Of a stretch of 64,000 bases of DNA, positions 1 to 64,000 are shown piece by piece. Within the stretch, counting starts at the first letter, position 1. Each line of letters begins with the position of its first letter. Under the pieces are notes generated by a model. The model saw nothing but the letters and a program-made list of their open reading frames with translations, had not been told where the DNA came from and did not search any database. Location of the stretch: the sequence record NC_061448.1; one strand, given 5' to 3'. Made by a program: the position numbers and the translations under genes.

Positions 1-362
1 GTACCGGCAACGGGCTCAGGCCACAGAATGATTGTGGTGTCAGCGTCTTGTGCGTGAATAGAGGACGGCATAACAACATCACCATTCTCGTCGTAGCACT
101 GAACGAGCGGCGTTGCGATGTTCATGTTGTGCTTCACTTCCCAGCGTGAAGATGCGGACGCTTGTGCGTAGCGGTACATCGTCATCTGTTGAGTCAGTGG
201 AACCCAGATAGGCAGGTCACCTAACTCTACACAGAACATCAGGCGCTTGTCCATGAAGATAGCCATACCCGGTTGCGGGTTTTCAGGCCAATCTTGAACT
301 TCTGCGAACTTGAAGTTCTTGATCGAGCCAAACTCTAAATCGAGCGTCCCGAGGACTTTCAT
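1..362 (-). CDS. Small virion fibre-associated protein, 3' end runs off the window (manually translated; absent from the ORF track)
   Basis: ATG at 362 with AGGAG RBS; MKVLGTLDLEFGSIKNFKFAEVQDWPENPQPGMAIFMDKRL...WEVKHNMNIATPLVQCYDENGDVVMPSSIHAQDADTTIILWPEPVAGT; both ends resemble the 430..2058 protein. Confidence 0.75.
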   Translation of the reverse strand, partial: MKVLGTLDLEFGSIKNFKFAEVQDWPENPQPGMAIFMDKRLMFCVELGDLPIWVPLTQQMTMYRYAQASASSRWEVKHNMNIATPLVQCYDENGDVVMPSSIHAQDADTTIILWPEPVAG

Positions 363-381
363 AAATCTTCTCCTGAAAGGT

Positions 382-410
382 AAAAAGGGCAGGCAGATGC
401 CCACCCCTTT
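382..410 (-). terminator. Intrinsic terminator
   Basis: Minus strand GGGGUGGGC-AUCU-GCCUGCCCU followed by UUUU, just after the 542-aa gene. Confidence 0.7.
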
Positions 411-429
411 ATTATGCTACTTAATCGAA

Positions 430-2058
430 TTACGCTTCTGGTTCAACGTAGGCGTTAGTACCAGTTACGAATGCGATTGCGACTTTCTTCGCAGTAGTCA
501 GCTCGACACGCAGGCTGTTAGCGTCGATGAACACGATTTCATCAGGGATGATCTGATAACCAGTGTCATCAACAACGGTAACAGTACCGTACTTAACGCC
601 AGCGTTGTGTGTGAAGGTGTGCGCAGTCGCAGCAGCATCACCAGCAGCAGTCTTATCGTACTGGTACAGTTTAGCAGCAGCGCCACCAGTAGAACCAGCG
701 ATAGCGTCGTCAACGTACTTCTTGCTCACAGCAGAAGTGTCGGTCAGCGGGTCAGTACCAGTCAGGTTCAGCGCTTCAACATCACCGCCAGTTGCGTCGA
801 TGAAGCCACCAGCAGTTTTAACCGCAGCAACGTCAACGATGATTTTGCTGTTATCGACGTCCTGTTTCAGGCCAGTGCCGAGGGCAGCAGGAGAAACTTC
901 TGCGTAACCAACACCGCCTTCTGCGATTGCGATACCGTCAACGGTACGAGACAGACTAGAGCCGTCCAGTTTAACGCGAGTAGAACCGGCATTATCTTCC
1001 AGACCACCAGCAGCATCTAGCTTCGCAGTAACAGCGTTGCTAACGATCTGAACACCAGCGCCAACTTTAACGTTAACGACGTTGCCAGCTTTTTCCAGAC
1101 CGTCACCAGCGTTAAACTCAGAAGCACCGCCGAAGGTAGTCCAGATAGTACCGTCGAAGCGACGATATTCTTTGATCGCTTTAACCCAGGTCACAGCACC
1201 GCCAGCTTCGCTGTCAGTCGGGTCGAATACGATTTCGAACGCTGTGCCGTTGTAGCGCACGATCATGTTGTCAACCAGACCGGTGATGCTACCGAAGTTC
1301 GGGTTGATCTGGTCAGCGGCCAGAATGATGTACTGCTTGCCAGCTACCAGCTCTGGGTCGAGAGTACCGTCTTCCTGAATCGCGTCAGAGTCGTGCAGCC
1401 AGTCGATGCCAGCGATAGCGTTGTCAATATCGATCTTACGCGCAGCGTCGTTCGGGTTAGCAGGAGCAGCCAGGTTAGCAATGGTATTGCCGTCTGCGTC
1501 GAGGTCACCGGTCAGCTTGCCATTAGCAGCGTCCAGTTTACCCGCCAGCGCAGTTTCGTTCGCGTTAGCTTTGTTGCTAACAGCGGTGATCTGAGACTGG
1601 ATGTTAGAGCTTGCGCCGGACAGATAACCCAGTTCAGCAGCAGTAACGTTGGAGGTTTGCAGTTCGCTATCAGCGCCAGCAATCACAACGCCGTTCTCAG
1701 TCAGGCCGGAGATTTTGTCTTGCTTGGTAGCAACAACAGTCTCAACGTGTTTCTTAGAGACAGCAGCGTTATCACCAGAAGCAGACTGGTCAGGACCAGA
1801 CAGTTCGAGGTCAGCAGTCATCGCCACGGTACCGTCAGCAAGGATTGCACCTTCTACTGAACCGCCACCAGCGCCGAACTCTTTGATTTCAGTACCGTCG
1901 AAGTATTTGTACTTCTTATCGACGCTGTTGTACCAGATACGGGCTTCTTGCGATGCAACCAGATCGCCAACAGCCGGGTCGGCAGCCAGAACTTCTGGAC
2001 GGAAGTTCTTAATCTGAGCGCCGAGCATTAAATCAAGATTACCAGTACGCATTGTCAT
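430..2058 (-). CDS. Virion fibre/whisker structural protein (542 aa)
   Basis: Gly/Ala/Asp-rich; fibre-type A(A/V)xK..(I/V)D motifs (AVSKKHVE, AARKIDID, AVSKKYVD); C-terminal HN..V..VD..G....PDEI module; AGGAG RBS. Confidence 0.7.
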   Translation of the reverse strand: MTMRTGNLDLMLGAQIKNFRPEVLAADPAVGDLVASQEARIWYNSVDKKYKYFDGTEIKEFGAGGGSVEGAILADGTVAMTADLELSGPDQSASGDNAAVSKKHVETVVATKQDKISGLTENGVVIAGADSELQTSNVTAAELGYLSGASSNIQSQITAVSNKANANETALAGKLDAANGKLTGDLDADGNTIANLAAPANPNDAARKIDIDNAIAGIDWLHDSDAIQEDGTLDPELVAGKQYIILAADQINPNFGSITGLVDNMIVRYNGTAFEIVFDPTDSEAGGAVTWVKAIKEYRRFDGTIWTTFGGASEFNAGDGLEKAGNVVNVKVGAGVQIVSNAVTAKLDAAGGLEDNAGSTRVKLDGSSLSRTVDGIAIAEGGVGYAEVSPAALGTGLKQDVDNSKIIVDVAAVKTAGGFIDATGGDVEALNLTGTDPLTDTSAVSKKYVDDAIAGSTGGAAAKLYQYDKTAAGDAAATAHTFTHNAGVKYGTVTVVDDTGYQIIPDEIVFIDANSLRVELTTAKKVAIAFVTGTNAYVEPEA

Positions 2059-2076
2059 TCTCCTGAGTGCGTGGGA

Positions 2077-2820
2077 TTAGAAGTACATGCTATCGCAATC
2101 ATCAAGACTACAACGTAGCTTTTGATATGCGGCAACTCGTTCTTCCGTTAGATTGATATATTTATCATCAATATTGTACTTCACTCTGACAGGCACATCG
2201 TACCCGTCGAGCAAGCCGTGACGTTGATAAACTTCAAGGCGAAGTACCGGAGAACTGACCTGTCCGTGTTCCATGATGTTCAGGTCAATTTTATCTGCAT
2301 AGATGAATGGTCGTTCACGCTTACACATGATATAATCTATCTCGTGTAAATTAAAGAGTGTGAAGTTCATATAGCCAATAATGAACTCCGCAATCAGGCG
2401 GAACGACTCACTCATGTCCTGCCGAAACTGTTGTGTGAGAATCTGATCAACGTGTGGTCGAATGGCCATACGCATCTCATACCAGCTCTCACAAAACAGC
2501 GCGGGAAAGTCTTCAGGGTGATGGGCCATAAGGCCCAACACGTCGTTTTCTGTATCTGCGAAAGAGCTTAAAATGTCCGCAGCGTCAAGGTCCGTTTCGA
2601 CACCACAGCCTGTTGAAATGAATCGACGTTCAATCTCTCTCAACCAAGACTCTGATGCAGATAGGTATTGAAGTAGTGTTTCTCTAGCGGCAGCCGTAAA
2701 CTCATGCCTGTTGGAGTCAAGGACTTCTCCAAGCATGAAGGCTTTCGCTTTGTAGAAATCACAATAGCGTTCGGCAGTGAAGCGTCGAAACCCTATGTTA
2801 TTCCTCAAATAGCCCATCAT
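2077..2820 (-). CDS. Hypothetical soluble protein (247 aa)
   Basis: Long ORF, 4-nt overlap with the upstream gene, no recognised motif. Confidence 0.7.
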   Translation of the reverse strand: MMGYLRNNIGFRRFTAERYCDFYKAKAFMLGEVLDSNRHEFTAAARETLLQYLSASESWLREIERRFISTGCGVETDLDAADILSSFADTENDVLGLMAHHPEDFPALFCESWYEMRMAIRPHVDQILTQQFRQDMSESFRLIAEFIIGYMNFTLFNLHEIDYIMCKRERPFIYADKIDLNIMEHGQVSSPVLRLEVYQRHGLLDGYDVPVRVKYNIDDKYINLTEERVAAYQKLRCSLDDCDSMYF

Positions 2821-3335
2821 CGCAATGCCCTCAAATCATTCAACTCCGTATTGCCTTGAGCATTAGGGGTTGTATAAAGAGAACTGGATATGCTCTGCAA
2901 ACGCAGACCGAGCTTCTCAAGTTCTTGCTGGTTCCCGCCTAACTTCTCAAGAACCTCTCGCATTAACTCGACAGACCCTTGATGGTCACGGGATTGCTGA
3001 GAGATGATTCGTTCGAAGCGCTGCATAGCACGAAGAACAGAGTTCAAGCCCTCTTTCATATCCAAATTATCGACTGGCGCGGAGTCAGAGATTGACTGTA
3101 TCATCCTCATCATCTGCGCCAAGTCGGCTTGCAGCAATTCACCATCAGGATTGATGGTTGATGCCGCTGCTTCCAGCTCTGCGTTCCGCTCTTTCAATTG
3201 CTCCAGTTCTTCAAGCTGAGGCAGTAGCTTCCACCAAACGTAGGCACCGCCCGCGATTAGTAGAACAACAGAGAAGACAGTCGCATAGTTGGACGCGAGC
3301 AACTTGTCTAAAATATCCGCCCACATTATATTCAA
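2817..3335 (-). CDS. Single-pass membrane protein with coiled coil (172 aa); possibly lysis-related
   Basis: TM segment YATVFSVVLLIAGGAYVWW followed by heptad-like LEELEQLKERNAELEAA; 4-nt overlaps at both ends. Confidence 0.65.
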   Translation of the reverse strand: MNIMWADILDKLLASNYATVFSVVLLIAGGAYVWWKLLPQLEELEQLKERNAELEAAASTINPDGELLQADLAQMMRMIQSISDSAPVDNLDMKEGLNSVLRAMQRFERIISQQSRDHQGSVELMREVLEKLGGNQQELEKLGLRLQSISSSLYTTPNAQGNTELNDLRALR

Positions 3336-3616
3336 CCCTTACAGGTGTTATCGTTCAGGTCGACGATGACCCGTTCGGCACCTGGTTCGTTTACGTCAGT
3401 GGTTTTGTACGTGTGCGCCATCCGAGGCTTGAACTCTAAGCAGCTTTGTCCGTAACGTCCATCGACAACACAAATGGCAGACAAGCAGCTAACATCTTCC
3501 TTGAGTATTAAATTTTCAGGAGACTGGTTAACACTCCTAACAGCAGTGATCACGAAACCAACCACAGCGAGAGCAATGACAACCACAATGGCAATCCTAA
3601 TTCGCTTGGCTTGCAT
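3332..3616 (-). CDS. Small N-terminally anchored membrane/periplasmic protein with 4 Cys (94 aa)
   Basis: KRIR then hydrophobic IAIVVVIALAVVGFVITAV, then a Cys-containing hydrophilic domain; GAGG RBS. Confidence 0.7.
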   Translation of the reverse strand: MQAKRIRIAIVVVIALAVVGFVITAVRSVNQSPENLILKEDVSCLSAICVVDGRYGQSCLEFKPRMAHTYKTTDVNEPGAERVIVDLNDNTCKG

Positions 3617-3652
3617 TTCGGGTTCTACCTCATGGGTCCTTTTATATGTCTG

Positions 3653-3660
3653 AAATTAGC
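3653..3660 (-). promoter_or_regulatory. Candidate late promoter motif GCTAATTT
   Basis: Intergenic copy 37 nt upstream of the 94-aa gene start; the motif recurs upstream of other operon starts. Confidence 0.6.
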
Positions 3661-3681
3661 GAACCACTTGCATCTAGGAGG

Positions 3682-4707
3682 TTATTCCTCCAAGACACCG
3701 CTAATCTCCGAGAACATATTCTTGTACACTAAAGAACCATCCAGCTTGTCGAGTCTCTCAGGCAGAACGTAAAGGTGAGGCGATGTGCGCATGTTAGCCC
3801 ACGTCTTCTCGTTACGATCAAGACCGCCAAGCATAGGCACGATGACCATACTCAGGTTCTTATTTGCTCTGACGAAACCAATGTCAATATGTTTCCTGTT
3901 TATGCTTCTGAACAACTTGTTGATCGCGTCCAAACCAACAGGTCGATTAAATTCCGTATCACTAACAGTATTGACAAGACTGATAAGGAAACCTTTATCC
4001 TTACTTTCAATATCGAACAGGTCAGACTTCAAATCACCAACAGTGGATGCAGCGAAGTACGACACGTCATGCCCGTAGTCTTTGAGACAAGCACCGAGCG
4101 CACGAGCGGATTCGATGTGCGCTACGTTGTCATCTCGCAGAATATAAACAGGTGCATCAGCTTGGTACGTGCGCTGCGCCATCATGTTGATAAGATCGCA
4201 AGAGGGCTTGCCGACAGTGGCTAAGCCCTTATTTGCTATCACGAATTTGTCCTTGTACTGCTCGTAAACATTTGGTGGCATGAACTTCATGTAGTCATCG
4301 TCCAGGCTAAGTATCAAACGAGGCTTAGTTAACTGGACGACGAGTTGCATACTGCGAAGCGATGCCTTGTATTCTGTATCTGAAAGCACACGGCTTATAG
4401 GCAGATACTGCACGACAACGAAACGGTCATCAATTGAATCAACGACCGAACGTATCAAAGTGCTACCGAGCGTAGGACCAGCAGAGAACTGAGTAACGAT
4501 CATCAGGCTGTCTTCAACTAAAGGTGCTGTCGAGGACATTGTGATGCCGTTACCCACTTGCTGCACAGAGCGTTCCCACGTTAGGGCTGGCTCTCCTCCG
4601 TTATCGGCATATACATTAATTGCGCTACACCAGAGACAGGCTCCAAGAATGTAAGCAGCAATACGTTGTCTGGATCGGCTTCGGCTGGATTGACAGTTTC
4701 CGGCCAT
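3682..4707 (-). CDS. Exported protein with probable periplasmic-binding-protein (ABC substrate-binding-like) fold (341 aa)
   Basis: GAGGAG 7 nt before the ATG; signal peptide RSRQR-IAAYILGACLWCS-AINVYA; TKPRLILSLDDD and VYILRDDN...ISLVNTVSD resemble ABC_sub_bind strands. Confidence 0.55.
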   Translation of the reverse strand: MAGNCQSSRSRSRQRIAAYILGACLWCSAINVYADNGGEPALTWERSVQQVGNGITMSSTAPLVEDSLMIVTQFSAGPTLGSTLIRSVVDSIDDRFVVVQYLPISRVLSDTEYKASLRSMQLVVQLTKPRLILSLDDDYMKFMPPNVYEQYKDKFVIANKGLATVGKPSCDLINMMAQRTYQADAPVYILRDDNVAHIESARALGACLKDYGHDVSYFAASTVGDLKSDLFDIESKDKGFLISLVNTVSDTEFNRPVGLDAINKLFRSINRKHIDIGFVRANKNLSMVIVPMLGGLDRNEKTWANMRTSPHLYVLPERLDKLDGSLVYKNMFSEISGVLEE

Positions 4708-5405
4708 AGAACTTCTCCTCTCTCGTCAGTGACGTAAGGAATGCCGGCGCCCTTGCCCAATCCATGTCGCAAGGCCCATACGGTGTCGGCATTCTGTTGC
4801 ACGAACACTAACCCTTTCACTGACGCTTCATCAGTCGCTTGCTCAAGCACCTCAACACGAGATGTTAAGAGCTGGGCATCCGACTGGAGAGTACGAATAG
4901 CAGCAAGGTTAGAGTTAACGCGCGAGTTCATGTTGTTGAACATGGTGAAGAACGAGTTGTTCATCGCCGTGCGAACGCCGTCCGTATAGGACTTAGGAAT
5001 AAGTTCATCGTTGTCGAAGACTGTTACGCCTGTACGAGTCAGAACTTTACCGGTAAGACGTCCACCACTTGCGCTGATAATCTGAGGGGCTGGCAAATCA
5101 GCCTCATCCCAGACTTGAACAGTGGTCATCACCGTATTGTAGTCAGTTTCCTCTTGCCACGTATTCTTGTACGGTGCAGTAGCCGTCTTAGACTTACGAC
5201 GCATGACTTTCTTATAGCCAGCGTTCGCACCATCTGCGATGATCCAGAGACCGTTCAGCGGGAATACGTGAGTGACAGGTTCGACGAAGGAGAGAATGAT
5301 TGTAACATCCGCTCCTACCTTGTACGCAATATCATTCGACGCTGACAGACCTTGCTGTTGTGCAAGACTAATCAACGTGTCCACGTAGTTAGTCAACTGG
5401 CTCAT
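4581..5405 (-). CDS. Virion fibre-associated protein (274 aa)
   Basis: C-terminal W.LRHGLG...PYVTDERGEVLWPE...LLLTFLEPVSG module shared with the 1..362 and 430..2058 proteins. Confidence 0.7.
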   Translation of the reverse strand: MSQLTNYVDTLISLAQQQGLSASNDIAYKVGADVTIILSFVEPVTHVFPLNGLWIIADGANAGYKKVMRRKSKTATAPYKNTWQEETDYNTVMTTVQVWDEADLPAPQIISASGGRLTGKVLTRTGVTVFDNDELIPKSYTDGVRTAMNNSFFTMFNNMNSRVNSNLAAIRTLQSDAQLLTSRVEVLEQATDEASVKGLVFVQQNADTVWALRHGLGKGAGIPYVTDERGEVLWPETVNPAEADPDNVLLLTFLEPVSGVAQLMYMPITEESQP

Positions 5406-5865
5406 CCGAGACTCCTAAGGATTGAAGAACAATGGAACTTTTATCGGAGAAGGCCTTAGCAATAAGTTTGGCAGCAGCCTTATCGACAACGAGTGTGCTG
5501 ATTTTTCCTTTGGTGTTACACACAATAGTTTGTGGTGCATACTGTGCGAGTGCCAAAGCGAATAGCAGATGGTTGCCGAGGTCACCAGTGATACTTACCT
5601 CTACGTCAAGTTCAGGCACGTAGATGTTCTGGTTAATCTCAGCAACGAACTGCGCCAGCGCAACAGGGTCGAACTCAGGAGGCGCTGTATCATAACCCTC
5701 AACTAAGTCAATCTGACCGGTCTCAGGATAGAACTGAAAAGCAGACGGGTCGCTAATGATTCTACCGAATAGCTCGTCACTAACTTCGATGCAATCGTCG
5801 TCTGTCTTCTCACGTACACGACCAACAATGCTGTTAGTCGCGCGATTGATTTTAATTATCGGCAT
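5389..5865 (-). CDS. Putative fibre assembly/accessory protein (158 aa; start revised to MPIIK)
   Basis: AGGTG RBS before ATG 5865; lies directly after a collagen fibre gene; function inferred from position only. Confidence 0.55.
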   Translation of the reverse strand: MPIIKINRATNSIVGRVREKTDDDCIEVSDELFGRIISDPSAFQFYPETGQIDLVEGYDTAPPEFDPVALAQFVAEINQNIYVPELDVEVSITGDLGNHLLFALALAQYAPQTIVCNTKGKISTLVVDKAAAKLIAKAFSDKSSIVLQSLGVSDEPVD

Positions 5866-5866
5866 G

Positions 5867-6688
5867 TTAATCACCTACCGCAGTATACCAGAAGTCCCAG
5901 CCAGCAGTGTTAGTGCCAGTAGACTTGATGGTGAACCCGCCTAACAGGGCGTTCTCATTCATCGCGCTTGTACCGTCCAGATTGTAGAGCTGGAAAGTCT
6001 TAGCTTGGTTGAGTGCAGCGTTCACGAATGTAATCTGAATGCTGATACAACGGTTGATGAATGCCGTGTTGAATACGACGTGAATCGTATCTGTAGTTGA
6101 CGCGTTCACGACTCGACCCATGTTATGAGTAAAGCCAGTGTTCATATCGCGGTTACTACCAATCCACGCGTTCGGGATAACTGCACCGGTCACAGGGTTA
6201 AGTGCTTGTGATACACGATACTCGTCGATAGCTGCATCACGACCAGGGCTACCCGTAGGACCAGTAGCGCCTGTAGGGCCAACAGAACCCGTGTTGCCGG
6301 TAGCACCGACAGGGCCTGTGTTGCCAGTAGGTCCGTTACGGCCACGCGGGCCACGAGGACCCGGGCAGCCGTCTGCACCGTCACGACCATCACGTCCGTC
6401 AGCACCAGGCAAACCACGTAGGCCATCTTTACCCTGCTTACCTTCACGCCCAGATTTGAGCTGGTCAGCAGTAGGAAGTCCTAAGACGCTTGACTGACTT
6501 CCATCAGGCCAGACGATAGTGAGTGTACCGGTAGTAGTATCGAACTCAGCACCCTGAGAGCCGGGAATCTTTGCAGCCTCTGTTGGGTCTATGAACTCAA
6601 CAGCGGACGCCGTCTTCTTACCTAACACCTTGCCGACGGGGTACGAACCGCCGTCGATAAGAGCAGGGCTAATCTTCGTAAGAGACAT
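5867..6688 (-). CDS. Collagen-like fibre protein (273 aa) with C-terminal beta domain
   Basis: 24 consecutive Gly-X-Y triplets after an FDTTTGTL...GLPT motif. Confidence 0.85.
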   Translation of the reverse strand: MSLTKISPALIDGGSYPVGKVLGKKTASAVEFIDPTEAAKIPGSQGAEFDTTTGTLTIVWPDGSQSSVLGLPTADQLKSGREGKQGKDGLRGLPGADGRDGRDGADGCPGPRGPRGRNGPTGNTGPVGATGNTGSVGPTGATGPTGSPGRDAAIDEYRVSQALNPVTGAVIPNAWIGSNRDMNTGFTHNMGRVVNASTTDTIHVVFNTAFINRCISIQITFVNAALNQAKTFQLYNLDGTSAMNENALLGGFTIKSTGTNTAGWDFWYTAVGD

Positions 6689-6699
6689 GGGCTAAACTC

Positions 6700-6903
6700 C
6701 TAACCAGTCAGTGTTGTCCAATCAGGTTGTCCCGATTGTCCGGCTTCTGGGTTTTTGACTTTCGTGTTATTGATTGTCATACGAACCCAACGCACACTTC
6801 CGTCTGCGTCTTGAAACCGAACCTTCGTTCCACCGTATGCTAAATTAGCTACCCACCTGTCTCTTGAAGGGTCTTTGAAAGCTAAACGTGCATATGCTGG
6901 CAT
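6700..6903 (-). CDS. Small virion-associated protein (67 aa)
   Basis: Fills the gap between fibre genes exactly; Trp-rich pattern loosely like the N-terminus of the 672-aa protein. Confidence 0.6.
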   Translation of the reverse strand: MPAYARLAFKDPSRDRWVANLAYGGTKVRFQDADGSVRWVRMTINNTKVKNPEAGQSGQPDWTTLTG

Positions 6904-6906
6904 CGC

Positions 6907-9780
6907 TTACTCCTCAATCTCGTCAGGTTCCCAGCACAGGATAGGTCTACGCCACACTTGGAATACGCCTTGAGGACTCGCAAGCCCATCGAAGCAATCC
7001 ATAGTTGTACCGCCACTGTTTCCGCTTTTCATCAACGTCTGTAGGTCTGCGTACCAAGAAGCACGGCCACCAGAGTCTGCTTCGAACAGTCCTTCCCACA
7101 CCATGTCGAAAGCACCTTTCCATGCGTTGAAGTGATGCGAAGAATACGCACCGTCTTCGGTAGTACACAGCACCATGTACTGATAATCTTTTACGCACGG
7201 TATCATGTAGTTGTTACCGCGAGGCATTGTCGTACTGTTACCGTTGTAGATACACTCCCAACCAGTACGGTCTGATGCGCCTGTCGTCATGAACAGAGGA
7301 CGACGAATGATCATCATAATCCCGTTCTCGGTACCGTGGTTGTTCGACTTCTGACAGAATGCGTTGTGGCGCAATGAACGGTCAGTCGTGAACGTCGTCG
7401 AGTTCGAGAAGTCACGGGTATAATAGTTAGCTCCCCACTTAGGCAGGTACTCAGTTGGCGGTACGAAGAAGTGACGTTCAGCAAGTTCAATCTCACCGTA
7501 ACGGTCATATGCAAACACGATGTACTCATAGCCTGCTGCGATCTGAATGTTATGGCCTTGGGTGCCTACGCCATTCCACTTCCACACAACCTGCCAATCG
7601 TTCGAGTCACGCGTTGCTTCTTCGGTAATGAGCTGATACTTACGCTCATAGATGTGCCACACTTTCCCTTCTTCTGTGGTGTTGATATACAGCGAGTTCG
7701 GGTCGTTGATGTTCCCGTTCTCGGTACCGCAGTAAATCTTATGCGATGCACCAGCAGAGTTATAGATAGTGCCTGACCCGATTGAACCGAACATGTCCCA
7801 GTTCATCATCAGGTGCGAGGTACACATTTCGTTCTGACCACTACCATCCGATGTTGTAATCAGATATTCGCAGAGGTCTTTGAACGGGTACTTAACGTAG
7901 CGGTTGTTCGCTTTGTTGACAACGTGTACCCAGTCGTGCGATTGAATCTTCGGCACAGGGAAGCAAGGGTTAGTAACAGAGACAACGAAGGTCTTTGTCT
8001 CGTACATAGGCAGCTTCTTGAAACGATTATCTCTGATCGTGACGTTATGCTGCATACCCATTGTCGAAGCACCGTCTTGACTGCCCAGAACTTTGTAGTA
8101 GCGCAATTGACTGCTCTTGGTGTTTTCGAACAGACCATTGAGCGCCATGCTCATGTTACCTTCACGGTCAGTGCCTGTAACGTATGGGAAGCCGTTCGTA
8201 TCGAAGTCATAACCAACAGAGAAGTAGCTGTCAGTATCAGACGACTTAGCGCCACGGTACATTTCGTTCCACGCGTTACCTTCACCGATACCGGGTTCAC
8301 CGAACAGTGAGTAAGCAGCACGGTAAACATATTGCGAACCAGCATACACACGACGAGAAGCACCGATGCGATACATCGCTTGAGGCAAGCCACCTTGAAG
8401 TCGGTTAACGTCGGCAGTATCGTAGGACACAACGTAGACGTAATGGTCGGAACCAATCGAGTTCAAGAATGCAGCGCACGCCTGAGCATTCGCTACGCCT
8501 GGGTTAGTACCCTCGGCAGATGCGTGAATGTCGAAGCGTTGACGTTCCACCAGCGCAAGGTCGGACTTACGAATCTTATAAACGTTCCAGCCACGTTGGT
8601 CTGTGTAACGAGTACCGTTGAAGATTGTATAGCCGGTGTCACCTGTGTCGAGATAGCGCTGATAGCCCACAACGTGCGAGAAGATTCTGCTACGTGCTGC
8701 AAGTGACTGCGCATTCTCATTCGACCAAGTGACTGACACATCACCTGCTGCCATACGTGCTGCCCAATCATCAGGCTTGTACGGATAGGTGGTAACGTCG
8801 AAGTCTACCTGATATGCAGAGCCGGGTTCAACGCAACACTTGTCTTTGTAGATGACAGGTGGGTCGATGATAACGTCATCAGGAATATCAACTTGTCCGC
8901 AGTAGAATTGCTTCCACGTTCCGGGCTGACCGCCAATAGAGCCAGGTCCTGCTTGAGTTGTTCCTGTGAACTGATACGCAGCAGCTAGATGGTACGTCTG
9001 CTGGTTGTGCAACTGAGGCACGTTCGTCCAGCTAATGTGATTGCCAAACGTGTTAATGCTTTTGGTCTTCGCGTTAGGCGTAGCGACAACATACGCTTGT
9101 CCGTTACTGCGAATACCGAGCGGGTTGAAGATTGCATTGAAGTTAACGTTCCCTTCGTATGCACCCTTCTGCAATACAATCAGGTTCACACCGTTACGAT
9201 GCGCTTCACGTAAAGCAGTAAGCATCGCAGTAGGCATACTCTGGTTAGTCGCAGAAAGCAGCAACATCACCGAGCTGAACTGTTTGAAATACTTGTAGGT
9301 GCCGTCATAGCCGTAAGCACCTGCGTTAATCTCCTGCCAGCTATGCGCAAGCATGTCGAGAGGGATGCGCTGCATGTAGCTAACAAGCTGTCCCCACGAT
9401 TCCATTGCAGCATCGTCATTCACCGGCGCAAGGTCAGAGATGACAAGCATCGTACTGCCGAGAGTAACGTTCGAGTTATAGCCGCGTTGCGTAAGCAGAT
9501 GACGCAGCACACCCATGTTGTTGATGTTCTTGTTTCGGTAGTTACCCAGCCAACCGTAGTTGCCGTCAACCATAGGGCTACCGTCACGGACAAAGCGACC
9601 GTTCATATAGACAGCACCAAAGCCGCACACGAACGCTTGAGCATGACCATCAACTACAAACGAAGTGAAGCGTGTACCGTCAACGGCCATAGCATCTACG
9701 CTTGCTTGGGAGCCATCACCTGGGCTTCCACTAAATACGGGAGTAATGCCTCTCGCATATAAGCAACTTTGTTGCAGCAT
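6907..9780 (-). CDS. Large fibre/receptor-binding protein with ILEI/PANDER (GG-type lectin) domain (957 aa)
   Basis: GWNVY...RFDI...AAFLNSI...VYVVSYD...MYRIGAS...YRAAYSLFGEPG.GEG..WNE matches the ILEI pattern (about 8260..8610). Confidence 0.7.
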   Translation of the reverse strand: MLQQSCLYARGITPVFSGSPGDGSQASVDAMAVDGTRFTSFVVDGHAQAFVCGFGAVYMNGRFVRDGSPMVDGNYGWLGNYRNKNINNMGVLRHLLTQRGYNSNVTLGSTMLVISDLAPVNDDAAMESWGQLVSYMQRIPLDMLAHSWQEINAGAYGYDGTYKYFKQFSSVMLLLSATNQSMPTAMLTALREAHRNGVNLIVLQKGAYEGNVNFNAIFNPLGIRSNGQAYVVATPNAKTKSINTFGNHISWTNVPQLHNQQTYHLAAAYQFTGTTQAGPGSIGGQPGTWKQFYCGQVDIPDDVIIDPPVIYKDKCCVEPGSAYQVDFDVTTYPYKPDDWAARMAAGDVSVTWSNENAQSLAARSRIFSHVVGYQRYLDTGDTGYTIFNGTRYTDQRGWNVYKIRKSDLALVERQRFDIHASAEGTNPGVANAQACAAFLNSIGSDHYVYVVSYDTADVNRLQGGLPQAMYRIGASRRVYAGSQYVYRAAYSLFGEPGIGEGNAWNEMYRGAKSSDTDSYFSVGYDFDTNGFPYVTGTDREGNMSMALNGLFENTKSSQLRYYKVLGSQDGASTMGMQHNVTIRDNRFKKLPMYETKTFVVSVTNPCFPVPKIQSHDWVHVVNKANNRYVKYPFKDLCEYLITTSDGSGQNEMCTSHLMMNWDMFGSIGSGTIYNSAGASHKIYCGTENGNINDPNSLYINTTEEGKVWHIYERKYQLITEEATRDSNDWQVVWKWNGVGTQGHNIQIAAGYEYIVFAYDRYGEIELAERHFFVPPTEYLPKWGANYYTRDFSNSTTFTTDRSLRHNAFCQKSNNHGTENGIMMIIRRPLFMTTGASDRTGWECIYNGNSTTMPRGNNYMIPCVKDYQYMVLCTTEDGAYSSHHFNAWKGAFDMVWEGLFEADSGGRASWYADLQTLMKSGNSGGTTMDCFDGLASPQGVFQVWRRPILCWEPDEIEE

Positions 9781-9800
9781 GTTATGTCCTTAGATCGATA

Positions 9801-9822
9801 AGAGGGGCCGAAGCCCCTTCTT
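9801..9822 (-). terminator. Intrinsic terminator with UUCG loop
   Basis: Minus strand AGGGGC-UUCG-GCCCCU then CUUAU, right after the 672-aa gene. Confidence 0.75.
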
Positions 9823-9823
9823 G

Positions 9824-11842
9824 TTATGCAAAGACCACGTTCGTGATTGCAATGTAATCCATGTTGATACCATCGCCACGGTCCCAGCCAGAACTAACGT
9901 ACAGCCAAATCTCTTCACCTGCCGGAACGTTTACCGGTATAGTGTAGGTCTGAATAGCTGTGTTGTTCAGCGGGTGGAATACAGCAGATGGGTTAGAGCG
10001 TTCGTACCAGTCGAGGCCACTATGCCATGAACCTTGTTTGCCGCTGTAGCGAATATCAACAGTGATTTGAGTGATGCGACGAGTGAAGAAGTTGTTCCAC
10101 TTGAACCAGCCTTTAGAGCCACCCCAGAGAACACCGTAGTCACCATCAGCAGCACGGACTTGCGACCAGAAGTCACCGAAGCCACGACCGCCAGTGTGTT
10201 CAATCTGATAGCAGTACCACGGGAACGGGTCTGCTTCTGGAGGCTGCGCATTGCCGCCTTCGATTGTCACACAACGATATGGAACAGTGAAGTCACTCAC
10301 ATTGATATGTGGAGGCTGAATCGGACAGTACACATAGTACGACCAATCACATCCGATAGGTGCTGTCACGCGAACTGTGATGTTAGCGCGAAGCACATGC
10401 TCAGGGTATTTCCAAAATTCGAGTGTACCAGTTTTCCCTGCTGCAACGATAGACGTATCAAGCAGAGTCATGTTCTGGTCGAACACTTCGAACTTGGTAT
10501 CAAACGAGTTCGCTACACAAACAACAAGCTCGGCGCGAATATCCGTTTGAGTTCCTAATGCAAAATTATCTTCTGTGGTTGGATGACCGGCAGAGTACAC
10601 GCTGTAGCTCTGGCATGGGTGCATGTATTCACGCGCTCCACGTTCACCTGGGCAGTAGAGACTATAGAAGCAACTCGCAAGCGATGCGGCATTGCCGAAG
10701 TCTTTACTGACCACACGCACCATAATGTCACACGCAACGCCTTTAGGGTCAAAGTAGAAATACAGATAACCCTCGCCGGTCTTAGCATCAAGCGTTGTAG
10801 CGATACGTTGCCCGCCTTGGTAGACCTCAATGAAGTCGAACGTTTCCCATGACGTGTAATCGAGATACATCCAGCCTGCAATCCAACCGATGAAGTGATA
10901 GTATTCAAAGGCGTTAGCGTTCTGAATACGTTCAGTGATAGGCCAGACTGTAGCGTGACACGGTGCAGGGAAGATTGGGCTGCCGATATAATCAGGGTGA
11001 ATGACGTCAGGGAAGTTGATAACGTCGTATGCAGCTTGACTATCGAGCGCTAATCCACCACGGTCAGATGGTGCAGCAAGACGAGGCGGATATACTTCGA
11101 GACTCCAGCCATACCCTTGCGTTGTACGCACACGCACCATGATACGCATATCAGACGCGTCAGGGTCGAACTGGAATTTGATTCGAGAACGTCCTGCCAG
11201 TTTGCCACACGTTGAAGCAACACGCGCACCCATGTGATACACATCGACGCTTGCACCGCCGGGCGCATACGACGCAATCATCAGCTCGACATAACCTTCG
11301 ATAGCTGGCATTGCATAGTACGTTTCGGTGATAACAGCACCACGTCCGTGAACAGACGCATACGGTACGTTAGGGTTAGCGTAAGTGCCTAATCCTGCGC
11401 GAGAAGCAACCCCAGTAGGGTCGTAGGATTCGATGGCCTTGATGCCGGGTCTGTTGATAGATCGACCAGTAGGAGGAGCGAAAGAGTTAACAAGACCGAA
11501 GCCAGTGCGACCAGCATCAGGCAAGTCAAACCCCGCAGGATAGCCTGTAAGTATATCATACTTCTCACGGCCGCCACTCCCTATGCCATTGCCTGAGCCT
11601 TTGGTTGTTGACGTAGGACCGCCACCACACGCGCCCGTTTCGAGATTCGAACACGGGTCATCGTATGTGGGGTCAAACGAGTCATCAATGAGATGCCAAC
11701 GCTTGCCCCACTGGTTACGCACACTAAACTTCTCTGGAGTTAAAGGCGTCCAGTCTCCCTGTTGTGTGCGTATGAACATGGGCGTGTCCACACAGTCATG
11801 CCAACCGTTATTCGCAGCATTACGAACGCGAAAACGAGACAT
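9824..11842 (-). CDS. Virion fibre-tip/adhesin-like protein with three repeated beta-sandwich domains (672 aa)
   Basis: Three repeats of about 80 aa ending I.VRV.......W/FS...Y(C)P. Confidence 0.65.
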   Translation of the reverse strand: MSRFRVRNAANNGWHDCVDTPMFIRTQQGDWTPLTPEKFSVRNQWGKRWHLIDDSFDPTYDDPCSNLETGACGGGPTSTTKGSGNGIGSGGREKYDILTGYPAGFDLPDAGRTGFGLVNSFAPPTGRSINRPGIKAIESYDPTGVASRAGLGTYANPNVPYASVHGRGAVITETYYAMPAIEGYVELMIASYAPGGASVDVYHMGARVASTCGKLAGRSRIKFQFDPDASDMRIMVRVRTTQGYGWSLEVYPPRLAAPSDRGGLALDSQAAYDVINFPDVIHPDYIGSPIFPAPCHATVWPITERIQNANAFEYYHFIGWIAGWMYLDYTSWETFDFIEVYQGGQRIATTLDAKTGEGYLYFYFDPKGVACDIMVRVVSKDFGNAASLASCFYSLYCPGERGAREYMHPCQSYSVYSAGHPTTEDNFALGTQTDIRAELVVCVANSFDTKFEVFDQNMTLLDTSIVAAGKTGTLEFWKYPEHVLRANITVRVTAPIGCDWSYYVYCPIQPPHINVSDFTVPYRCVTIEGGNAQPPEADPFPWYCYQIEHTGGRGFGDFWSQVRAADGDYGVLWGGSKGWFKWNNFFTRRITQITVDIRYSGKQGSWHSGLDWYERSNPSAVFHPLNNTAIQTYTIPVNVPAGEEIWLYVSSGWDRGDGINMDYIAITNVVFA

Positions 11843-11851
11843 GCTTTCTCC

Positions 11852-12343
11852 TTACGGTCGAACCCAGATTGCGCCGGGTGCGATTTCCTGATCGATAGCA
11901 GGGTCGGTGTCTTGCACGAAGACTTGTACTGTGCCTGGGTTACCCGGAGCACCTGTAGGACCAGTCGGACCTGTAGGGCCAGCAGGTCCACGATTGCCTA
12001 CGTAACCCTGTTTGCCTTGCTGACCATCAGTACCACGAGGGCCAGGGCAACCGTCTGTGCCTCGACGACCATCAGTACCCATCAGACCGTCAATACCATC
12101 ACGACCAGCAGGACCAACGCCACCAGCAGGACCGTAGCCGATGCTGTGAATAGTAGGCAGACCCGCGATTTGCAGCTTGCCGATATTAGGGATATTGATT
12201 GCCAACACACCAGTAAGCGCATCGAACGCACCGTTTAGAGTGCTATCGTCTTCTGACGTGTCAACAGTAATACCACCTTGTGTCGCTACGACAGGACCAG
12301 AAGCATTAGCCCCGACGAGCGATATATCAACCTTCGATACCAT
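11852..12343 (-). CDS. Collagen-like fibre protein (163 aa)
   Basis: 23 Gly-X-Y triplets; FDALTGVL...GLPT N-motif; VQDTDP...GAIWV C-motif. Confidence 0.85.
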   Translation of the reverse strand: MVSKVDISLVGANASGPVVATQGGITVDTSEDDSTLNGAFDALTGVLAINIPNIGKLQIAGLPTIHSIGYGPAGGVGPAGRDGIDGLMGTDGRRGTDGCPGPRGTDGQQGKQGYVGNRGPAGPTGPTGPTGAPGNPGTVQVFVQDTDPAIDQEIAPGAIWVRP

Positions 12344-12352
12344 GATTACTCC

Positions 12353-12985
12353 TTACGGCCAGGTTGTGCCTTGATCTTTTGTAGGGTCTACCCAGATAGT
12401 TCCGGCTGCAACGTTGCCCGGTTGGGTAGCACTTACGATGATAGACAGACGACCAGCAGGACCCGCTGCACCAGTAGGACCGGTAGGGCCTGTAGCACCA
12501 GTTGCGCCAGTAGGACCCGTGCCACCACGAGGGCCAGTAGGACCGGTAGGCCCCATAGGACCCGTGCGACCATCTGGGCCAGTAGGACCAACAGGACCAG
12601 GCAGACCATCACGTCCATCAGGACCCGGTAGACCTTGCTCACCGTCAGGCCCCACTTCGCCGTCACACCCAGGCTCACCCGGATTACCATCTCGTCCATC
12701 ACGACCGTCTTTACCGTCAGCGCCTGTCTCACCTCTGCCGCCTTGACGGCCTTCTGGAATATCAGACGCTGTGGGGAAGCCGCCGACTTTTACTGTCTCA
12801 CCGTTAGCGAACTTGAGAGTAAGAATACCCGAAGTCGCATCGAACGATGAATCAGCAGTAAGCTCTGCGGGTACGTCAGAATCAGCGGGGTCTATAGCAA
12901 GCACACCAGACTGAGCGCGAATCGCAGTAGCGGTAGTCGTAGAGCCAGCCTGAATGAGACCGGTCTTAACTTTAATCAGACTCAT
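12353..12985 (-). CDS. Collagen-like fibre protein (210 aa)
   Basis: 34 Gly-X-Y triplets; FDATSGIL...GFPT; VSATQP...GTIWV. Confidence 0.85.
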
Positions 12986-14427
12986 TACTTTTTCTCCGCT
13001 TTCGCAACAATATCCGTGTTGTGTACGAGCACATCACCAACGAAGTAGCAGTCAAATGGATCGACGTCAATATCGACTGTCTTCACATGAGCATCGACGC
13101 GGCGGAACTCGTAAATTGACACAGCTCCTTTGCGGCCTAAAACAGTTTGTCCTGCTTGAACATCACGCGCAGGAACATAGCGCCACACGCTGTCATCGTA
13201 AATCAAGACAGGGTGTTCGTGCGTGAACTTCTGACCGTTGATAACGAAGTAATGATCTTCTTCACCGTATTTAAGAGCAGTCACAGTAGCGTTTACCAGA
13301 TTGCCTTTCAGACTTTGAGAAGACCACTGACGGAAGTTCTTCGGTTGATTAGAGAAGCCAAGCAGACTATCGCCGACGCGCACGTCTTCGACAGCTTTAG
13401 GCCCTGTAATCGTTTCTACCTCAGAACCAAACACGATACAACCAGAAGTTGAAGTGTTCGTAGGGTTACGTGCTACGACTGTCAGAGCAGAACTCACAGT
13501 GACAGTTGGACGTGACGTTTGCCCCATGTCAGTTACTACGCAACGGATAGTGCCTTTGATTGTACGGTCCGCACCGAGCCCAAGACGCAGATAGAAGTTA
13601 ACGATACACGTTGAGGATGTTGTAGCATCGAGCGTTACACCCTCAGTAGTTGTGATAGACCACTGATACTTATAAGGGCCTACACCACCACGCGCGTTGA
13701 CAGGCAGATACGCAAGCGAAGTAAACACATCAGAACCCTGTACTGCACGTTGACCGACCATGTACAGACTTGATACTGACGCAGCAAGAGGTGTTATCGT
13801 AGGCAGAGGCGGAGCTGGGGTAACGTTGTTCGTCGGATATAACCAGACAAACACTTTACCATCTGTAGGCTGCGTACTCGACAGCACAGCAGTAGTGATA
13901 GGCGCTGGGCCTGTAGGACCTGTTGCGCCGGAGATACAGCTCGGTCCGTCGTTTCCGCGAGGGCCTATTGGACCCGTAGGACCATCAGGACCATCTGGCC
14001 CCGTAGGACCATCAGGACCCATTCGACCAGTATCGCCCGGAGGACCGTCTTCACCGTCGCGTCCGGGGTCACCGACAGGACCTGTCTTGCCTCTATTGCC
14101 AACCTTACCCTGACAGCCTTGACGACCTGTTTCGCCGTCACGACCATCTCGTCCATCACGACCGGGGGAACCCGGAGCGCCTCGACGCCCAGGCTTCCCT
14201 TCGCCAAACATAGCGACAGTCGGAAGTCCGGGAACGTTTACCACATCCCCGTTCTTCTTGATGAACACTAACACACCTGTCTTGCTGTTAAATCTTACGC
14301 TTGCGAGTTGTGTAAGAGCAGCAGTATCAGATGATTCAAACTGAGCGCTACCACCAACACCAACCAGCGACTTACCTTCATCGTTGGCGGTTGTTTCGAT
14401 TTGCGAAAGTTTTAACTGTGTTGTCAT
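12985..14427 (-). CDS. Collagen-like fibre protein with C-terminal Hint (intein-like) domain (480 aa)
   Basis: 29+3 Gly-X-Y triplets, a beta domain, then C330...TxxH...LVHN470-T471. Confidence 0.85.
13018..13440 (-). other. Hint / mini-intein domain (141 aa, no homing endonuclease)
   Basis: Block A CIVFGSEV, block B FTHEHP, block F VDIDV..FDCYF, block G LVHN followed by Thr. Confidence 0.85.
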
Positions 14428-16763
14428 TTCGGTTCAACCTTAATGCACAAGTTACCAGACAGCTTCGACCCATAGCTTGTGATCTGCGAATCAGTGATAC
14501 GCACCTTAGCTACAATGTCGATGAAGCCCTGAGGCTGGTTCTCAATGAGCACGGTATACATCTGCGTCAGGCTAACGTTTGAGTAAGCAATCACTTCTGT
14601 CAGACTTGCATCCGACGTGACGACGTTGAACCCTGCACTACCTGTACCCTTGAGTCCACGACCGTATTCAGCTTCGGCTGTGCCCGGAACTTTAAACGAC
14701 AGGACGTACTCGATATGCTCTTTACCGCTGGTGGCTGCAAAGCCTGGGCCCAGTTGACATTGGAAGTCAGCGATACACGTAAGCATAACACCCTTGGTAA
14801 AGTCGATGCGTTGAACGATAGTCAGTTCTTCCGAATCTTCTACTACCTGCTGGATGTTGTACATGTTCTTCGGATCAGCTTCTTCGGCGAGTGCCTGAGT
14901 GTTGCTAATCGTAATCTCAGGCCACGTACCTTTAATCTGAATACCTTCGCCCTGAATGATCTCAGGAGTAGCGATAGGCACGTCGATAGGAGGCAGACCC
15001 TGACGCTTGAACATGTAACCGGTCGGTGTAGGGATAGCATCAATGATGACACCATCAACTGAACTGTCTTTCGAACCCACAGCCATAACGTTCTCGAAGA
15101 TTGTGATCTCAACGAGTGTATCAGCAGGGATAGGCGAAAGCGTTTTCAGTGTGTTACCAGCAACCGTAAACTCTTGCGTGTGAACTGTCAGACCACTCAT
15201 TGCTACAATACAGTGCGACTTGCTCAGTGGTGTAGTCGGCAGAGTAAATGTATCAGCATCATAAGGCTGGCGATACTGAGCAACACGAATGCGAGTAGAC
15301 CAGTTGGCGCGTTCTTCATAGCGAGCTACATAGAATGTGTACTTCTGACCAGAAGGAATTGCTTCGGTCAGTGTGACGCTGTTACCGTTCGTGAGTTTGT
15401 ACACGGTGGTAGGCTGCCACGTAGAGCCGACAACACAGAACACCATGTCAACGCTATCAATCGGTTTGTTACCGAGTTTGAACAGAGCAGTCTGACCGTC
15501 ACCTACACCTTCGTATGTTTCGAACAGGACAACGTGACCTTGCGACGGTTCGATACGGAACTGACGCATATCAAGCTGCATACGCTGTTCAGGGTAAGAC
15601 GAAAGCAGAAGCTGATCGTCTACAACGCTATACGCAGTGCGCGGTTGAAGCACACCAGAAGTACCGAGCAGCAAGTCAGTCGAGCTATCGAGAATCTCGG
15701 ACAGCGTGTAACGTAACTTGTCAGGTGTTGCTGTAGTCACAACAGAACTAAACAGCATCTTGCCCGGAGGAACGAATAGCGTACCTTGTGTCTGACGTGT
15801 GCCACCAGCAACAGGTCCCCAATACGGCTGCAAGTCTTTACCACGATACAATGCCCATGCTTCTGGTACATCGTTATTCAGCGGCCACGGAATGCCAGCA
15901 GACGGAGTTGTTGGGTTAGTGATGCGTCGCCACACAGCAATCGAGGTCTGAGCACTAACGAAAGGAATCGCGCTGTCCATGTTGACAAGCTGACCGTTCG
16001 TGTACTTGAAGTGACGACAAGCACCAGCACCTGTGCCTGAGATTGTTTGAACAAGCACAATCTCGTTCGCTTTAAGACTGGTGATTGACGCAATCTTAAA
16101 GGTGTTCGCGTTGATAAATCCAGCAGCAGTAATCTGCCCGCTGAAAATACGGTCATGCTCACTGAAAGCCCAGTAATACGAACCTTGACCATAGCGATAC
16201 GCAGTGCCCGGAGAGCGTGTGCCGTCAGAGTTAACGTGCATGTCAAGGACAGACACAGCGTTGAACACGTTATCGTTCAAGCTCGGAAGGTTTTGCAGCG
16301 TTGCCACACTCGGTATTGAAGTGTAGTCGGCCATCTTAACAGCAAGAATCTTTTGAATGTCCTGCTGGATATGTACGAGAAGACTAACACGGCTGATAGA
16401 GTTCGGCACAGCGATGATAGGCTCTTCCAAGACAACGTGACCGAAAGGTCTGTTATCTGAGAGCATGATCAACAGCTCACCTACTCGTTTAAGCGTTTCA
16501 CCTTCAACGTATTTGACTTTAATATCAAAGACGAAGCGAGCGCTGTTCTCGGTAAGAACCTGAACATATGACAATGCGCCCGACGCAAGCTCGTTGCCAA
16601 GTAACTGCTCTGGAACCACTGATGGGTTTGAGCCTACAAAGTCACCTGCTTTGAATGCTACTGGGGATATTGCAAGTCCACCAGCATTCGCGTTCGCAAC
16701 GGCCTGTTCTCCCTGAGGCGTTAGACGCAGAGCGTTAACGTAGATAGATTCAGTGGCCATCAA
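14424..16763 (-). CDS. Baseplate-attached tail fibre / tail-collar protein (779 aa)
   Basis: N-terminus LTPQGEQAVANANAGGLAISPVAFKAGD resembles the phage tail-collar fibre N-domain; repeated GDG...F.L beta units; follows the wedge genes. Confidence 0.65.
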   Translation of the reverse strand: MMATESIYVNALRLTPQGEQAVANANAGGLAISPVAFKAGDFVGSNPSVVPEQLLGNELASGALSYVQVLTENSARFVFDIKVKYVEGETLKRVGELLIMLSDNRPFGHVVLEEPIIAVPNSISRVSLLVHIQQDIQKILAVKMADYTSIPSVATLQNLPSLNDNVFNAVSVLDMHVNSDGTRSPGTAYRYGQGSYYWAFSEHDRIFSGQITAAGFINANTFKIASITSLKANEIVLVQTISGTGAGACRHFKYTNGQLVNMDSAIPFVSAQTSIAVWRRITNPTTPSAGIPWPLNNDVPEAWALYRGKDLQPYWGPVAGGTRQTQGTLFVPPGKMLFSSVVTTATPDKLRYTLSEILDSSTDLLLGTSGVLQPRTAYSVVDDQLLLSSYPEQRMQLDMRQFRIEPSQGHVVLFETYEGVGDGQTALFKLGNKPIDSVDMVFCVVGSTWQPTTVYKLTNGNSVTLTEAIPSGQKYTFYVARYEERANWSTRIRVAQYRQPYDADTFTLPTTPLSKSHCIVAMSGLTVHTQEFTVAGNTLKTLSPIPADTLVEITIFENVMAVGSKDSSVDGVIIDAIPTPTGYMFKRQGLPPIDVPIATPEIIQGEGIQIKGTWPEITISNTQALAEEADPKNMYNIQQVVEDSEELTIVQRIDFTKGVMLTCIADFQCQLGPGFAATSGKEHIEYVLSFKVPGTAEAEYGRGLKGTGSAGFNVVTSDASLTEVIAYSNVSLTQMYTVLIENQPQGFIDIVAKVRITDSQITSYGSKLSGNLCIKVEPK

Positions 16764-16789
16764 AGAACTCCTTGGGTTTTAACTGTCAT

Positions 16790-16797
16790 AAATTAGC
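16790..16797 (-). promoter_or_regulatory. Candidate late promoter motif GCTAATTT
   Basis: Immediately after a terminator and 27 nt upstream of the 779-aa gene. Confidence 0.65.
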
Positions 16798-16804
16798 GTA
16801 AATG

Positions 16805-16843
16805 AAAAAGGGAGCCAGGAACATATAGCTCCGGACTCCCTTT
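16805..16843 (-). terminator. Intrinsic terminator
   Basis: Minus strand AAAGGGAGUC...GGCUCCCUUUUU after the 1511-aa gene. Confidence 0.75.
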
Positions 16844-16846
16844 ATT

Positions 16847-19800
16847 TTACTGGTAACGCACAGTGATAACAGAGGAACCGAACGCTCGCGCATTGGTACG
16901 ATAGATCAAGACGTTTTCTGTCAGGTTATCATACACAATCTTGCCAACGATAGGACCCTTCTTACCGTTATCGCCAGTGACAGGCCACTGAGCACCATCA
17001 AACCCAAGCCACCCTTTGTTCACTGTCCCCGAACTGTCTGCGGCTGCTGCGAACACAGCATTACCGTATGACTGTCTGACAACGAAGTAACCGTACTCGT
17101 CTTGTTTTGTAGACAACACGAACTGGCCACCTGTCTTAGAACGTAAACGTGTCGGCAACTGAGCAAGTGCAATACTCACACCAGTGATACCGAAAGGTGC
17201 AACACCGAATCGCGGATAAGATGACATGGCTTTCATGAAGTGCGTCTGCGTAAGCGTCTGCTGTCCTTCACTGTAGATTGCCTTAACACCAAAGTCCGTG
17301 TCGTTAAGCAACAGGCCGATAGTCAGTCGTCCCGTCTGAGCATTGATAGAGATGCCTTGCACGTCTACCACATCGCCCTTACTGTTCGTAATCTGCCACA
17401 GGCACTTAGCGCTCACATCATCTTTCACGAACGTACCGGTACGACCGAGCAATGCGTTCATCTGCATTGAACTATCGTCACGCACATTCGTGTAGCCACC
17501 AACTGTCAGGTCTTGTGGGAAACCAATGCCTGGGCATGTGATCTCTTGTACGAGACTGATAGTGGTGCGCTGCTCGGTGATGATACATTCAACCTTAACT
17601 TTCTGCGGGTCTTTCGATGCAGGGAAACGGAACGTACCATCTTGTGCAAGCGTGAACCCACTGACAGATTCAATCACGTTCCACTGGAACTTCACGCTGT
17701 TCGCATCAGGCAAGCGGCTTGAACCAGTTGCACCAGAGCGTCGTGTGTAGAATGCAGTGAAGCGGTAATCAGTGTTAGGGCTGATATTGCCGGGAGGGTT
17801 TTCGATATACCCGTTAAGAATCGTGTTCTGCGTCTGGAGCTGAATCGTGCGCGTACCGATAATTGTTTCATCAGCAAGCGACTGCGGATTCTGCTTGGTG
17901 AACACAGCACGAAGGTTAATAACGCCGTCAGACAACTGAGTCTGTCCGATAAACAGATGACCATTCAGAGGATTGACAGACACACCATCAACGTTAGTCT
18001 CGTCACCGATAGACCAGATAGCGTCAGTCGTCGTGAGTTCTGAATCAGGGTCGATGATAACACGCAGACCATAAGGCACGTACCAGCGTCCGTTCTCATA
18101 ACCGATAGTCGGGTTACGATCAGATACATCCCACACAACGTCAGGACCAGTGATGCCAATCTGACGGAGATACGTGTTTGCCTGAACAAGATAGACAAGC
18201 AACGTCTTCTCAATCTGATACTGGTCGCACGTATAGCGAGCGCGAATCAACACAGCACCGTTAACGTTCTGGCTCGGTGTGAGTGAACCCTCAGCATCAA
18301 TCTCGGCCACTATGTCTGTAGTAGGCACAAGCATCTGCGTATTGTTCGGACCCGGCTGCACGTAATAGTTCTGCACCACTAGCCACTCTGAATCGACTTC
18401 GAGGTCAAACGTCTTCGGCGTTTCCTCAGCATACGAACCGTCCAGAGTACGCATCACGCCACCAGTCTTATACGTGTTGACCAGAGTGTATGACTCGGAC
18501 AGCACATCAGCACTGATTTGCGTTGCACCTTCGATACGGCTGTTAATGATGTTGTTGATACTCTGCTTAGGCTGCGGAGCTACCGTCACGTCAATCTTAT
18601 TGCTCACTCGGAAGAATGAAGCGATAACCTGCGTAGCGGTACTGTAGTCATACTTGCTCTTGCCTGTTTGCAGAATAGCACCATCATAGTATGCTTTGTT
18701 CAGGTCTGCGATACTACCGATAGCATTGAACATCGGCAGCTTACTGACCTTCATCGCACGGAAGTCTTTGTAATCAGTCGGTGTGCGGCCTTCAACGATT
18801 TCAACAACCGCCATGCCACTGTATCGACCCGGCGAGAACTGGAGGAACTTGTACTCGTCTTCGTCTTTCTCAGGCCAGTTGCCAACCCATTCAGCAGCAG
18901 TCACATACTCCTGTGTACCATCGACATAAGTTGCAAGCAGACGGACGAACGTGCGTGACTTCTCGTACAGCAAGTCAGGACATTCGATAGTGATACTGTC
19001 CACCAGCGAGCGCGTAGGTATCAGTTGCAGGTCACGATAGTTAGTGAGATGCGTACCTTCGAACTCATATTCCATGCTGATACGCGCAGAGCCGTGCAGG
19101 TCACCCTGATAGTAGAGCACATACTCTTTCACACTGCGTCCCATGATTGGGTCATACACAGTGTTGTTGCTCAGGCTAACAGTCAGCGTTACCCAGCGAG
19201 CGTAATCAGGATGATCAGGGTCAAACTGACTTGGGTCCTGCCCTTGTTCGACTGCTTGTTGCTGCAATCGAATTGTACGCTGTCTCGCTTCTTCAATAGC
19301 AGACGCAGACGGAACGTACTCAACCTTAACAGCAGCCGCAGCAGCATAAGACAGGCCGTTGTTCCACAGGCAGACTACAGGCAGCATCAGCGTACTACCG
19401 CTACTGATAGTCGGAGAGGAACGCAGGTCAACTGACTTAGGAATCATAATCGTGTCGTTAACGAGAATGATTCGGTTGAACGTTACGGTAGAGCTACCAT
19501 CAATGAACGTGAAGTTCAGCGCATACTTCATCGCATCGCCGCTAACGAGAGGAGCTTCGAACTCACCTGTCTGCGTATCGACACGAGGGATAGCATTGAC
19601 CGCTGTTGCTTTGTCTTCGCTACTGAACCAGATGCCAAACACTTCGGTGTAAGCAACCACGATCGAAGGGTCACGCGCATTAATCTGGGCTTGAGTAGCA
19701 GACGCCAGCACGTAGAGTGCCATTGCTTTCGGTCGGATAATGTCGCGCTCAACCACAGTCTCAGGCACAACGAGGTCAATCGTTGCCAGCTTAATGTCAG

Positions 19801-21382
19801 GCGCTTTCAGCACAACCTGTTTGACTGCTTCGATAGGTGTGACTTCACCGAACACAGCATACACAGAAGTCAGATAGTCAGTGCGCATGACCTTAGACTT
19901 CAACACGTTCTCAACTATCTCGGTGTGCTCGCTGGTGGTACGTGCTTGCGCAGTGCCCAGCTTCGACGTTCCATCGTTGTATGTCACAGCATACTTGATA
20001 GAGACTTCTTCACCCTGAGGGATTTCGTCATCGAGGATGATGCGCAGTTCGGTCGGCACCAAGTCTTTGACGCTGCGATTAACATCAAACTCCTGCGTCT
20101 TGGACATATCGAACTGTCCTTGGAACGCAACGCTAATGTCAACCTTAGAGTCTGCATCAACGCTAGGCAGATTGAGTGTCGTACCGTTGAACGTACCGAG
20201 AGTTGCAGACAGCGCAATCATGCCGCTATCGGTCAGCTCTTTCATCGAACCGGTAGACAGGTACTTACCGTACACTCGGACTTTAGCACTCGCATTGCCA
20301 TACAGCGTAGGGCATTCGATTAACAGTTCGTCAGGGTCAGGCTCAACACCCATAGGATAGATGCGCGACTCAAGGGCCTGCTGAGTGCCATTGTAGCTGA
20401 GAGTCAGGTTGATAACAGAGATCGCAAGCGGTTCGTTGAAGCGCACTGCGTTACCGTCACGCTCTGCAATCCACGTAGAGTCTTCTACCCACACTTCGAC
20501 AGTCTGCTCGGTATTGTCGCTGTATTGGATGACAGCACCGAACGTTGTCCACTCACCGCCACGAATGAACTCAGGCTGAATGAACGCGATAGACTTCTGC
20601 AAAGGCGCACCGACCATGAAGCGTCGAACAGGCTCAACAACAACGTGCGCACCGAGATACAGTTTAGCACTCAGGTTGATTGCGGCATACACGCCCTCTA
20701 ATACTTCTTCGATAGGCGCCCACTGATAGAACAGGTCAGCAATGCGACGATAGAACATTGCAGAACGCGCAGTGTATTGCTGGACGTCGTTGTTGACAGG
20801 CTCGAAGCCGATGTGGTTGTTGAACCAATCTTCTGCCTCTTGCTGTGTCATGCCTACTTCTTGCAGCGCATTAACAACGTCTTTCTCTGCGTCTTTCGTG
20901 ATCGTTAAATCGAGGCCACCATCAATCAGTTGCGCGTCAACTTCGAGGTTAACCTTGTTCGTTTTGTACCACGTACCACCGTCTTGAATCAGAGTACCGA
21001 GCGGTGTAGGCACGAACGTTTGATAGTCAGCAGTGTACAGGCGAGAAGCATCGAACTGCCCACCTAACAACAAGCCCACGAACTTAGGCCACTGAGTTGT
21101 ACCAGATACTTGCTGCCAGTCAGGTAAGCAGTCGATAACACGTTTCAATGAGGGCAAACGATATTGCATCAGGTCGCGCGTGATGTTGATACCGAGCTGG
21201 CGAATACTCGCCTCAGCCAGCTCGTCGTTTGTGTCTGCATTGATGCGACGAAGATTCAACAGTTGCTCAATCACTGTGAGGTTCTGTTCGTCGTTGTGTC
21301 CATCGAGCATCTCGAACAACTCTGCCCATGCCGGGTTGGCTTCAACGAAGTCAATGTTAAAGGCTAGAGTGTTTGATTTCAC
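16847..21382 (-). CDS. Large baseplate wedge protein (gp7/gpI-like N-terminus plus Ig-like repeats; 1511 aa)
   Basis: Follows the gp6-like gene; N-terminal helical wedge domain; repeated I.GP..V....S..Y/F.A...Y.DG Ig-like units. Confidence 0.65.
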   Translation of the reverse strand: MKSNTLAFNIDFVEANPAWAELFEMLDGHNDEQNLTVIEQLLNLRRINADTNDELAEASIRQLGINITRDLMQYRLPSLKRVIDCLPDWQQVSGTTQWPKFVGLLLGGQFDASRLYTADYQTFVPTPLGTLIQDGGTWYKTNKVNLEVDAQLIDGGLDLTITKDAEKDVVNALQEVGMTQQEAEDWFNNHIGFEPVNNDVQQYTARSAMFYRRIADLFYQWAPIEEVLEGVYAAINLSAKLYLGAHVVVEPVRRFMVGAPLQKSIAFIQPEFIRGGEWTTFGAVIQYSDNTEQTVEVWVEDSTWIAERDGNAVRFNEPLAISVINLTLSYNGTQQALESRIYPMGVEPDPDELLIECPTLYGNASAKVRVYGKYLSTGSMKELTDSGMIALSATLGTFNGTTLNLPSVDADSKVDISVAFQGQFDMSKTQEFDVNRSVKDLVPTELRIILDDEIPQGEEVSIKYAVTYNDGTSKLGTAQARTTSEHTEIVENVLKSKVMRTDYLTSVYAVFGEVTPIEAVKQVVLKAPDIKLATIDLVVPETVVERDIIRPKAMALYVLASATQAQINARDPSIVVAYTEVFGIWFSSEDKATAVNAIPRVDTQTGEFEAPLVSGDAMKYALNFTFIDGSSTVTFNRIILVNDTIMIPKSVDLRSSPTISSGSTLMLPVVCLWNNGLSYAAAAAVKVEYVPSASAIEEARQRTIRLQQQAVEQGQDPSQFDPDHPDYARWVTLTVSLSNNTVYDPIMGRSVKEYVLYYQGDLHGSARISMEYEFEGTHLTNYRDLQLIPTRSLVDSITIECPDLLYEKSRTFVRLLATYVDGTQEYVTAAEWVGNWPEKDEDEYKFLQFSPGRYSGMAVVEIVEGRTPTDYKDFRAMKVSKLPMFNAIGSIADLNKAYYDGAILQTGKSKYDYSTATQVIASFFRVSNKIDVTVAPQPKQSINNIINSRIEGATQISADVLSESYTLVNTYKTGGVMRTLDGSYAEETPKTFDLEVDSEWLVVQNYYVQPGPNNTQMLVPTTDIVAEIDAEGSLTPSQNVNGAVLIRARYTCDQYQIEKTLLVYLVQANTYLRQIGITGPDVVWDVSDRNPTIGYENGRWYVPYGLRVIIDPDSELTTTDAIWSIGDETNVDGVSVNPLNGHLFIGQTQLSDGVINLRAVFTKQNPQSLADETIIGTRTIQLQTQNTILNGYIENPPGNISPNTDYRFTAFYTRRSGATGSSRLPDANSVKFQWNVIESVSGFTLAQDGTFRFPASKDPQKVKVECIITEQRTTISLVQEITCPGIGFPQDLTVGGYTNVRDDSSMQMNALLGRTGTFVKDDVSAKCLWQITNSKGDVVDVQGISINAQTGRLTIGLLLNDTDFGVKAIYSEGQQTLTQTHFMKAMSSYPRFGVAPFGITGVSIALAQLPTRLRSKTGGQFVLSTKQDEYGYFVVRQSYGNAVFAAAADSSGTVNKGWLGFDGAQWPVTGDNGKKGPIVGKIVYDNLTENVLIYRTNARAFGSSVITVRYQ

Positions 21383-22842
21383 TGGTTCATTTTCCTTTCG
21401 CTATACAGAATGTTGATGCGAAGGTTACGCAGTGCAACGTATTCGAGTACCGTGTTCGGGATGATATCCTGCACAGGGCTTTCGATGTTGCAGTAGTCTA
21501 CTTCTGGTCTGCGTACAGGCTGATCAGGGTCAATCCAGTCGTACAACACACGGTCTGTAATGTCAGACAGCGCAAGACGTTTGCCCAGCAGTCCCGGACG
21601 ACGCTCAAACAGTTTAAGCACGGACTGTTCGAGGGTAGCCTTGTTCGAGTCACGATCACCAGGCGCGTCAGCATACAGAGACACGTTCAGCGTACAGTCA
21701 ATCTGTAGCTTGTCTGGGTTCCACGATTGAACATCGAGCGGGCTATTGAACTGAGCAAGCCAGTTAAGGAACTTAGTCCATTGCGCAGAAGAAGGGTTAG
21801 GGTTGATGCCTCCCCACGTGCTTGTGTTACGAGGCAACACAGCAACACGCACAACGCCCTGCCACTCTTTATCGTTCGGTGCAATCTCTGCCTGACCCTG
21901 AACAACAACGTCAGCAACGTCAGGATAGAGCGCGATAGCAGCTTTCCATTCGTCACGGCGAATCAGTTTCTTACGACTGCGGCCGACGATAGGACTGTAG
22001 TTGCGGTAGTAGTCAACAGGCGTTTCATCAGAACCGCCAAGCGCAGCGCTCACTGTCTTGCCTTGAAGCTGAGGGTTAGACAGGCACTGCACTTTCAGAC
22101 CGATACTGTCCGTGTTACCGCTTGCGCCTAAAGACTTAATGCCCTGCACACGCAGCGTATAACCTGCTGGTGGCTGTGCTCCCCACTGTTCGCCACCGAA
22201 CTGAATCTCAACGTCACCATCATCAGTTGTCACGTCGAGGAAGATTTGCTGATCAGCATACGCCTCAAACAGACACTTGGTGAAACGCTGGAACTCAATC
22301 TTCGTGCCGGTAGGATGCTCGAACCACACACGCAGATCATCAGTCAGTTGGAAGTTCTGTGTGCCGAGCTTAATCGACATGTAATCGACAGTGTTCGGTA
22401 CAATCTGACTGAACGTAAACACTTCACCAATGATGAAGTCCACGTTCTTCACTTCACCTGGTTCCCACTGAGTTACTTCTGCAAGCAACGCATTGAAGTT
22501 ACCGATAGTGAAAGGCGTGTGCTTATCGTATGACTGTTTCACCGACGTCAGATTAGCAACGGATGCAGTCACGGTTGATACTGACTTACGTCCGATATCG
22601 ACGCCCAAGTAACGAGCGTTAGCGAGCACTGAGGTGTTGCGTCGTGCGAGGCGACTGAATGCCTCACGCGCTGCAATCAAAGACGCATAGGCGTTCGTCA
22701 CACCGAGGTCACCGAGTGCATCAGCAAGCAATGCAGTCAAGGAGCTGACCTGTGCGTCTGTCCAGTAGCTGGACTTGTTAATACGATTCAGGAAGTCTTG
22801 TGCAAACTCCTCATGAGTCGTGTATGTGTTTAGCATGGACAT
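21379..22842 (-). CDS. Baseplate wedge protein, T4 gp6 / baseplate J-like (487 aa)
   Basis: AREAF..LARR.TSV...ARYLG and GGSDETPVDYYR motifs; directly downstream of the gp25-like gene. Confidence 0.85.
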   Translation of the reverse strand: MSMLNTYTTHEEFAQDFLNRINKSSYWTDAQVSSLTALLADALGDLGVTNAYASLIAAREAFSRLARRNTSVLANARYLGVDIGRKSVSTVTASVANLTSVKQSYDKHTPFTIGNFNALLAEVTQWEPGEVKNVDFIIGEVFTFSQIVPNTVDYMSIKLGTQNFQLTDDLRVWFEHPTGTKIEFQRFTKCLFEAYADQQIFLDVTTDDGDVEIQFGGEQWGAQPPAGYTLRVQGIKSLGASGNTDSIGLKVQCLSNPQLQGKTVSAALGGSDETPVDYYRNYSPIVGRSRKKLIRRDEWKAAIALYPDVADVVVQGQAEIAPNDKEWQGVVRVAVLPRNTSTWGGINPNPSSAQWTKFLNWLAQFNSPLDVQSWNPDKLQIDCTLNVSLYADAPGDRDSNKATLEQSVLKLFERRPGLLGKRLALSDITDRVLYDWIDPDQPVRRPEVDYCNIESPVQDIIPNTVLEYVALRNLRINILYSERKMNQ

Positions 22843-22843
22843 G

Positions 22844-23266
22844 TTATTGGCCCTTCATTGCAAACGTAATAGATTGTTTGTCTTCGAGCTTAGGACAGCG
22901 CCATGTGACTACGCACACGTAGGTCTGTTCGAATTGATCGCTCGCTGTACACGCTGTTTGCACGTTCGTTACGTCTTGCGTCAGACCGTTGTTAACGTCT
23001 TCAAGGGCGAGGCGCATGTACGTTGCAATCCAGTCAGCGGTAGTCTGGTCAAACGGTTCAAATAGATATTGATATACGTCTGCACCGAAGTTCTCGCGCC
23101 ACTTACGTGACTTCTTGCGAGTACCGATTACCATCAGAATCTTCTGGACGATGCTGTCCATGTTCTGCACGTTATCACGCGGTTCGAGTTGAATCCACGC
23201 GTTAATATCACAATAGATGCGCTCACTAATGGGCACGTCTATCAGTCGAATCCCGATTCCTGCCAT
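22844..23266 (-). CDS. Baseplate wedge / sheath initiator, gp25-like (140 aa)
   Basis: SIVQKILMVIGT....RKWRENFGADVYQYLFEPFD is a typical GPW/gp25 pattern. Confidence 0.85.
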   Translation of the reverse strand: MAGIGIRLIDVPISERIYCDINAWIQLEPRDNVQNMDSIVQKILMVIGTRKKSRKWRENFGADVYQYLFEPFDQTTADWIATYMRLALEDVNNGLTQDVTNVQTACTASDQFEQTYVCVVTWRCPKLEDKQSITFAMKGQ

Positions 23267-23556
23267 TAGCCAAATCTCACGTTAGAACTTCCGTTCGATG
23301 CAGTATCACCGCAACTGTTTGCATCACCTGCGCGTTGAGCAGGCTTGCCATTGACACGCACACTTGAGCTTGAAGTAGCAACACCTGTATGAGGCGGCTT
23401 CTTGGGTTTCCAGTGTGGTCGATACTTGTCGCCAGCGCGAACACTTCCTTTGCCATTCACGAGCACATTAGACGAGGCTTGTGCCGGAACAACAGGGAAG
23501 TAACCACTGTGACCAGTAGACAGGTCAGTGCCTAAACGAATAGCTTTCTGTCCCAT
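23266..23556 (-). CDS. PAAR-repeat spike tip protein (gp5.4-like, 96 aa; start revised to MGQK)
   Basis: AIRLGTD.STGH, NVLVNGKGSVRAGD, VRVNGKPAQRAGD..SCGD; AGAGGAG RBS. Confidence 0.9.
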   Translation of the reverse strand: MGQKAIRLGTDLSTGHSGYFPVVPAQASSNVLVNGKGSVRAGDKYRPHWKPKKPPHTGVATSSSSVRVNGKPAQRAGDANSCGDTASNGSSNVRFG

Positions 23557-23578
23557 GTTATTCTCCTCTGTTAGGCAC

Positions 23579-23586
23579 AAATTAGC
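23579..23586 (-). promoter_or_regulatory. Candidate late promoter motif GCTAATTT
   Basis: Between a terminator and the PAAR start (23 nt upstream). Confidence 0.65.
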
Positions 23587-23598
23587 TTGTTACGCAGT

Positions 23599-23636
23599 AG
23601 AAACGGAAACGGGCGACCCGAAGGCCACCCGTTTCC
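23599..23636 (-). terminator. Intrinsic terminator with C(UUCG)G loop
   Basis: Minus strand GGAAACGGG-UGGC-CUUCGG-GUCG-CCCGUUUCC then GUUUCU. Confidence 0.7.
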
Positions 23637-23663
23637 TATGCTTGGATTTTGTCGCTTACTCCC

Positions 23664-23822
23664 TCACACCCGAAGCGAGTGCCCGTCAGCCTTCGCTGTT
23701 GAGCCGGAGTGAATGACCGAGAGTGAAGCCGCATTCCACGGCAACTGAAAGTGACTCTCGGACCATGATAGCAAGTGACCAAGCATCACGATTGCTATCA
23801 GCGACACATAGAACAAAAGCAT
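23664..23822 (-). CDS. Unannotated 52-aa small membrane peptide MLLFYVSLIAIVMLGHLLSWSESHFQLPWNAASLSVIHSGSTAKADGHSLRV
   Basis: AAGGAG 5 nt before the ATG, hydrophobic N-terminal segment of about 19 aa, terminator follows; below the 60-aa ORF-track cutoff. Confidence 0.55.
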   Translation of the reverse strand: MLLFYVSLIAIVMLGHLLSWSESHFQLPWNAASLSVIHSGSTAKADGHSLRV

Positions 23823-24895
23823 GTTTGCTCCTTGTGTCTCTACTGTAAGTAAAACATTTGCAAATGTCGATCAAGTTACTTCAAGTTGCCCTTCGCCCGA
23901 CTTCACTAGGGTTTCAACTCTCTTTCTCTCTTTACCGCCTGGGTTGCGGTCGAACCGCACACAAGAGCAACGCTGCAACGATACGTGGGCGGGAAAACAC
24001 GTATCGCATTCACATCACTCCAGCGAAGGAGGTGGCCCATCGGTGATCTGCGGTGGTTGATACACTCTTTAACAATCGCTCTTGTTGTGCATTAGATCGT
24101 GGTAGGAACGCGATTGACCGCTAACAAGTCCTATACGATATTTCACTACCCGGAAAAGTGGGTTTTGCTATGGCAGCACGTCAACGGCAGCATGGCGCGG
24201 ACACACTCCATTGAACATTGTTAAGGGCAATGCTCAACAGGCTGTGAACAGCTTTGACCAAATGCAGAGTCGCTCGTCGCCCAACATCACTTGAGTATCT
24301 CGTCTGCATTCTTTTACTCCCTGAATACCGTGAAAAGGCACGGCACCCATGAGGGTCTGCGGATGTTTATCACATTAAGACTCTTGCAGTTCAATCCTGT
24401 ACGCAGTGTGTTGAGTCGTCCGCTGGATGACACACTACATACCCTCACCGTGTTGTACATCGGTAGGAAAGAGCTGGTGGAAAGTTGTCATGAAGACTGC
24501 GCGCCTGGAGGCTTGCCACTCTTCCCAATGCACACTAGTGCCAGCTAATGTACATCAGGCAGCGTAGGCTGCGATATTGCTATCCCTGAAAGATTGGTCA
24601 CAGCGTTGAGACTTCGCTCCACCAATCTACGTGCCTAGAGGCAATTGCCGTGCGTATGTCTGAAAAGAATGTAAAACACTGGGCCTTGTGAGCGTCAGCA
24701 GCAGAGCAACGGTCTATCACGTGGGTGCCGGGGTTGTCCTCACGATTACAGAGCATAAGCTCAAACCGGCTGGAGGCTCACATGCCGCCAAGAAATACAG
24801 CGCGTGAGTTTGATGGACCAGCAAGATGCCACCCGCGAAGAAAGCATCTTACCGCAACAGTTAGATATTACTATCTGCAATTTTTATTTACAGAT
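23823..24895. ncRNA. Candidate large structured non-coding RNA or very long structured leader (about 1.07 kb)
   Basis: No credible ORF of 60 aa or more in an otherwise wall-to-wall coding window; more than a dozen hairpins plus nested long-range helices; strand evidence is mixed. Confidence 0.5.
24181..24309 (-). CDS. Possible 42-aa small ORF MQTRYSSDVGRRATLHLVKAVHSLLSIALNNVQWSVSAPCCR
   Basis: GGGAG 7 nt before the ATG; the ATG lies in an 8-bp helix; may be fortuitous within the structured RNA. Confidence 0.25.
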   Translation of the reverse strand: MQTRYSSDVGRRATLHLVKAVHSLLSIALNNVQWSVSAPCCR

Positions 24896-26659
24896 TTAAA
24901 ACGCTTTACGTTCAACATTTGAATATAAAGTTTCATACGGCTCAGAGTACAGTTCAGGACCGCGTTGAGCGCGTACAGTCACGTAACCAGTGTGACGGTT
25001 GAACGCAGTGATTTCGACTGTAGGCTGTTTAGGCTTGAGGGTCGCATAAATCGGAGCGTTAAGCGTTGGTTCGTCTGTCTGAATCTTATTTACAGATTGC
25101 AGCGCAGCACCAGACAGCGTTGGCAGCTTGAATCGCAGTTCAGCACGTTTCTGACCGAACGCAGCGCGAATCATACCGTTCTCTAACTGCACACCGTTCT
25201 GCTTGAGATACGCAGCGATGCGACGGCCGATACCAGTAAGCTGATCGCGAGTACGAGGGTCGAACGTACCTTCGAAGCTGATTGCTTCTGCTGGTTGACG
25301 CACAGACAGATGCAGGCCGGTATTGAAGTAGCCTTCGGTCAATAGACGCAGCACTTCTTTAACGACCTCTTTCGTGTTCTGACCGATAGCAGCAACGCGC
25401 AGTTCAGGCACGTCTACTTTCACAGGGTCACGCAGTTCAGTCTGGTTGTCCATGTAGCCGAGAGACACATGCTTCGCGTTGGTGTACGTATGCTGCAACA
25501 CACCAGTAGCGCGAATCAATACAGAGCCGCTCTTAGCGAGGTCATACAGTTCATCGCTGGTGGTTGTGCTGAACAGGTAGTAGTCTGTAGGCACTGCCAT
25601 GCGATTGACAGCTTCGACCGCTTTCGTCTGAACTTCTTTCACAGTCTTACCGAAGACAACACGACTACGGTTAGGCTGAGAAGCAGATACAGGGAAGAAC
25701 GCACCGTAGACAGCCTGCACGTTTTTCTTAATAGGCTGCTCAGAAGGAACCTTCTTGCCGCCCGCCAGTGGAGGCAGCTTAACGCCCACCAGCTTGCCTT
25801 TAACGATGTGCTTGTTCTCTTTGACAGGCTTGAGCGAGTCAACGAGTTTAGCCAGCGACGCACCATCAAGAATCTTCTCAAGCGGAACAACGAGGTTCTG
25901 CGGCAGATAGTGTTTCTTGCGATACGTATAGATGACGGTATCTTTCTTGATCTGCAAAGGCGTTGCCATATTGCGACCAACTACACCGACAGGCTGGAAC
26001 GTGTTTGCTTTGTCATCAGCGATTGAACCAAACTGTTTAGTGAACTCAGTCTGACCAATGATGTTAGCAACACGCAGATGACCACGAACGATAAACACAA
26101 TCTTCGGTTCATCTTTCAGGCGCAGCTCGTAACGGTCACGGTTCAGATAAACCATGCTGTACTTGTCGCCCTTCTCCAGCTCAAGGTCATACTCGTCGTT
26201 AGCATCATCGACAACGACTTTCTTACCCTGATATGTAACGTAAGTGCGAGCACCAGCAGACTCGGACGCAATCTCCATAGCCTTGCCAGTGTTAGACAGT
26301 GACGCTGCGAAGTCACGCACGGCTGGCATCAGATCGAATGAAGACGACACAGCATACGGTTCGCGCTTATCGCCCAGATGCAGATGCACAGCACTGGTGC
26401 TGGACATGAAGACGGTAGTACCTACATCTTCGTGCTTGCCAGCAAAGTTCATGCCGCTGATACGTTCGATGATGTTGGCATTCAGTGATTCGAAGCGAAC
26501 ATCGCTACCAGCAGCGAAGTCAAAGATTTCACCGTGACGCCAAGCATAGGCCACGTTGTTCGAACTAAGTCCGACAAACGCATCACCAATCTGACTGACG
26601 GTTAACGGCATGATACTCAAATCACGAATGATCGAGGACTGCTTTTTAATGAGGTTCAT
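24896..26659 (-). CDS. Hypothetical protein (587 aa), probable head-internal protein
   Basis: Long ORF; internal IASESA motif followed by a domain shared with three other proteins in the window. Confidence 0.7.
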   Translation of the reverse strand: MNLIKKQSSIIRDLSIMPLTVSQIGDAFVGLSSNNVAYAWRHGEIFDFAAGSDVRFESLNANIIERISGMNFAGKHEDVGTTVFMSSTSAVHLHLGDKREPYAVSSSFDLMPAVRDFAASLSNTGKAMEIASESAGARTYVTYQGKKVVVDDANDEYDLELEKGDKYSMVYLNRDRYELRLKDEPKIVFIVRGHLRVANIIGQTEFTKQFGSIADDKANTFQPVGVVGRNMATPLQIKKDTVIYTYRKKHYLPQNLVVPLEKILDGASLAKLVDSLKPVKENKHIVKGKLVGVKLPPLAGGKKVPSEQPIKKNVQAVYGAFFPVSASQPNRSRVVFGKTVKEVQTKAVEAVNRMAVPTDYYLFSTTTSDELYDLAKSGSVLIRATGVLQHTYTNAKHVSLGYMDNQTELRDPVKVDVPELRVAAIGQNTKEVVKEVLRLLTEGYFNTGLHLSVRQPAEAISFEGTFDPRTRDQLTGIGRRIAAYLKQNGVQLENGMIRAAFGQKRAELRFKLPTLSGAALQSVNKIQTDEPTLNAPIYATLKPKQPTVEITAFNRHTGYVTVRAQRGPELYSEPYETLYSNVERKAF

Positions 26660-26667
26660 ATAAATCC

Positions 26668-27102
26668 CTAATACGAAACAATGCGGAAGGCGTTCTGCTT
26701 GAGCAGATTGAGATTGCCCAGCATCAAGCTATACGCAAGAGTACCGTGCTGTTCGAGCAGACTGTCAGGTACAAGTGACCCGAAGTAAAGTGCTTTGTCT
26801 GGTCGAGTGTTAATCTCTTCACCAGTAGACTTCATTGCGTCAGGGACAACGAAGCACCACGGTTCAGCAACGTACTTACCTTTGACGTACTGAATCCTAT
26901 AGCCAACAGCCATGTGTTGGTCTTTGGTCGGGCGGTACGAAAAAACATCCGTGTTCTGGTTGCGAGACTTGCGCACAGCGAACAGCGACATAGTGAGGAA
27001 TCGCTGTTCGAACTGTGGGATGAACGCATTGTCTTCGCATATCTTTTTCAGCACCGCCTCTTGTCGAGCTTTTGGCATCGACGAGAACAGGTTTAGATTC
27101 AT
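26668..27102 (-). CDS. Hypothetical protein (144 aa)
   Basis: ORF coupled to tmk by a 4-nt overlap. Confidence 0.7.
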   Translation of the reverse strand: MNLNLFSSMPKARQEAVLKKICEDNAFIPQFEQRFLTMSLFAVRKSRNQNTDVFSYRPTKDQHMAVGYRIQYVKGKYVAEPWCFVVPDAMKSTGEEINTRPDKALYFGSLVPDSLLEQHGTLAYSLMLGNLNLLKQNAFRIVSY

Positions 27103-27713
27103 GACAGCTTGGCGAGAATTTGACGAACAACATCAGACACAGAATTAACCTCAGTGTCGATAACCAAATCAAAGCCGCCCGGCACTTCGAGATAGCGTTG
27201 GTTGTATTGCTCAAACACTTCCTTTGTCTGACGCTTTTCGATACGGTCTTCACCGCCGATGCGAATCTTCCGACGTTCAACAGAAGTTTCATAGCCACAC
27301 GTCAGCAACACCGTCAGGCGATTCTCAGGAGCAAGCGCTTCCCAAGTATGCTGATAAATGTGTGCGTTAACGTCTGACTCACCTGCCTGATAAACGTAAG
27401 TGGAAGGATAACCGCGATCAGCAATAATGATCGTGTCTGGTTCGTTAGCGAGAATGCGCTCATACGCAGTCATCGTTGAAGAACGTGCCGCGAGAAAGAG
27501 CAGCAGTTCGGTACGCGGGTCCATACCCTCGTTAAGAGAGTTTGAATTGGACAGCAGAACATCACGAATGTGTTCGGCGAGCGGCGTACCACCAGGCTCA
27601 CGTAAGCGCAGAGTCTTCGCGCCACGTTGCGTCAGTATTTCAGACAGAGCAGTACACACAGTAGATTTGCCGCTACCTTCGGGGCCTTCGACTAAGAGAT
27701 AGGTTGAGTTCAT
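27099..27713 (-). CDS. tmk: Thymidylate (dTMP) kinase
   Basis: P-loop EGPEGSGKST, REPGGT, ELLLFLAAR, DRGYPSTYVYQ. Confidence 0.95.
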   Translation of the reverse strand: MNSTYLLVEGPEGSGKSTVCTALSEILTQRGAKTLRLREPGGTPLAEHIRDVLLSNSNSLNEGMDPRTELLLFLAARSSTMTAYERILANEPDTIIIADRGYPSTYVYQAGESDVNAHIYQHTWEALAPENRLTVLLTCGYETSVERRKIRIGGEDRIEKRQTKEVFEQYNQRYLEVPGGFDLVIDTEVNSVSDVVRQILAKLS

Positions 27714-27722
27714 AATGAGTCC

Positions 27723-28214
27723 TTAGGCAAATCGCCCACCACGCCATGCGGCCTTAATGAGCAATTTCGCCACGATTTCGTTCTTCATTGTCTTTCGCTT
27801 GGCGTTGCTTCTGACAAATGCAGAGCCGAACTTATTCACGACAATCAGACCACAACCGAGTTCTTTGATACGCTCGATAATGCGTTCGCCGTGAGATTCA
27901 AACAACTGTTCATCAATGATGAAGTACATACGCATACAGAAAGGCAAATACTTGTGCCACTTCTTATCGGTGTTGAAGTCTGCCCAGCAACTCTTTACCT
28001 CAGTGATAATCATATCGCATTTGGTATTCAGGCAGAACACGTCAGCCCTTAAGTTACCGTGCTTAATCAAACCGAGTTCGACGTGACATGAATAGCGTTT
28101 GTCAATCCAGTAGCGTTGTGCAGCTTCGGTGAGAAATGCCGTCTTATCAGGACGGCTCATTGATTTGAAAACAGCAGTCTGAATGGGTTCAGCTTTGCGC
28201 TGCTTATAGGCCAT
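27723..28214 (-). CDS. MmcB-like PD-(D/E)XK DNA repair nuclease
   Basis: ELGL...LRADVF.L.......EVKSCWADF..DKKW.KYL.FC..MYF is the MmcB-family pattern. Confidence 0.8.
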   Translation of the reverse strand: MAYKQRKAEPIQTAVFKSMSRPDKTAFLTEAAQRYWIDKRYSCHVELGLIKHGNLRADVFCLNTKCDMIITEVKSCWADFNTDKKWHKYLPFCMRMYFIIDEQLFESHGERIIERIKELGCGLIVVNKFGSAFVRSNAKRKTMKNEIVAKLLIKAAWRGGRFA

Positions 28215-28662
28215 ACGAGTCGATAATGTCCAGAGCCTGCTCTACGATAGGACGAAGTTTCTTGTCCACTTTACGCAGAGCTTTATCGGCTTTAAACCAT
28301 TTGCGTTCACGCGTCAGGGCTTCATCGTATTCAGTCAGCATAGTCTTGACTTTCATGATGAACCATTCAACGTGTTGCTCACGGCCGGTTTTGCCTTTGA
28401 CGTAACGCATAATGTCTACGAAGTCTTTCGGCTTACCGAGAACACCAGCTTCTTCCATTGCTTCTTTAAGCGCACTGTCGAGGGGCGTCATTCCTTTTTC
28501 GACTCCGCCTTTCGGCAGACCCCAGTTGCCAGCGTGAGTGGTGCGAATCAGCAGTAGCTCAATCGTACCATCACTTTTCTTTCTGTATGGAATAACGCCT
28601 GACTGCTTGCGAGGTTTCTTCTCGCTAGGCAGCTTGGCAGACAATGATACGTTGATCATCAT
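28204..28662 (-). CDS. NUDIX hydrolase (Ap4A/DIPP-like)
   Basis: WGLPKG and Nudix box GGVEKGMTPLDSALKEAMEEAG. Confidence 0.92.
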   Translation of the reverse strand: MMINVSLSAKLPSEKKPRKQSGVIPYRKKSDGTIELLLIRTTHAGNWGLPKGGVEKGMTPLDSALKEAMEEAGVLGKPKDFVDIMRYVKGKTGREQHVEWFIMKVKTMLTEYDEALTRERKWFKADKALRKVDKKLRPIVEQALDIIDSYGL

Positions 28663-29159
28663 AATGAATCGAGTCCCCGTGGCAGGTCAACATCCCACGA
28701 ACCAGCATTGTCTTTCCACAGGCCCTGATGTTGCAACTCTTTATACGCATCATAGAGAGTCACACGCGCTTGCGGAGAAAGCTCGTTCACGAATCCCGGC
28801 ATGTTGTACGAATACGAACAGCCCGGGAAGTATTGTAGACGACAGGATTCATACGTGTCAAACACGATACGACCTTCTTCGTCTGCAACCACTGAATGCG
28901 ATGCCATGCCACCCTGACCGAGAACAACAATCTCATAGTTAGGATGTTTGTTGTAGACACGTTGAATAAACTCGGCCGCTTCTGCAAACGGTCTTGCTAC
29001 TTGCGCAGCGCGATGACAGTTCTGTTCTACCGCAGACTCAGACAGAGAGCGAGCGCCAGTCAGATTCATAGCCGAGGCAAAGATAAGAGTAGCGAGCGAT
29101 TTAGGCTCGACGGCAGTGGGGAAAAACTTTGTGCCCCACGCTTGAGATAGCGAAAGCAT
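28659..29159 (-). CDS. Hypothetical protein (166 aa), possible papain-like Cys-His-Asp fold
   Basis: QNCH..A, SHSVV and FDT motifs; LSESA motif just before the NCH. Confidence 0.6.
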   Translation of the reverse strand: MLSLSQAWGTKFFPTAVEPKSLATLIFASAMNLTGARSLSESAVEQNCHRAAQVARPFAEAAEFIQRVYNKHPNYEIVVLGQGGMASHSVVADEEGRIVFDTYESCRLQYFPGCSYSYNMPGFVNELSPQARVTLYDAYKELQHQGLWKDNAGSWDVDLPRGLDSL

Positions 29160-29188
29160 GGACGTCTCCTTATACGATAGTCTCAGCT

Positions 29189-29196
29189 AAATTAGC
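29189..29196 (-). promoter_or_regulatory. Candidate late promoter motif GCTAATTT
   Basis: Intergenic, 30 nt upstream of the 166-aa gene. Confidence 0.6.
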
Positions 29197-29197
29197 G

Positions 29198-29488
29198 TCA
29201 GTCGCGCGGACAGTTAAGCACTTGCTTGCGATTCTGCATAAAGTCCTTCGGTGCCGGACCAGAGATAACGACAGCGTGTTTTACACGGTGCTTAGTCGCT
29301 TTCACTGATACATTGCAGCCTGCGTGAGACAGTGCATCGAATGCTTGACGCGCAGCAGGACCGGAAATAACAAGCGTATGCGCGAAGAAGGGCTTACCCA
29401 CCTTCTTCATTGTTCTGCCCATCAGTTCGTAGATATGCTGTGATTCAGCCGCAGTAGGCACTGAACCACACCAGATATCAAACGTCAT
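29198..29488 (-). CDS. Hypothetical protein (96 aa)
   Basis: ORF with a 4-nt overlap to the upstream gene. Confidence 0.65.
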   Translation of the reverse strand: MTFDIWCGSVPTAAESQHIYELMGRTMKKVGKPFFAHTLVISGPAARQAFDALSHAGCNVSVKATKHRVKHAVVISGPAPKDFMQNRKQVLNCPRD

Positions 29489-30210
29489 TTCGTGTTTTCC
29501 TTGATCATAAGGAGACCATTAAAGATACCGAACGTATCAGTGAAATCGCTGAGGACGTTATGGAGACTACCACTATCACCAGGAGCACCGTAAGGATTAA
29601 AAGCTGTGACGTCGATTTGCAGATGCGATGAACTGACGGTATCGCGTCCCTTTTCCGCAAGGAAAATGGTATGGCCAGAAAAACGCTGCTTATCAGTAAT
29701 GAGCACACCCATGTTAGACCACGTACGGGAAGAGGTTTCCAGCACAAAGACAGACGCTTCGAAAAACTCTCGTCCCAGCTCGGGCTTGATGTCCTCAATG
29801 TACTGAGCATCTTCATGGTCAGCAACAACAACGTCCACCGTAATGAAATCAATCGCATCGCGGCGGTTGCGCAGCCAGACTTGCATACAGCGGTCAAAGT
29901 AGTCAGCCAGAGCACAGCAGATGCAGCTATAGTTCGACGGGTCTTTCTTGGCGCGTGGTATGGCTGTAACGCTGCGTTCATTGAATTTCCAACTAATGTG
30001 ATCAGTTACGAGGGTGCCGCCTTGCATCTCAACGTCTTCATCATTAATGAAGAACAGGTTGGTGCGTTGCATAGCGATGTTAGACATTACGTGGAGAGCA
30101 CTGCCCTGTAAGCCCAGCGGATGCTGAATCATAACACGGGCAGTAACCACGCGCGGTACGCCACCATCGAGATATGCAAAATTCATGGTGCGATGTAATA
30201 CAGTGCGCAT
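29485..30210 (-). CDS. Hypothetical protein (241 aa)
   Basis: Long ORF in the operon after the spike gene; AAGGA RBS. Confidence 0.7.
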   Translation of the reverse strand: MRTVLHRTMNFAYLDGGVPRVVTARVMIQHPLGLQGSALHVMSNIAMQRTNLFFINDEDVEMQGGTLVTDHISWKFNERSVTAIPRAKKDPSNYSCICCALADYFDRCMQVWLRNRRDAIDFITVDVVVADHEDAQYIEDIKPELGREFFEASVFVLETSSRTWSNMGVLITDKQRFSGHTIFLAEKGRDTVSSSHLQIDVTAFNPYGAPGDSGSLHNVLSDFTDTFGIFNGLLMIKENTK

Positions 30211-30220
30211 GATGCGTCCT

Positions 30221-31009
30221 TTAGTTCAGGTTGATTGTCTGTCCATTTACAGATACGTCCTGACCCGCTTCAATGCTAACAGCACCTTTCACATCAAGCG
30301 TGTCATCGCCTTTAATCTTGGTAACGCGACTACCACCTATCTCAACAGTCTGATTACCCGTGATTTTCGTATACTGGTTGCCAGCATCGTTCTTAGGCGT
30401 GCCTTTAAACTTGATGCGTTTCTTCGGGTCAGGCTTCAAGTTCTTAGGCGTCATCGTGGGGTCATTCAGAATGTAATCAGGAATATCATTCTTCGAGCCT
30501 GTGATGACCAGCTGTTGGTTGCCAACAATCGTCTGATTAACGTCACCCATGATTGTCATGTTGAAGTCACCAGACGTTACGAGGAAATGCTCGTTAGTCA
30601 TGCGGTCGATAATCAACTGCGTACCTGTAGACAGACGCACACCTATGCGATGCGGGTAGTTGACGAGGAACTCAGGCAGAATGTCTGCTTTCGTCATACG
30701 CACGTTCGTTGTGTACATGCCCTCATGCAACTGACCAGTAGGGAATTTCACGCTCACCTTAGCACCACGAGTAGGGATGAATGATGCACCGAACACGACG
30801 CCAGTTGAACCACCTTTCAGCCCTTCGAGATGACCAACAGCAGGACGAATCCACGGAACCATATCGTCAGCTATGTCGTCATACAGACCCATAACACGCG
30901 CACGAATCTGACCTATTTGCTGAGGGTCGTTATTGTCTATAACGATTGCCTCATACTCCATTTGAGGGTCGATACCTTTCTTGGAGTTAACCGTATTGAG
31001 TGGAATCAT
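30221..31009 (-). CDS. Baseplate central spike, gp5/VgrG-like (OB-fold plus beta-helix), no lysozyme domain (262 aa)
   Basis: VIDNNDPQQIGQIRARV, PW.RP, P.RGAKVSVKF..G; C-terminal I.GNQTVEIGGSR...IKGDD repeats. Confidence 0.85.
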   Translation of the reverse strand: MIPLNTVNSKKGIDPQMEYEAIVIDNNDPQQIGQIRARVMGLYDDIADDMVPWIRPAVGHLEGLKGGSTGVVFGASFIPTRGAKVSVKFPTGQLHEGMYTTNVRMTKADILPEFLVNYPHRIGVRLSTGTQLIIDRMTNEHFLVTSGDFNMTIMGDVNQTIVGNQQLVITGSKNDIPDYILNDPTMTPKNLKPDPKKRIKFKGTPKNDAGNQYTKITGNQTVEIGGSRVTKIKGDDTLDVKGAVSIEAGQDVSVNGQTINLN

Positions 31010-32901
31010 TTGTTCACCCGTGGTAAATACATTTCGAGTTTCTCACCGTCAGGCGTACCGTTCTTACTTGAACCATCGACAGTACCATCACCGAGAGAGC
31101 ACAAGAAGTTACGCAGGTTCTCTTCCTGTTGACGAATGAGTTGCGCGAGGTTAGTGCTAGGTCCCATCAGCTTACTGATAGACAGTGCATCGAGGCACTT
31201 ATCAGGCAGAGCATCAGTCAGCATACGGTTCATGTCATCGATCTTATTCGAGACACAACGCTGATTGATTTGAGGACCATCAAGATACTCTGCTGGGATA
31301 TCACCGTTAGCTATCAGACTGTTCACGTCACCAGTGAATCCACCGAGCATGTTTTCCATAGCGTCGATGCGTCCGGCAAGAGAGCCTAGTATGCTGCCTT
31401 TGTAGTTGATTGCCAGATTGACACTCAGCTTCTCAAGGCTGTTCAGTGCGTTACAGATACCGGTCAGGTACTTGGCCATGTTGAACTCTTGCATCAAGCT
31501 ATTCAGATAGTCAGCACCTTCACCGTACTTAGCAGCCAGCTCAGGGAACTTGAACATCTCGCTATCAGTCTGGAACTGGTCGAGCATTACGTCAAGCTGT
31601 AAGGTGTGTTGCTGTGCAATCCAGTCGATAGGGTTCGAACCGTCAAGCGCCTGTTTGATATTCGCGTTAATCTGGAACGGACGCAGCACGTTAGCGACAG
31701 TAGCCAGAGGCGTTTGAATGATGTTCGAGCCACCACCAATGTTCGACGTACCTTCAACAGGAGTGAAGTTGCGACTCAGCAGGAATGCTTCGCTGTACAT
31801 GCCGCCCACAAACACGCGAGTACGACCGATGACAAGCCACTTGCCTGATACCTTGATATCGGTTTCAACCTGACGCTGACCGTTAATAACACCAGCAGAC
31901 ACGTCAACAATATCGAACAGGTCTACTTCTGGACAGCCACCAAGTATGAGTGCGCGAGCAGTCTCGGTGTACGTCATCGACTGACGCTTGTTCGAGTAGA
32001 ACGCATGAAGATATTTGTTATGCGTGTTGATATCGTTCGAAGGCCGAGCATACTGCTTACGCGTACCTGCAATATCACCGCGTGTGTCGCTGTTAATGTT
32101 CAGAGGGTCAGTGCTCTTAACAGACACAGACGAAAGCTCATTGGTCTTTCCATCAGAGTCTGTCCACAACAACTTCTCGCCGTAGTTCGACATGCCATTG
32201 AACACACCGCTCATGGACTTAGGACGAAACTCGTGCAGGTTATACAGAGGCGTATCGCCAGTTGGCTTGTGGTTGAACAGCCAGTACGCTTTCGGGTCGT
32301 TTTCGAATAGCTTGTTAATGTCACGCACTACCATGCGCTTATCAGCAGTGATAAACATCTTGGGCAGCGCTTCTTCGGACACCCACATGTGCTGTTCGAT
32401 TTCATGCGCGAACTTCTTCGGGCTACACGCAGCAGATACCCAGCTCATTATGTCTGAGGTCTGTATGTCACCGAAGTCAGGCGTTAGACCGCCGAACGAT
32501 GCAACTTGTTTGAGAGCGTCGATAGAAGTACCGCGTATGCTAAAGCTGCGGGTATCGAAGATGAAGGCGGGTGCGTCGAGAATACACAGCACGTTAAGCA
32601 TTGGTGTATTACCTTCACCGTACTCCCTTACTGCGAAGACAGAGAACGTAAGCGTTGACGCTGACTCTTGGTCAGGGCCCATCACCATAGTTATCTTAGT
32701 GCCGTCCACAATCGCGTGAGTGGATCGTAGTACGTTCGTCTGATCAGAGAATACTATCAGAGCGCAGGGTACAGCAAAGGTGTTTTCGTAGACGTGAACA
32801 GAACGAATCAAGTTAGGCATAGACGGCGGTGCTTTGCCGTCCAACAGTAGCCCAAAATAACCTTGATCCTTCACGCCACCAGAAGATGCGTGATCAGACA
32901 T
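31006..32901 (-). CDS. Baseplate hub protein, gp27-like, with C-terminal helical extension (631 aa)
   Basis: Directly precedes the gp5-like gene; SVHVYEN...P.A.IVFSD start and SGKWLVIG strand typical of hub/late control D proteins. Confidence 0.7.
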   Translation of the reverse strand: MSDHASSGGVKDQGYFGLLLDGKAPPSMPNLIRSVHVYENTFAVPCALIVFSDQTNVLRSTHAIVDGTKITMVMGPDQESASTLTFSVFAVREYGEGNTPMLNVLCILDAPAFIFDTRSFSIRGTSIDALKQVASFGGLTPDFGDIQTSDIMSWVSAACSPKKFAHEIEQHMWVSEEALPKMFITADKRMVVRDINKLFENDPKAYWLFNHKPTGDTPLYNLHEFRPKSMSGVFNGMSNYGEKLLWTDSDGKTNELSSVSVKSTDPLNINSDTRGDIAGTRKQYARPSNDINTHNKYLHAFYSNKRQSMTYTETARALILGGCPEVDLFDIVDVSAGVINGQRQVETDIKVSGKWLVIGRTRVFVGGMYSEAFLLSRNFTPVEGTSNIGGGSNIIQTPLATVANVLRPFQINANIKQALDGSNPIDWIAQQHTLQLDVMLDQFQTDSEMFKFPELAAKYGEGADYLNSLMQEFNMAKYLTGICNALNSLEKLSVNLAINYKGSILGSLAGRIDAMENMLGGFTGDVNSLIANGDIPAEYLDGPQINQRCVSNKIDDMNRMLTDALPDKCLDALSISKLMGPSTNLAQLIRQQEENLRNFLCSLGDGTVDGSSKNGTPDGEKLEMYLPRVNK

Positions 32902-32903
32902 GA

Positions 32904-33368
32904 TTAGCCCTCAGCGTCAAGCTCAATCGCAATGGCTTTCAGTTTAGCAGCGAGCAGCTTAATGTCGGCAGACTTCGCTTGCATATTGAAACCACCACGA
33001 CCGGGCTTGATTTCAGAATCGTTTTTGGTGTTGTACCACTTACGCACTTCTACGACACGGTTACCGGCATCATCAGTAGCGAGGTCAACAGACAGGAAGC
33101 CGTGAGCACCAATCTGAATACGAAACATCTCAGGCTCAGAAGTCTCTTTACGAGTTTTCTTCTTAGCTTTCTGAGGCTTCTCTTCTTTCAGATCTTTCTT
33201 GAAGTTATCCCACCCTTCACGGACTGGGTTCTTCTTGGCCTTCTTCGCTTTAGCCGCTTTCAATTCAGCAGCCTGTTCGTCGAGAGGCTTATCACGCTTC
33301 TTTTTCTTTAAGCTGTCTTTGATCTTCTTCGCTTTCACGCCTACGATTTTGCCGTTAACCATTGCCAT
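32904..33368 (-). CDS. PC4-like single-stranded DNA-binding protein with Lys-rich N-terminus (154 aa)
   Basis: FLSVDL.....NRVVEVRKWY......IKPGRGGFNM matches the PC4 (p15) signature. Confidence 0.7.
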   Translation of the reverse strand: MAMVNGKIVGVKAKKIKDSLKKKKRDKPLDEQAAELKAAKAKKAKKNPVREGWDNFKKDLKEEKPQKAKKKTRKETSEPEMFRIQIGAHGFLSVDLATDDAGNRVVEVRKWYNTKNDSEIKPGRGGFNMQAKSADIKLLAAKLKAIAIELDAEG

Positions 33369-33661
33369 TAGATTTGCGTCCTCTTAACTTGTTTTATTGC
33401 AGCAGACGGACGCTTCATGGGTATTGCCATAAGCATACCAGCTTGCATCTCAGAGGGATGCAGCAGGGCGTTAGCGATAAGCAGCAACACCCAGTTAGCG
33501 TTCGAGCCATATTTATTGTGCGACAAGAGTTGAGGGTTTCCCTCCATCGAAGCATCAATGCGCACAGGGTTATCGTAGATAGCCGTGTCAACGTCATCAA
33601 ACACTTTCATGGTCAGAGGGTCAATTCCCCACTTGTCAATCACTGCGATTGTTTCAGCCAT
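33368..33661 (-). CDS. Baseplate wedge protein, gp53/LysM-like (97 aa)
   Basis: PQLLSHNKYG....WVLLLIAN.LLHP.EM.AGM.MAIP. Confidence 0.8.
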   Translation of the reverse strand: MAETIAVIDKWGIDPLTMKVFDDVDTAIYDNPVRIDASMEGNPQLLSHNKYGSNANWVLLLIANALLHPSEMQAGMLMAIPMKRPSAAIKQVKRTQI

Positions 33662-34452
33662 TTCTTCAAGTCCTCTCGCGTTACTGCGAAGTAGCTACTG
33701 ACCTGCAAGATGAAGTCAACGCTGATAGGGTTACCCGTCCCGTCTTCCCATACGTTATCGAAGTTAGCGCTTACGCTATCAATGACGCACGGACTCATTG
33801 AGAAGAAATTACCAATATCAACGAAGAACGCTTCACTGTCCTCGAGGACATTACCGATTGCGGCGTTAGCCGCATCAGCACCCCCGCCACCAGCAGCTAG
33901 TGTCATCGTTTCCATACTGACTGCCTTTAACGGGCTTGGACCCGGAGGCAACAGCAGACCGCCATTCTCAGACGGAGCACACAGCGACAGCAGCGCGATG
34001 GTCGTGTCAACAACTTCGGTCTTCGTATCAGAGTACGCATCAACGAAGATAGGGAGGTCGATTGAAAGATAACTCGGACCTCCCCACACGCGAGCACTCG
34101 CCAGTTTGTGCATTGAACTTGCACCAGCGAAGCGCAGAGCTTTATCAGCAGCCTGAGCAGTGTTAGCAATGAACTGACCGGCAGCACCAGCAGGGCCACC
34201 CATGCCAGCAAGAGCATTACCGCCTTTCTCTGCAAGGTCTGCAACAGTCGTGTTAGCGAACGGTGCATCCCATTGCGAAGACAGGCTGAACGAGAAGTCA
34301 GGCGGAATGAATCCCGTGAACTTGATTGTGCCACTTTTGTTGTAGATCTTAACGCGGTACATGTTATCAACAGAGATAACGTCATCGCGTGATCGTGTAG
34401 TACCAACAGCAGTAGCTTGCCCACCATCGGCGGGCATGAGATAGTTAGCCAC
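33640..34452 (-). CDS. Tail tube initiator / baseplate tube cap, gp48/gp54-like (270 aa)
   Basis: GTG start with AAGGAG; tube-like fold motifs; lies between the tape measure and gp53-like genes. Confidence 0.6.
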   Translation of the reverse strand: MANYLMPADGGQATAVGTTRSRDDVISVDNMYRVKIYNKSGTIKFTGFIPPDFSFSLSSQWDAPFANTTVADLAEKGGNALAGMGGPAGAAGQFIANTAQAADKALRFAGASSMHKLASARVWGGPSYLSIDLPIFVDAYSDTKTEVVDTTIALLSLCAPSENGGLLLPPGPSPLKAVSMETMTLAAGGGGADAANAAIGNVLEDSEAFFVDIGNFFSMSPCVIDSVSANFDNVWEDGTGNPISVDFILQVSSYFAVTREDLKKWLKQSQ

Positions 34453-34464
34453 ACAAACTCCTTA

Positions 34465-37140
34465 TCACATGTAGCCCATAGTAATCATGTTCAGCATCGG
34501 GTCGTCCATGAAGATTGGAATCGAATCGAGTGAGTGTGCATTACTAGGACTAGAGCTGTTTGAACCTTTCGTGCTAGGGCGAGATACTGCACCGCCTTTA
34601 GGTTGATTAGCAGTCTGCGTCGGTGGAGGCGTAGGCGCAATCGGTTCAGGTACTTCTGTGCGAGCAATGTCACCCGGAGTTACGAGTGGCACACGCTCAA
34701 CAGGAGCTTCCGGCTGCACAACAGGTGTGATACGATTGGTATCTTGTGTCATCTCTTTAGGAAGAACATCCGTAGACGGCTTCTTCGTAAATGTCTCAGC
34801 AACGACTTCTTTGCGAACCTGTTTATCAAGTTCCTCAGAGAATGGCGTTCGACTATCAGCGACACCAGAACCGCCCGAAGCAGCGACAATGTCCTTAGAG
34901 GACTGACGCTCAGGAGAAGGTGATTGGTCTGTATTTACAGCTTTCTTCCTGTCGGCTTCTGCAACTTTGAGCAATACATCCTTCTCGTTCTGCGCTCGCG
35001 TAGCAACGGACTGTCGCGTTTGAGCATCAGAAGATTTGAAGTATTTGTCAGTCGTCGCGGCTTTGTAGTCCTGAATCGTCTTAATCAACTCTTCATCGGA
35101 CATGCCATTAACGTCTTTGCCTTGCAGTGCATTCGAGATAACGCTGGTGCCAGCACCGTATTGAACTGCGGTACTATACATCAGCTCCTTCACACCTGCA
35201 CCACGCTTCGTCAAGTCAACACCCACTTCGTTCTGCATCTTCGCAGCGAGAGGTGCGTAGTGAGTACGCGTGATATAGTCAGACTGCGCTTTATCGAAGT
35301 CAGCACCTTGTGACGATGCAACGTCTTTGTACACTGAGTTGAACTGTGCGGTTCCCGGAGCAAGACCACCGAAGCGCTGCAAGAACGGCTTACCTTCAGG
35401 GCTGTTCAGGAAGTTCATCATGCTGCCGTTGTTTGTAGCGAGCTGGTGCTTGCCATAAGACACGCCACCGTAGTCACCACGACCAGTAGACACAGTGCCA
35501 ACACCACGGCCGCCAGATTCGAACTGCTCAGACACAGCACCAAGACCGCCCTCAGCAATTGCTTTGTTAGCGATATCGGTTACTTGCTTGCTGTCATAGC
35601 GACGTGATGGTTGTGCTCGCATCGGACCTTGATACGTGCCACCGCCAGTACCGCCACCCATTCCCATCAGACCCATGAAGCTGAAAGGTGAGACAGTCGG
35701 GCTAGGGAACTTCGCTTTGTTCTCGTTCTCTGCGGTAGTGTCGTTGTACTCGTCCATCTTCTCTTTGCGGTCTTTCTCACCGTCAGCGAGCATCGTGTCT
35801 GTTTCATCAGTAATCTTATCAGCAACGTATTCACCGATAGAGTTACCGAAGTAGTCACCCAAGATGCCACCCAGCAAGCCACCAAGAGCAGCACCAGCAG
35901 CAGTGCCGACAACAGGAACGACTGAGCCTAACGTACCGCCAATCCACGCACCAGCAACAGCACCTGTAGTGCCACCAGCAGTACCGCCAATAGCGCCACC
36001 AGTTGCTTTCTTCTTCTCATGCGCTTTCTCTTGGTCAGTCATTGTTTCGTCTGCGTCGATGTGTTGCATATCGTTCGCAAGCGACAGACCATTACCAAGA
36101 GCAGGACCCACAACAGGAATCTTCTTCGCAGCGCCAGCAAGCAACAATGAAGCGCCAGCTACAGCAGCGTCTTGTACTTCTGACGGAGGCTTAGGTGCAT
36201 CACCCTTAGCAGCTTCTTCTGCGCGTTGTACTTCTGGTTGCTGTGCGACAGGTGCAGGTGCAACAGGCTGATTCTCTGGCATACCCGCGCCAGCGTTATC
36301 TGCGTTGTCCTGTTCGAACTTCTCTTGCGATCTGTTCTTTAACCACAGGCCACCAGCAGTCGCAGCAGCGATAGTACCTAAGCCTAACAGAGCACCCAGC
36401 TTGCCTCTCAGTCGCGGGAATCTGCGTCGAGGAAGGTTTCGTCCTGGCCCGCGACGTGATCCTGCACCACGACCGTAACGTCTGCCACGACGATTACGAC
36501 GACCGGTACGACGACGGCGATTATCATTGCCACTATCACCGAAATCAGGACCGCCATTATCATTTTCATCAGCGCCTCCATCGTCGTTAGCACTGCCTGT
36601 TCCCGGACCACCAGCACCAGGCTGATTGCCATGTGGGTCAGACTTCGCTTTGTTCTTGGCTTTGAACGCTTCTGACTTTTCCCAATCAAGCCATTCTTCG
36701 AGAGCTTTCTGCGTCTTCGTTGAGACTGCATTACCCTCTTTGATTGCCTTAACAATATCGTCACCAGACTTCTCACCTGCAATGAACAGGTCTTCGAGTG
36801 CCGATTCGACTTCACGGGGATTTGGTTGCTGCGCTACAGCACGAGGAGAAGCGGCAGGTGCATCGTTATCATTGACGTAACGCACACGCTGGTTGGCCAT
36901 CTTCTCGCGCATTGCTTTCGCTGCACGGTTCTTAGCGCGTGACCCAGGACCGACGAATACAACTTCATCGTCATACATCTCTGGGTCGTAATCGCGTTCG
37001 TAGTCCACTGACGGAGAATCGTTAGCGGCTTTACGTTTGCGTCGCGCTTTAGGCATACCGGCAACAGAAGGGCTAACGCTGTCTGCATGTTCGATCATAA
37101 GTTCGAGGGCAGACAACTCTTTCTCTTGTGGCTTAGCCAT
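34465..37140 (-). CDS. Tape-measure-like protein with VgrG3-like peptidoglycan hydrolase domain (891 aa)
   Basis: Gly/Ala-rich hydrophobic segments; LGAVSEQFESGG.G.GTVSTG.GDYGGVSYGKHQL...GSM..FL (about 34960..35545). Confidence 0.7.
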   Translation of the reverse strand: MAKPQEKELSALELMIEHADSVSPSVAGMPKARRKRKAANDSPSVDYERDYDPEMYDDEVVFVGPGSRAKNRAAKAMREKMANQRVRYVNDNDAPAASPRAVAQQPNPREVESALEDLFIAGEKSGDDIVKAIKEGNAVSTKTQKALEEWLDWEKSEAFKAKNKAKSDPHGNQPGAGGPGTGSANDDGGADENDNGGPDFGDSGNDNRRRRTGRRNRRGRRYGRGAGSRRGPGRNLPRRRFPRLRGKLGALLGLGTIAAATAGGLWLKNRSQEKFEQDNADNAGAGMPENQPVAPAPVAQQPEVQRAEEAAKGDAPKPPSEVQDAAVAGASLLLAGAAKKIPVVGPALGNGLSLANDMQHIDADETMTDQEKAHEKKKATGGAIGGTAGGTTGAVAGAWIGGTLGSVVPVVGTAAGAALGGLLGGILGDYFGNSIGEYVADKITDETDTMLADGEKDRKEKMDEYNDTTAENENKAKFPSPTVSPFSFMGLMGMGGGTGGGTYQGPMRAQPSRRYDSKQVTDIANKAIAEGGLGAVSEQFESGGRGVGTVSTGRGDYGGVSYGKHQLATNNGSMMNFLNSPEGKPFLQRFGGLAPGTAQFNSVYKDVASSQGADFDKAQSDYITRTHYAPLAAKMQNEVGVDLTKRGAGVKELMYSTAVQYGAGTSVISNALQGKDVNGMSDEELIKTIQDYKAATTDKYFKSSDAQTRQSVATRAQNEKDVLLKVAEADRKKAVNTDQSPSPERQSSKDIVAASGGSGVADSRTPFSEELDKQVRKEVVAETFTKKPSTDVLPKEMTQDTNRITPVVQPEAPVERVPLVTPGDIARTEVPEPIAPTPPPTQTANQPKGGAVSRPSTKGSNSSSPSNAHSLDSIPIFMDDPMLNMITMGYM

Positions 37141-37142
37141 TA

Positions 37143-37985
37143 TTAACCTCTTCGACCTTTCTGCGCCGCTTTAGCAAGCGCTCGCTGCTCTTCGGCTTTG
37201 TTCTTATCGTGAACGTAAGCACTATGCCAGTAAAGCAGTTTGTTGATCGTTATATCGTCCGGCACATAGATGTTCTTAGCCGACGCAAGGTCGAGCGTCA
37301 TGTTCATCATAGAGGTATCGGAGAACACACGGAAGTAACCGAGAATATCAATTGGACTTTTGTACGTGTACGTGCGGAAGCAACGGTTGCACTTATGCGT
37401 GGTCTCCAGTTCGCAACTCACGAACACGTAGTTGCTCGCTTCAAGCAACTCAACAGGGTCAGCATACTCAAGTGTTTGCTCAAGAGGAATATCGCTGTCG
37501 ATATACATCGCATTCATAACCTGAGTACGGTCTTCTGTCTCTGCCAGTAGCTCGGCATCAATCCAACGCTGAACAGTAGGATGGCGCAAGCCTTGTGGAA
37601 GGTCGCGCCATTTGTGCGTCACTATCTTTTGTCGCATAACCTCTTCGGTGTTGAGCAGGTTACATTCTACTTCTACGAATTTGCGACCTCTTGGCCTGTC
37701 GTAATAACGCTCTCCGCGCATATCAACGAAGAACGTTTGTGTGCAACGCCACTCGTAAAGACGGTGCGACTGCGGCCAACTATTTCTGTCGATCATCGCC
37801 AGCATATAACGGAAGTCTTCGAGGTACATATCTCGGACACGAACGTTAGTGAATCGCTGCAACGTATCAACAAAGAGTTCAGGCAGTTTGTGCTTCTGTG
37901 CGTTGTACAGACTCGACATTGCATCAGCAGTTATCTGCATGATACGAACGTCTGACCTGCCTGAGGGGAGATATATCTCTAACAT
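37143..37985 (-). CDS. Baseplate hub assembly chaperone, gp26-like (280 aa)
   Basis: LPS start, CxxC zinc ribbon (HKCNRC); immediately upstream of the tape measure gene. Confidence 0.6.
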   Translation of the reverse strand: MLEIYLPSGRSDVRIMQITADAMSSLYNAQKHKLPELFVDTLQRFTNVRVRDMYLEDFRYMLAMIDRNSWPQSHRLYEWRCTQTFFVDMRGERYYDRPRGRKFVEVECNLLNTEEVMRQKIVTHKWRDLPQGLRHPTVQRWIDAELLAETEDRTQVMNAMYIDSDIPLEQTLEYADPVELLEASNYVFVSCELETTHKCNRCFRTYTYKSPIDILGYFRVFSDTSMMNMTLDLASAKNIYVPDDITINKLLYWHSAYVHDKNKAEEQRALAKAAQKGRRG

Positions 37986-38668
37986 CAGTTAACGAAGATC
38001 GAAGGGTTGAGATCCCATGCGCGTGTACTGTGACGACCACAGCTCGGACACAGGAGTTCAATATCAGTCAGCAGACCATGACGCGATGCGCGTACCCACT
38101 CAGACAGTTCTAACCAGAGTGTCAGGTCAGCCTGTTCTTCAAGCAGTGCAACGTTAGCATCGAAGTTAGGTCCCATGTGCGCTACGTGCCAACTGAACAT
38201 ATCTTCCGACGAGCGCTCATAGTGACGCATACGGGGCAGGTCAAATCGTTCATGCTGTGCGTTAAGCATTGCCACGGTCATGGACGTTTCGTCAATCACA
38301 CCGATGTTGTTAGCAGCGCACGGGAACGTATTGATAACGCCACCGTCAGGACGCAGTTCATTAACGATACCATCGGAATATTCAAACAGCGGTTTATTGC
38401 AGCGCCAGTGTGTTCGCAGCGGCAGTACCGTGTTCATCCACATACGCTGTTGAAAGACGAGTGCGAACGCATCAGGTACAGTCAGTTCTTCGAGCGAGAT
38501 GTTCAGGCACGGAGCGAGAGCATCAAGCAGAATGTACTTCATATCCTTCGCATCAATTGCCTTAGCGATAGCGCGGTTCTCTTTACCTGCAAAACGACGC
38601 ATCTCGAAAACATCAGGCAGCTCTGCTTTGTAGCCACGCGAAGGTAAACTCGCTGTTTGAATTTCCAT
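37985..38668 (-). CDS. Baseplate hub assembly chaperone, gp26-like (227 aa)
   Basis: LPSRGY, EELTVPD...L....R, LLCPSCG ribbon. Confidence 0.7.
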   Translation of the reverse strand: MEIQTASLPSRGYKAELPDVFEMRRFAGKENRAIAKAIDAKDMKYILLDALAPCLNISLEELTVPDAFALVFQQRMWMNTVLPLRTHWRCNKPLFEYSDGIVNELRPDGGVINTFPCAANNIGVIDETSMTVAMLNAQHERFDLPRMRHYERSSEDMFSWHVAHMGPNFDANVALLEEQADLTLWLELSEWVRASRHGLLTDIELLCPSCGRHSTRAWDLNPSIFVN

Positions 38669-38678
38669 AGTTCTTATC

Positions 38679-39191
38679 TCACATCATTGGACGGGAAACA
38701 TCAAGAGCCATTTGCACAGACCACATAGCTCGCCCACCGGTACCGTTAAGCGTAATGCTTTGACCACCGATAGGCCAGCAGTTGCGTAGCTGTTGTTCGC
38801 CAACCATTTGCCCTTGGTTGTCGTATAGCTCAATGATAAGGTTTTTCTTATACACAGACGGCAATCTAAAACCACCAGTGTATGGGTTCTGAATCAAGTT
38901 CTGCCACGCAGTGAAATACTTCATCACTGCGAGCTTCTGGTCGATGCCAAACAGTAATGCGAATCCGTCAACGCTCGAACCATGCGGCCAGTTGATAGTA
39001 ACCGTAGCCACTTCTTTTGATTTCGATTGATAGACGGAGAATGGCAGGTCAACTTCTTCACACGCAAACGGGCTTAACGATACATTACCAATTACAGGAA
39101 AATCTCGCACACGCCACTTGTCTTGCATGAAGGGATCGTCAAGGCCAGGAGCAGAAGAATCATTCAGATCATCAAGCGTTGGCAGCGGCAT
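38679..39191 (-). CDS. Tail tube protein paralog, gp19-like (170 aa)
   Basis: DPFMQDKWRV...EEVDLP, YFTAWQNLI, IELYDNQG.....LRNCWP. Confidence 0.7.
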   Translation of the reverse strand: MPLPTLDDLNDSSAPGLDDPFMQDKWRVRDFPVIGNVSLSPFACEEVDLPFSVYQSKSKEVATVTINWPHGSSVDGFALLFGIDQKLAVMKYFTAWQNLIQNPYTGGFRLPSVYKKNLIIELYDNQGQMVGEQQLRNCWPIGGQSITLNGTGGRAMWSVQMALDVSRPMM

Positions 39192-39193
39192 GA

Positions 39194-39868
39194 TTAGTCC
39201 TCTACAATAACAAGCACAGGTCTAACTGCATCGTCGAACTTGAGGAACGTAGCACCAACCAGATAGCCACCATTCTCTACTTGCTTCACAACGGCTTTCT
39301 CATAGTCCGTTTCCCACTTCTCACGTTGATTAGGCTTGTAGCCCTCGAACGTTTCTGACGCATCGTAGTAGTTATACGTGCCGCCAGTTGGCATTGGGAT
39401 TCGAGCAAGGAACTCGATACGACCAGCGTTCTTAAACTTGGCCTTACGCAGTTCTTGAGTCAGCTTAGTGTTCTCAGCTTTCGAACCGGGAACAGCTTTG
39501 AATGGTTTCTTTGGTTGTGGTTCTTTAGGCGCAGCAGGGAGTTTCTCACGCGCTGGAGTGTTCTTGTCTGTCGCTTTCTTAATGCGAATGCCGGACACTG
39601 TACCAGTGAACGGACGACTGCGACCAAGCAACGAACGTGCTGTAGCAGCATCGACTTCAAACACTACTGACGGGTCATCCTTATGCAACACATAGAACTT
39701 GTTGCGCTTTGCAGCTTTGATACCGAAGACGTCTTTCTCCTCAATATCAGCTTCATGCTCCTTGTTCTCAATGCTTACCTTGCGCTTACCTTCGAAGCGA
39801 TACCAGTCACAGTCGAGTATCGAAGCAACAGGCAGCTTACGTGCGCTTTCGCTCAGTAGAATAAGCAT
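39194..39868 (-). CDS. Hypothetical protein (224 aa), probable head-internal protein
   Basis: Starts MLILLSESA; carries the shared W.(R/K)F.G...DVFGI domain. Confidence 0.7.
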   Translation of the reverse strand: MLILLSESARKLPVASILDCDWYRFEGKRKVSIENKEHEADIEEKDVFGIKAAKRNKFYVLHKDDPSVVFEVDAATARSLLGRSRPFTGTVSGIRIKKATDKNTPAREKLPAAPKEPQPKKPFKAVPGSKAENTKLTQELRKAKFKNAGRIEFLARIPMPTGGTYNYYDASETFEGYKPNQREKWETDYEKAVVKQVENGGYLVGATFLKFDDAVRPVLVIVED

Positions 39869-39883
39869 AGTCTCTCCAAAACG

Positions 39884-39912
39884 AAAAAGGGCCAGAACGA
39901 ATCTTGGCCCTT
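39884..39912 (-). terminator. Intrinsic terminator
   Basis: Minus strand AAGGGCCA-AGAUUCGUUC-UGGCCCUU-UUU after the major tube gene. Confidence 0.8.
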
Positions 39913-39919
39913 GTGTTTC

Positions 39920-40432
39920 TTACGATGCGAGTTCGGCGTAGTCGAAGGACCATTCGATTGATACCGGAACAGCCTGCGCAGCACCAGAGAACTGCAAGTC
40001 AGGAACCTGTTTCGGCCACACACCGTAGATGTTGTACTCAGCAACTACTGAACCGTCCATATCGAAGATACGGAAGATTGCTTTGGTCGCGTAGTCAGCT
40101 TTACGTGCGCCCAGCTGGGTTTGAGTAGCACGAACGAACTCATGCCATTCTTCCAGTTGTTTGTACACCGCCATTTCAGAGTTTTCGTTGTACTCTGTGG
40201 ACAGCGCGTGAGAGAAGATCTTACGACCAGCGTAGTTGAGCTGGTGGCCGAACGCTTCTTTCAGAACTTCTTCCAGAGTAGAACCTGGCTTAACGCCGGT
40301 CTTACAGAACAGACGCAGAGTACGCGCATAGTCTGTGCCACCAACAGGCGGGTTAGGAATCAGGAACTCGAAGTTGTCATCGAGTAACGGATCTTTCGTA
40401 GACGCAAATTCGTCAAGAGTTACCTTTGGCAT
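39920..40432 (-). CDS. Major tail tube protein, gp19-like (170 aa)
   Basis: Directly after the sheath gene; DPLLDDNFEF, LEEWHE, IFDMDG....YNIYGVWP. Confidence 0.85.
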   Translation of the reverse strand: MPKVTLDEFASTKDPLLDDNFEFLIPNPPVGGTDYARTLRLFCKTGVKPGSTLEEVLKEAFGHQLNYAGRKIFSHALSTEYNENSEMAVYKQLEEWHEFVRATQTQLGARKADYATKAIFRIFDMDGSVVAEYNIYGVWPKQVPDLQFSGAAQAVPVSIEWSFDYAELAS

Positions 40433-40443
40433 CTAAAAGCTCC

Positions 40444-42129
40444 TTAGAGTGCACCAGAGTTAATCAGTTGCAGCGCGTACTGGATATCCCCGACAGGCGG
40501 TACGATAGCAGTTACGTGAATGCGTTTAGTGTAGCGAGTAGGATCAAGGAACACGTCGATGATCAGATCGCCACGCGCTTCGTCTTCTGCGGTGTTGTTC
40601 TTGTAGTCACACTGGACTGCATACCAACGCAAACCACGACCGGTCTTAATCGGTTCGAGGATTGCTTCCATCGCAGACTTCTGGCGCTGTTTCAGAATGT
40701 CGTCATTCGGTTCGAAGACAGCACTCAGGTTGTTAGCGCGAGCAGAAGCATGAAGCATTGCCAGCAGACGACGGATGCCGATATCCTGCAGCGGGCTCTT
40801 AGTGGTGTACGTTGTATCAGCACCCCACATGAAGATACCTTCACCTTCGAATACAGCAATCGGGTTAATCTGGTTATCTACCAGAATGTCACGGTCGCCC
40901 TGCTTGAAGCGATAGCGCACGTCAGTAGCGAAGTCGAGCTTACCGCGTTGCAGACCGCCAGGTGCTAACCACGATGCTACTTGGTCAGCAGTCAACATGC
41001 AGTACGCCATACAGACAGACGCTGGCACGTAGTAGTCACGCGCATTGTCATTGTCACGGCTCTTAACGTCTGAGTTTGCAAGCGCAGACCAAGAACCGAT
41101 GATGGAGAACTCTGCTTGCTGATAAGGCTTGTTGCCACGACGATATGCAACAGAGCTATCACGCGCTTGCAGACTGACAGGCACACCGTGAGTAGCGATA
41201 CAGTCCATGCGGCTCTCAGCCAGTTCATCGATCTTGTTCGCAATCACAGGATGCTCAAGTCCACCGGAACACAGAATGCCAGCCTGAACATCTTCCCAGT
41301 CGCGGTAGTTATCCCACGCGCTGAGAACAGCAGACAGACTCTGGTTAGCGATAGTCGCGTCAGAATGGTCTACGTCGATAACAGCACCGTCGCTACCACC
41401 AGTGAACTGACCGTTCGGAGCAGTCGGGTTCGTCGGGTCAGCAGGGCCACCGCCGATGGAGTTGATGACCACATAGTTCGGGTCTTCCAGCAGCTTGTAG
41501 TGGTTCGCATTCAGCTTCACGCGAATGTACTTAGATGCAACGTTGATAACGTCTTCAATGAAGAACTGGTTACCCGCTTCGTCTTTCCAGTAGCGCGTTG
41601 TTACGGTGTGTGACTCAAGAGGAGTCAGGTAGCCGACACGATACACTTTGATGATGGACTTAATGCCCATAGCATCAGTCACGTCAGGTTCGAACGTGAT
41701 GTACATGTCGTTCGCCGCTGCATACTGAGACATTGCATACACGAGGCAAATATCGCGATCAGAGAAAGCAATTTGCTCAGGGTCTACAAGTCCAGCGTCA
41801 CCCAGAGGTCGGCAGGTGGCGAAGTTGTTATAAGTTGTGATATACACACCTGCGTATTTCACGGAGAGAGCGACACGCGTAATGTTCAGCTTGGTTGCTT
41901 TCGTCATCAGAAGTTTTGCGTTCTGGACGTTGTTAGCGTACTGCCCCGTTGCTGGACCAAAAATTGCGTCGATCTCATCCTTAGAGGTAACAGTTGTGTT
42001 AACACCCACAGGTCCGCGAGGGAACGGCAGCACCAGAGTACACATGCCATACTGCACAAGTGACGCTTGGTTGCTACGGTCATTCTCCTGCGAATAGACC
42101 CCCGGAGAGGGGTGATTAGGTTGTAACAT
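40444..42129 (-). CDS. Tail sheath protein (561 aa)
   Basis: HPSPGVYSQENDRS start; WLAPGG..RG, NQINPI....G..MWG..T, IGIRRL, FEPND. Confidence 0.95.
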   Translation of the reverse strand: MLQPNHPSPGVYSQENDRSNQASLVQYGMCTLVLPFPRGPVGVNTTVTSKDEIDAIFGPATGQYANNVQNAKLLMTKATKLNITRVALSVKYAGVYITTYNNFATCRPLGDAGLVDPEQIAFSDRDICLVYAMSQYAAANDMYITFEPDVTDAMGIKSIIKVYRVGYLTPLESHTVTTRYWKDEAGNQFFIEDVINVASKYIRVKLNANHYKLLEDPNYVVINSIGGGPADPTNPTAPNGQFTGGSDGAVIDVDHSDATIANQSLSAVLSAWDNYRDWEDVQAGILCSGGLEHPVIANKIDELAESRMDCIATHGVPVSLQARDSSVAYRRGNKPYQQAEFSIIGSWSALANSDVKSRDNDNARDYYVPASVCMAYCMLTADQVASWLAPGGLQRGKLDFATDVRYRFKQGDRDILVDNQINPIAVFEGEGIFMWGADTTYTTKSPLQDIGIRRLLAMLHASARANNLSAVFEPNDDILKQRQKSAMEAILEPIKTGRGLRWYAVQCDYKNNTAEDEARGDLIIDVFLDPTRYTKRIHVTAIVPPVGDIQYALQLINSGAL

Positions 42130-42171
42130 CGTGAATCTCCATAAGAATGGGCATCGTGTAACGACTGTATG

Positions 42172-42179
42172 AAATTAGC
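42172..42179 (-). promoter_or_regulatory. Candidate late promoter motif GCTAATTT
   Basis: Intergenic, 43 nt upstream of the sheath start. Confidence 0.65.
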
Positions 42180-42185
42180 GAGAAC

Positions 42186-42530
42186 TCAATAGCAAACCAG
42201 ATTAACTCGCTGATCCACGTCACTTACCAGAACGGATTGTGCCATCTTGCCTGTCAGGGTAAACTGCCCTTCGATAACCATTTGACCACCAGCGAACTGG
42301 AGAATGATTGGCTCTGCGGTATCAATGTACAGCAGCCCTTTAATCTCAGGCAGTGCATAGCCTTTAGGACCGACGATGATACTCTGCATCTGATACTCAC
42401 CGTCAAGGGGAATACCAACAGCGTGTGATTGTCGTTTGAGAATAGAGTTCTGGTTAGAAGTGACAGCGCGTACACGACTATCAATGACCAGAGTACGGTC
42501 GAGCTTACGATACTTCTCGCGTGTGTACAT
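42186..42530 (-). CDS. Hypothetical protein (114 aa)
   Basis: TAATG coupling with the upstream gene. Confidence 0.6.
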   Translation of the reverse strand: MYTREKYRKLDRTLVIDSRVRAVTSNQNSILKRQSHAVGIPLDGEYQMQSIIVGPKGYALPEIKGLLYIDTAEPIILQFAGGQMVIEGQFTLTGKMAQSVLVSDVDQRVNLVCY

Positions 42531-43219
42531 TAGTCTACTTCCTCCTCGTCTTGTTCAGCGGCGGCAGAGGCGCGTGGACCTAAGTCCATGTCGATTTCAA
42601 CGTTCTCGGTGATTTCACCGTAGTTGTTAATCTTAGCCTGCTCCATGTTGAAACCAATCTTCGAATGAATCGTGATTGGAATCTCCAGTTCGAAACTACC
42701 CGGCGTACTGCCGTCATCGAGGTCATCAATGTTTGGCATAGGCAGGGAGTCATCGAGTTTGACACGCGCAGTCCACTTAGCTGTAGGCATCTCAATAGAG
42801 AAGCTCATAAGGTCAGTGAGTCCTGCAATCATCGCTTGCTGTATGAATAACAGCGCTTGGTCGATGTTCATAAACTTAACGAACAACGAACCCGTAAGAG
42901 TGACAGGGAAGTAGTAGTTCGTCACGACGATAGCGTTCGTGTCGTCTTTGCCTAACGCCCAGCCACTACCATGACGTGCGATGTTCTTTACGTTGACAGA
43001 CTCGTCACGGTTGAATGCGATGTTAGGCAGTTTGAACCAACCGTACGGATAGTCAGTGCTTTGATTGTTCGTTGCACGAATACCCTGCTTAGGGTTGTTA
43101 TGCACAGACCAAACAAAACGCTTTAACCCGAATCCCTGACGGAACTGGCGTTGAAAGCCAAAGATAGTTGCTCGCAGCGAGGTACTGCTACTGAGCATAC
43201 CTGCAATGTTTGCACTCAT
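42530..43219 (-). CDS. Putative tail completion / neck protein (229 aa; start revised to MSANIAG)
   Basis: GGAG RBS before ATG 43219; the longer GTG start lies inside a terminator; position between head and sheath genes. Confidence 0.55.
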   Translation of the reverse strand: MSANIAGMLSSSTSLRATIFGFQRQFRQGFGLKRFVWSVHNNPKQGIRATNNQSTDYPYGWFKLPNIAFNRDESVNVKNIARHGSGWALGKDDTNAIVVTNYYFPVTLTGSLFVKFMNIDQALLFIQQAMIAGLTDLMSFSIEMPTAKWTARVKLDDSLPMPNIDDLDDGSTPGSFELEIPITIHSKIGFNMEQAKINNYGEITENVEIDMDLGPRASAAAEQDEEEVD

Positions 43220-43238
43220 TTGCGGTGCTCCAGATACG

Positions 43239-43267
43239 AAAAAGGGCAGCCTATTGGCCACCCTTTT
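43239..43267 (-). terminator. Intrinsic terminator ending the capsid operon
   Basis: Minus strand GGGUGGCC-AAUA-GGCUGCCC-UUUUU. Confidence 0.8.
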
Positions 43268-43286
43268 GGTTACCCGTAATCGGGTG

Positions 43287-43688
43287 TTAGTCGTCGAGTC
43301 GTAAACGAATCAATGTAGAAGGGGCAGATGATTCGGATTCAACTGAATCGTCTTCATCATTAAGCTCGTCTTCCAATTCGTCTTCGTCTTCAACTTCCTC
43401 GTCGGAGTTGAGACTAATAACTTCGTCGTCATACAACGACTGTTCTTCCTCGGCATTAAGCTCTAAAGCAGCAGACAACGCGGCGACGGATTCAGCCATA
43501 CCGGACGCGCTACTCACAGAGTTTACCAAGCAAGAAGCCTGGAAGTTATCAGCGAGTTCGCATTCGAGAAAGTCCTCAGTGTCTGGTGCAACAGCCGCTT
43601 GAGCAAGCAAGCGAGCAGCATCAGTCCACTGTCCGTCACGCGCTGCGACGATTGCCAGTGCAGCTAAGGAACCAGATAAAGTCTTCAT
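43287..43688 (-). CDS. Small acidic head-associated protein (133 aa)
   Basis: Follows MCP; E/D-rich tail ending VESESSAP. Confidence 0.65.
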   Translation of the reverse strand: MKTLSGSLAALAIVAARDGQWTDAARLLAQAAVAPDTEDFLECELADNFQASCLVNSVSSASGMAESVAALSAALELNAEEEQSLYDDEVISLNSDEEVEDEDELEDELNDEDDSVESESSAPSTLIRLRLDD

Positions 43689-43705
43689 GCTTGGTCCTCA
43701 GTAGT

Positions 43706-43728
43706 GAGGGCAGCACTAAGCTACCCTC
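43706..43728 (-). promoter_or_regulatory. Stable hairpin after the MCP stop (mRNA stabiliser or attenuator)
   Basis: Minus strand GAGGGUAGC-UUAGU-GCUGCCCUC, 9 bp, no U-tract. Confidence 0.45.
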
Positions 43729-43741
43729 GTTGCACAGTCAA

Positions 43742-44839
43742 TTATCCACGGACCGCTTTTGCGACAGAACGCACGTTCGCCAGAGTGAAGGAGAAGGTGC
43801 TAGACAGCAACCAACCGCGGTCGGTGTTGCCCTGGTTCGCGCCGGAAGTCGGGGTAGACTGGGTGCCGCCACGAGTGGTGTACACTGCGTGGTAGTCCTG
43901 GTCTGCCAGAACGTACAGTTCGCCGTCTTGCAGAACGCGGTGCTCTGGAGCGCGGAAGCCGTCAGTTACCAGTTCCAGACCCAGCAGAGTACCCAGACGA
44001 CCAGTAGTGATCAGGTCGTATTTGCTTACCGGGTCCAGAGCAGAGGAGAACTGATCGTTACCAACGATATCGTTCCAGTAGTCCTGCGCCATCACAGCGG
44101 TGCTAACAGGCAGCGGCCATGAAGACACAGAATTTTTCAGAGTAGACAGCAGACGCGGAGTCAGGTCACCGTGAACCCAGGTGATAGGGTTAGCGATGCC
44201 AACAGCCTGATCACAAGCACGTTTCCACAGACGGTCTTCTGCAACCATGATAGAAGACAGGCCGTCTTGCTGTGCACGGTCCAGCAGGTCACCGTTGATC
44301 TGATCCAGATCCATTTTGCTGACGCGGATGTTGGATTTCAGTTCAAACTCAGCAGGCGTGAACACACGACCGCGGAACTGGCGGTAACCGTAGTCGGTAG
44401 GACCGGTTGCCATGATCGCTTCTGCCTGGTGGATTTTCAGTTCGATACGAGCGATATCGCCTTGACGAACAGTAGCGCCTTTACACACTTTGCGCAGCAG
44501 GCCAGCACGTTCAGCACGGTCTTCGATAGATGCAACGATAGATGCACCCAGGGAAGCCCACTTCTCACCGCTGCTATCAGCAACAGCTTCTTGGAACAGC
44601 TCGATTTTCTCAGCTTCTGACAGCGGGTTCGCAGCAGAGGTAGAGTGAACCAGTTCGCCGGTCTGGAAGCTGGACATCAGCTTGCTGATTTGACCCAGCA
44701 GATCTTTTTGCGAGTAGGCGTTGATTTCGCCGGTGCTTTCGCTCAGTGCCAGATCGCCTTTCCCGCCAAAACGCAGGTCTTCAATAGGCGCGCCGTTACG
44801 CAGAGTTACTTTAGCGCCGCGCATTAAGGAATTGTTCAT
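43742..44839 (-). CDS. Major capsid protein (365 aa)
   Basis: Position after scaffold and decoration genes; HK97-like pattern (RKVC....V.QG, EDRLW, MAQDYWNDI, GRLGTLLGLELVTD); strong RBS; codon usage looks highly expressed by eye. Confidence 0.85.
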   Translation of the reverse strand: MNNSLMRGAKVTLRNGAPIEDLRFGGKGDLALSESTGEINAYSQKDLLGQISKLMSSFQTGELVHSTSAANPLSEAEKIELFQEAVADSSGEKWASLGASIVASIEDRAERAGLLRKVCKGATVRQGDIARIELKIHQAEAIMATGPTDYGYRQFRGRVFTPAEFELKSNIRVSKMDLDQINGDLLDRAQQDGLSSIMVAEDRLWKRACDQAVGIANPITWVHGDLTPRLLSTLKNSVSSWPLPVSTAVMAQDYWNDIVGNDQFSSALDPVSKYDLITTGRLGTLLGLELVTDGFRAPEHRVLQDGELYVLADQDYHAVYTTRGGTQSTPTSGANQGNTDRGWLLSSTFSFTLANVRSVAKAVRG

Positions 44840-44898
44840 TAGTTGCTCCTGAGAATAATCTCGTAAGTTTCAGTTCAAACAGTTACGGTGCGCGACGA

Positions 44899-45621
44899 TT
44901 AGGCGCCGTAAGAGGAAGACATTTCGATGATCAGGTAACCACGTTCAGTGGTAGGTGCCTGTTTGATCACGCAGCCTTTAAGCACAGTACCGGTTCCGCC
45001 GATAGTCAGCAGACCGTTCGGGCCGAGAGTTGGGTGAATCACGTTGTCAGCAGACCAGTCAGCAGTCGGGTCAAACATAGAGGTAGCGATGTTACCCAGT
45101 TTGATGTAACCACAACGGCCTTCAACGTTAGAAGCCAGGCCACCGATAGGAGCATCAGCAGTGTAAGAACGCGCTTCGGTCACAGACAGTTCGTAAGCAT
45201 ACTGGATGCGAACTTTCTTGCCAATGTCGTCAGCGTGGAAGAACAGGTCTGCACCCTGCACACCGACTGCGCCAGCTTCGGAAGGAGCTGCGTTAGCTTC
45301 CTGATCCGCTTTAACGCCGTCGATTTTAACCAGCAGTGCGCCAGCGTCAGGAACGCGGGAAGCAGTGAATTTTTTGGTCGCGTCGATAACGAACTCTTCA
45401 ACACGGTTCATGTGCGCAGGCGGCATAGAGCGAGCCAGGGCGAAACCGGCGAATACTTCGTTAGCAGCACCAGTAGACAGACGCAGGAAAGAGTGACCGC
45501 CTTCGCGAGCCCAAACCAGTGCGACGCCTTCTTCGTGGATTACTTCGCCCGGCAGCAGGTCAGCTTCCTGGGTCTGTACGATATCGGTAGCGTTTTGAAA
45601 CAACATAATCAGTTTCTCCAA
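44899..45621 (-). CDS. Head structural / decoration protein (240 aa)
   Basis: Between scaffold and MCP; codon usage similar to MCP by eye. Confidence 0.55.
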   Translation of the reverse strand: MEKLIMLFQNATDIVQTQEADLLPGEVIHEEGVALVWAREGGHSFLRLSTGAANEVFAGFALARSMPPAHMNRVEEFVIDATKKFTASRVPDAGALLVKIDGVKADQEANAAPSEAGAVGVQGADLFFHADDIGKKVRIQYAYELSVTEARSYTADAPIGGLASNVEGRCGYIKLGNIATSMFDPTADWSADNVIHPTLGPNGLLTIGGTGTVLKGCVIKQAPTTERGYLIIEMSSSYGA

Positions 45622-45658
45622 TAAGAGAGATTAGGAATTAAACTGTCACAGGCCGCAA

Positions 45659-47695
45659 TTACATGCGGCGCAGGCGAGCAAGTTTATCTTCATACGAGGA
45701 GCCAGTGGAAGCTGAACTCTGGGATTCAACAGTGTCGTTACCCTGAGTAAGCAGTTCAGCAGCGGATGCCGGAGCTTTAGGCTGCGCGGTTACAACCTGC
45801 TGTTGAACAACCGATGCGCGTTCAGCACTCACGGTGCCGGCTGCTGCGTCGATTGACTCAGAGATTTCGTTCTGGGCGACTTCGGACTTGCTCATGAGGT
45901 CCATCGCTTTTGACAGCGAAGTAGTCAGGAAGTCTTTGCCGTGTGCAATGAACGCACGTTCAACCAGAGCGCGAGGCTCTTTGATGCCAGCAGCAGACAG
46001 AGAGTTGCACAGGCTATCAACGATTGGGTTGCGTACATCGCCCCAGAAGTTTTTCGTAACACCCAGCTGGGATGCAGACAGGGCAGCGACGAAGCGTTCA
46101 GTATAAGCTGAGGTTGCTTCTTCGATAGTGCCTGTAACGTTCGCGGTAGCTTCGCTAACACGAGCGTCAGACTGCGCAGCCAGAAGTTTTTCGACAGGCA
46201 TTTCGATCTGATACGGCATAAAGCCGAATGCTTCACAAGTACCAGTCACACCAGTCTGATTCAGAGAGTGTGATACTGCACGAATGAAATTATCAGTTGC
46301 GAAGGATTTCACCGCATTTTCTTCGCCAACTGCATTAGATACAGAAGCGAGAGTAGCGCGAGCAATCGGGTGACCGTCGTAATACATGTGAACGGTTTCC
46401 AGCTTGCCAGTTGCGCGGCTCAGAGCTACCAGAGCAGGGTCCAGTGTGCCGTGTTGAGCTTGCGCGGTAGACAGGCTGTCGAAGGTGCGAGAGACAACGC
46501 CGCTTTCAGAATCAATGTCGTCCTCGTCATCGAGGTCGAGATCGTCTTCTTCCAGATCTTCTTCGTCGTCGAACTCGTCGTCTTCGTCAGAGCTGGATTC
46601 AGAGTCGATATCCTCTTCATCGTCCAGGTCTTCGTCATCGAGATCTTCTTCGTCGAAGTCTTCGTCGTCTTCCTCGTCGTCGCCGGAAGCGGATTCAGAA
46701 TCGAAGTCTTCGTCTTCGTCATCTTCTTCCAGATCTTCCAGGTCTTCGTCGTCCAGATCATCTTCATCCAGATCTTCGTCGTCGAGGTCGTCTTCGTCGT
46801 CAATGTCATCATCTTCATCGTCGTTGGACGATTCAGAATCGAAGTCTTCGTCCTCGTCGTCCGAATCATCTTCGTCGTCGAGGTCGTCTTCTTCAATGAT
46901 GTCAATGTCGCTATCGTCGTCGCCGGACTGAGATTCAATCGGCTCGTCGACCAGAGCGGCAGAACAGTGCGCACAGAACACAGGCTCTTCATCAGAGCTT
47001 ACAGTGAACGGCTGGTCGCAGTTAGCGGAGCAGCTATACATGTGCGCTTCGACTTCACCGTCAGCAGAGGACAGCGCGGCCAGAGCTTCTGGAGCTTCCT
47101 GCGCTTCGCAATTCTCTACAGCTTGACCGGTGTACGGGTCGAAGTTTACGGCAGTAGCAGCGTTGAAGCTACCAGTACCAGACAGCGCGGTGAACGCGTG
47201 TGCGTTGCTCAGTGCCAGAGCGAAGTTGCGTTGAGCAGCTTCGGCAGTTTCACCAGTAGCAACCAGACCGGCGTGTTCAATCTGTTCGTCAGCAGAAGCG
47301 GATTCGGCCAGGAACTGAGTTACGCGGTCGTCAGTGATTTCTGACAGGTCAGCAGAGCACGATGGGCAGCAGCCCTGAACCAGTGCAGCAGAGTCAGAGA
47401 TAACGTGGCTACCACAACCATCAAGACAGATGGTGTAATGAGCTTTCACGTCACCGGCAGCAGACTGCGACTGGACTTCGGCGCGCTCAACCAAATCAGG
47501 ATGCTCTTCCAGCAGTTCTTCACCGCCTTTCGGATTGTAGAGGTCTGTGCCACTTTGCGAAGCAAAGCCTACACCATCAGAGGACCCGAAAATCATCAGG
47601 TTCTGACCGGTTGCAGTGCGGCGAAAGTTCTCTACTGCCTGATTATGGTTTTGACCGACACACAGGATACCCGCGAGTTGGGTAATCTTTGGCAT
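45659..47695 (-). CDS. Prohead scaffold-like protein with Zn-binding motifs and a long acidic tract (678 aa; start revised to MPKIT)
   Basis: CLDGC/CPSC and CSANC/CAHC pairs; D/E tract; repeated S-[EQ]-S; position upstream of MCP. Confidence 0.65.
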   Translation of the reverse strand: MPKITQLAGILCVGQNHNQAVENFRRTATGQNLMIFGSSDGVGFASQSGTDLYNPKGGEELLEEHPDLVERAEVQSQSAAGDVKAHYTICLDGCGSHVISDSAALVQGCCPSCSADLSEITDDRVTQFLAESASADEQIEHAGLVATGETAEAAQRNFALALSNAHAFTALSGTGSFNAATAVNFDPYTGQAVENCEAQEAPEALAALSSADGEVEAHMYSCSANCDQPFTVSSDEEPVFCAHCSAALVDEPIESQSGDDDSDIDIIEEDDLDDEDDSDDEDEDFDSESSNDDEDDDIDDEDDLDDEDLDEDDLDDEDLEDLEEDDEDEDFDSESASGDDEEDDEDFDEEDLDDEDLDDEEDIDSESSSDEDDEFDDEEDLEEDDLDLDDEDDIDSESGVVSRTFDSLSTAQAQHGTLDPALVALSRATGKLETVHMYYDGHPIARATLASVSNAVGEENAVKSFATDNFIRAVSHSLNQTGVTGTCEAFGFMPYQIEMPVEKLLAAQSDARVSEATANVTGTIEEATSAYTERFVAALSASQLGVTKNFWGDVRNPIVDSLCNSLSAAGIKEPRALVERAFIAHGKDFLTTSLSKAMDLMSKSEVAQNEISESIDAAAGTVSAERASVVQQQVVTAQPKAPASAAELLTQGNDTVESQSSASTGSSYEDKLARLRRM
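46500..46930 (-). repeat. Low-complexity Asp/Glu-coding tract with four (F/I)DSES units
   Basis: Plus strand tcgtc/tcttc trinucleotide-like repeats; FDSESS, FDSESA, IDSESS, IDSESG. Confidence 0.85.
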
Positions 47696-47740
47696 GGTTA
47701 AAACCCTCATAGAATTTATAGTCGTTGAATCGACAGGTTG

Positions 47741-47748
47741 AAATTAAC
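47741..47748 (-). promoter_or_regulatory. Variant candidate late promoter GTTAATTT
   Basis: One mismatch to GCTAATTT; 46 nt upstream of the revised scaffold start. Confidence 0.45.
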
Positions 47749-47773
47749 GATTGCAGAAAAAATTCAGGTATTT

Positions 47774-48907
47774 TTAAATTTTTCTGCTATCAATGTCAGT
47801 TTGTGGAATATATCTGTTTTCGAAGTATTTCGCTACTACCTCGACGCCGTTTAGCGTATAAACGTTGCGTAAGCTATATCCCCAAACCATCAGTTCGGCA
47901 AGCGTTGCGAAGTGCTCTGCGGGTACTGATTTAATGGTCAACGCGTTCATAGAATCCGGGTGGATTTTCTTACCGCGAATGGCCTGTTCGAACTTCATAC
48001 GGTCTACGTTACGCAGCATCGTATGGTCCACAAAGTGGGCTAATTCGTGCGTAATAACGTGTGCCATACTCAGGCTATTATAACCGCCAAGTAACTGTAC
48101 TAACTGCGCTGGATGGATTGAAATAGCACCATACAGGAAGCCGTGTACGCGATACGTTGCGATGTGACTACCACCACTATCCGAGTTAGCTTTTAACAGG
48201 CCAACATACAGACGTTTAAATGGCAGTTCAAAGTTCAGGCCGATGCCCGGCATAACGTTTTCCTGAATGTCTTTGAGCACATAATCAGGAGGGCTAATAC
48301 CGTTCTTTTCAAGCGTGACGCCCGGAACACGCAAATCATCCATGCCCAGTATTTCGAGATGCACACGACCACACTTAGGAACAGGCTTGGTGGCGTAGTT
48401 ATTAGGCGTACCACCCGGATAGATTGCTGAGGCATACTGCAATGGTTTGAAATTACCAAAATCAGGCATATCCATTAAACGACGCTGTGCCGCTTTCATC
48501 GAGTCAGGCGTGTCTTCCCCAGGACGATCATCGTTGCCAGTTGCTATAGGCGCAGGCTTAGACTCAGGCTCCGGTTCTTTCTCAAGTTTAACAGGCTTGG
48601 GTTCTGGTGCTGGTGGCGCAGGCTTCTTCTGCTTCTCCTCGTAAGGAGTGAAGTCGAAGTCAGGCTTAAAGAGAGCGTCAGGTTTCGCAGTGAATGGGCG
48701 ACTGTTCTGAACGAGCTTGTCACCGTCTTCTCCACTGATTGCATATGCCTGATCGTATTTAGGATGGGCTATGTAGTACAGGTCGTCGCTTACTTTGAGA
48801 AGGCCAATGACCTCGCGCGATTCCATATGGACACCGTTTGAGATCATTGCCGCTTGACCCAGATAGCGATAGTACGTGTAGTCCCCTATAGCTAAACCTT
48901 CTGGCAT
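47774..48907 (-). CDS. Zincin-like metallopeptidase (HExxH) with shared N-terminal domain (377 aa; start revised to MPEGL)
   Basis: VITHELAHFVDH and EHFATLAE; TGATG coupling to the protease stop. Confidence 0.7.
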   Translation of the reverse strand: MPEGLAIGDYTYYRYLGQAAMISNGVHMESREVIGLLKVSDDLYYIAHPKYDQAYAISGEDGDKLVQNSRPFTAKPDALFKPDFDFTPYEEKQKKPAPPAPEPKPVKLEKEPEPESKPAPIATGNDDRPGEDTPDSMKAAQRRLMDMPDFGNFKPLQYASAIYPGGTPNNYATKPVPKCGRVHLEILGMDDLRVPGVTLEKNGISPPDYVLKDIQENVMPGIGLNFELPFKRLYVGLLKANSDSGGSHIATYRVHGFLYGAISIHPAQLVQLLGGYNSLSMAHVITHELAHFVDHTMLRNVDRMKFEQAIRGKKIHPDSMNALTIKSVPAEHFATLAELMVWGYSLRNVYTLNGVEVVAKYFENRYIPQTDIDSRKI

Positions 48908-49686
48908 CAGGCCATCCTTAACAGATGTTCTTTGTAAGTTGCAGCACACGCGAACGCTGGGTCATCTACGCTACTGCACTCGAAGCCGGTAAGCATCTTG
49001 CAGTCACGGTACACCAGACGGCCTGTACGCGCATCGAGGAACGTTGGTTTGTTGAACGCTGTGTGCGAACAGAAGTTACGCATCTTAGGCGTTACCAACT
49101 GACCACAGATACTGCATTTATACGCACGGTACGTTGTGCCTTTGCTGTACGTGTTCAGTTCACCACTCAGGATTCGGTCGCAGCGCTCTTTACAACGCGT
49201 ACGGTCGAATGCAAGCAGCAGAGTAAGACGCGCGTGATCGCCACGGAAGTTCTTGAGCTTGGACAGATTGCTGTCGAAGATCATACCCATAGCCTGACGG
49301 TAGTCTTTGTTGTTGTGCTCGATGAACGTCGGCTTACCAATGAACGTCTGATAAGCAAGACGGCCTTGGTCAGGGTTGAACGTTAACCACTCTTGCAGAC
49401 TAAACGCATCACCGTTAGTGTTCGGCAGTTCAGTGATGTTCACCGGAACCGGAACGATGATATAGTCGCGGATATCGCGTGACGTGTTGTACTGCTCGGC
49501 TGCTTTAGGCAACCACACGTTCACGTCAAGGTTAAAGGAGCCTGTCTGAATACCGAAGCGAGAAGCATCCACACGAATAGATTTAGCTGTACGGCTAACA
49601 TCTTCCTTGTGCATGTCAATCGCGTTCAATCCGACGAGGCCCATGTCTGACGTATCAAACGATTCAGACTTTACTGACTGGGTCAT
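48907..49686 (-). CDS. Prohead (capsid maturation) protease, HK97/assemblin-like fold with Zn ribbon (259 aa; start revised to MTQSV)
   Basis: NTNGDAF, TFIGKPTFIEHN, YSKG...YKCSICG..C.H, FECSSVDDPAF; GGGAG RBS. Confidence 0.75.
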   Translation of the reverse strand: MTQSVKSESFDTSDMGLVGLNAIDMHKEDVSRTAKSIRVDASRFGIQTGSFNLDVNVWLPKAAEQYNTSRDIRDYIIVPVPVNITELPNTNGDAFSLQEWLTFNPDQGRLAYQTFIGKPTFIEHNNKDYRQAMGMIFDSNLSKLKNFRGDHARLTLLLAFDRTRCKERCDRILSGELNTYSKGTTYRAYKCSICGQLVTPKMRNFCSHTAFNKPTFLDARTGRLVYRDCKMLTGFECSSVDDPAFACAATYKEHLLRMA

Positions 49687-49696
49687 CGTGTTCTCC

Positions 49697-50119
49697 CTAC
49701 TGGAAATTGTTGATGTTATCTGGGCCTGCATTAGCAAGACGCACACAACCTTCTTCGACTTGGAAGGAGTTGAGTCCGTCCATAGTGCTCAGCCAATAAC
49801 GTAAGCGTCCATCTGAAATTACTGCATTTTCAACATATGCAGGAACTTCTTTACCACTATCTTTCAACGTGGCAATGACTTCGACGCCTGGGTAGAACAC
49901 GTCAAAGGACTTCGTACTGAATATCGGTTTAACGATATCGGACTCGGACACTGGGTGCTGTGCGTAGCGACTCTCAATCATATAGATAGCTTCATCTTTA
50001 TTGATCAGAATCGAATTGATTGTGCCACGCAACTTGCACCGTATGCCTGACTCGATAGTACGTCCGTGATAGAACGTAACAATGTCACCGATGTTGTACG
50101 CAAAGATGAATTGCGCCAT
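49697..50119 (-). CDS. Hypothetical protein with two SH3/KOW-like repeats (140 aa)
   Basis: YNIGDIVTF...GTINSI and FYPGVEVIA...AYVEN repeats; GAGG RBS. Confidence 0.6.
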   Translation of the reverse strand: MAQFIFAYNIGDIVTFYHGRTIESGIRCKLRGTINSILINKDEAIYMIESRYAQHPVSESDIVKPIFSTKSFDVFYPGVEVIATLKDSGKEVPAYVENAVISDGRLRYWLSTMDGLNSFQVEEGCVRLANAGPDNINNFQ

Positions 50120-50120
50120 G

Positions 50121-50999
50121 TTAACCTCGCAATGCACCACGCGCCCATGACTTAGCGAGGGCCAGAGTCATACGAGCAGGGTTGTGCAACTTGACTTCAC
50201 CTTTATGAACAGCAGTGAATGGTTCATGCGCGTTCTCACTGCGACCAGAGCGATAGGCAGCTTCGTTGAAACCATCGAACAGAGTAACTACCCAGCCCGT
50301 AGATTTCTCAGAGCATTCGCCACACGCTTTATCCCACGCAATCTTACCGCACACACGACCACCAGCATTAACTGCGTAGCTGATTTGCTCAGTGCCTTTA
50401 TAAATGTCAGGGGACTTGATGGTCTTGAACGTAACACGCGATGCAGACTCAGAGCGAGGAACCATCTTCTCTTTCAGGGCTTCAACATCCAGTGAAGACC
50501 AGAACGATTCAAACAGCGCTGCAAACTTTTGTTCGACAGGCAGATTGATTGCATTGATTTGCGCGATAGTGCTGGAGCTATCGTTGAGTACTCGGTTGAT
50601 GAAGTACCCGCCGATAATCACAGGCATCTGTGTGACCTGTGCGCCAGTAGTCAGTCCAGCTTTCTTACAGTAGATTTCAGACAGACCGATAGCAAGACGC
50701 GCAAGAGTCATGAACGTTTGCTTCTCGGTCGAGTTAGCGATCTCCGTGTAGATACGCGCAGCGATTGCAGGGACGACAGTACGCTTTGCCACACTCAGAA
50801 TATCTTCCGGTGTGATTGACTGACCGAGCTTCTTACGCGCGGCCAGTTCGAAGGCGTTAATCAGGCTTGCTTTGTTCGCTGGCGTCAACGACTCCCCTAA
50901 CTTGATAGTCGTCTGCTCGGAGCTGCTCACTATGCTCGGAGCTGGAGCTGTCTTGAGTCTCTTCACCCCCGACGTTGACTTCATTCGCTGTACTGTCAT
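50121..50999 (-). CDS. Hypothetical protein (292 aa; start revised to MTVQR), probable head-associated
   Basis: AGGA RBS before ATG 50999; RSESAS motif. Confidence 0.65.
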   Translation of the reverse strand: MTVQRMKSTSGVKRLKTAPAPSIVSSSEQTTIKLGESLTPANKASLINAFELAARKKLGQSITPEDILSVAKRTVVPAIAARIYTEIANSTEKQTFMTLARLAIGLSEIYCKKAGLTTGAQVTQMPVIIGGYFINRVLNDSSSTIAQINAINLPVEQKFAALFESFWSSLDVEALKEKMVPRSESASRVTFKTIKSPDIYKGTEQISYAVNAGGRVCGKIAWDKACGECSEKSTGWVVTLFDGFNEAAYRSGRSENAHEPFTAVHKGEVKLHNPARMTLALAKSWARGALRG

Positions 51000-52104
51000 T
51001 TGTTTGTTCCTGAGTAACAGGCTGCATGTGTTGCAACAGCCCAGAGTTCTGAATTGCCTCATTCAAATCTTCACCACGATGAATGGTGAGTTGAGCGAGG
51101 TAGTTGAGAGCAGGTTCAACCATACCGAGATTACGACAGCCCCAATAAGCTGTTTCGTAACATAGGTCTAAATTAATAGAGGTCTGGTCAAACAAGAAAC
51201 TTTTTGGATTCTGCTTGGCCGCGTCAATACCCTGAATAGCCATGCCGGTAGCATTAATCATATCGTCATGACGATAGAAGATGTCGGCGAGCATCCCATA
51301 GCACTCAATGCGATCAGGGCGGAACGCTATCGCACGATAACAGGCTGCGATAGATTCCTGAGTGAACCCCTGCTTGAATGTCGCTTTCGCCAGCTCGATG
51401 TTAGCGAGTGCAACGTAGTCAGCCCACTTCGCAATACCAGCAAGGCGATCTACTTCACGACGAGCATCATCCAGCAGGTCAGCACGTTCGTGATAGCTCA
51501 CAGCATAGCAGAGTTCACGCGCATAGTAGAAGCTGCAACGATCATCGTGCGGGTAATCACCCACGTCCTTACCAAGCTCAAGCAGATAACCGCGAGGCTT
51601 TGTGTGGTCAGGGTAATGGTCAGTTGCAAACGTTGCGTCTACAGTACGCAGTTGCTGGCCAGGCTTACGAGAAGACAGGACTTCATGCGCACGATACTTC
51701 CAGAAGTAAGAGCGACGACGATACGCTTTCATCTGCTGGTAGTGACTGTCACCGTTGCGCATCAGAATCCAAACTGCTTCGGCGTGCTTAATGTGTTTCG
51801 TACCGCGTAACGTTTCAACCCAGTTAGGGTCATCGAAGCGTTCATCAATATCGAGCCACACAACGAGGTCGTCCTCGGAGAACGGCGTAGCGGCCAGCTC
51901 ACGACTTGCGCCCAGATTACGTTCTTCTGATACGTCGAACATGTGATACAGGTTAGGGTGCGTGAACGCCGAGATGATGTTCGTGGTCTGGTCTTCGCTG
52001 CCAGTGTCAACGATACTAATCGCATCAGCGCCAGCAACATGCTTCAACCACTCACCGATATTCTTTTCTTCATTACGGTAGATAGCCGCTACGCAGATTC
52101 TCAT
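50857..52104 (-). CDS. Glycosyltransferase family 2 with C-terminal TPR-like repeats (415 aa)
   Basis: ICVAAIYRNEE...IVDTGSEDQT, DXD motif WLDIDE, RAHE, TPR-like FYYAREL and AIAFRPDRIECY. Confidence 0.88.
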   Translation of the reverse strand: MRICVAAIYRNEEKNIGEWLKHVAGADAISIVDTGSEDQTTNIISAFTHPNLYHMFDVSEERNLGASRELAATPFSEDDLVVWLDIDERFDDPNWVETLRGTKHIKHAEAVWILMRNGDSHYQQMKAYRRRSYFWKYRAHEVLSSRKPGQQLRTVDATFATDHYPDHTKPRGYLLELGKDVGDYPHDDRCSFYYARELCYAVSYHERADLLDDARREVDRLAGIAKWADYVALANIELAKATFKQGFTQESIAACYRAIAFRPDRIECYGMLADIFYRHDDMINATGMAIQGIDAAKQNPKSFLFDQTSINLDLCYETAYWGCRNLGMVEPALNYLAQLTIHRGEDLNEAIQNSGLLQHMQPVTQEQTNDSTANEVNVGGEETQDSSSSEHSEQLRADDYQVRGVVDASEQSKPD

Positions 52105-52119
52105 ACATGCCTCATTTGG

Positions 52120-53043
52120 TTATACTAAAATGTTACCGCTATCCCACCACTGCTTGCCATAAATATCAGACAGGCGGTATTCAAGGATAAGAGGTTGGGT
52201 CAGGTCGACTTGTCGCATATACTGCTGCGTGTACGGGTTCCACACTGTTCTTTCCTCAGTGTAGAGTCGTATCTGGATTTCAATGTCGCCCTGAGAGTTC
52301 TTCGGTACGAACGGATGGGAATAGTTACCATCAAAGCCTGCACCGAGAGAGTCATCAAAGTAAGTGTACGCACGAATCTCTTCCGCAGTAGTGATTATTG
52401 TAGGTGCGTACACACGATGGTTGTAGTACGAGGTGTAGTCAGCAACGGTTGATTGCATGACAGTACGACGCTTGAAGATTCGCGTCACACCCTGAGCGTC
52501 AGTCTCAGCACGATACTGGTTGTAGTACCAAGTAAGCTCTGCGAACTTGACAGGCTTCAATTGCTCTTGGCCTGTAGCGTACTTCATGAACGGCTTCGCA
52601 GTGAAACGGTGATACGTCTTCTGCGTGTTCAGTCTGTACACCAACATCTGATACGTGTACCACTGATAAACATCAAGGGTAATCGTACCGCTGTCGGATT
52701 GCTGTGTACCGTTAGTCAGGATGTAAGCGAAACAGTCAGCGCCAACATAACCGCTTCGAGGACTGTAGATAAACGCATCGTTGAAGTTGTTCAATCGCAC
52801 AGTGCCTACCATCGGGTCATTGACCTTAATAGCAGAAAGGCGCCAACCCCTTTGAGCTGGCACCTTATCAAGCACACCCTCAGTTGGGCTATGCAATGTC
52901 ACTTCGTCACGAGCGCCTTGTAAGATCTTTTCGAGCGTTATCTCAGTTTCACCTGAGTTACGCACTCGCACAGTCAGGTTCGGAGCCAGCGGTTTGTAGT
53001 TACGCCAGTAATCGAACGTACAAGGCAAAGAGAGCATAATCAC
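52120..53043 (-). CDS. Virion protein with bacterial Ig-like (Big_9/cadherin-like) domain (307 aa)
   Basis: GTV.L.....FIYSPRSGYVGADCFAYILTNG...SDSGTITLDV. Confidence 0.7.
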   Translation of the reverse strand: MIMLSLPCTFDYWRNYKPLAPNLTVRVRNSGETEITLEKILQGARDEVTLHSPTEGVLDKVPAQRGWRLSAIKVNDPMVGTVRLNNFNDAFIYSPRSGYVGADCFAYILTNGTQQSDSGTITLDVYQWYTYQMLVYRLNTQKTYHRFTAKPFMKYATGQEQLKPVKFAELTWYYNQYRAETDAQGVTRIFKRRTVMQSTVADYTSYYNHRVYAPTIITTAEEIRAYTYFDDSLGAGFDGNYSHPFVPKNSQGDIEIQIRLYTEERTVWNPYTQQYMRQVDLTQPLILEYRLSDIYGKQWWDSGNILV

Positions 53044-54986
53044 TCCAGTTTGTATTTGCTCTTGAACTCCGCAATGCTCATAACAGGAATGCCCTTGTCA
53101 ATCGCTTTCTGTAGCTTCGCGGAACCAGAGCCAGGGTCTTTAGCAATCAGAATCGACGTGTCTGCTTTCATGCCGTCAGAGGCAACGCCACCGAGTTCGA
53201 CGATACGCTTCATCAGGTCACGGTCACGCACACCAGTGAATGCTACGTTAACGCCTTTGAGCTTGGAGCTAACCACTTTCACTTTCTTCGGTGCAACGAG
53301 AGTCACGTCCATCTCAACTGCCATGAGATAAGACTTAATCGCAGCGTCAGCAATCTGAGGCGCGAGCTTATCGACACCGTGCATACTGTTGATCTTGACA
53401 GTCAGGTCAGCAGTCTTCCCTTTCTTCAAATATGATTCGAGGTTAGGAATTGCATCGACAACCTTATCGAACGTTGTGTTAGCGCCACGCATGAAGAATG
53501 AAGCAGTAGCTTTGAGCCACGTATTCATCGGCACGCCAGCTTTCAACGCTTTCAGGTCTTTCGCCAACTGACGTCCACGAGAGTCACCAACGATCTCACG
53601 CAGCGTTGCCATAGGCGTCATGAACAATTGCTGCGGTGTTTTGATACCAGAAGCAACGAGCAGCTTACACGTACTCGGTCCTGTGTTCGCAACGTCAAGC
53701 CCTTTCAAGAACGAGCCAAGCATACGAGAGTCAGCAGCACTGGTCTTCGTCTTAGCAACGAACTCAACGCCATTGATCTTGTACTGTACGTCAGGCAGCT
53801 TAGGCTTCTTAGCAGGCTTGAGGATTTCCATGATGTATGGGATTACCTTGCCGCTTCGAATCAACTTAACCTTAGCGCCTGGTCCAAGAGGACGCTTAGG
53901 TCCCATGACAGCACCTTTCTTCTTCGACTTGAGATAGCCGTGCTCAACGTAGAAGCCGTTGTGCGCAGAAGCACGTTCAACCGTAACACCACCTGGCATA
54001 ACAGTAGGCGGGAAGATTGCAACAGGCGCAAGCACACCGTACTTGGACTCTTGATAGATTACGTCTTTGACAGTCACGATAACAGTGTCTGCCTCAACGT
54101 TCATCTTGAACTTGAAAGCGTGTTTAGGGTTAGACGCAGTTGCTTTAGGCGTAGGAACATCACGGGTCATTACGATACCGTCGAGTTCATACTTCGCTTT
54201 GGCAATGCGCTTGTCCAGCCAAGGAATGAGTTCTTCTTCCGATTCAAAACGCAGAGGACCGAAGTGACGAACCACCTCGAATCCCCATTTCTCTAACAGC
54301 TTGAACTGCGAAGACTGTTTGAGTGTAGCGCCTTTACCTCCGATGATACCGAAGCACACCATGTGGACGTACTTGAACTCTTTCGCTGTCTCAAAGTTAC
54401 GCACCAGACCGGATGCAGCATTACGTGCAGCTTTGAAGCGGCCACCAGCAGATTCATGCAGCTTCGCCATAAAGGTCTTGTACGGAATCAGCGCTTCACA
54501 ACGCAACACGACTTGACCTTTCTCAGAGATTTTCTGAGGGATACGCATAGCAGGTAAATGCTGGGACACGTCTTTACCGTGAGTAGCATCGCCACGAGTC
54601 AGCGCACGAACAGGTACGCCTTTCTCATAAACGATTTCAATACTCAGGCCATCGAGCTTATCAGTGAGAACCCAGTCAACGTCTTCGGCCAGAGCTTTAG
54701 ACAATTGTTTACCGCCGAGAACGAACTGATCAAGACTCGCCATTGGAACAGGCAGCTTAACGTCCGAGTCATCACGCGCACCGACTTTACGCGCCAGCTT
54801 AGACTTAGGCCAGCGCTTGTCGATGTAGTTACGGATGTAGTCGTACACAGCGTCCGATATCAGACCCTCAGAGTCAGTGTGAAACGCATCGTCGAGATGC
54901 GCCACCAGCTTCGTCGCTTGAGTCAGATTAAGCATGTCCAGAACCTTATCAGGATTCTTTTCAAGCCGCTTCAAAGAGATTTGCAT
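53040..54986 (-). CDS. ligA: NAD-dependent DNA ligase (start revised to MQISL)
   Basis: ISDAVYD (domain Ia), KLDG, ALTRGD...G.DV, ELDGIV, AFKFK, LIRSGKVIP, C-terminal BRCT (VAFTG); Zn-finger cysteines absent. Confidence 0.93.
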   Translation of the reverse strand: MQISLKRLEKNPDKVLDMLNLTQATKLVAHLDDAFHTDSEGLISDAVYDYIRNYIDKRWPKSKLARKVGARDDSDVKLPVPMASLDQFVLGGKQLSKALAEDVDWVLTDKLDGLSIEIVYEKGVPVRALTRGDATHGKDVSQHLPAMRIPQKISEKGQVVLRCEALIPYKTFMAKLHESAGGRFKAARNAASGLVRNFETAKEFKYVHMVCFGIIGGKGATLKQSSQFKLLEKWGFEVVRHFGPLRFESEEELIPWLDKRIAKAKYELDGIVMTRDVPTPKATASNPKHAFKFKMNVEADTVIVTVKDVIYQESKYGVLAPVAIFPPTVMPGGVTVERASAHNGFYVEHGYLKSKKKGAVMGPKRPLGPGAKVKLIRSGKVIPYIMEILKPAKKPKLPDVQYKINGVEFVAKTKTSAADSRMLGSFLKGLDVANTGPSTCKLLVASGIKTPQQLFMTPMATLREIVGDSRGRQLAKDLKALKAGVPMNTWLKATASFFMRGANTTFDKVVDAIPNLESYLKKGKTADLTVKINSMHGVDKLAPQIADAAIKSYLMAVEMDVTLVAPKKVKVVSSKLKGVNVAFTGVRDRDLMKRIVELGGVASDGMKADTSILIAKDPGSGSAKLQKAIDKGIPVMSIAEFKSKYKLE

Positions 54987-55025
54987 GATTTTCTCCAATC
55001 GTCATTAACACTGTCATTTACAGTC

Positions 55026-56855
55026 TTAACTGGCGATAGGGTCTTTGTTGACAGGGAAGTCTTCGGTCATGTCGAGCACACGATTGAACAGCTTAGGTGC
55101 CATGTCTTTCACATGTTCCGCATAATCGAAGAGGTTCTGTTTACGCGCACGGTTCACACGCACCTGACGTACTTCATCAGGGCTGTTTGTAATGTCGTAC
55201 AGCGTATAGATGACGATGTTATCAGAGGTCGAGTGCGTACTAACTCGGACGATAACCCAATCACGATTGAGCTTCGCATCTGCCTTGAATTTAAGCACGT
55301 CGCCTTCTTCTGCTTCCTCAGCGCGGTGTTGAGGAGTAGATTTGTTGGCAGCAGCAATCTTCTTGGCAGTCTCTTTCGCTTCCTGCTCTGCGGCAGCAAC
55401 GTCAGAGTCCGTGTCTTCGTCAGCTTCGGTTTCGTCTACAGCGTCAGAGGCGTCAGCGGATTCATCCTCCTCCGAATCCTCGTCTTCTCCATCTTCATCT
55501 TCGCTATCAGCTCCTTCGTCGTCAGCGGCGTCATCATCCACAGATTCGTCGTCTGCGTCTGAATCGGTGTCCCCATCATCTGCATCATCAGCATCTGGAT
55601 CGCTATCGTCAGTGTCTTCTTCTGCATCAGGGTCTTCCTCTTCTTCGACAGGTGCAGCGGCTTTCTTACCGGCCTTAGCACGAACTTTCTTAGGAGGCAC
55701 GTCTTCTTCGTCCTCTTCTGGCTCGTCAATGTCTGACAGGTCCAGAGCAGGTTCGTCATGGTCCTGCGAATCATCGCCACCAAACAGAGAACCTATAGAG
55801 TCTTCGATGTTAAACGCATCGCCAGCGAACGGGCTACGTGCAAGAATATCTTCGAGCTTCTGCTCGTCGAGGTCCGCGTCGATTTCGACTTCTTCGATTT
55901 CATCATCCAAGATTTCTTCCTCGATTACACGAATACGCTTGCCACGTTTATCAACACCGTCTTCGTAGACAGTACGCACTTCTGGCTTATCGATCTCAAC
56001 TTCACCAGAACGCACTTTCTTACGCAGCGAACTAAGCTCGGACTCTCGTTCGTGCTTCTTCTTGTTCGCTTCTTTCTGTAGCTCTTTGCGTTGCTGCTTC
56101 TGCTCCAGAATTTTGGCGTTGTTCGCAAGGCGTTGGGCTTCCTGTTCTTCCTCAGCAGAACGACGACGAGCACGACGCACTACGCGACGATATGCTTTAA
56201 CGTCATCAGCAGTCAGAACACCTTTCGGCCAATCGTTGAACGGCAGGATGTTGGTGTCATGTACAATCAGGTCGTATTGAGCATCATCGACTTTAAGGAA
56301 CATACCCTCAGAGTTAATGACGATACCACCTTTGCCTGGGCGCATGAAGCGCACACCAATCATGTCGTTCTTGTATAGCTTGGTCATACCCTTAGAGGTC
56401 TTCACAGGGTATTCAGGGCTTGCAACCATACGCCACTGATAGTTGTCGAAGTTAACGCCGTACACCGACTCAGATGGAACACGACGCGGCGAGAAGCGGG
56501 CAGCATCGAACTGACTGCGGTTGAGTTGACGTTCCATCGTCTTAGCACCAGCAGTCTTAGTGCGGCCAGCAGTCTCACGATTAACAACGTCAGGTACTTT
56601 GCGCAACTTCGATGCACGTTCCATCAGGAACAGGCCAGCAGCTTTGTCGAGTGGGAAGTCAACATGCGGCATATCAGGGAAAATCAGAGTGTAGCGTCCG
56701 CCATTACGCAGCGGGAGAATACCGAAGATATCACCTTCACGAATCATGCGCTTATGAGTTCGTTGGGATACTTCTTTTCCGCGTGAACCTGTATACTTCA
56801 TCCACGCGTACTTCGATACGGCATCGCTATAGGATGCAGATACGGAAAGTACCAT
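55026..56855 (-). CDS. Acidic protein (609 aa; start revised to MVLSV) with two copies of the shared domain, a coiled coil and a D/E tract
   Basis: ORF track; long D/E-rich region; N-terminal LSVSAS. Confidence 0.7.
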   Translation of the reverse strand: MVLSVSASYSDAVSKYAWMKYTGSRGKEVSQRTHKRMIREGDIFGILPLRNGGRYTLIFPDMPHVDFPLDKAAGLFLMERASKLRKVPDVVNRETAGRTKTAGAKTMERQLNRSQFDAARFSPRRVPSESVYGVNFDNYQWRMVASPEYPVKTSKGMTKLYKNDMIGVRFMRPGKGGIVINSEGMFLKVDDAQYDLIVHDTNILPFNDWPKGVLTADDVKAYRRVVRRARRRSAEEEQEAQRLANNAKILEQKQQRKELQKEANKKKHERESELSSLRKKVRSGEVEIDKPEVRTVYEDGVDKRGKRIRVIEEEILDDEIEEVEIDADLDEQKLEDILARSPFAGDAFNIEDSIGSLFGGDDSQDHDEPALDLSDIDEPEEDEEDVPPKKVRAKAGKKAAAPVEEEEDPDAEEDTDDSDPDADDADDGDTDSDADDESVDDDAADDEGADSEDEDGEDEDSEEDESADASDAVDETEADEDTDSDVAAAEQEAKETAKKIAAANKSTPQHRAEEAEEGDVLKFKADAKLNRDWVIVRVSTHSTSDNIVIYTLYDITNSPDEVRQVRVNRARKQNLFDYAEHVKDMAPKLFNRVLDMTEDFPVNKDPIAS

Positions 56856-56888
56856 GTTATTGTCTCTATGTTGTACAAACACTCGTTG

Positions 56889-56896
56889 AAATTAGC
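56889..56896 (-). promoter_or_regulatory. Candidate late promoter motif GCTAATTT
   Basis: After a terminator, 34 nt upstream of the revised start. Confidence 0.65.
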
Positions 56897-56907
56897 TTGC
56901 GCGAGGT

Positions 56908-56930
56908 AAAGCGGGGATTAACCCCCGCTC
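56908..56930 (-). terminator. Probable intrinsic terminator overlapping the stop of the 1393-aa gene
   Basis: Minus strand GCGGGG-GUUAAU-CCCCGC-UUUA. Confidence 0.6.
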
Positions 56931-59900
56931 AAATATCCTCTCGCGGCACAAGACATAGAGCCACAAGATTCTTCGCACACGGTAATCTGTGCCCACGTCC
57001 AGTAACCGTTAGGCTGCTGGATAGCATAGACCATAGAAGGATCGAAGCCCCAGACCTGCGTAGCGTTCTGCAACGCGTCAAGTTCAGTTGCATAGTAGCC
57101 CTCTTCAAGCGGCTTATCAATCGAACCGTGGTTAGGCTCAACCGTCCATGCTTCGACAACAGGCGCAAGAACAGCGTAAGGCTTGCTGGTGGCTCTGCGT
57201 GTCTTCTGAATCTCTACACGAATCGGTTTAGGCGTAACAGGATTACCTGCCTTACACGCAACAGAAATAACTCTGTCTGTGTTGACCTGACGATTTTGAA
57301 GCTCCTCAGTCTTACCGCTGCGACTCGACTGGATGAACTGACTCTCAATCAAGTGCTTGTACACGGTAGGCGTGTCTACAGTATGCGGGGCAAATGCTTC
57401 GTGATCGCCAGCAACTGCTTTCAGATGATAGAAGTCACTCGGTGCCGGTGCTACTGGGTACTGAACAGGCTCTTTCATCCACTGAGGATCAGACGGCTCG
57501 TAGTGATAATACACAGGAGCAGGCATACGACGCACAAACGGTATTTCAGGAATGAACAGAACAGCAGGGTGGTAGATTGGGTCAACGTACTTCGCAACGT
57601 GAGCACCGACTTGATACGTCACAGTTGCCGGAACCCATTGAGGTCTAGCCCAGCCGATTTGATACACAGCACTTGGTGGAACGTACTGCGCTTCTGTCAT
57701 ATCCTGCTGATACAGGCCACCACCGGATGCTTGACGAGGCAGTGTAGAACCACCGTCATACAATCCTAGGTTATCTACCTTACGTGGAGTGAGAGCGTCA
57801 GCAGGGTAGATGCCTTTATCGTTTGCGAACTTCGGCAGAATCTGATCTGACTTAGCCTTGATAGAAGAACGATACTCAGGGCTACGCAGATCGAAATACT
57901 GAGGCTCGTCGTCCATGTGCTCAACGAAGTTATTAATGAAGGTGTCACTAACAACATACAGAGCTTCGGTGAAGTCAGGCCAGAACGTATCTACAACAAC
58001 ACCTGTACCGTCGATGAATGAAGCACTGAACTCGTCAGATACAACGTCAGCACCAACAGTCGCCTCAAACAGAGGGAACTCAGCGACAGTATCTTCCTGC
58101 CCCACAGTCAGTTCAAACAACGGGAACGTATCGGACGTTACGCTCTCTGTCTTATCGACAAATGCAGGCAGAGGCATTGTCGTAATGACGTCCTTCTGGC
58201 CTTGCGTCAGTTCAAACAAGTCGAACTTGTCGAGCACAATATCAGAACGTGCAATCAGGTCGAACATGCGGAAGTTATCCACAAAGTCCTTCTGACCTGT
58301 ATCGAACTCAGGCCCAGCGATAATCTGCTTATCAACTGTATCACCTGCTTCAATCGTGCGAACCACTGCACCGTCAGTGTGCGTTTGACCTTGTTCGAAG
58401 TCGAACCACTGGAGCTGCACTTCAAGGTCATTGTCAAACTCAGGCTCAAGGTTAACGCTGTGAGTACCTGCACCGATGAACGTCTTCTCGGTGACAGTGA
58501 CTGCCTCTGCCACAGCATCGAGATGCGTAACGTCGAAGATCTGCACAGAGTCAGTAGCGTATGCCGTGTACGACGGATCGACCGTCATATCATACAGCCA
58601 ACCGAACGGCGCATTACCAAACATCAACGTGTGCGGTTGATCATGCGACGGCAGACCGTAGATTTTGAGCATCGTGTCTGCGCACTCGAACGGACCCATT
58701 ACAAGGCCTTGCTCTTTGTACACGCCGCGAGAGTCCAGGTCGACGACGACACGCACACCATCAACGTCAAGCAACATGCCAGCAGGAACAGTGAAGTACG
58801 TCCAGAAGTTATCTGGGATGTTGTCGATGAACAGATCACCGCTGTCGCCCATAACATAACGCTCTGCGCGTTTAGTCGGAGCTGGTGTGCCTAACCATTC
58901 TGCATCTGCCCACACGTACCATTCATAGCTGAACTGATCAGAGTGGAACTTGATCGTGTACTGCTTGTTTTCAGGAGGCGTGAACTTAATGCTGGTCGTT
59001 CCATTCACAGGCACAGTGACAGTCGTACTACCGTTGGCAAACACAGCACCGTCAGGCGAGTCGATAGTCAACGTCAGCGGAATAGTGCCGGTGTTCTTGA
59101 ACGTATCGGATTTGACTTCTTTACCGATAGGCATGTATGCCCAGTGGCGGCCAACATCAATCTGCGCTTCGACAATCGTATAGATACCGAAACGAGAAGT
59201 GCCCTGACCAACATCTACGTCAATGCGCGATGTGTTGTTCTCATGCAGAATTTCGAAGCCGAGCTTTTGATTATTGCGAATGAGCACAGGCATTGCTGTC
59301 TCTACACCATCCACAAAGATCTTAACGCGGTCGTAGTCTTCCTGACCATCAATCAACACAGAGACAGGCACAGCAACGTTAATACCGCTGATGGTTACGT
59401 CTTCGGTGCGATTCCAAGTGTCGTTGTCAACACCCAGAATGTTCTGCCACGAGAAAGCGTTAGGCGTATCGTCAGCTTTCATCTCGAACTGATAAACAGA
59501 ACGCCCGATAGAAATAGGGAACGATGTGCTGGTGATGTACGCATGACTCAACGTGATAGTAACTTCCTGACCGTCGTACACTTTCGTCACAGGCACGGTC
59601 GTGGTAGTAGTGACTTCTTTACCGTCAACAATATCAGTCGTGGTGACGTCAATCGTAGCAGCAACAGTCACACCAGCAGGTGCCGTGATAGGCAGTGCAA
59701 TATCCGGGTCACCTGCATCGACAATCACTTTGAACGTTACAGACGGACCCAAGTTGATGTTGCTCAGGTCAGGCATGTTCACAGTGTAGTCACGAATGGT
59801 CAGGTGTTTCAGACCAGTAGTAGGACGTGCTGCGTAATAGAACAGACGGTCGTATGTATCTTCCTGAGTGTATGGCGGTGTCAGGAGTTCAACATAAGGC

Positions 59901-61099
59901 CAACCAGAGCGTGTCTGAGTAGGCGTGTCAGTCGTAGCGAAGTCGAACAGCGCATTGCTACCGTTCGTGTCCATACCAGAAACTAACTTGCCACCAGCAG
60001 CAGACCAAGCAGCAGTCGTGTTGAACACAACAAGGTCGTTGGCAACAAGAGGACGAGCAGCAACGTTCTGTACGTTATCACGGATGTTGAACTGATAAAC
60101 GTTTGTACCCTCGTGACCGAAGACAAGCAATGAACTCGGTATGAACTGATACCAGAAGACGTTAGCAGGAGCGGCAGCAGTGTTACCACCCACCAGCTTA
60201 CCGTCAAGCGTTGACAGCACATCATAACTATCGGAGCCGTTGACGTAGAACTTGTCAGACTTAACTGACGTTTCAACGAACGAGGCATTCAGGTAATGCG
60301 CACGTCCATCTTGGTCAAACGCAACGTAGCTATCGACAGTGTTTGAACCAACACCAGCACGACGACACACAACACGGTTGACTGTATAGCCAAGCTGTTT
60401 AGGTTCACCGAACTGCGTCATCGCTTCATCAAGCACGTCTACCTGACCGGACTTGTGGAAGACTACTGCGCTGCGCTTTCCGGTTGCGTCGTAACTGATC
60501 TTATAGCCAGCAATATCAACGTTGTACATCGCACCGAACACTTTCGTATTCGACACATCACCGTCAGTGTGGATATAGTACAGGGTACGTGCCACGCGGT
60601 CGTGAACGATTGATATCGGTTTAGTCAGATCAAAGAAGGTGGAATCGAAGTCCGAGAACTTCGCCACGCTACCCTGCTGCATATCCTGCACAGTGGGAAT
60701 ACGAACACCACCGCCAAGGACAAGACCACCATACGTAGGGTTGACGGCAGCGCCAAGAGGCATAGCGTCCATACCCTGAGTAACCAGACGATAGTCCAGC
60801 TCTTTCGTTTGTGGTCGGACAAAGATACGAGACATAGAATGCACAAGCATCCACAAGTCACCGTCTTTGTAGTAAAGCAGAACAGGTTGCGTAGCAGAGG
60901 CATCGACCGTGACAGTAGCAATCAAGCTAACTGGATAGTCAGAACCAGAACTCGGCGCGATATCCTTTTCAGTTGTTGCATCAGCAAACGTACCGCCAAC
61001 TACACGAAACGTCAGCGTGTCAGTGTGACTCTGGATTGTTGCACTACCAGACCACGACTGTGCACCTGTTGCTGATACTACAGGAATCATTTCAGCCAT
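56918..61099 (-). CDS. Large virion structural protein (1393 aa)
   Basis: Beta-rich, Thr/Val/Asp-rich; degenerate internal repeats; Cys-rich C-terminus. Confidence 0.65.
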   Translation of the reverse strand: MAEMIPVVSATGAQSWSGSATIQSHTDTLTFRVVGGTFADATTEKDIAPSSGSDYPVSLIATVTVDASATQPVLLYYKDGDLWMLVHSMSRIFVRPQTKELDYRLVTQGMDAMPLGAAVNPTYGGLVLGGGVRIPTVQDMQQGSVAKFSDFDSTFFDLTKPISIVHDRVARTLYYIHTDGDVSNTKVFGAMYNVDIAGYKISYDATGKRSAVVFHKSGQVDVLDEAMTQFGEPKQLGYTVNRVVCRRAGVGSNTVDSYVAFDQDGRAHYLNASFVETSVKSDKFYVNGSDSYDVLSTLDGKLVGGNTAAAPANVFWYQFIPSSLLVFGHEGTNVYQFNIRDNVQNVAARPLVANDLVVFNTTAAWSAAGGKLVSGMDTNGSNALFDFATTDTPTQTRSGWPYVELLTPPYTQEDTYDRLFYYAARPTTGLKHLTIRDYTVNMPDLSNINLGPSVTFKVIVDAGDPDIALPITAPAGVTVAATIDVTTTDIVDGKEVTTTTTVPVTKVYDGQEVTITLSHAYITSTSFPISIGRSVYQFEMKADDTPNAFSWQNILGVDNDTWNRTEDVTISGINVAVPVSVLIDGQEDYDRVKIFVDGVETAMPVLIRNNQKLGFEILHENNTSRIDVDVGQGTSRFGIYTIVEAQIDVGRHWAYMPIGKEVKSDTFKNTGTIPLTLTIDSPDGAVFANGSTTVTVPVNGTTSIKFTPPENKQYTIKFHSDQFSYEWYVWADAEWLGTPAPTKRAERYVMGDSGDLFIDNIPDNFWTYFTVPAGMLLDVDGVRVVVDLDSRGVYKEQGLVMGPFECADTMLKIYGLPSHDQPHTLMFGNAPFGWLYDMTVDPSYTAYATDSVQIFDVTHLDAVAEAVTVTEKTFIGAGTHSVNLEPEFDNDLEVQLQWFDFEQGQTHTDGAVVRTIEAGDTVDKQIIAGPEFDTGQKDFVDNFRMFDLIARSDIVLDKFDLFELTQGQKDVITTMPLPAFVDKTESVTSDTFPLFELTVGQEDTVAEFPLFEATVGADVVSDEFSASFIDGTGVVVDTFWPDFTEALYVVSDTFINNFVEHMDDEPQYFDLRSPEYRSSIKAKSDQILPKFANDKGIYPADALTPRKVDNLGLYDGGSTLPRQASGGGLYQQDMTEAQYVPPSAVYQIGWARPQWVPATVTYQVGAHVAKYVDPIYHPAVLFIPEIPFVRRMPAPVYYHYEPSDPQWMKEPVQYPVAPAPSDFYHLKAVAGDHEAFAPHTVDTPTVYKHLIESQFIQSSRSGKTEELQNRQVNTDRVISVACKAGNPVTPKPIRVEIQKTRRATSKPYAVLAPVVEAWTVEPNHGSIDKPLEEGYYATELDALQNATQVWGFDPSMVYAIQQPNGYWTWAQITVCEESCGSMSCAARGYLSGG

Positions 61100-61123
61100 T
61101 GTTCACCTCACGATGCGGAAACT

Positions 61124-61147
61124 AAAAAGGGCGCCCGAAGGCACCCT
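61124..61147 (-). terminator. Intrinsic terminator with UUCG loop
   Basis: Minus strand AGGGUGCC-UUCG-GGCGCCCU-UUUU. Confidence 0.85.
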
Positions 61148-61154
61148 GTGAGGA

Positions 61155-62342
61155 TTAGGCTCCGGCGCCTGACTCAGGTTCTTTATAACCTTTAAGGAAG
61201 AATACACGCATACCGGTGTTGTTCGGACTGTTAGCAGTCAGAGCTTTGTAGGTACGCTTCTTCGCAGTGCTGCCATCGTCTTCGGTTTCGTTATACACCT
61301 GCACATCAATCTCAGTGCCGTTGGAGATAACGTCAGCAGACGCATAACCCACGATATCCATTTCGTACGGATAGCTGTAGCGCTGCGTGTTGAAGCCCGC
61401 AGGCAGACGGAAGTCGAAGTGGTTGTCTTCGGAGAACGGAACCATCTGATACGGGTTCAGTACAGCAGAGCTATCTGCACTGTGTACGTGTGCCGGTGCA
61501 GGTACAGTCGGCGCGTTCACATCAGACTCACGCACGGTGTAGCGCATGATCTGGAACGAACCAGGGCTGTTAGTTGCTGGGCGCACTTCAATATCGTTGT
61601 TGATAGAGCCACCACCGTTCACAGAGAACATGCAGAACAGAGGAGCTTTACCGTCAACGACCACAGTACCATCAGAGTTGATAGCACGTTGTACAACCAG
61701 CCACGAAGCGCGGCAACCGTCAGAGTCACGACCTTCAACACCGATATGCAGCGCGAAGCCGTGGTCAGTGAAGGACAGGTGATACGTGAACGGAGTCGCT
61801 TCCGGGTCAGCCCAAATCAGACTGTCCGTGTTCTGCTGACCGGCAGTAGATGTAGTGGCGTTGGTTGGATAAGCCATGGTGCCACCGTAGTACACGGTAT
61901 TGATACCCGCGCCAACGATGCCGCGATGATAGAAGCACACATCGTAGTCACCCGCAGAACCGCCAGTGCTGCCGTTATAGCGAGCGCCAATCTGACCTGC
62001 ATACTCAGGGAAAGAAGTACCGCCAGCAGAGATAGTGCCTGTCTTAGCGATAGTGCCAGTGTCGGAGATCTGCTCAGGCGCTGCGCAATACAGGTTAGTA
62101 CGCTTCTCAGTGCCTTTCATCGCAAAACGCCAGCGTTGCTTGCCAGCACCTGTGCCCGCCAGCGGGTCGATAGCGTTTGTCGCTTCCAGTACGAAAGACG
62201 CAAGGTCCGTCGAAGGGAGAGTAGAAGCGATAGTGCCGTTGTAGCTCACCAGAGAGAAGCCGTTGGCCATCATATCTTCGAGGATAGAACGCCACATTTT
62301 CAGGTTGCTGGTGAAGCCAGATTTCACAATCAGTTTGTTCAT
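61155..62342 (-). CDS. Abundant virion structural protein (395 aa), paralog of the 62361..63347 protein
   Basis: Shared PFTY....TDHG.ALHI..EG.D......SW.VVQR and PLF..FS..GG blocks; followed by a terminator. Confidence 0.65.
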   Translation of the reverse strand: MNKLIVKSGFTSNLKMWRSILEDMMANGFSLVSYNGTIASTLPSTDLASFVLEATNAIDPLAGTGAGKQRWRFAMKGTEKRTNLYCAAPEQISDTGTIAKTGTISAGGTSFPEYAGQIGARYNGSTGGSAGDYDVCFYHRGIVGAGINTVYYGGTMAYPTNATTSTAGQQNTDSLIWADPEATPFTYHLSFTDHGFALHIGVEGRDSDGCRASWLVVQRAINSDGTVVVDGKAPLFCMFSVNGGGSINNDIEVRPATNSPGSFQIMRYTVRESDVNAPTVPAPAHVHSADSSAVLNPYQMVPFSEDNHFDFRLPAGFNTQRYSYPYEMDIVGYASADVISNGTEIDVQVYNETEDDGSTAKKRTYKALTANSPNNTGMRVFFLKGYKEPESGAGA

Positions 62343-62360
62343 GAGTTGTTATCCCCTTAA

Positions 62361-63347
62361 TTAAGCCGCGTCGCCCAGGCCGATAGGAAGCATCAGACGC
62401 ATACCACGGTTGTCTTTACCGTTAGCGTTCATGCCCAGGTATTTGGTTTTGGTTGCTGCTTTCAGAGGGTTCAACTGCACTTCGGAACCGGCAGAGAGAA
62501 CGTCAGCAGACGTGTAACCCAGCATGTCCAGTGTAGCGAAGTACACATAGCGCTGAGTGTTAATCATCTGCGGGAACAGAACGATAGCGCGGTTACCTTC
62601 TGCAATCATAACCTGCTGGAGCGGGTTGATGATAGGAGCAGAGTCAGGCGTAGGCTGAACAGCAGACAGTGGGACCGTAGCAGAGTAGATACCCTCTTCG
62701 ATCACAGTGTAGCGCTGAATAGCTTCCGGCTTGATGGTATCAGGGTCACCGGCAAGACCACCGCCGCAGGAGAAGATAGCGAACAGAGGGCTCTGATCAC
62801 CTGGGTCAGTGTCAGTGGACTGAACGCCACGCTGAACAACGAACCAGCTAAATGCAGTACCGGTGTTGTCGAAACCTTCTGCGTTGATATGCAGAGCGAT
62901 ACCGTGGTCGGTAGTGATGAAGTCATACGTCAGCGGGTATGCAGACATATCAGCAGTCGCGTCCATCTTCCAGTCGTTGGTCAGGTCGATGAAGAAGTTA
63001 GCGATCAGGCCAGACTTAGACATACGACCGACTTCAACGGTAGCAGAGCGTTTCGCTGCGGTGTAATCAGTAGCGTTCACCTGATTATCAGGCAGAACGT
63101 TCACAGCCAGAGTTTTGGCAGCGTTGTCAGCAGACAACATGATGCCCCACTTCTGGTTTTGATACAGCGGGTCAACCGCATCAGAAGCCAGCAGATAGAA
63201 AGTCTTGCCGGTAGGTGTTACGGTAGTTCCTGCTTTGCCGTCAACAGCAATCAGCGAGAAGCCTGCCGTAATCATTTTGCCAACGAGATCGCGGGTCAGT
63301 GCTTCCAGACCTACGAGCTTAGTGGCGTTTACACGTTGAATAGCCAT
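62361..63347 (-). CDS. Abundant virion structural protein (328 aa), paralog of the 61155..62342 protein
   Basis: Same conserved blocks; GGAG RBS. Confidence 0.65.
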   Translation of the reverse strand: MAIQRVNATKLVGLEALTRDLVGKMITAGFSLIAVDGKAGTTVTPTGKTFYLLASDAVDPLYQNQKWGIMLSADNAAKTLAVNVLPDNQVNATDYTAAKRSATVEVGRMSKSGLIANFFIDLTNDWKMDATADMSAYPLTYDFITTDHGIALHINAEGFDNTGTAFSWFVVQRGVQSTDTDPGDQSPLFAIFSCGGGLAGDPDTIKPEAIQRYTVIEEGIYSATVPLSAVQPTPDSAPIINPLQQVMIAEGNRAIVLFPQMINTQRYVYFATLDMLGYTSADVLSAGSEVQLNPLKAATKTKYLGMNANGKDNRGMRLMLPIGLGDAA

Positions 63348-63354
63348 ATGGTTA

Positions 63355-64000
63355 TCACTCCATTACCAGATAGGTTACAGTGAGTTTCGGTTTCGACGGC
63401 GATGTACCGATATTCTTCATACGCCACGAGATAGTGTTCGTATTGTCTTTGTTAGACAAGAAGGAGTATCGGCGCAGCTTACGGACGAGAGGATTGCCTT
63501 CGCTATCCACGTCAGTAAACACACCATCATCTTCGAGAAAATTAGCAGTGGAACGGAATATATACGGGTTTCTGTCGTCACGAAGTGTACTTTGATACGC
63601 AGTCAATTCTACGTCAAAGGCGTTCAGCTTAACAGAAAGCAGCATAACCGTTTTGTTCATTGCCAGATCGAAGTCGAGTTGCTGGCCAGGGGTAATGTAG
63701 TTAGCGGCTTCATACTCTACAGTCTTACGCACACCAGCGCTTTCATTACCACTCATATCAACCCAGAACATCGTACCATTCGCGCCTGACATGAGAGTCA
63801 TACCCGCATATTCAGGTTCAGGCACTTGCTTGCTAGGGTCGAGTCCAACAACTGTCAGACCTGTTTCATCCACAGCAGTGACGAACGGCGATTCGAACTT
63901 ATAGTTGGAACCACCGAACTTCGCTTCTTCCCACGTCACGTTGTCTGTACCAAGCTGATACATCTTCTTGGTCTCAGTGACGTAACACAACATCCCAGGC
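63355..64000 (-). CDS. Virion protein, 5' end outside the window
   Basis: Frame stays open to the window edge (PGMLCYV.E.KKMYQL, a fibre-type motif). Confidence 0.65.
   Translation of the reverse strand, partial: PGMLCYVTETKKMYQLGTDNVTWEEAKFGGSNYKFESPFVTAVDETGLTVVGLDPSKQVPEPEYAGMTLMSGANGTMFWVDMSGNESAGVRKTVEYEAANYITPGQQLDFDLAMNKTVMLLSVKLNAFDVELTAYQSTLRDDRNPYIFRSTANFLEDDGVFTDVDSEGNPLVRKLRRYSFLSNKDNTNTISWRMKNIGTSPSKPKLTVTYLVME

Follow-up and report, generated by a model that had tools for sequence, protein, structure and literature searches.

T4 gp21 and phiKZ gp175 cut their substrates after a glutamate, and herpesvirus assemblin cleaves Ala-Ser bonds. The SPN3US prohead protease gp245 recognises the motif A-X-E with serine preferred at P1′, while the propeptides of T4 have a targeting role (PMC10052503). 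The DNA analysed here, a window of 64,000 nucleotides (NC_061448.1), comes from the Erwinia jumbo phage pEa_SNUABM_1 (Alexandravirus), which belongs to the PaBG/Lu11 group ('Lupandier') and is unrelated to the phiKZ/SPN3US phages (PMC7412058). As in T4, its head maturation protease gene adjoins the scaffold and capsid genes, and the best fold match of the enzyme is gp21 itself (5jbl). The core of the head module is as follows; a slash within a site marks the predicted cut:

48907-49686, minus strand: gp144, head maturation protease (259 aa), PHROG 18299
49657-49674, minus strand: gp144 N-terminal site VKSES/F (residues 5-10), from homologue comparison
47774-48907, minus strand: gp143, with two KMPT-N stretches (Pfam PF20294) and an HExxH peptidase motif, without a leader
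45659-47695, minus strand: gp142, scaffold-like acidic protein (678 aa); the longest ORF reaches 47710
44899-45606, minus strand: gp141, virion structural protein, PHROG 16710
43742-44839, minus strand: gp140, major capsid protein (MCP), HK97 fold (365 aa), PHROG 2522

This gene order, from gp144 through gp143, gp142 and gp141 to the MCP, is syntenic in all relatives. The PHROG label is the sole family-level sequence assignment for gp144, since neither the single sequence nor an 8-sequence profile matched Pfam (Peptidase_S77) or PDB sequences. The AF2 model (pLDDT 84.2) places three T4 gp21 chains of 5jbl at the top of the Foldseek matches, although weakly (probability 0.75-0.82, E 0.05-0.1, TM 0.33-0.35 / 0.48-0.50), followed by weak matches to the KSHV, PRV and EBV herpesvirus proteases. 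Two residues spaced about 55 positions apart, H124 and S181, do not vary among 44 homologues and are the putative catalytic pair of what would be a Ser/His enzyme. Compared with T4 gp21, gp144 carries an extra Cys/His cluster.

The initial annotation had drawn attention to a recurrent S-[EQ]-S-[ASGT] motif as a candidate prohead protease site and capsid-targeting tag. When the translations were checked, each listed occurrence was found on the minus strand: eight in gp142 (FASQSG, VQSQSA, IESQSG, FDSESS, FDSESA, IDSESS, IDSESG and VESQSS) and one each in the MCP gp140 (residues 33-36), gp139, gp134 (residues 6-9), gp117 (132-135), gp122 and gp146. The N-terminal variants in the protease gp144, the NUDIX protein gp121 and gp150 (609 aa) are likewise present. 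Some details required correction. The protein described as having 292 residues does contain its site, but is RefSeq gp146 with 255 aa. The sites of gp122 (166 aa) and gp139 are real; the former is unconserved and probably a chance match, and the latter is only loosely conserved among orthologues. Tail and baseplate proteins had been thought to lack a matching motif, but the tail fibre gp105 has SQSS. In addition, although all the listed sites are genuine, the list omitted a second MCP site (VHSTS/A, residues 64-69) and two further S-x-S sites in gp142 that are conserved in orthologues, VISDSA and FDSLST.

50121-50888, minus strand: gp146 (255 aa), with site PRSES/A at 50442-50459; S-[EL]-S-A kept in orthologues
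43287-43688, minus strand: gp139 (133 aa), with C-terminal VESES/S at 43326-43343
29031-29048, minus strand: SLSESA in gp122, kept in the close relative Y3 only
6488-6505, minus strand: DGSQSS in the tail fibre gp105, judged a chance match; the tail block is without enrichment

With 10.6% Ser, 25% Asp+Glu and short-period codon repeats, gp142 invites the explanation that the motif is an artefact of low complexity and recent duplication. This is the least probable of the explanations considered and is largely refuted. Per-protein shuffles predict 0.4 occurrences of S[EQ]S[small] in gp142, where 8 are observed, and the sites are not carried by any long DNA repeat unit. The motif is also enriched and conserved outside gp142, in unrelated families: the remaining proteome has 20 occurrences vs 9.0 expected (2.2x), or 10 vs 2.4 if a hydrophobic residue is required two positions before the first Ser. 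The reversed motif and control patterns built on T, A, G, D or K give observed/expected ratios of 0.5-1.0. By gene block, the excess lies in the head module minus gp142 (3/0.4) and the other minus-strand genes (11/3.0) and is not seen in the tail block (1/2.1) or plus-strand genes (5/3.5), so the proteome-wide test places it in head and late genes rather than tail or early genes. S-x-S-A is, moreover, concentrated at protein starts, with 12 starts in the first 16 residues vs 3.6 expected (p = 2e-4), a bias that the control patterns do not show.

Conservation gives the same picture. Across SNU1, Yoloswag and JA11, 27% of S.S[small] sites are conserved vs 5-11% for the T.T, A.A, S..S and SS controls, and head-module or leader-bearing proteins account for 17 of the 20 conserved sites; conserved S-x-S is also present in the DNA ligase and one baseplate-region protein. 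Among 8000 patterns ranked over the whole proteome, S.SA comes only 25th. The serines at the sites are encoded by both Ser codon families, which argues for selection at the peptide level. The recurrence of the motif is thus not chance, and the earlier view of a selected peptide that favours head proteins and N-terminal positions is borne out by enrichment and conservation. In its enrichment and N-terminal placement the pattern behaves like a protease consensus combined with a targeting tag.

The Glu or Gln in the middle, on the other hand, is not the determinant that it had been taken to be. In orthologues this position is E, Q, K, S, A, V, T, L, M or H, and both Ser are retained regardless. 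The Ser pair is kept around a free middle residue in four independent families, namely the protease, the MCP, the portal and the scaffold. From these alignments, the true unit is hydrophobic-x-S-x-S-small, the hydrophobic residue two positions upstream being part of it. Nevertheless, the characterised phage enzymes of gp144-like fold (T4, phiKZ, SPN3US) all have Glu at P1, and MCP G37 and E38 are nearly invariant, so gp144 might cut after Glu, with S-x-S merely accompanying the true sites (Gly-Glu in the MCP, or the Glu within SES). We regard this as quite improbable: Glu occupies the middle at a minority of orthologous sites only, the leaders VSLSA, ISVSA and VSVSA are free of Glu, and on inspection of the translation Gly-Glu is not enriched in gp142.

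In sister lineages (Lu11, PaBG and metagenomic relatives), A-x-A-S stands in place of S-x-S. A-x-A-S is over-represented in the scaffolds of Lu11, PaBG, L018 and L021 (14 vs 3.6 and 20 vs 6.1 expected), and A-K-A in the leader of PaBG gp83 aligns to S-E-S of gp196; RSL1 is enriched in neither S-x-S nor A-x-A. The exchange bears on the idea that S-x-S is a modification sequon, either phosphorylated, as the kinase-site-like acidic FDSES context might suggest, or O-glycosylated by gp147, a GT2 glycosyltransferase whose gene lies in the head module of all relatives. Since both Ser become Ala at the aligned sister-lineage positions, no hydroxyl acceptor is left there, and the hydrophobic N-terminal leaders fit a sequon poorly. 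We give this idea very little credence.

The gene of gp142 lies between those of the protease and the MCP, and the protein contains about ten sites:

47549-47566, minus strand: FASQS/G, S-x-S at the matching orthologue position
47459-47476, minus strand: VQSQS/A, conserved in Yoloswag and JA11
47387-47404, minus strand: VISDS/A, newly added; conserved in Yoloswag and JA11
46922-46939, minus strand: IESQS/G, conserved
46826-46843, minus strand: FDSES/S, conserved
46688-46705, minus strand: FDSES/A, present, orthologues compared
46592-46609, minus strand: IDSES/S, present, orthologues compared
46499-46516, minus strand: IDSES/G, present, orthologues compared
46466-46483, minus strand: FDSLS/T, newly added; conserved in 6/6 enterobacterial-clade orthologues
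45713-45730, minus strand: C-terminal VESQS/S, conserved; A-x-A-S at the matching positions of Lu11 and PaBG

The location of the gene and the composition of gp142 would suit a phage scaffolding or core protein. An 'ATPase' label for gp142 is unsupported, as the protein has neither a Pfam match nor a Walker A motif. Its counterpart is missing from the 14 virion bands of PaBG, in which gp81, the orthologue of gp141, was found (PMC7412058).

The HK97 fold of the MCP is well matched (HK97 and D3 capsids, Foldseek E 1e-10 to 1e-11), and its two sites differ in character:

44732-44749, minus strand: MCP site 1, ALSES/T (residues 31-36), compared in 119 homologues
44633-44650, minus strand: MCP site 2, VHSTS/A (residues 64-69), predicted cut S68/A69

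At site 1, S33 is found in 80 of the 119 homologues, S35 in 83 and T36 in 92, with position 34 variable. Conservation is stronger at the downstream residues G37, E38, N40 and A41 than at the serines, and the block could for that reason be structural. At site 2, residues 68-70 form the only internal segment of the MCP model with pLDDT <50, and the predicted cut would take off 18.6% of the protein. PaBG proteins are processed, and the PaBG MCP is ~20% lighter in virions (PMC7412058), a shift that agrees with site 2 and not with site 1. The portal has the unit in a Gly-rich segment ahead of its core, where 99 of 120 homologues carry it. For the N-terminus of gp144, 43 of 70 homologues have S-x-S-[FL] among their first 40 aa, vs 23 of 360 control windows.

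Conservation of the MCP site 1 block well past the serines, and of the leaders as whole peptides, would also be expected of a docking or assembly peptide that binds the scaffold core, portal or protease and is itself left uncleaved. We think this unlikely, if less so than the other alternatives. The roughly ten copies in gp142 sit in acidic, otherwise poorly conserved spacers, and other copies lie in flexible linkers (MCP 68-70 and the Gly-rich portal segment), as is typical of cleavage sites; the processing of PaBG proteins likewise favours cleavage.

The unit also occurs in two portable leader types, of 8-9 and ~17 residues, on at least 11 non-homologous proteins: the NUDIX hydrolase gp121, gp134, gp150, gp177 (a 1950-aa SNF2 helicase), gp175, gp185, gp195-198 and gp251. 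Portability is indicated by gp196 and gp198, whose similarity is confined to residues 1-18. Most leaders end in S-x-S-A and so match the S-x-S-small found in gp142, the MCP and the portal; that of the long gp197 ORF ends in S-L-S-R.

39194-39868, minus strand: gp134 (224 aa), 8-residue leader, then a KMPT-N domain (Pfam, residues 20-84)
39842-39868, minus strand: gp134 leader MLILLSES/A, with a Shine-Dalgarno sequence upstream
28204-28662, minus strand: gp121, NUDIX hydrolase, leader MMINVSLS/A at 28636-28662
55026-56855, minus strand: gp150 (609 aa), leader MVLSVS/A at 56835-56855, then KMPT-N (16-80)
24896-26659, minus strand: gp117 (587 aa), internal IASES/A at 26255-26272, directly before KMPT-N (139-201)

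The S-x-S-A of gp134 is kept in 6/6 genera, its middle residue being E, A, V or T, and the gp121 leader in 5/6, being lost in JA11. Among the PaBG virion bands (PMC7412058) are a 221-kDa helicase-like protein (the gp177 orthologue) and gp83, both of which bear leaders. Experimental backing for the cuts and for packaging is indirect and stems from PaBG alone.

If the unit is cleaved, the enzyme need not be gp144. The neighbouring gp143, zincin-like, has an HExxH motif and is encoded between the protease and scaffold genes, and a host enzyme is suggested by the type I signal peptidase rule, in which, as here, small residues at −3 and −1 relative to the cut flank a free position and a small residue comes next. 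Either assignment seems to us marginally less credible still than cleavage after Glu. No gp143 homologue turned up in the head-module loci retrieved from Lu11, PaBG and RSL1, yet the Lu11 and PaBG scaffolds have A-x-A-S; Lu11 and RSL1 do have gp144 homologues. The leaders, at 8-17 residues and without a membrane-length hydrophobic core, are too short and too polar for signal peptides, and other sites lie inside cytoplasmic head proteins. Moreover, gp144 bears a site at its own N-terminus.

We therefore consider it reasonably probable that the S-x-S unit is the recognition site of gp144, cut after the second Ser, and that the leaders are cut as well and probably also act in targeting. In this scheme gp144, with its probable T4 gp21/assemblin fold, would recognise hydrophobic-x-Ser-x-Ser-small and most likely cut past the second Ser (P3 = Ser, P1 = Ser, P1′ = Ala/Ser/Gly/Thr). 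The gp142 core protein would be reduced to about ten pieces able to exit the prohead, just as the T4 core is fragmented at many sites; the capsid protein would shed a propeptide of 35 or 68 residues, the portal would be trimmed by ~55 residues, and gp144 would lose its own N-terminus. The leaders (8-9 or ~17 residues) would be clipped from all their bearers, which they probably also carry into the prohead in the manner of the T4 capsid-targeting sequence. Packaging of the NUDIX enzyme would follow from its leader.

Set against the known systems, the arrangement is best read as a familiar kind in a new variant: a gp21/assemblin-like protease predicted to cut after small residues, combined with T4-like leaders. 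T4 internal proteins also carry short leaders that end in the protease consensus on unrelated proteins, but T4 gp21 has Glu at P1, where we infer Ser (Ala in sister lineages), and gp144 differs further in its lack of a sequence-level family match, its Cys/His cluster and its two distinct leader types. phiKZ gp175 and SPN3US gp245 serve jumbo myoviruses with many processed head proteins including portal and MCP, as proposed here; the SPN3US motif shares the small P3 residue, and propeptide lengths vary widely in both systems, although P1 is Glu and short propeptides have 20-24 residues vs 8-17. The Ala/Ser cut of assemblin is exactly the A-x-A-S form of the Lu11, PaBG, L018 and L021 scaffolds, and assemblin, likewise a Ser/His enzyme, probably shares the fold class of gp144, albeit as a weaker match than T4 gp21. 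Its P3 is hydrophobic, while in the unit described here a small residue occupies P3 and the hydrophobic one P5; the likeness is one of pattern and weak fold similarity rather than of demonstrated homology.

More tentatively, and with greater doubt than we attach to the cleavage itself, the PaBG/Lu11/Alexandravirus clade may have moved the specificity of a gp21/assemblin-fold enzyme from Glu to Ser/Ala and may use the leaders to load enzyme cargo for delivery with the DNA. The cargo would then comprise the NUDIX hydrolase, the SNF2 helicase and several KMPT-N peptidase-type proteins, with the two leaders as an address label.

Confirmation of the cuts would provide the first prohead-protease consensus from a jumbo-phage clade that is large and widespread in the environment, with homologues in many metagenomes at identities down to 34-46%. 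Phage enzymes of the gp21 fold would then not be limited to Glu at P1, and their specificity would be linked to that of the herpesvirus assemblins. Mature capsid and portal masses could be computed and head cargo read straight from the genome sequence, and the NUDIX enzyme, the giant helicase and about a dozen proteins of obscure role would be predicted to reside inside the capsid and possibly to be ejected.

The window matches bases 62001-126000 of Erwinia phage pEa_SNUABM_1 (SNU1; NC_061448.1, 266,939 bp, genus Alexandravirus) at 100% identity, and every gene in it is carried on the minus strand. The whole SNU1 genome was taken in seven pieces, each analysed separately. The head genes of interest are the following:

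gp139, within window 43287-49686, minus strand: 133-aa protein
gp140, within window 43287-49686, minus strand: major capsid protein (MCP), HK97-fold
gp141, within window 43287-49686, minus strand: virion protein
gp142, within window 43287-49686, minus strand: acidic, scaffold-like protein labelled 'ATPase'
gp143, window 47774-48907, minus strand: protein with KMPT-N domains and an HExxH motif
gp144, window 48907-49686, minus strand: head maturation protease

The initial annotation proposed S-[EQ]-S-[ASGT] as a candidate prohead protease site and capsid-targeting tag, and all the occurrences it named are present in the window; SQSS is likewise found in the tail fibre gp105. In gp142, S[EQ]S[small] occurs 8 times vs. 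0.4 expected from per-protein shuffles. For the proteome minus gp142, the count is 20 vs. 9.0 expected, or 10 vs. 2.4 if a hydrophobic residue is required two positions ahead of the first Ser, and the control ratios (reversed pattern and T, A, G, D/N and K/R analogues) are 0.5-1.0. By gene block, observed/expected counts are 3/0.4 for the head module minus gp142, 11/3.0 for the other minus-strand genes, 5/3.5 for the plus-strand genes and 1/2.1 for the tail, baseplate and fibre genes, so that the genome-wide enrichment in head proteins on which the proposal depended is indeed observed. The sites use both serine codon families. Those in gp142 are not part of any long DNA repeat, and their origin by DNA tandem repetition was rejected. 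Chance is excluded as the source of the motif.

In order to define the motif, we aligned orthologues from Y3, Yoloswag, pEa_SNUABM_5, fHe-Yen9-02, JA11, Lu11, PaBG and phiRSL1. Both serines are retained at the orthologous sites, with E, Q, K, S, A, V, T, L, M or H between them, as illustrated by gp134 (LSESA, ISASA, ISVSA, LSTSA, VSVSA) and by the protease (SESF, SHSF, SQSF, SKSF). Since the serines stay while the middle residue varies, E/Q is a local habit and not a determinant: the recurrent motif stands, but it is defined by Ser-x-Ser, and judging from the alignments the unit is hydrophobic-x-S-x-S-small. gp142 has two further sites (VISDSA and FDSLST) and the MCP has, in addition to ALSES/T at residues 31-36 (site 1; the slash marks the predicted cut), a second site, VHSTS/A, at residues 64-69. 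MYSCS/A of gp142 was disregarded because it belongs to a Cys cluster, the gp139 site is weakly conserved, and the gp122 site, retained in the closest relative only, is probably due to chance. In a comparison of SNU1 with Yoloswag and JA11, both relatives keep 27% of the S.S[small] sites, vs. 5-11% for the controls T.T, A.A, S..S and SS (G.G alone reaches 25%), and 17 of the 20 conserved sites fall in head-module or leader-bearing proteins.

Over longer distances, four independent families carry the unit, namely: protease, MCP, portal and scaffold. Of 70 protease homologues, 43 have S-x-S-[FL] in their first 40 residues, vs. 23 of 360 control windows, with thirteen different residues at the middle position. 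At MCP site 1, S33 is found in 80, S35 in 83 and T36 in 92 of 119 homologues, position 34 being free; downstream, G37 is found in 117, E38 in 111, and N40 and A41 in 116 each. For the portal, 99 of 120 homologues, with identity down to 46%, have S.S[small] within the first 70 residues (1.32 per 70 residues there vs. 0.30 in the remainder), and in the sequences inspected hydrophobic-x-S-x-S directly precedes a Gly-rich linker and the conserved core. About ten scaffold sites are at matching positions in six enterobacterial-clade orthologues, and six hydrophobic-x-SES sites are present in the scaffold of L022, a metagenomic relative whose protease is 48% identical.

Several other features of the head genes were also observed. 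The N-terminal half of gp142 contains two four-Cys clusters (residues 90-113 and 222-244 in 678-aa numbering; window 46960-47440, minus strand) that are kept in orthologues; its 'ATPase' label (RefSeq/PHROG) is without support, as gp142 has neither a Pfam match nor a Walker A motif. gp143, which sits between the protease and scaffold genes, is a second peptidase of the head module, with two KMPT-N stretches, a HELAH zincin motif and no leader; its pEa_SNUABM_5 orthologue is annotated 'peptidase family M34', and Pfam returns a weak M57 match alone. A GT2 glycosyltransferase gene, gp147 (window 50857-52104, minus strand), is in the head module of every relative examined. gp182 (L002, another genome piece, 44185-44985, minus strand; 266 aa) adjoins the head-tail connector gene and has three S-x-S-small sites, all kept in Yoloswag and JA11; it is a candidate for a second core protein or a processed protein of the head. 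gp005 (piece L007, 5358-5573, plus strand), whose gene lies immediately upstream of that for the portal, contains the hydrophobic-x-S-x-S-small unit twice (residues 14-19 and 23-28); its label 'DNA ligase' is implausible because it has only 71 aa.

Experimental anchors come solely from PaBG, whose virion proteins undergo proteolytic processing and whose capsid protein weighs about 20% less than predicted (PMC7412058). The predicted cut at S68/A69 in the window MCP would remove 18.6%, and the corresponding PaBG site, A-P-S/A at residues 69-72 (counted by hand), would remove 19.3%; a cut at site 1 on its own would take off no more than about 10%. In the AlphaFold model of the MCP (pLDDT 84.9), the one internal segment below 50 is residues 68-70, between the N-terminal helix (44-60) and the HK97 core. 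Foldseek aligned 270-300 columns of the model to mature HK97-type capsid proteins, and residue 38 of the phage G MCP aligns with residue 109 of the window MCP; both alignments are consistent with a mature protein that starts near residue 70. The phage G paper gives no cleavage site, and a search for proteomics found no cleavage data for Y3, AD1, JA phages or SNUABM phages.

For gp144, Pfam and PDB searches by single sequence and by profile yielded nothing but spurious zinc-finger matches. H124 and S181 are invariant in 44 homologues. Foldseek ranked three T4 gp21 chains first for its model (pLDDT 84; prob 0.75-0.82, E 0.05-0.1) and herpesvirus proteases next, so that the protease likely belongs to the gp21/assemblin fold class. 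Residues C191, C194, C206 and H208 (within 191-208), invariant or nearly so in the 44 homologues, form a Cys/His cluster that looks like a zinc-ribbon insert, which to our knowledge is not known from other gp21-type proteases. At the end of the folded part lies A-C-A-A, 246-249 (A248 invariant; residues 243-259 are window 48907-48960, minus strand). Model confidence drops sharply from residue 246 onwards, and the stretch may be an Ala-type site at which the protease processes its own C-terminus.

Herpesvirus assemblins cut an Ala/Ser bond, and alanine replaces serine in sister lineages of SNU1. S-x-S sites are few or absent in the scaffold homologues of Lu11, PaBG and the metagenomic relatives L018 and L021; A.A[small] is enriched in the L018 and L021 scaffolds (14 vs. 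3.6 and 20 vs. 6.1 expected), and most such sites in the four scaffolds read A-x-A-S. Similarly, the Lu11 capsid has S-S-A at the position of S-E-S in the window, and BLASTP aligned the PaBG gp83 leader, ending in A-K-A, with the gp196 leader, ending in S-E-S. That both positions are exchanged speaks against a modification that needs a hydroxyl, and glycosylation or phosphorylation was therefore rejected; it favours a pocket suited to small side chains. As A-x-A followed by Ser reproduces the assemblin bond, the sequences suggest a cut after the second small residue. The cut may instead fall behind the first Ser, which would place the hydrophobic residue at P3, like in T4. With the preferred cut after the second small residue, the pattern shares a small P3 and a small P1' with that of SPN3US gp245, which cuts after A-X-E and prefers Val at P4 and Ser at P1' (PMC10052503), but the Glu at P1 is replaced.

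Strict co-variation between the protease N-terminal S-x-S-F and the scaffold type fails, as L018 and L021 combine an S-x-S protease N-terminus with an A-x-A-S scaffold. Neither form was found in the putative L019 and L023 scaffolds, which were chosen by position alone (the L023 capsid-gene assignment is doubtful), and the L020 sequence stops ahead of its capsid genes. In phiRSL1, the gp142 homologue ORF134 (L008 9458-11086, plus strand) is enriched for neither S-x-S nor A-x-A and has a Thr-His-containing unit of about 8 residues repeated three times; this lineage may thus use a different signal.

S-x-S-A also begins within the first 16 residues of proteins 12 times vs. 3.6 expected (p = 2e-4), with no enrichment there for five control patterns. 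The type 1 leader is 8-10 residues long (Met followed by one to four residues, then one or two hydrophobics and S-x-S-A) and is found on NUDIX gp121, gp134, gp150, SNF2 helicase gp177, gp195 and the long ORF of gp197. The type 2 leader has about 17 residues and starts M-x-L-I-K; a variant form is on gp175, and the others are:

L004 6825-7862, minus strand: gp196
L004 8478-8816, minus strand: gp198
L004 47223-48860, plus strand: gp251
L009 16203-17165: PaBG gp83

The similarity between gp196 and gp198 is confined to residues 1-18 (E = 3e-5). These two and gp251 are otherwise dissimilar, and the virion protein gp83 of PaBG has the same leader; gp117 and gp110 also start M-x-L-I-K. The leaders of the gp134, gp150, gp175, gp177, gp185 and gp197 orthologues are retained in Yoloswag and JA11, and a KMPT-N domain directly follows the site in gp134, gp150 and gp117. 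The RefSeq start of gp197 (L004 7874-8476, minus strand) is probably too far downstream; its longer ORF opens with MQIYVSLS, a type 1 leader, and the orthologues in JA11 and Yoloswag likewise begin with a leader of this type. The NUDIX gp121 leader is retained in 5 of 6 genera, and by this conservation packaging of the enzyme is plausible.

Among the 14 virion bands identified in PaBG are gp83, of 35 kDa, and a helicase-like protein of 221 kDa (PMC7412058). gp83 begins with a type 2 leader, and the PaBG helicase gene encodes the orthologue (1969 residues, leader ending S-L-S-A) of gp177, itself an SNF2-type helicase of 1950 aa that bears a type 1 leader (L002 35762-41614, minus strand). As this orthologue is the largest virion band, the giant helicase appears to travel in the particle.

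Taken together, the recurrence of the motif is borne out and widened, and its earlier interpretation finds partial support: a maturation code with targeting leaders is, with moderate confidence, the best explanation of these sequences, provided that the code is a small-residue one defined by Ser-x-Ser in place of S[EQ]S. Our literature search found no publication describing an S-x-S consensus; the consensus is seemingly undescribed, and the kind of system it would represent is already known.

Follow-up and report, generated by a model that had tools for sequence, protein, structure and literature searches.

The window, a 64,000-nucleotide stretch of NC_061448.1, was derived from Erwinia phage pEa_SNUABM_1 (Alexandravirus, 267 kb), a member of a phage group that is used in fire-blight biocontrol cocktails (PMC9686651), and it corresponds to record bases 62001-126000. 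An ORF on the minus strand at 50857-52104 encodes a protein of 415 aa with an ATG start that is identical to RefSeq MPK71_gp147 (gp147), which carries the product name 'beta-1,4-glycosyltransferase' and is the one annotated glycosyltransferase (GT) among the 337 features of the sparse genome annotation. The gene, its domains and the neighbours considered here are as follows.

48907..49686, minus strand: gp144, prohead (head maturation) protease, downstream edge of a conserved block (PHROG 18299)
50121..50888, minus strand: gp146, no assigned function (AlphaFold2 model, pLDDT 79)
50857..52104, minus strand: gp147, GT2-TPR glycosyltransferase, 415 aa (ORF, RefSeq CDS, Pfam GT2, PHROG 13126, AlphaFold2)
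50860..51018, minus strand: disordered acidic Ser/Glu/Gln-rich C-terminal tail of gp147, aa 363-415 (pLDDT below 50, alignment)
51043..51585, minus strand: TPR-like helical domain of gp147, aa 174-354 (consensus-TPR PDB matches, AlphaFold2 helices, Foldseek matches to ThuS/SunS)
51589..52104, minus strand: GT-A catalytic domain of gp147, aa 1-172 (Pfam match at aa 8-104, invariant columns, GmaR match, AlphaFold2 strands and helices)
52120..53037, minus strand: gp148, Ig-like (Big_9) domain protein directly upstream of the GT gene (Pfam Big_9, PHROG 36743)
53040..54986, minus strand: gp149, NAD-dependent DNA ligase, upstream edge of the conserved block (Pfam, PHROG)

An earlier note on this DNA had described a GT2 enzyme with TPR-like repeats, and this description was borne out at every point: the ORF was exact, aa 8-104 matched Pfam PF00535 above threshold (27.6 bits; cut-off 23.3), and aa 204-296 matched consensus-TPR structures in a PDB sequence search, with an E value of 7e-21 when the family profile was used. 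PHROG 13126 matched gp147 with an E value of 2e-116, and an NCBIfam search returned nothing specific. In the AlphaFold2 model (pLDDT 86), aa 1-172 formed a GT-A core and aa 174-354 nine helices, the presumed acceptor-binding module; no membrane helix was visible in the model. Family alignments identified D27, D33-T-G-S36, D38, R68, the DxD motif D85-x-D87, W135, H140-E141, H163 and R171 among the invariant residues, with D85-x-D87, D33-T-G-S and H140-E141 unchanged in 44 diverse family members. The tail, by comparison, varied among orthologues and was absent from those of the JA11 type; the remaining core of 362 aa falls within the 345-370 aa measured for 70 of 80 viral homologues. Domain architecture and conservation of the catalytic residues are thus established here, and gp147 is best explained as a GT-A glycosyltransferase that is soluble, depends on a metal (DxD) and belongs to the SgtA-like GT2-TPR family, its activity being predicted.

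Comparison with solved structures placed gp147 closest to enzymes that all glycosylate proteins or peptides, ThuS and SunS by fold and GmaR by sequence. SunS and ThuS (PDB 7MSN, 7MSK), which also have a GT-A domain followed by a TPR-like helical domain, were the best full-length structural matches (Foldseek E 3e-12, TM ~0.5, ~375 aligned columns, identity 14-17%) and were recovered by sequence profile as well (E 4e-5). These two enzymes glycosylate a polypeptide as acceptor, but the residue they modify is Cys in small bacteriocin precursors, whose genes lie in dedicated clusters, whereas no glycocin precursor, export or disulfide genes flank gp147, the neighbours being instead a ligase, an Ig-like protein, proteins without assigned function and a prohead protease. 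The best sequence match among solved structures was Listeria monocytogenes GmaR, a GT2+TPR flagellin O-GlcNAc transferase (and MogR anti-repressor) whose acceptor is likewise fibre-forming, at E values of 1e-6 with the single sequence and 8e-18 with the profile.

The GmaR match raises the alternative that, during infection, gp147 acts on a host molecule and thereby serves take-over or superinfection exclusion; its target could be a host protein (flagellin, for instance, as with GmaR) or a precursor of an envelope glycan. The PHROGs category of the family ('moron, auxiliary metabolic gene and host takeover') and a weak match, confined to the GT domain, to the GtrB-like PHROG 841 (E 1e-4) point the same way, and commentaries in the literature generally take phage GTs to act on the host surface or on DNA. 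However, the GmaR match is limited to the generic catalytic domain of a ~640-aa protein with a regulatory role, and nothing ties gp147 to flagellin; GtrB-type enzymes are membrane-anchored GT2 proteins that work with a GtrA flippase and GtrC, whereas the gp147 model lacks a membrane segment and the genome annotation lists no partners of the GtrA/GtrC type. Moreover, gp147 lies within a morphogenesis array rather than among early genes, and the conserved neighbours of the family, described below, are collagen genes. We therefore regard a host target as improbable.

Four collagen-like proteins had also been proposed for the window, and all four were recovered above the Pfam Collagen threshold; they are the only collagen-like genes in the whole 267-kb genome. 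All four are short and located in the tail-fibre/baseplate module, and they share an N-terminal domain of ~75 aa. A spore-nap-like coat, as suggested in the earlier note, is not supported by such a set, and the functions put forward there (collagen stabilisation, protection from protease or antibody, adhesion) are hypothetical.

5867..6688, minus strand: gp105, collagen-like fibre protein, 273 aa, candidate acceptor
11852..12343, minus strand: gp109, collagen-like fibre protein, 163 aa, candidate acceptor
12353..12985, minus strand: gp110, collagen-like fibre protein, 210 aa, candidate acceptor
12985..14427, minus strand: gp111, collagen-like fibre protein, 480 aa, candidate acceptor

The collagen-like stalks contained 24 Gly-X-Y triplets in gp105 (6236-6451; 7 Gly-X-Thr), 23 in gp109 (11927-12133; 3 Gly-X-Thr), 34 in gp110 (12446-12751; 11 Gly-X-Thr) and 29 in gp111 (13939-14199; 5 Gly-X-Thr), and gp105 and gp111 end in a Gp53-like domain and a Hint/PT-HINT domain, respectively. 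The Gly-Pro-Thr/Gly-Ala-Thr-rich segments attributed to these proteins were present in part: GPT, GAT and GNT triplets were concentrated at the C-terminal end of each helix, and Gly-X-Thr forms clusters distally on each triple-helical stalk, but counted over all four stalks Gly-X-Thr made up no more than 26 of 110 triplets (24%; 13-32% in single fibres). Near the C-terminal end of the gp110 stalk Gly-X-Thr accounted for 10 of 13 consecutive triplets, and gp110 is, from its sequence, the best acceptor candidate among the four.

The closest described parallel to such an enzyme-substrate pair is Clostridioides difficile SgtA (358 aa, metal-dependent, GT-A at aa 3-225 and four TPRs at aa 262-358), which adds O-GlcNAc to collagen threonines of the exosporium protein BclA3 and whose gene adjoins bclA3 (PMC7157674); beta-O-GlcNAc transfer to Thr in collagen repeats is known for SgtA only. 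Judged against the published description of SgtA, gp147 agrees in architecture and size, with a GT-A domain (aa 1-172), a TPR domain (aa 174-354) and a DxD motif; its bacterial homologues adjoin Collagen/BclA_C genes, and the acceptor threonines of SgtA lie in collagen repeats, while local clusters of Gly-X-Thr occur in the phage fibres. The two systems differ in that the SgtA gene lies next to its substrate gene, whereas gp147 is 37-45 kb from the genes for gp105, gp109, gp110 and gp111 and hence not adjacent to them; with 23-34 triplets the phage collagens are short, and they are comparatively poor in Gly-X-Thr; the context here is a virion fibre and there a spore surface; and gp147 carries an extra disordered acidic tail. 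Bacillus anthracis BclA, a Gly-Pro-Thr-rich collagen-like filament bearing O-linked glycans, has many more GPT repeats than the phage fibres.

We examined the neighbourhood of the GT across its family, which is very large, with a typical member of ~350 aa. A profile built from the gp147 lineage matched 882 clusters over their full length at E<1e-30, and at least 596 IMG/VR stretches carry a family member, with crAss-like phages, freshwater actinophages and jumbo phages among the carriers of the family; a match to Synechococcus phage S-SRM01 was set aside, as it covered 92 aa of the GT domain only. Runs of 8 or more Gly-X-Y triplets were sought at distances of up to 10 kb, at 80 IMG/VR family loci and 119 random viral loci. 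A collagen-like run was detected at 55 of the 80 family loci and at 8 of the 119 random loci (odds ratio 30, p 5e-21), counts that are not fully independent since the 80 loci belong mostly to one subfamily and single linkage at 50% reduces them to 7 clusters; among the 40 viral loci left by dereplication at 70% identity, 29 had such a run. The runs were on the same strand as the GT gene in 53 of 55 cases and upstream of it in 45, with a median gap of 1.8 kb, and collagen density, as a share of bases, fell from 3-5% at distances of up to 5 kb from the GT gene to ~1% at 5-10 kb, compared with 0.49% in controls. Composition differed as well, with Gly-X-Thr making up 63% of triplets at family loci versus 30% at random viral loci.

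The linkage extended to more distant relatives of different architecture, to a cultured phage and to bacteria. Relative P0200 lies on a crAss-like contig beside a 1041-aa GPT-rich collagen gene, a GPT-rich collagen ORF comes after the gene for P0058 (GT8-GT2-TPR-GT2), and the cultured Actinomycetia phage DSL-LC01 has two collagen genes three and four genes upstream of its GT gene. In Clostridia, Gly-X-Thr-rich collagen genes, some of the BclA type, stood beside the GT gene at 50 of 80 loci; in a Clostridium locus a Collagen+BclA_C gene is followed by two family GTs, and in a Caproiciproducens locus a collagen gene, two family GTs and an epimerase occur together. BLASTP aligned gp147 with the Clostridium GT P0280, which adjoins a Collagen+BclA_C gene, over both domains (1e-22, 26% identity over 344 aa). 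Homology of gp147 to GTs encoded beside collagen-like genes in phages and spore-forming Clostridia is thus an observation. Set against it, ~30% of family loci had no collagen gene within the DNA available, one member resides in a replication module beside an ATP-dependent ligase, and another follows baseplate genes at a locus with no collagen run. The identity of gp147 to the collagen-linked members is only about 25-30%, and its acceptor specificity may accordingly differ; furthermore, the collagens of the window are Thr-poor for the family (24% Gly-X-Thr, against a median of 62% for family-accompanying collagens, of which only 7% of loci have 30% or less).

Within the jumbo lineage itself, the genes for the GT and for all four fibres count as core genes. 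PaBG encodes the GT and four positional collagen orthologues (29/34/23/25 triplets), and neither the GT nor the collagen set occurs in the sister phage phiRSL1. Motura, BcepSauron, PhiXhv-15 and vB_PpuM-Aura represent sister genera with which the capsid gene is shared. This co-occurrence is weak evidence for a functional tie, as GT and fibres were inherited together in the lineage.

What surrounds gp147 in this lineage is a different set of genes: the second gene upstream encodes an NAD-dependent DNA ligase, and the third one downstream encodes the prohead protease. The order of the block is DNA ligase, a second gene (here gp148, for which a weak Big_9 match was obtained and a PDB search returned noise), GT, overlapping ORF, small ORF and prohead protease; Lu11, PaBG, NCTB and metagenome contigs have a gp149-type ligase at the corresponding place, Lu11 and PaBG likewise have the prohead protease there, and throughout the lineage an ORF in the gp146 position follows the GT. 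The block is kept down to ~25% identity and is intact despite the PaBG genome rearrangement. The earlier statement that the GT is encoded among virion genes therefore applies only loosely, the near neighbours being the ligase and the prohead protease and the collagen genes lying far away; the argument drawn from a 'structural operon' is not supported, given that the array also contains scattered genes for a DNA ligase, a thymidylate kinase and Nudix proteins. A promoter and terminator scan of 43-62 kb of the window performed no better than shuffles; the single convincing terminator in this interval follows the tail sheath gene gp152.

Conservation of the ligase-GT-prohead-protease block hints at a head-related or other role for gp147, namely glycosylation of some other virion or assembly protein, most likely one from the head-morphogenesis block (gp146, gp145, the Ig-like gp148, prohead contents or the capsid), in place of the collagen-like fibres. 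The block is shared by Lu11, PaBG, NCTB and two metagenome jumbo contigs, and in PaBG it is intact though the major capsid gene is >100 kb away; in addition, the start of gp146 overlaps the stop of the GT gene by 32 nt, which suggests translational coupling. There is also precedent, since mycobacteriophage GTs decorate the phages' own virion proteins (Freeman et al. 2023, cited in PMC12619734), the acceptors being C-terminal extensions of capsid and tail-tube subunits. The capsid was rejected as acceptor when all 56 annotated window proteins were scanned for Ser/Thr and no rich terminal extension emerged: stretches with at least 40% Ser/Thr in a 30-aa window occurred in gp111, gp140 and gp151 only, none of them terminal, and the richest stretch of the major capsid protein gp140 is internal (aa 321-350), so that neither this protein, in contrast to its mycobacteriophage counterparts, nor its neighbours have a Ser/Thr-rich extension. 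As for gp146, homology across the lineage is patchy and no recognisable fold or family was found in Pfam, NCBIfam, a PDB sequence search or a Foldseek search with the AlphaFold2 model (pLDDT 79). Finally, the neighbourhood signal of the family as a whole consists of collagen genes and not of head genes. An acceptor in the head block is, on this evidence, unlikely.

The adjoining ligase also bears on a role in DNA or nucleotide metabolism, in which gp147 would place a sugar on a hypermodified base and thereby shield the genome from restriction, the textbook role of phage GTs being DNA glycosylation. Proximity to a DNA ligase is seen in the jumbo lineage, and the family member adjoining an ATP-dependent ligase lies on an unrelated ~40-kb phage contig that also carries ThyX, dUTPase, thymidylate kinase and replication genes. 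The fold argues otherwise: T4 alpha/beta-GT-type enzymes combine a GT-B fold with a hydroxymethyl-pyrimidine pathway, whereas gp147 is GT-A plus TPR with nearest relatives that act on proteins or peptides. dCMP deaminase, thymidylate kinase and DNA methyltransferase are annotated in the genome, but hydroxymethylase or nucleotide-sugar genes are not among its sparsely annotated features. Moreover, phiRSL1 encodes a deoxyuridylate hydroxymethyltransferase yet has no gp147-type GT, and its ligase has no adjoining GT. We consider modification of DNA highly improbable.

Taken together, the linkage of the family to collagen genes and the matching published architecture of SgtA make O-glycosylation of the fibres the best explanation, and we judge it somewhat probable that gp147 O-glycosylates gp105, gp109, gp110 and gp111. 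The earlier proposal that the GT acts on Gly-X-Thr collagens in the manner of SgtA is consequently retained in part: family homology, the linkage in both viral and Clostridia loci and the published architecture of SgtA give it strong indirect support, while the distance of gp147 from the collagen genes and the unusually low Gly-X-Thr content of the fibres speak against it. Under this explanation, gp147 would be made late, together with the morphogenesis genes, and its TPR domain would bind the four fibre proteins. The GT-A domain would then move a sugar from the host nucleotide-sugar pool to the Y-position Thr of Gly-X-Thr triplets, the donor being, by analogy with SgtA, possibly UDP-GlcNAc. 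The outcome would be a virion with O-glycosylated collagen-like tail fibres, which may confer some benefit on the phage. In the literature examined, no glycan measurement was found for any phage of this lineage and no paper was found that ties phage collagen-like proteins to a GT; the PaBG proteome paper mentions neither GT nor collagen, and the Dickeya paper contains no proteomics.

Since the family adjoins collagen genes in hundreds of phages and bacteria, the four phage fibres are probably sugar-decorated. The broader proposition, that O-glycosylation of collagen fibres by SgtA-like GT2-TPR enzymes is widespread in tailed phages and has so far gone undescribed, is plausible but held tentatively. 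Virion glycosylation was described for mycobacteriophages only in the literature examined, and phage GTs are routinely annotated as DNA-protection or host-serotype enzymes; if the proposition is true, virion glycosylation is common well beyond mycobacteriophages, and the hair-like appendages that electron microscopy shows on the tails of the 'hairy' jumbo lineage, to which this phage belongs, might be collagen fibres that bear sugars. The linkage between GT2-TPR and collagen genes suggests that collagen-like fibres, which are common in phage tails, are glycoproteins, and it provides a testable substrate prediction for hundreds of phage genes. In this phage group, fibre glycans would bear on how one reads host recognition, the stability of particles and the binding of antibodies or lectins, on the make-up of the 'hairs' of hairy jumbo phages, and on how bacterial collagens are stabilised without hydroxyproline.

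Erwinia phage pEa_SNUABM_1 (genus Alexandravirus; genome 266,939 bp; host Erwinia amylovora; record NC_061448.1) has among its relatives Y3, Dickeya AD1 and JA11, and Lu11, which have been termed 'hairy Myoviridae' (PMC6143709). The window spans bases 62001-126000 of NC_061448.1, and the 3.1 kb surrounding gp147 match this record at 100% identity. Every annotated gene of the window is carried on the minus strand, in a single long array that runs from the tail sheath through the head to the baseplate and tail fibre, with non-structural genes (NAD-dependent DNA ligase, thymidylate kinase, Nudix, HNH) scattered in it. Genes are tightly packed in this genome except at 23557-24895, between gp116 (PAAR) and gp117, where 1.3 kb with a GC of ~0.50 contains no ORF >85 aa and no tRNA, Rfam match or notable repeats. 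The glycosyltransferase and collagen-like genes are the following:
50857-52104, minus strand, 415-aa ORF corresponding to RefSeq gp147, the glycosyltransferase (GT)
5867-6688, minus strand, gp105, collagen paralogue
11852-12343, minus strand, gp109, collagen paralogue
12353-12985, minus strand, gp110, collagen paralogue
12985-14427, minus strand, gp111, collagen paralogue with a C-terminal Hint/PT-HINT domain

The description of gp147 in the earlier note as a GT2 enzyme with TPR-like repeats was borne out: Pfam GT2 was found above threshold at aa 8-104, PHROG 13126 matched end to end, and aa 204-296 were matched by consensus-TPR structures. GT-A residues, including D33-T-G-S36, D85-x-D87 and H140-E141, were invariant in an alignment of 25 homologues. 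The AlphaFold2 model (pLDDT 86, pTM 0.79) comprised a GT-A core (aa 1-172), nine helices (aa 174-354) and a disordered acidic tail (aa 363-415). The Alexandravirus, Y3 and Yoloswag types have this Ser/Glu/Gln-rich tail (50860-51018, minus strand), but the Dickeya JA11 type and the family at large lack it. Protein or peptide glycosylation was common to all of the closest matches among solved structures; the glycocin S-glycosyltransferases ThuS and SunS were the best full-length fold matches (Foldseek E 3e-12, ~375 columns), and the best enzyme match by sequence (profile E 8e-18) was GmaR, the Listeria flagellin O-GlcNAc transferase, which resembles gp147 through its GT domain. GT2 enzymes for teichoic acid or lipid carriers scored far below these three. 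gp147 is the sole annotated glycosyltransferase of the genome.

A six-frame scan recovered the four collagen-like genes reported earlier, with 24 (gp105), 23 (gp109), 34 (gp110) and 29 (gp111) Gly-X-Y triplets, and no further Gly-X-Y runs elsewhere in the pEa_SNUABM_1 genome. All four proteins exceeded the Pfam Collagen cut-off and matched tail-fibre PHROGs, and they are paralogues with a common ~75-aa N-terminal domain and differing C-terminal heads. The earlier description of them held with one qualification: just 26/110 triplets were Gly-X-Thr, and these cluster where each helix ends distally. The tip of gp111 (aa ~330-470; Pfam PF07591, 28.3 bits) is an autoprocessing-type module ending a fibre protein, and its orthologue in phage NCTB is annotated 'intein domain protein'. 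Phage PaBG has four positional orthologues of the fibres (record 196649-203913) with 29/34/23/25 triplets, compared with 29/34/23/24 here, despite a capsid identity of just 45%, and all four paralogues have an invariant Cys within the helix at about the tenth triplet; together these features suggest a constraint on stalk length and possible disulfide links between the chains.

A profile built from the jumbo-phage lineage only, searched against 1.8 billion representative proteins, yielded 882 clusters at <1e-30, most of ~350 aa and aligned from residue 1 to ~344, that is, over both domains; in a second search, some members were named 'tetratricopeptide repeat-containing glycosyltransferase' (Desulforamulus, Clostridium, Caproiciproducens). 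We compared 80 IMG/VR loci anchored on family members with 119 control loci anchored on an arbitrary 14-mer (1098 and 1003 kb of DNA scanned, respectively), scoring Gly-X-Y runs of at least 8 triplets in the fetched DNA, within 10 kb per side for GT loci. Such runs occurred at 55/80 GT-anchored and 8/119 control loci (odds ratio 30, Fisher p 5e-21), although these counts overstate independence because the viral GT loci belong mostly to one subfamily; after dereplication at 70% identity, 29/40 clusters had a run. None of the 119 control loci contained a family GT. The run lay on the GT strand in 53 of the 55 loci and upstream in 45, with a median gap of 1.8 kb, and collagen-coding density was 3-5% of bases <5 kb from the GT, ~1% at 5-10 kb and 0.49% in controls. 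Gly-X-Thr made up 63% of triplets at GT-anchored loci versus 30% in controls. The collagen link reaches beyond that subfamily, as evidenced by a crAss-like contig in which a family member with two GT domains (P0200) has a 1041-aa GPT-rich collagen gene and another collagen ORF as its flanking genes, and by a GT8-GT2-TPR-GT2 fusion (P0058) followed by a GPT-rich collagen ORF. A cultured case, Actinomycetia phage DSL-LC01, has the order collagen, collagen, hypothetical, halogenase-like, GT. A collagen neighbour is absent for some members of the family.

The association extended to bacteria, in that Gly-X-Thr-rich collagen genes (65% of triplets Gly-X-Thr) lay within 10 kb of the GT in 50/80 Clostridia genomes (species representatives, family-anchored). 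A Clostridium locus has the order Collagen+BclA_C protein, family GT, family GT, and a Caproiciproducens locus the order collagen protein, family GT, family GT, epimerase, with spore germination genes nearby. gp147 aligned with the Clostridium GT beside the Collagen+BclA_C gene over 344 residues and both domains (BLASTP 1e-22, 26% identity). In C. difficile, sgtA adjoins bclA3, and SgtA (358 aa; GT-A at aa 3-225, four TPRs at aa 262-358) is a Mn-dependent enzyme that transfers beta-O-GlcNAc from UDP-GlcNAc onto threonines of collagen-repeat peptides (PMC7157674). This published description fits the GT2-TPR family, from which we infer that SgtA is a member. At a Desulforamulus-like contig, at least four GT2-TPR paralogues are clustered with nucleotide-sugar, aminotransferase and acetyltransferase genes and with no collagen run within 10 kb; thus, some members may elongate glycans or have other acceptors.

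gp147 itself departs from the family pattern in its surroundings, since the collagen genes are 37-45 kb away; its placement 'among virion genes' is accurate insofar as a structural array surrounds it, but non-structural genes are interspersed and the fibre genes distant. It belongs to a compact block (DNA ligase, Ig-like gp148, GT, gp146, gp145, prohead protease) in which the gp146 start overlaps the GT stop by 32 nt. The block order is repeated in Lu11, PaBG, NCTB and two metagenomic jumbo contigs (GT identity 25-45%), and in PaBG it is intact with the major capsid gene >100 kb away. Because PaBG keeps both the block and four collagen orthologues, GT and fibres belong to the core genes of the lineage, and their joint occurrence there reflects common inheritance, not independent events. 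In the sister phage phiRSL1, whose capsid protein is 33% identical, a family GT and collagen-like ORFs are both missing, which constitutes one co-absence.

Within the block, the N-domain of gp146 (50121-50888, minus strand) is helical and its C-domain beta-rich; PDB holds no match to the fold, and NCTB conserves the C-terminal ~100 aa (34% identity). Two paralogues with KMPT-N ('KTSC and metallopeptidase N-terminal fusion') domains, gp143 (47774-48907, minus strand) and gp150 (55026-56855, minus strand), bracket the ligase-GT-protease block, and a KMPT-N gene occupies the same position in two metagenomic jumbo contigs (L012, L222). GT-ligase adjacency occurs in two unrelated phage types: NAD-dependent in the window (50857-54986), and ATP-dependent at L015:3269-6102, on a ~40-kb contig with ThyX, dUTPase and replication genes. 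phiRSL1 carries (record 163104-171498) deoxyuridylate hydroxymethyltransferase, sulfotransferase-like, nucleotidyl-transferase, sugar pyrophosphorylase-like and APS kinase genes in what looks like a DNA hypermodification pathway; a cluster of this type is absent from the pEa_SNUABM_1 annotation.

O-glycosylation of the collagen-like fibres by gp147 is the best explanation, and slightly more likely than not, given the association seen across the family, an architecture directed at proteins and the inventory of one GT and four collagens. A glycan-decorated coat with stabilising, shielding or adhesive benefits is a conjecture of the earlier note. Several findings count against a fibre acceptor: the GT lies apart from the collagen genes; its sequence identity to collagen-linked members is modest; and the window's fibres are Thr-poor, with a Gly-X-Thr share of 0.13-0.32 versus a median of 0.62 in family-linked collagens, only 7% of collagen-linked family loci being as low. 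The conserved head-block position likewise counts against it; a head protein is a possible acceptor, and a host molecule a possible target. Collagen-free family members also count against it, including the one that neighbours an ATP-dependent ligase within a replication module, a case which, with the NAD-ligase adjacency of gp147, would favour a role related to DNA; the chance of such a role is small, however, in view of the gp147 fold, the absence of hydroxymethylase and nucleotide-sugar genes from the genome annotation, and the phiRSL1 pattern.

Within the literature that could be searched, phage GTs encoded close to collagen-like genes have been read as DNA-protection or host-surface enzymes, and we found no paper there linking phage GTs to collagen-like proteins; as far as could be seen, the family-wide GT2-TPR/collagen association is undescribed in that literature. 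Among enzymes of the known, SgtA-like kind, gp147 is new and divergent, and its setting differs from that of SgtA: a virion fibre, in a phage of a Gram-negative host.
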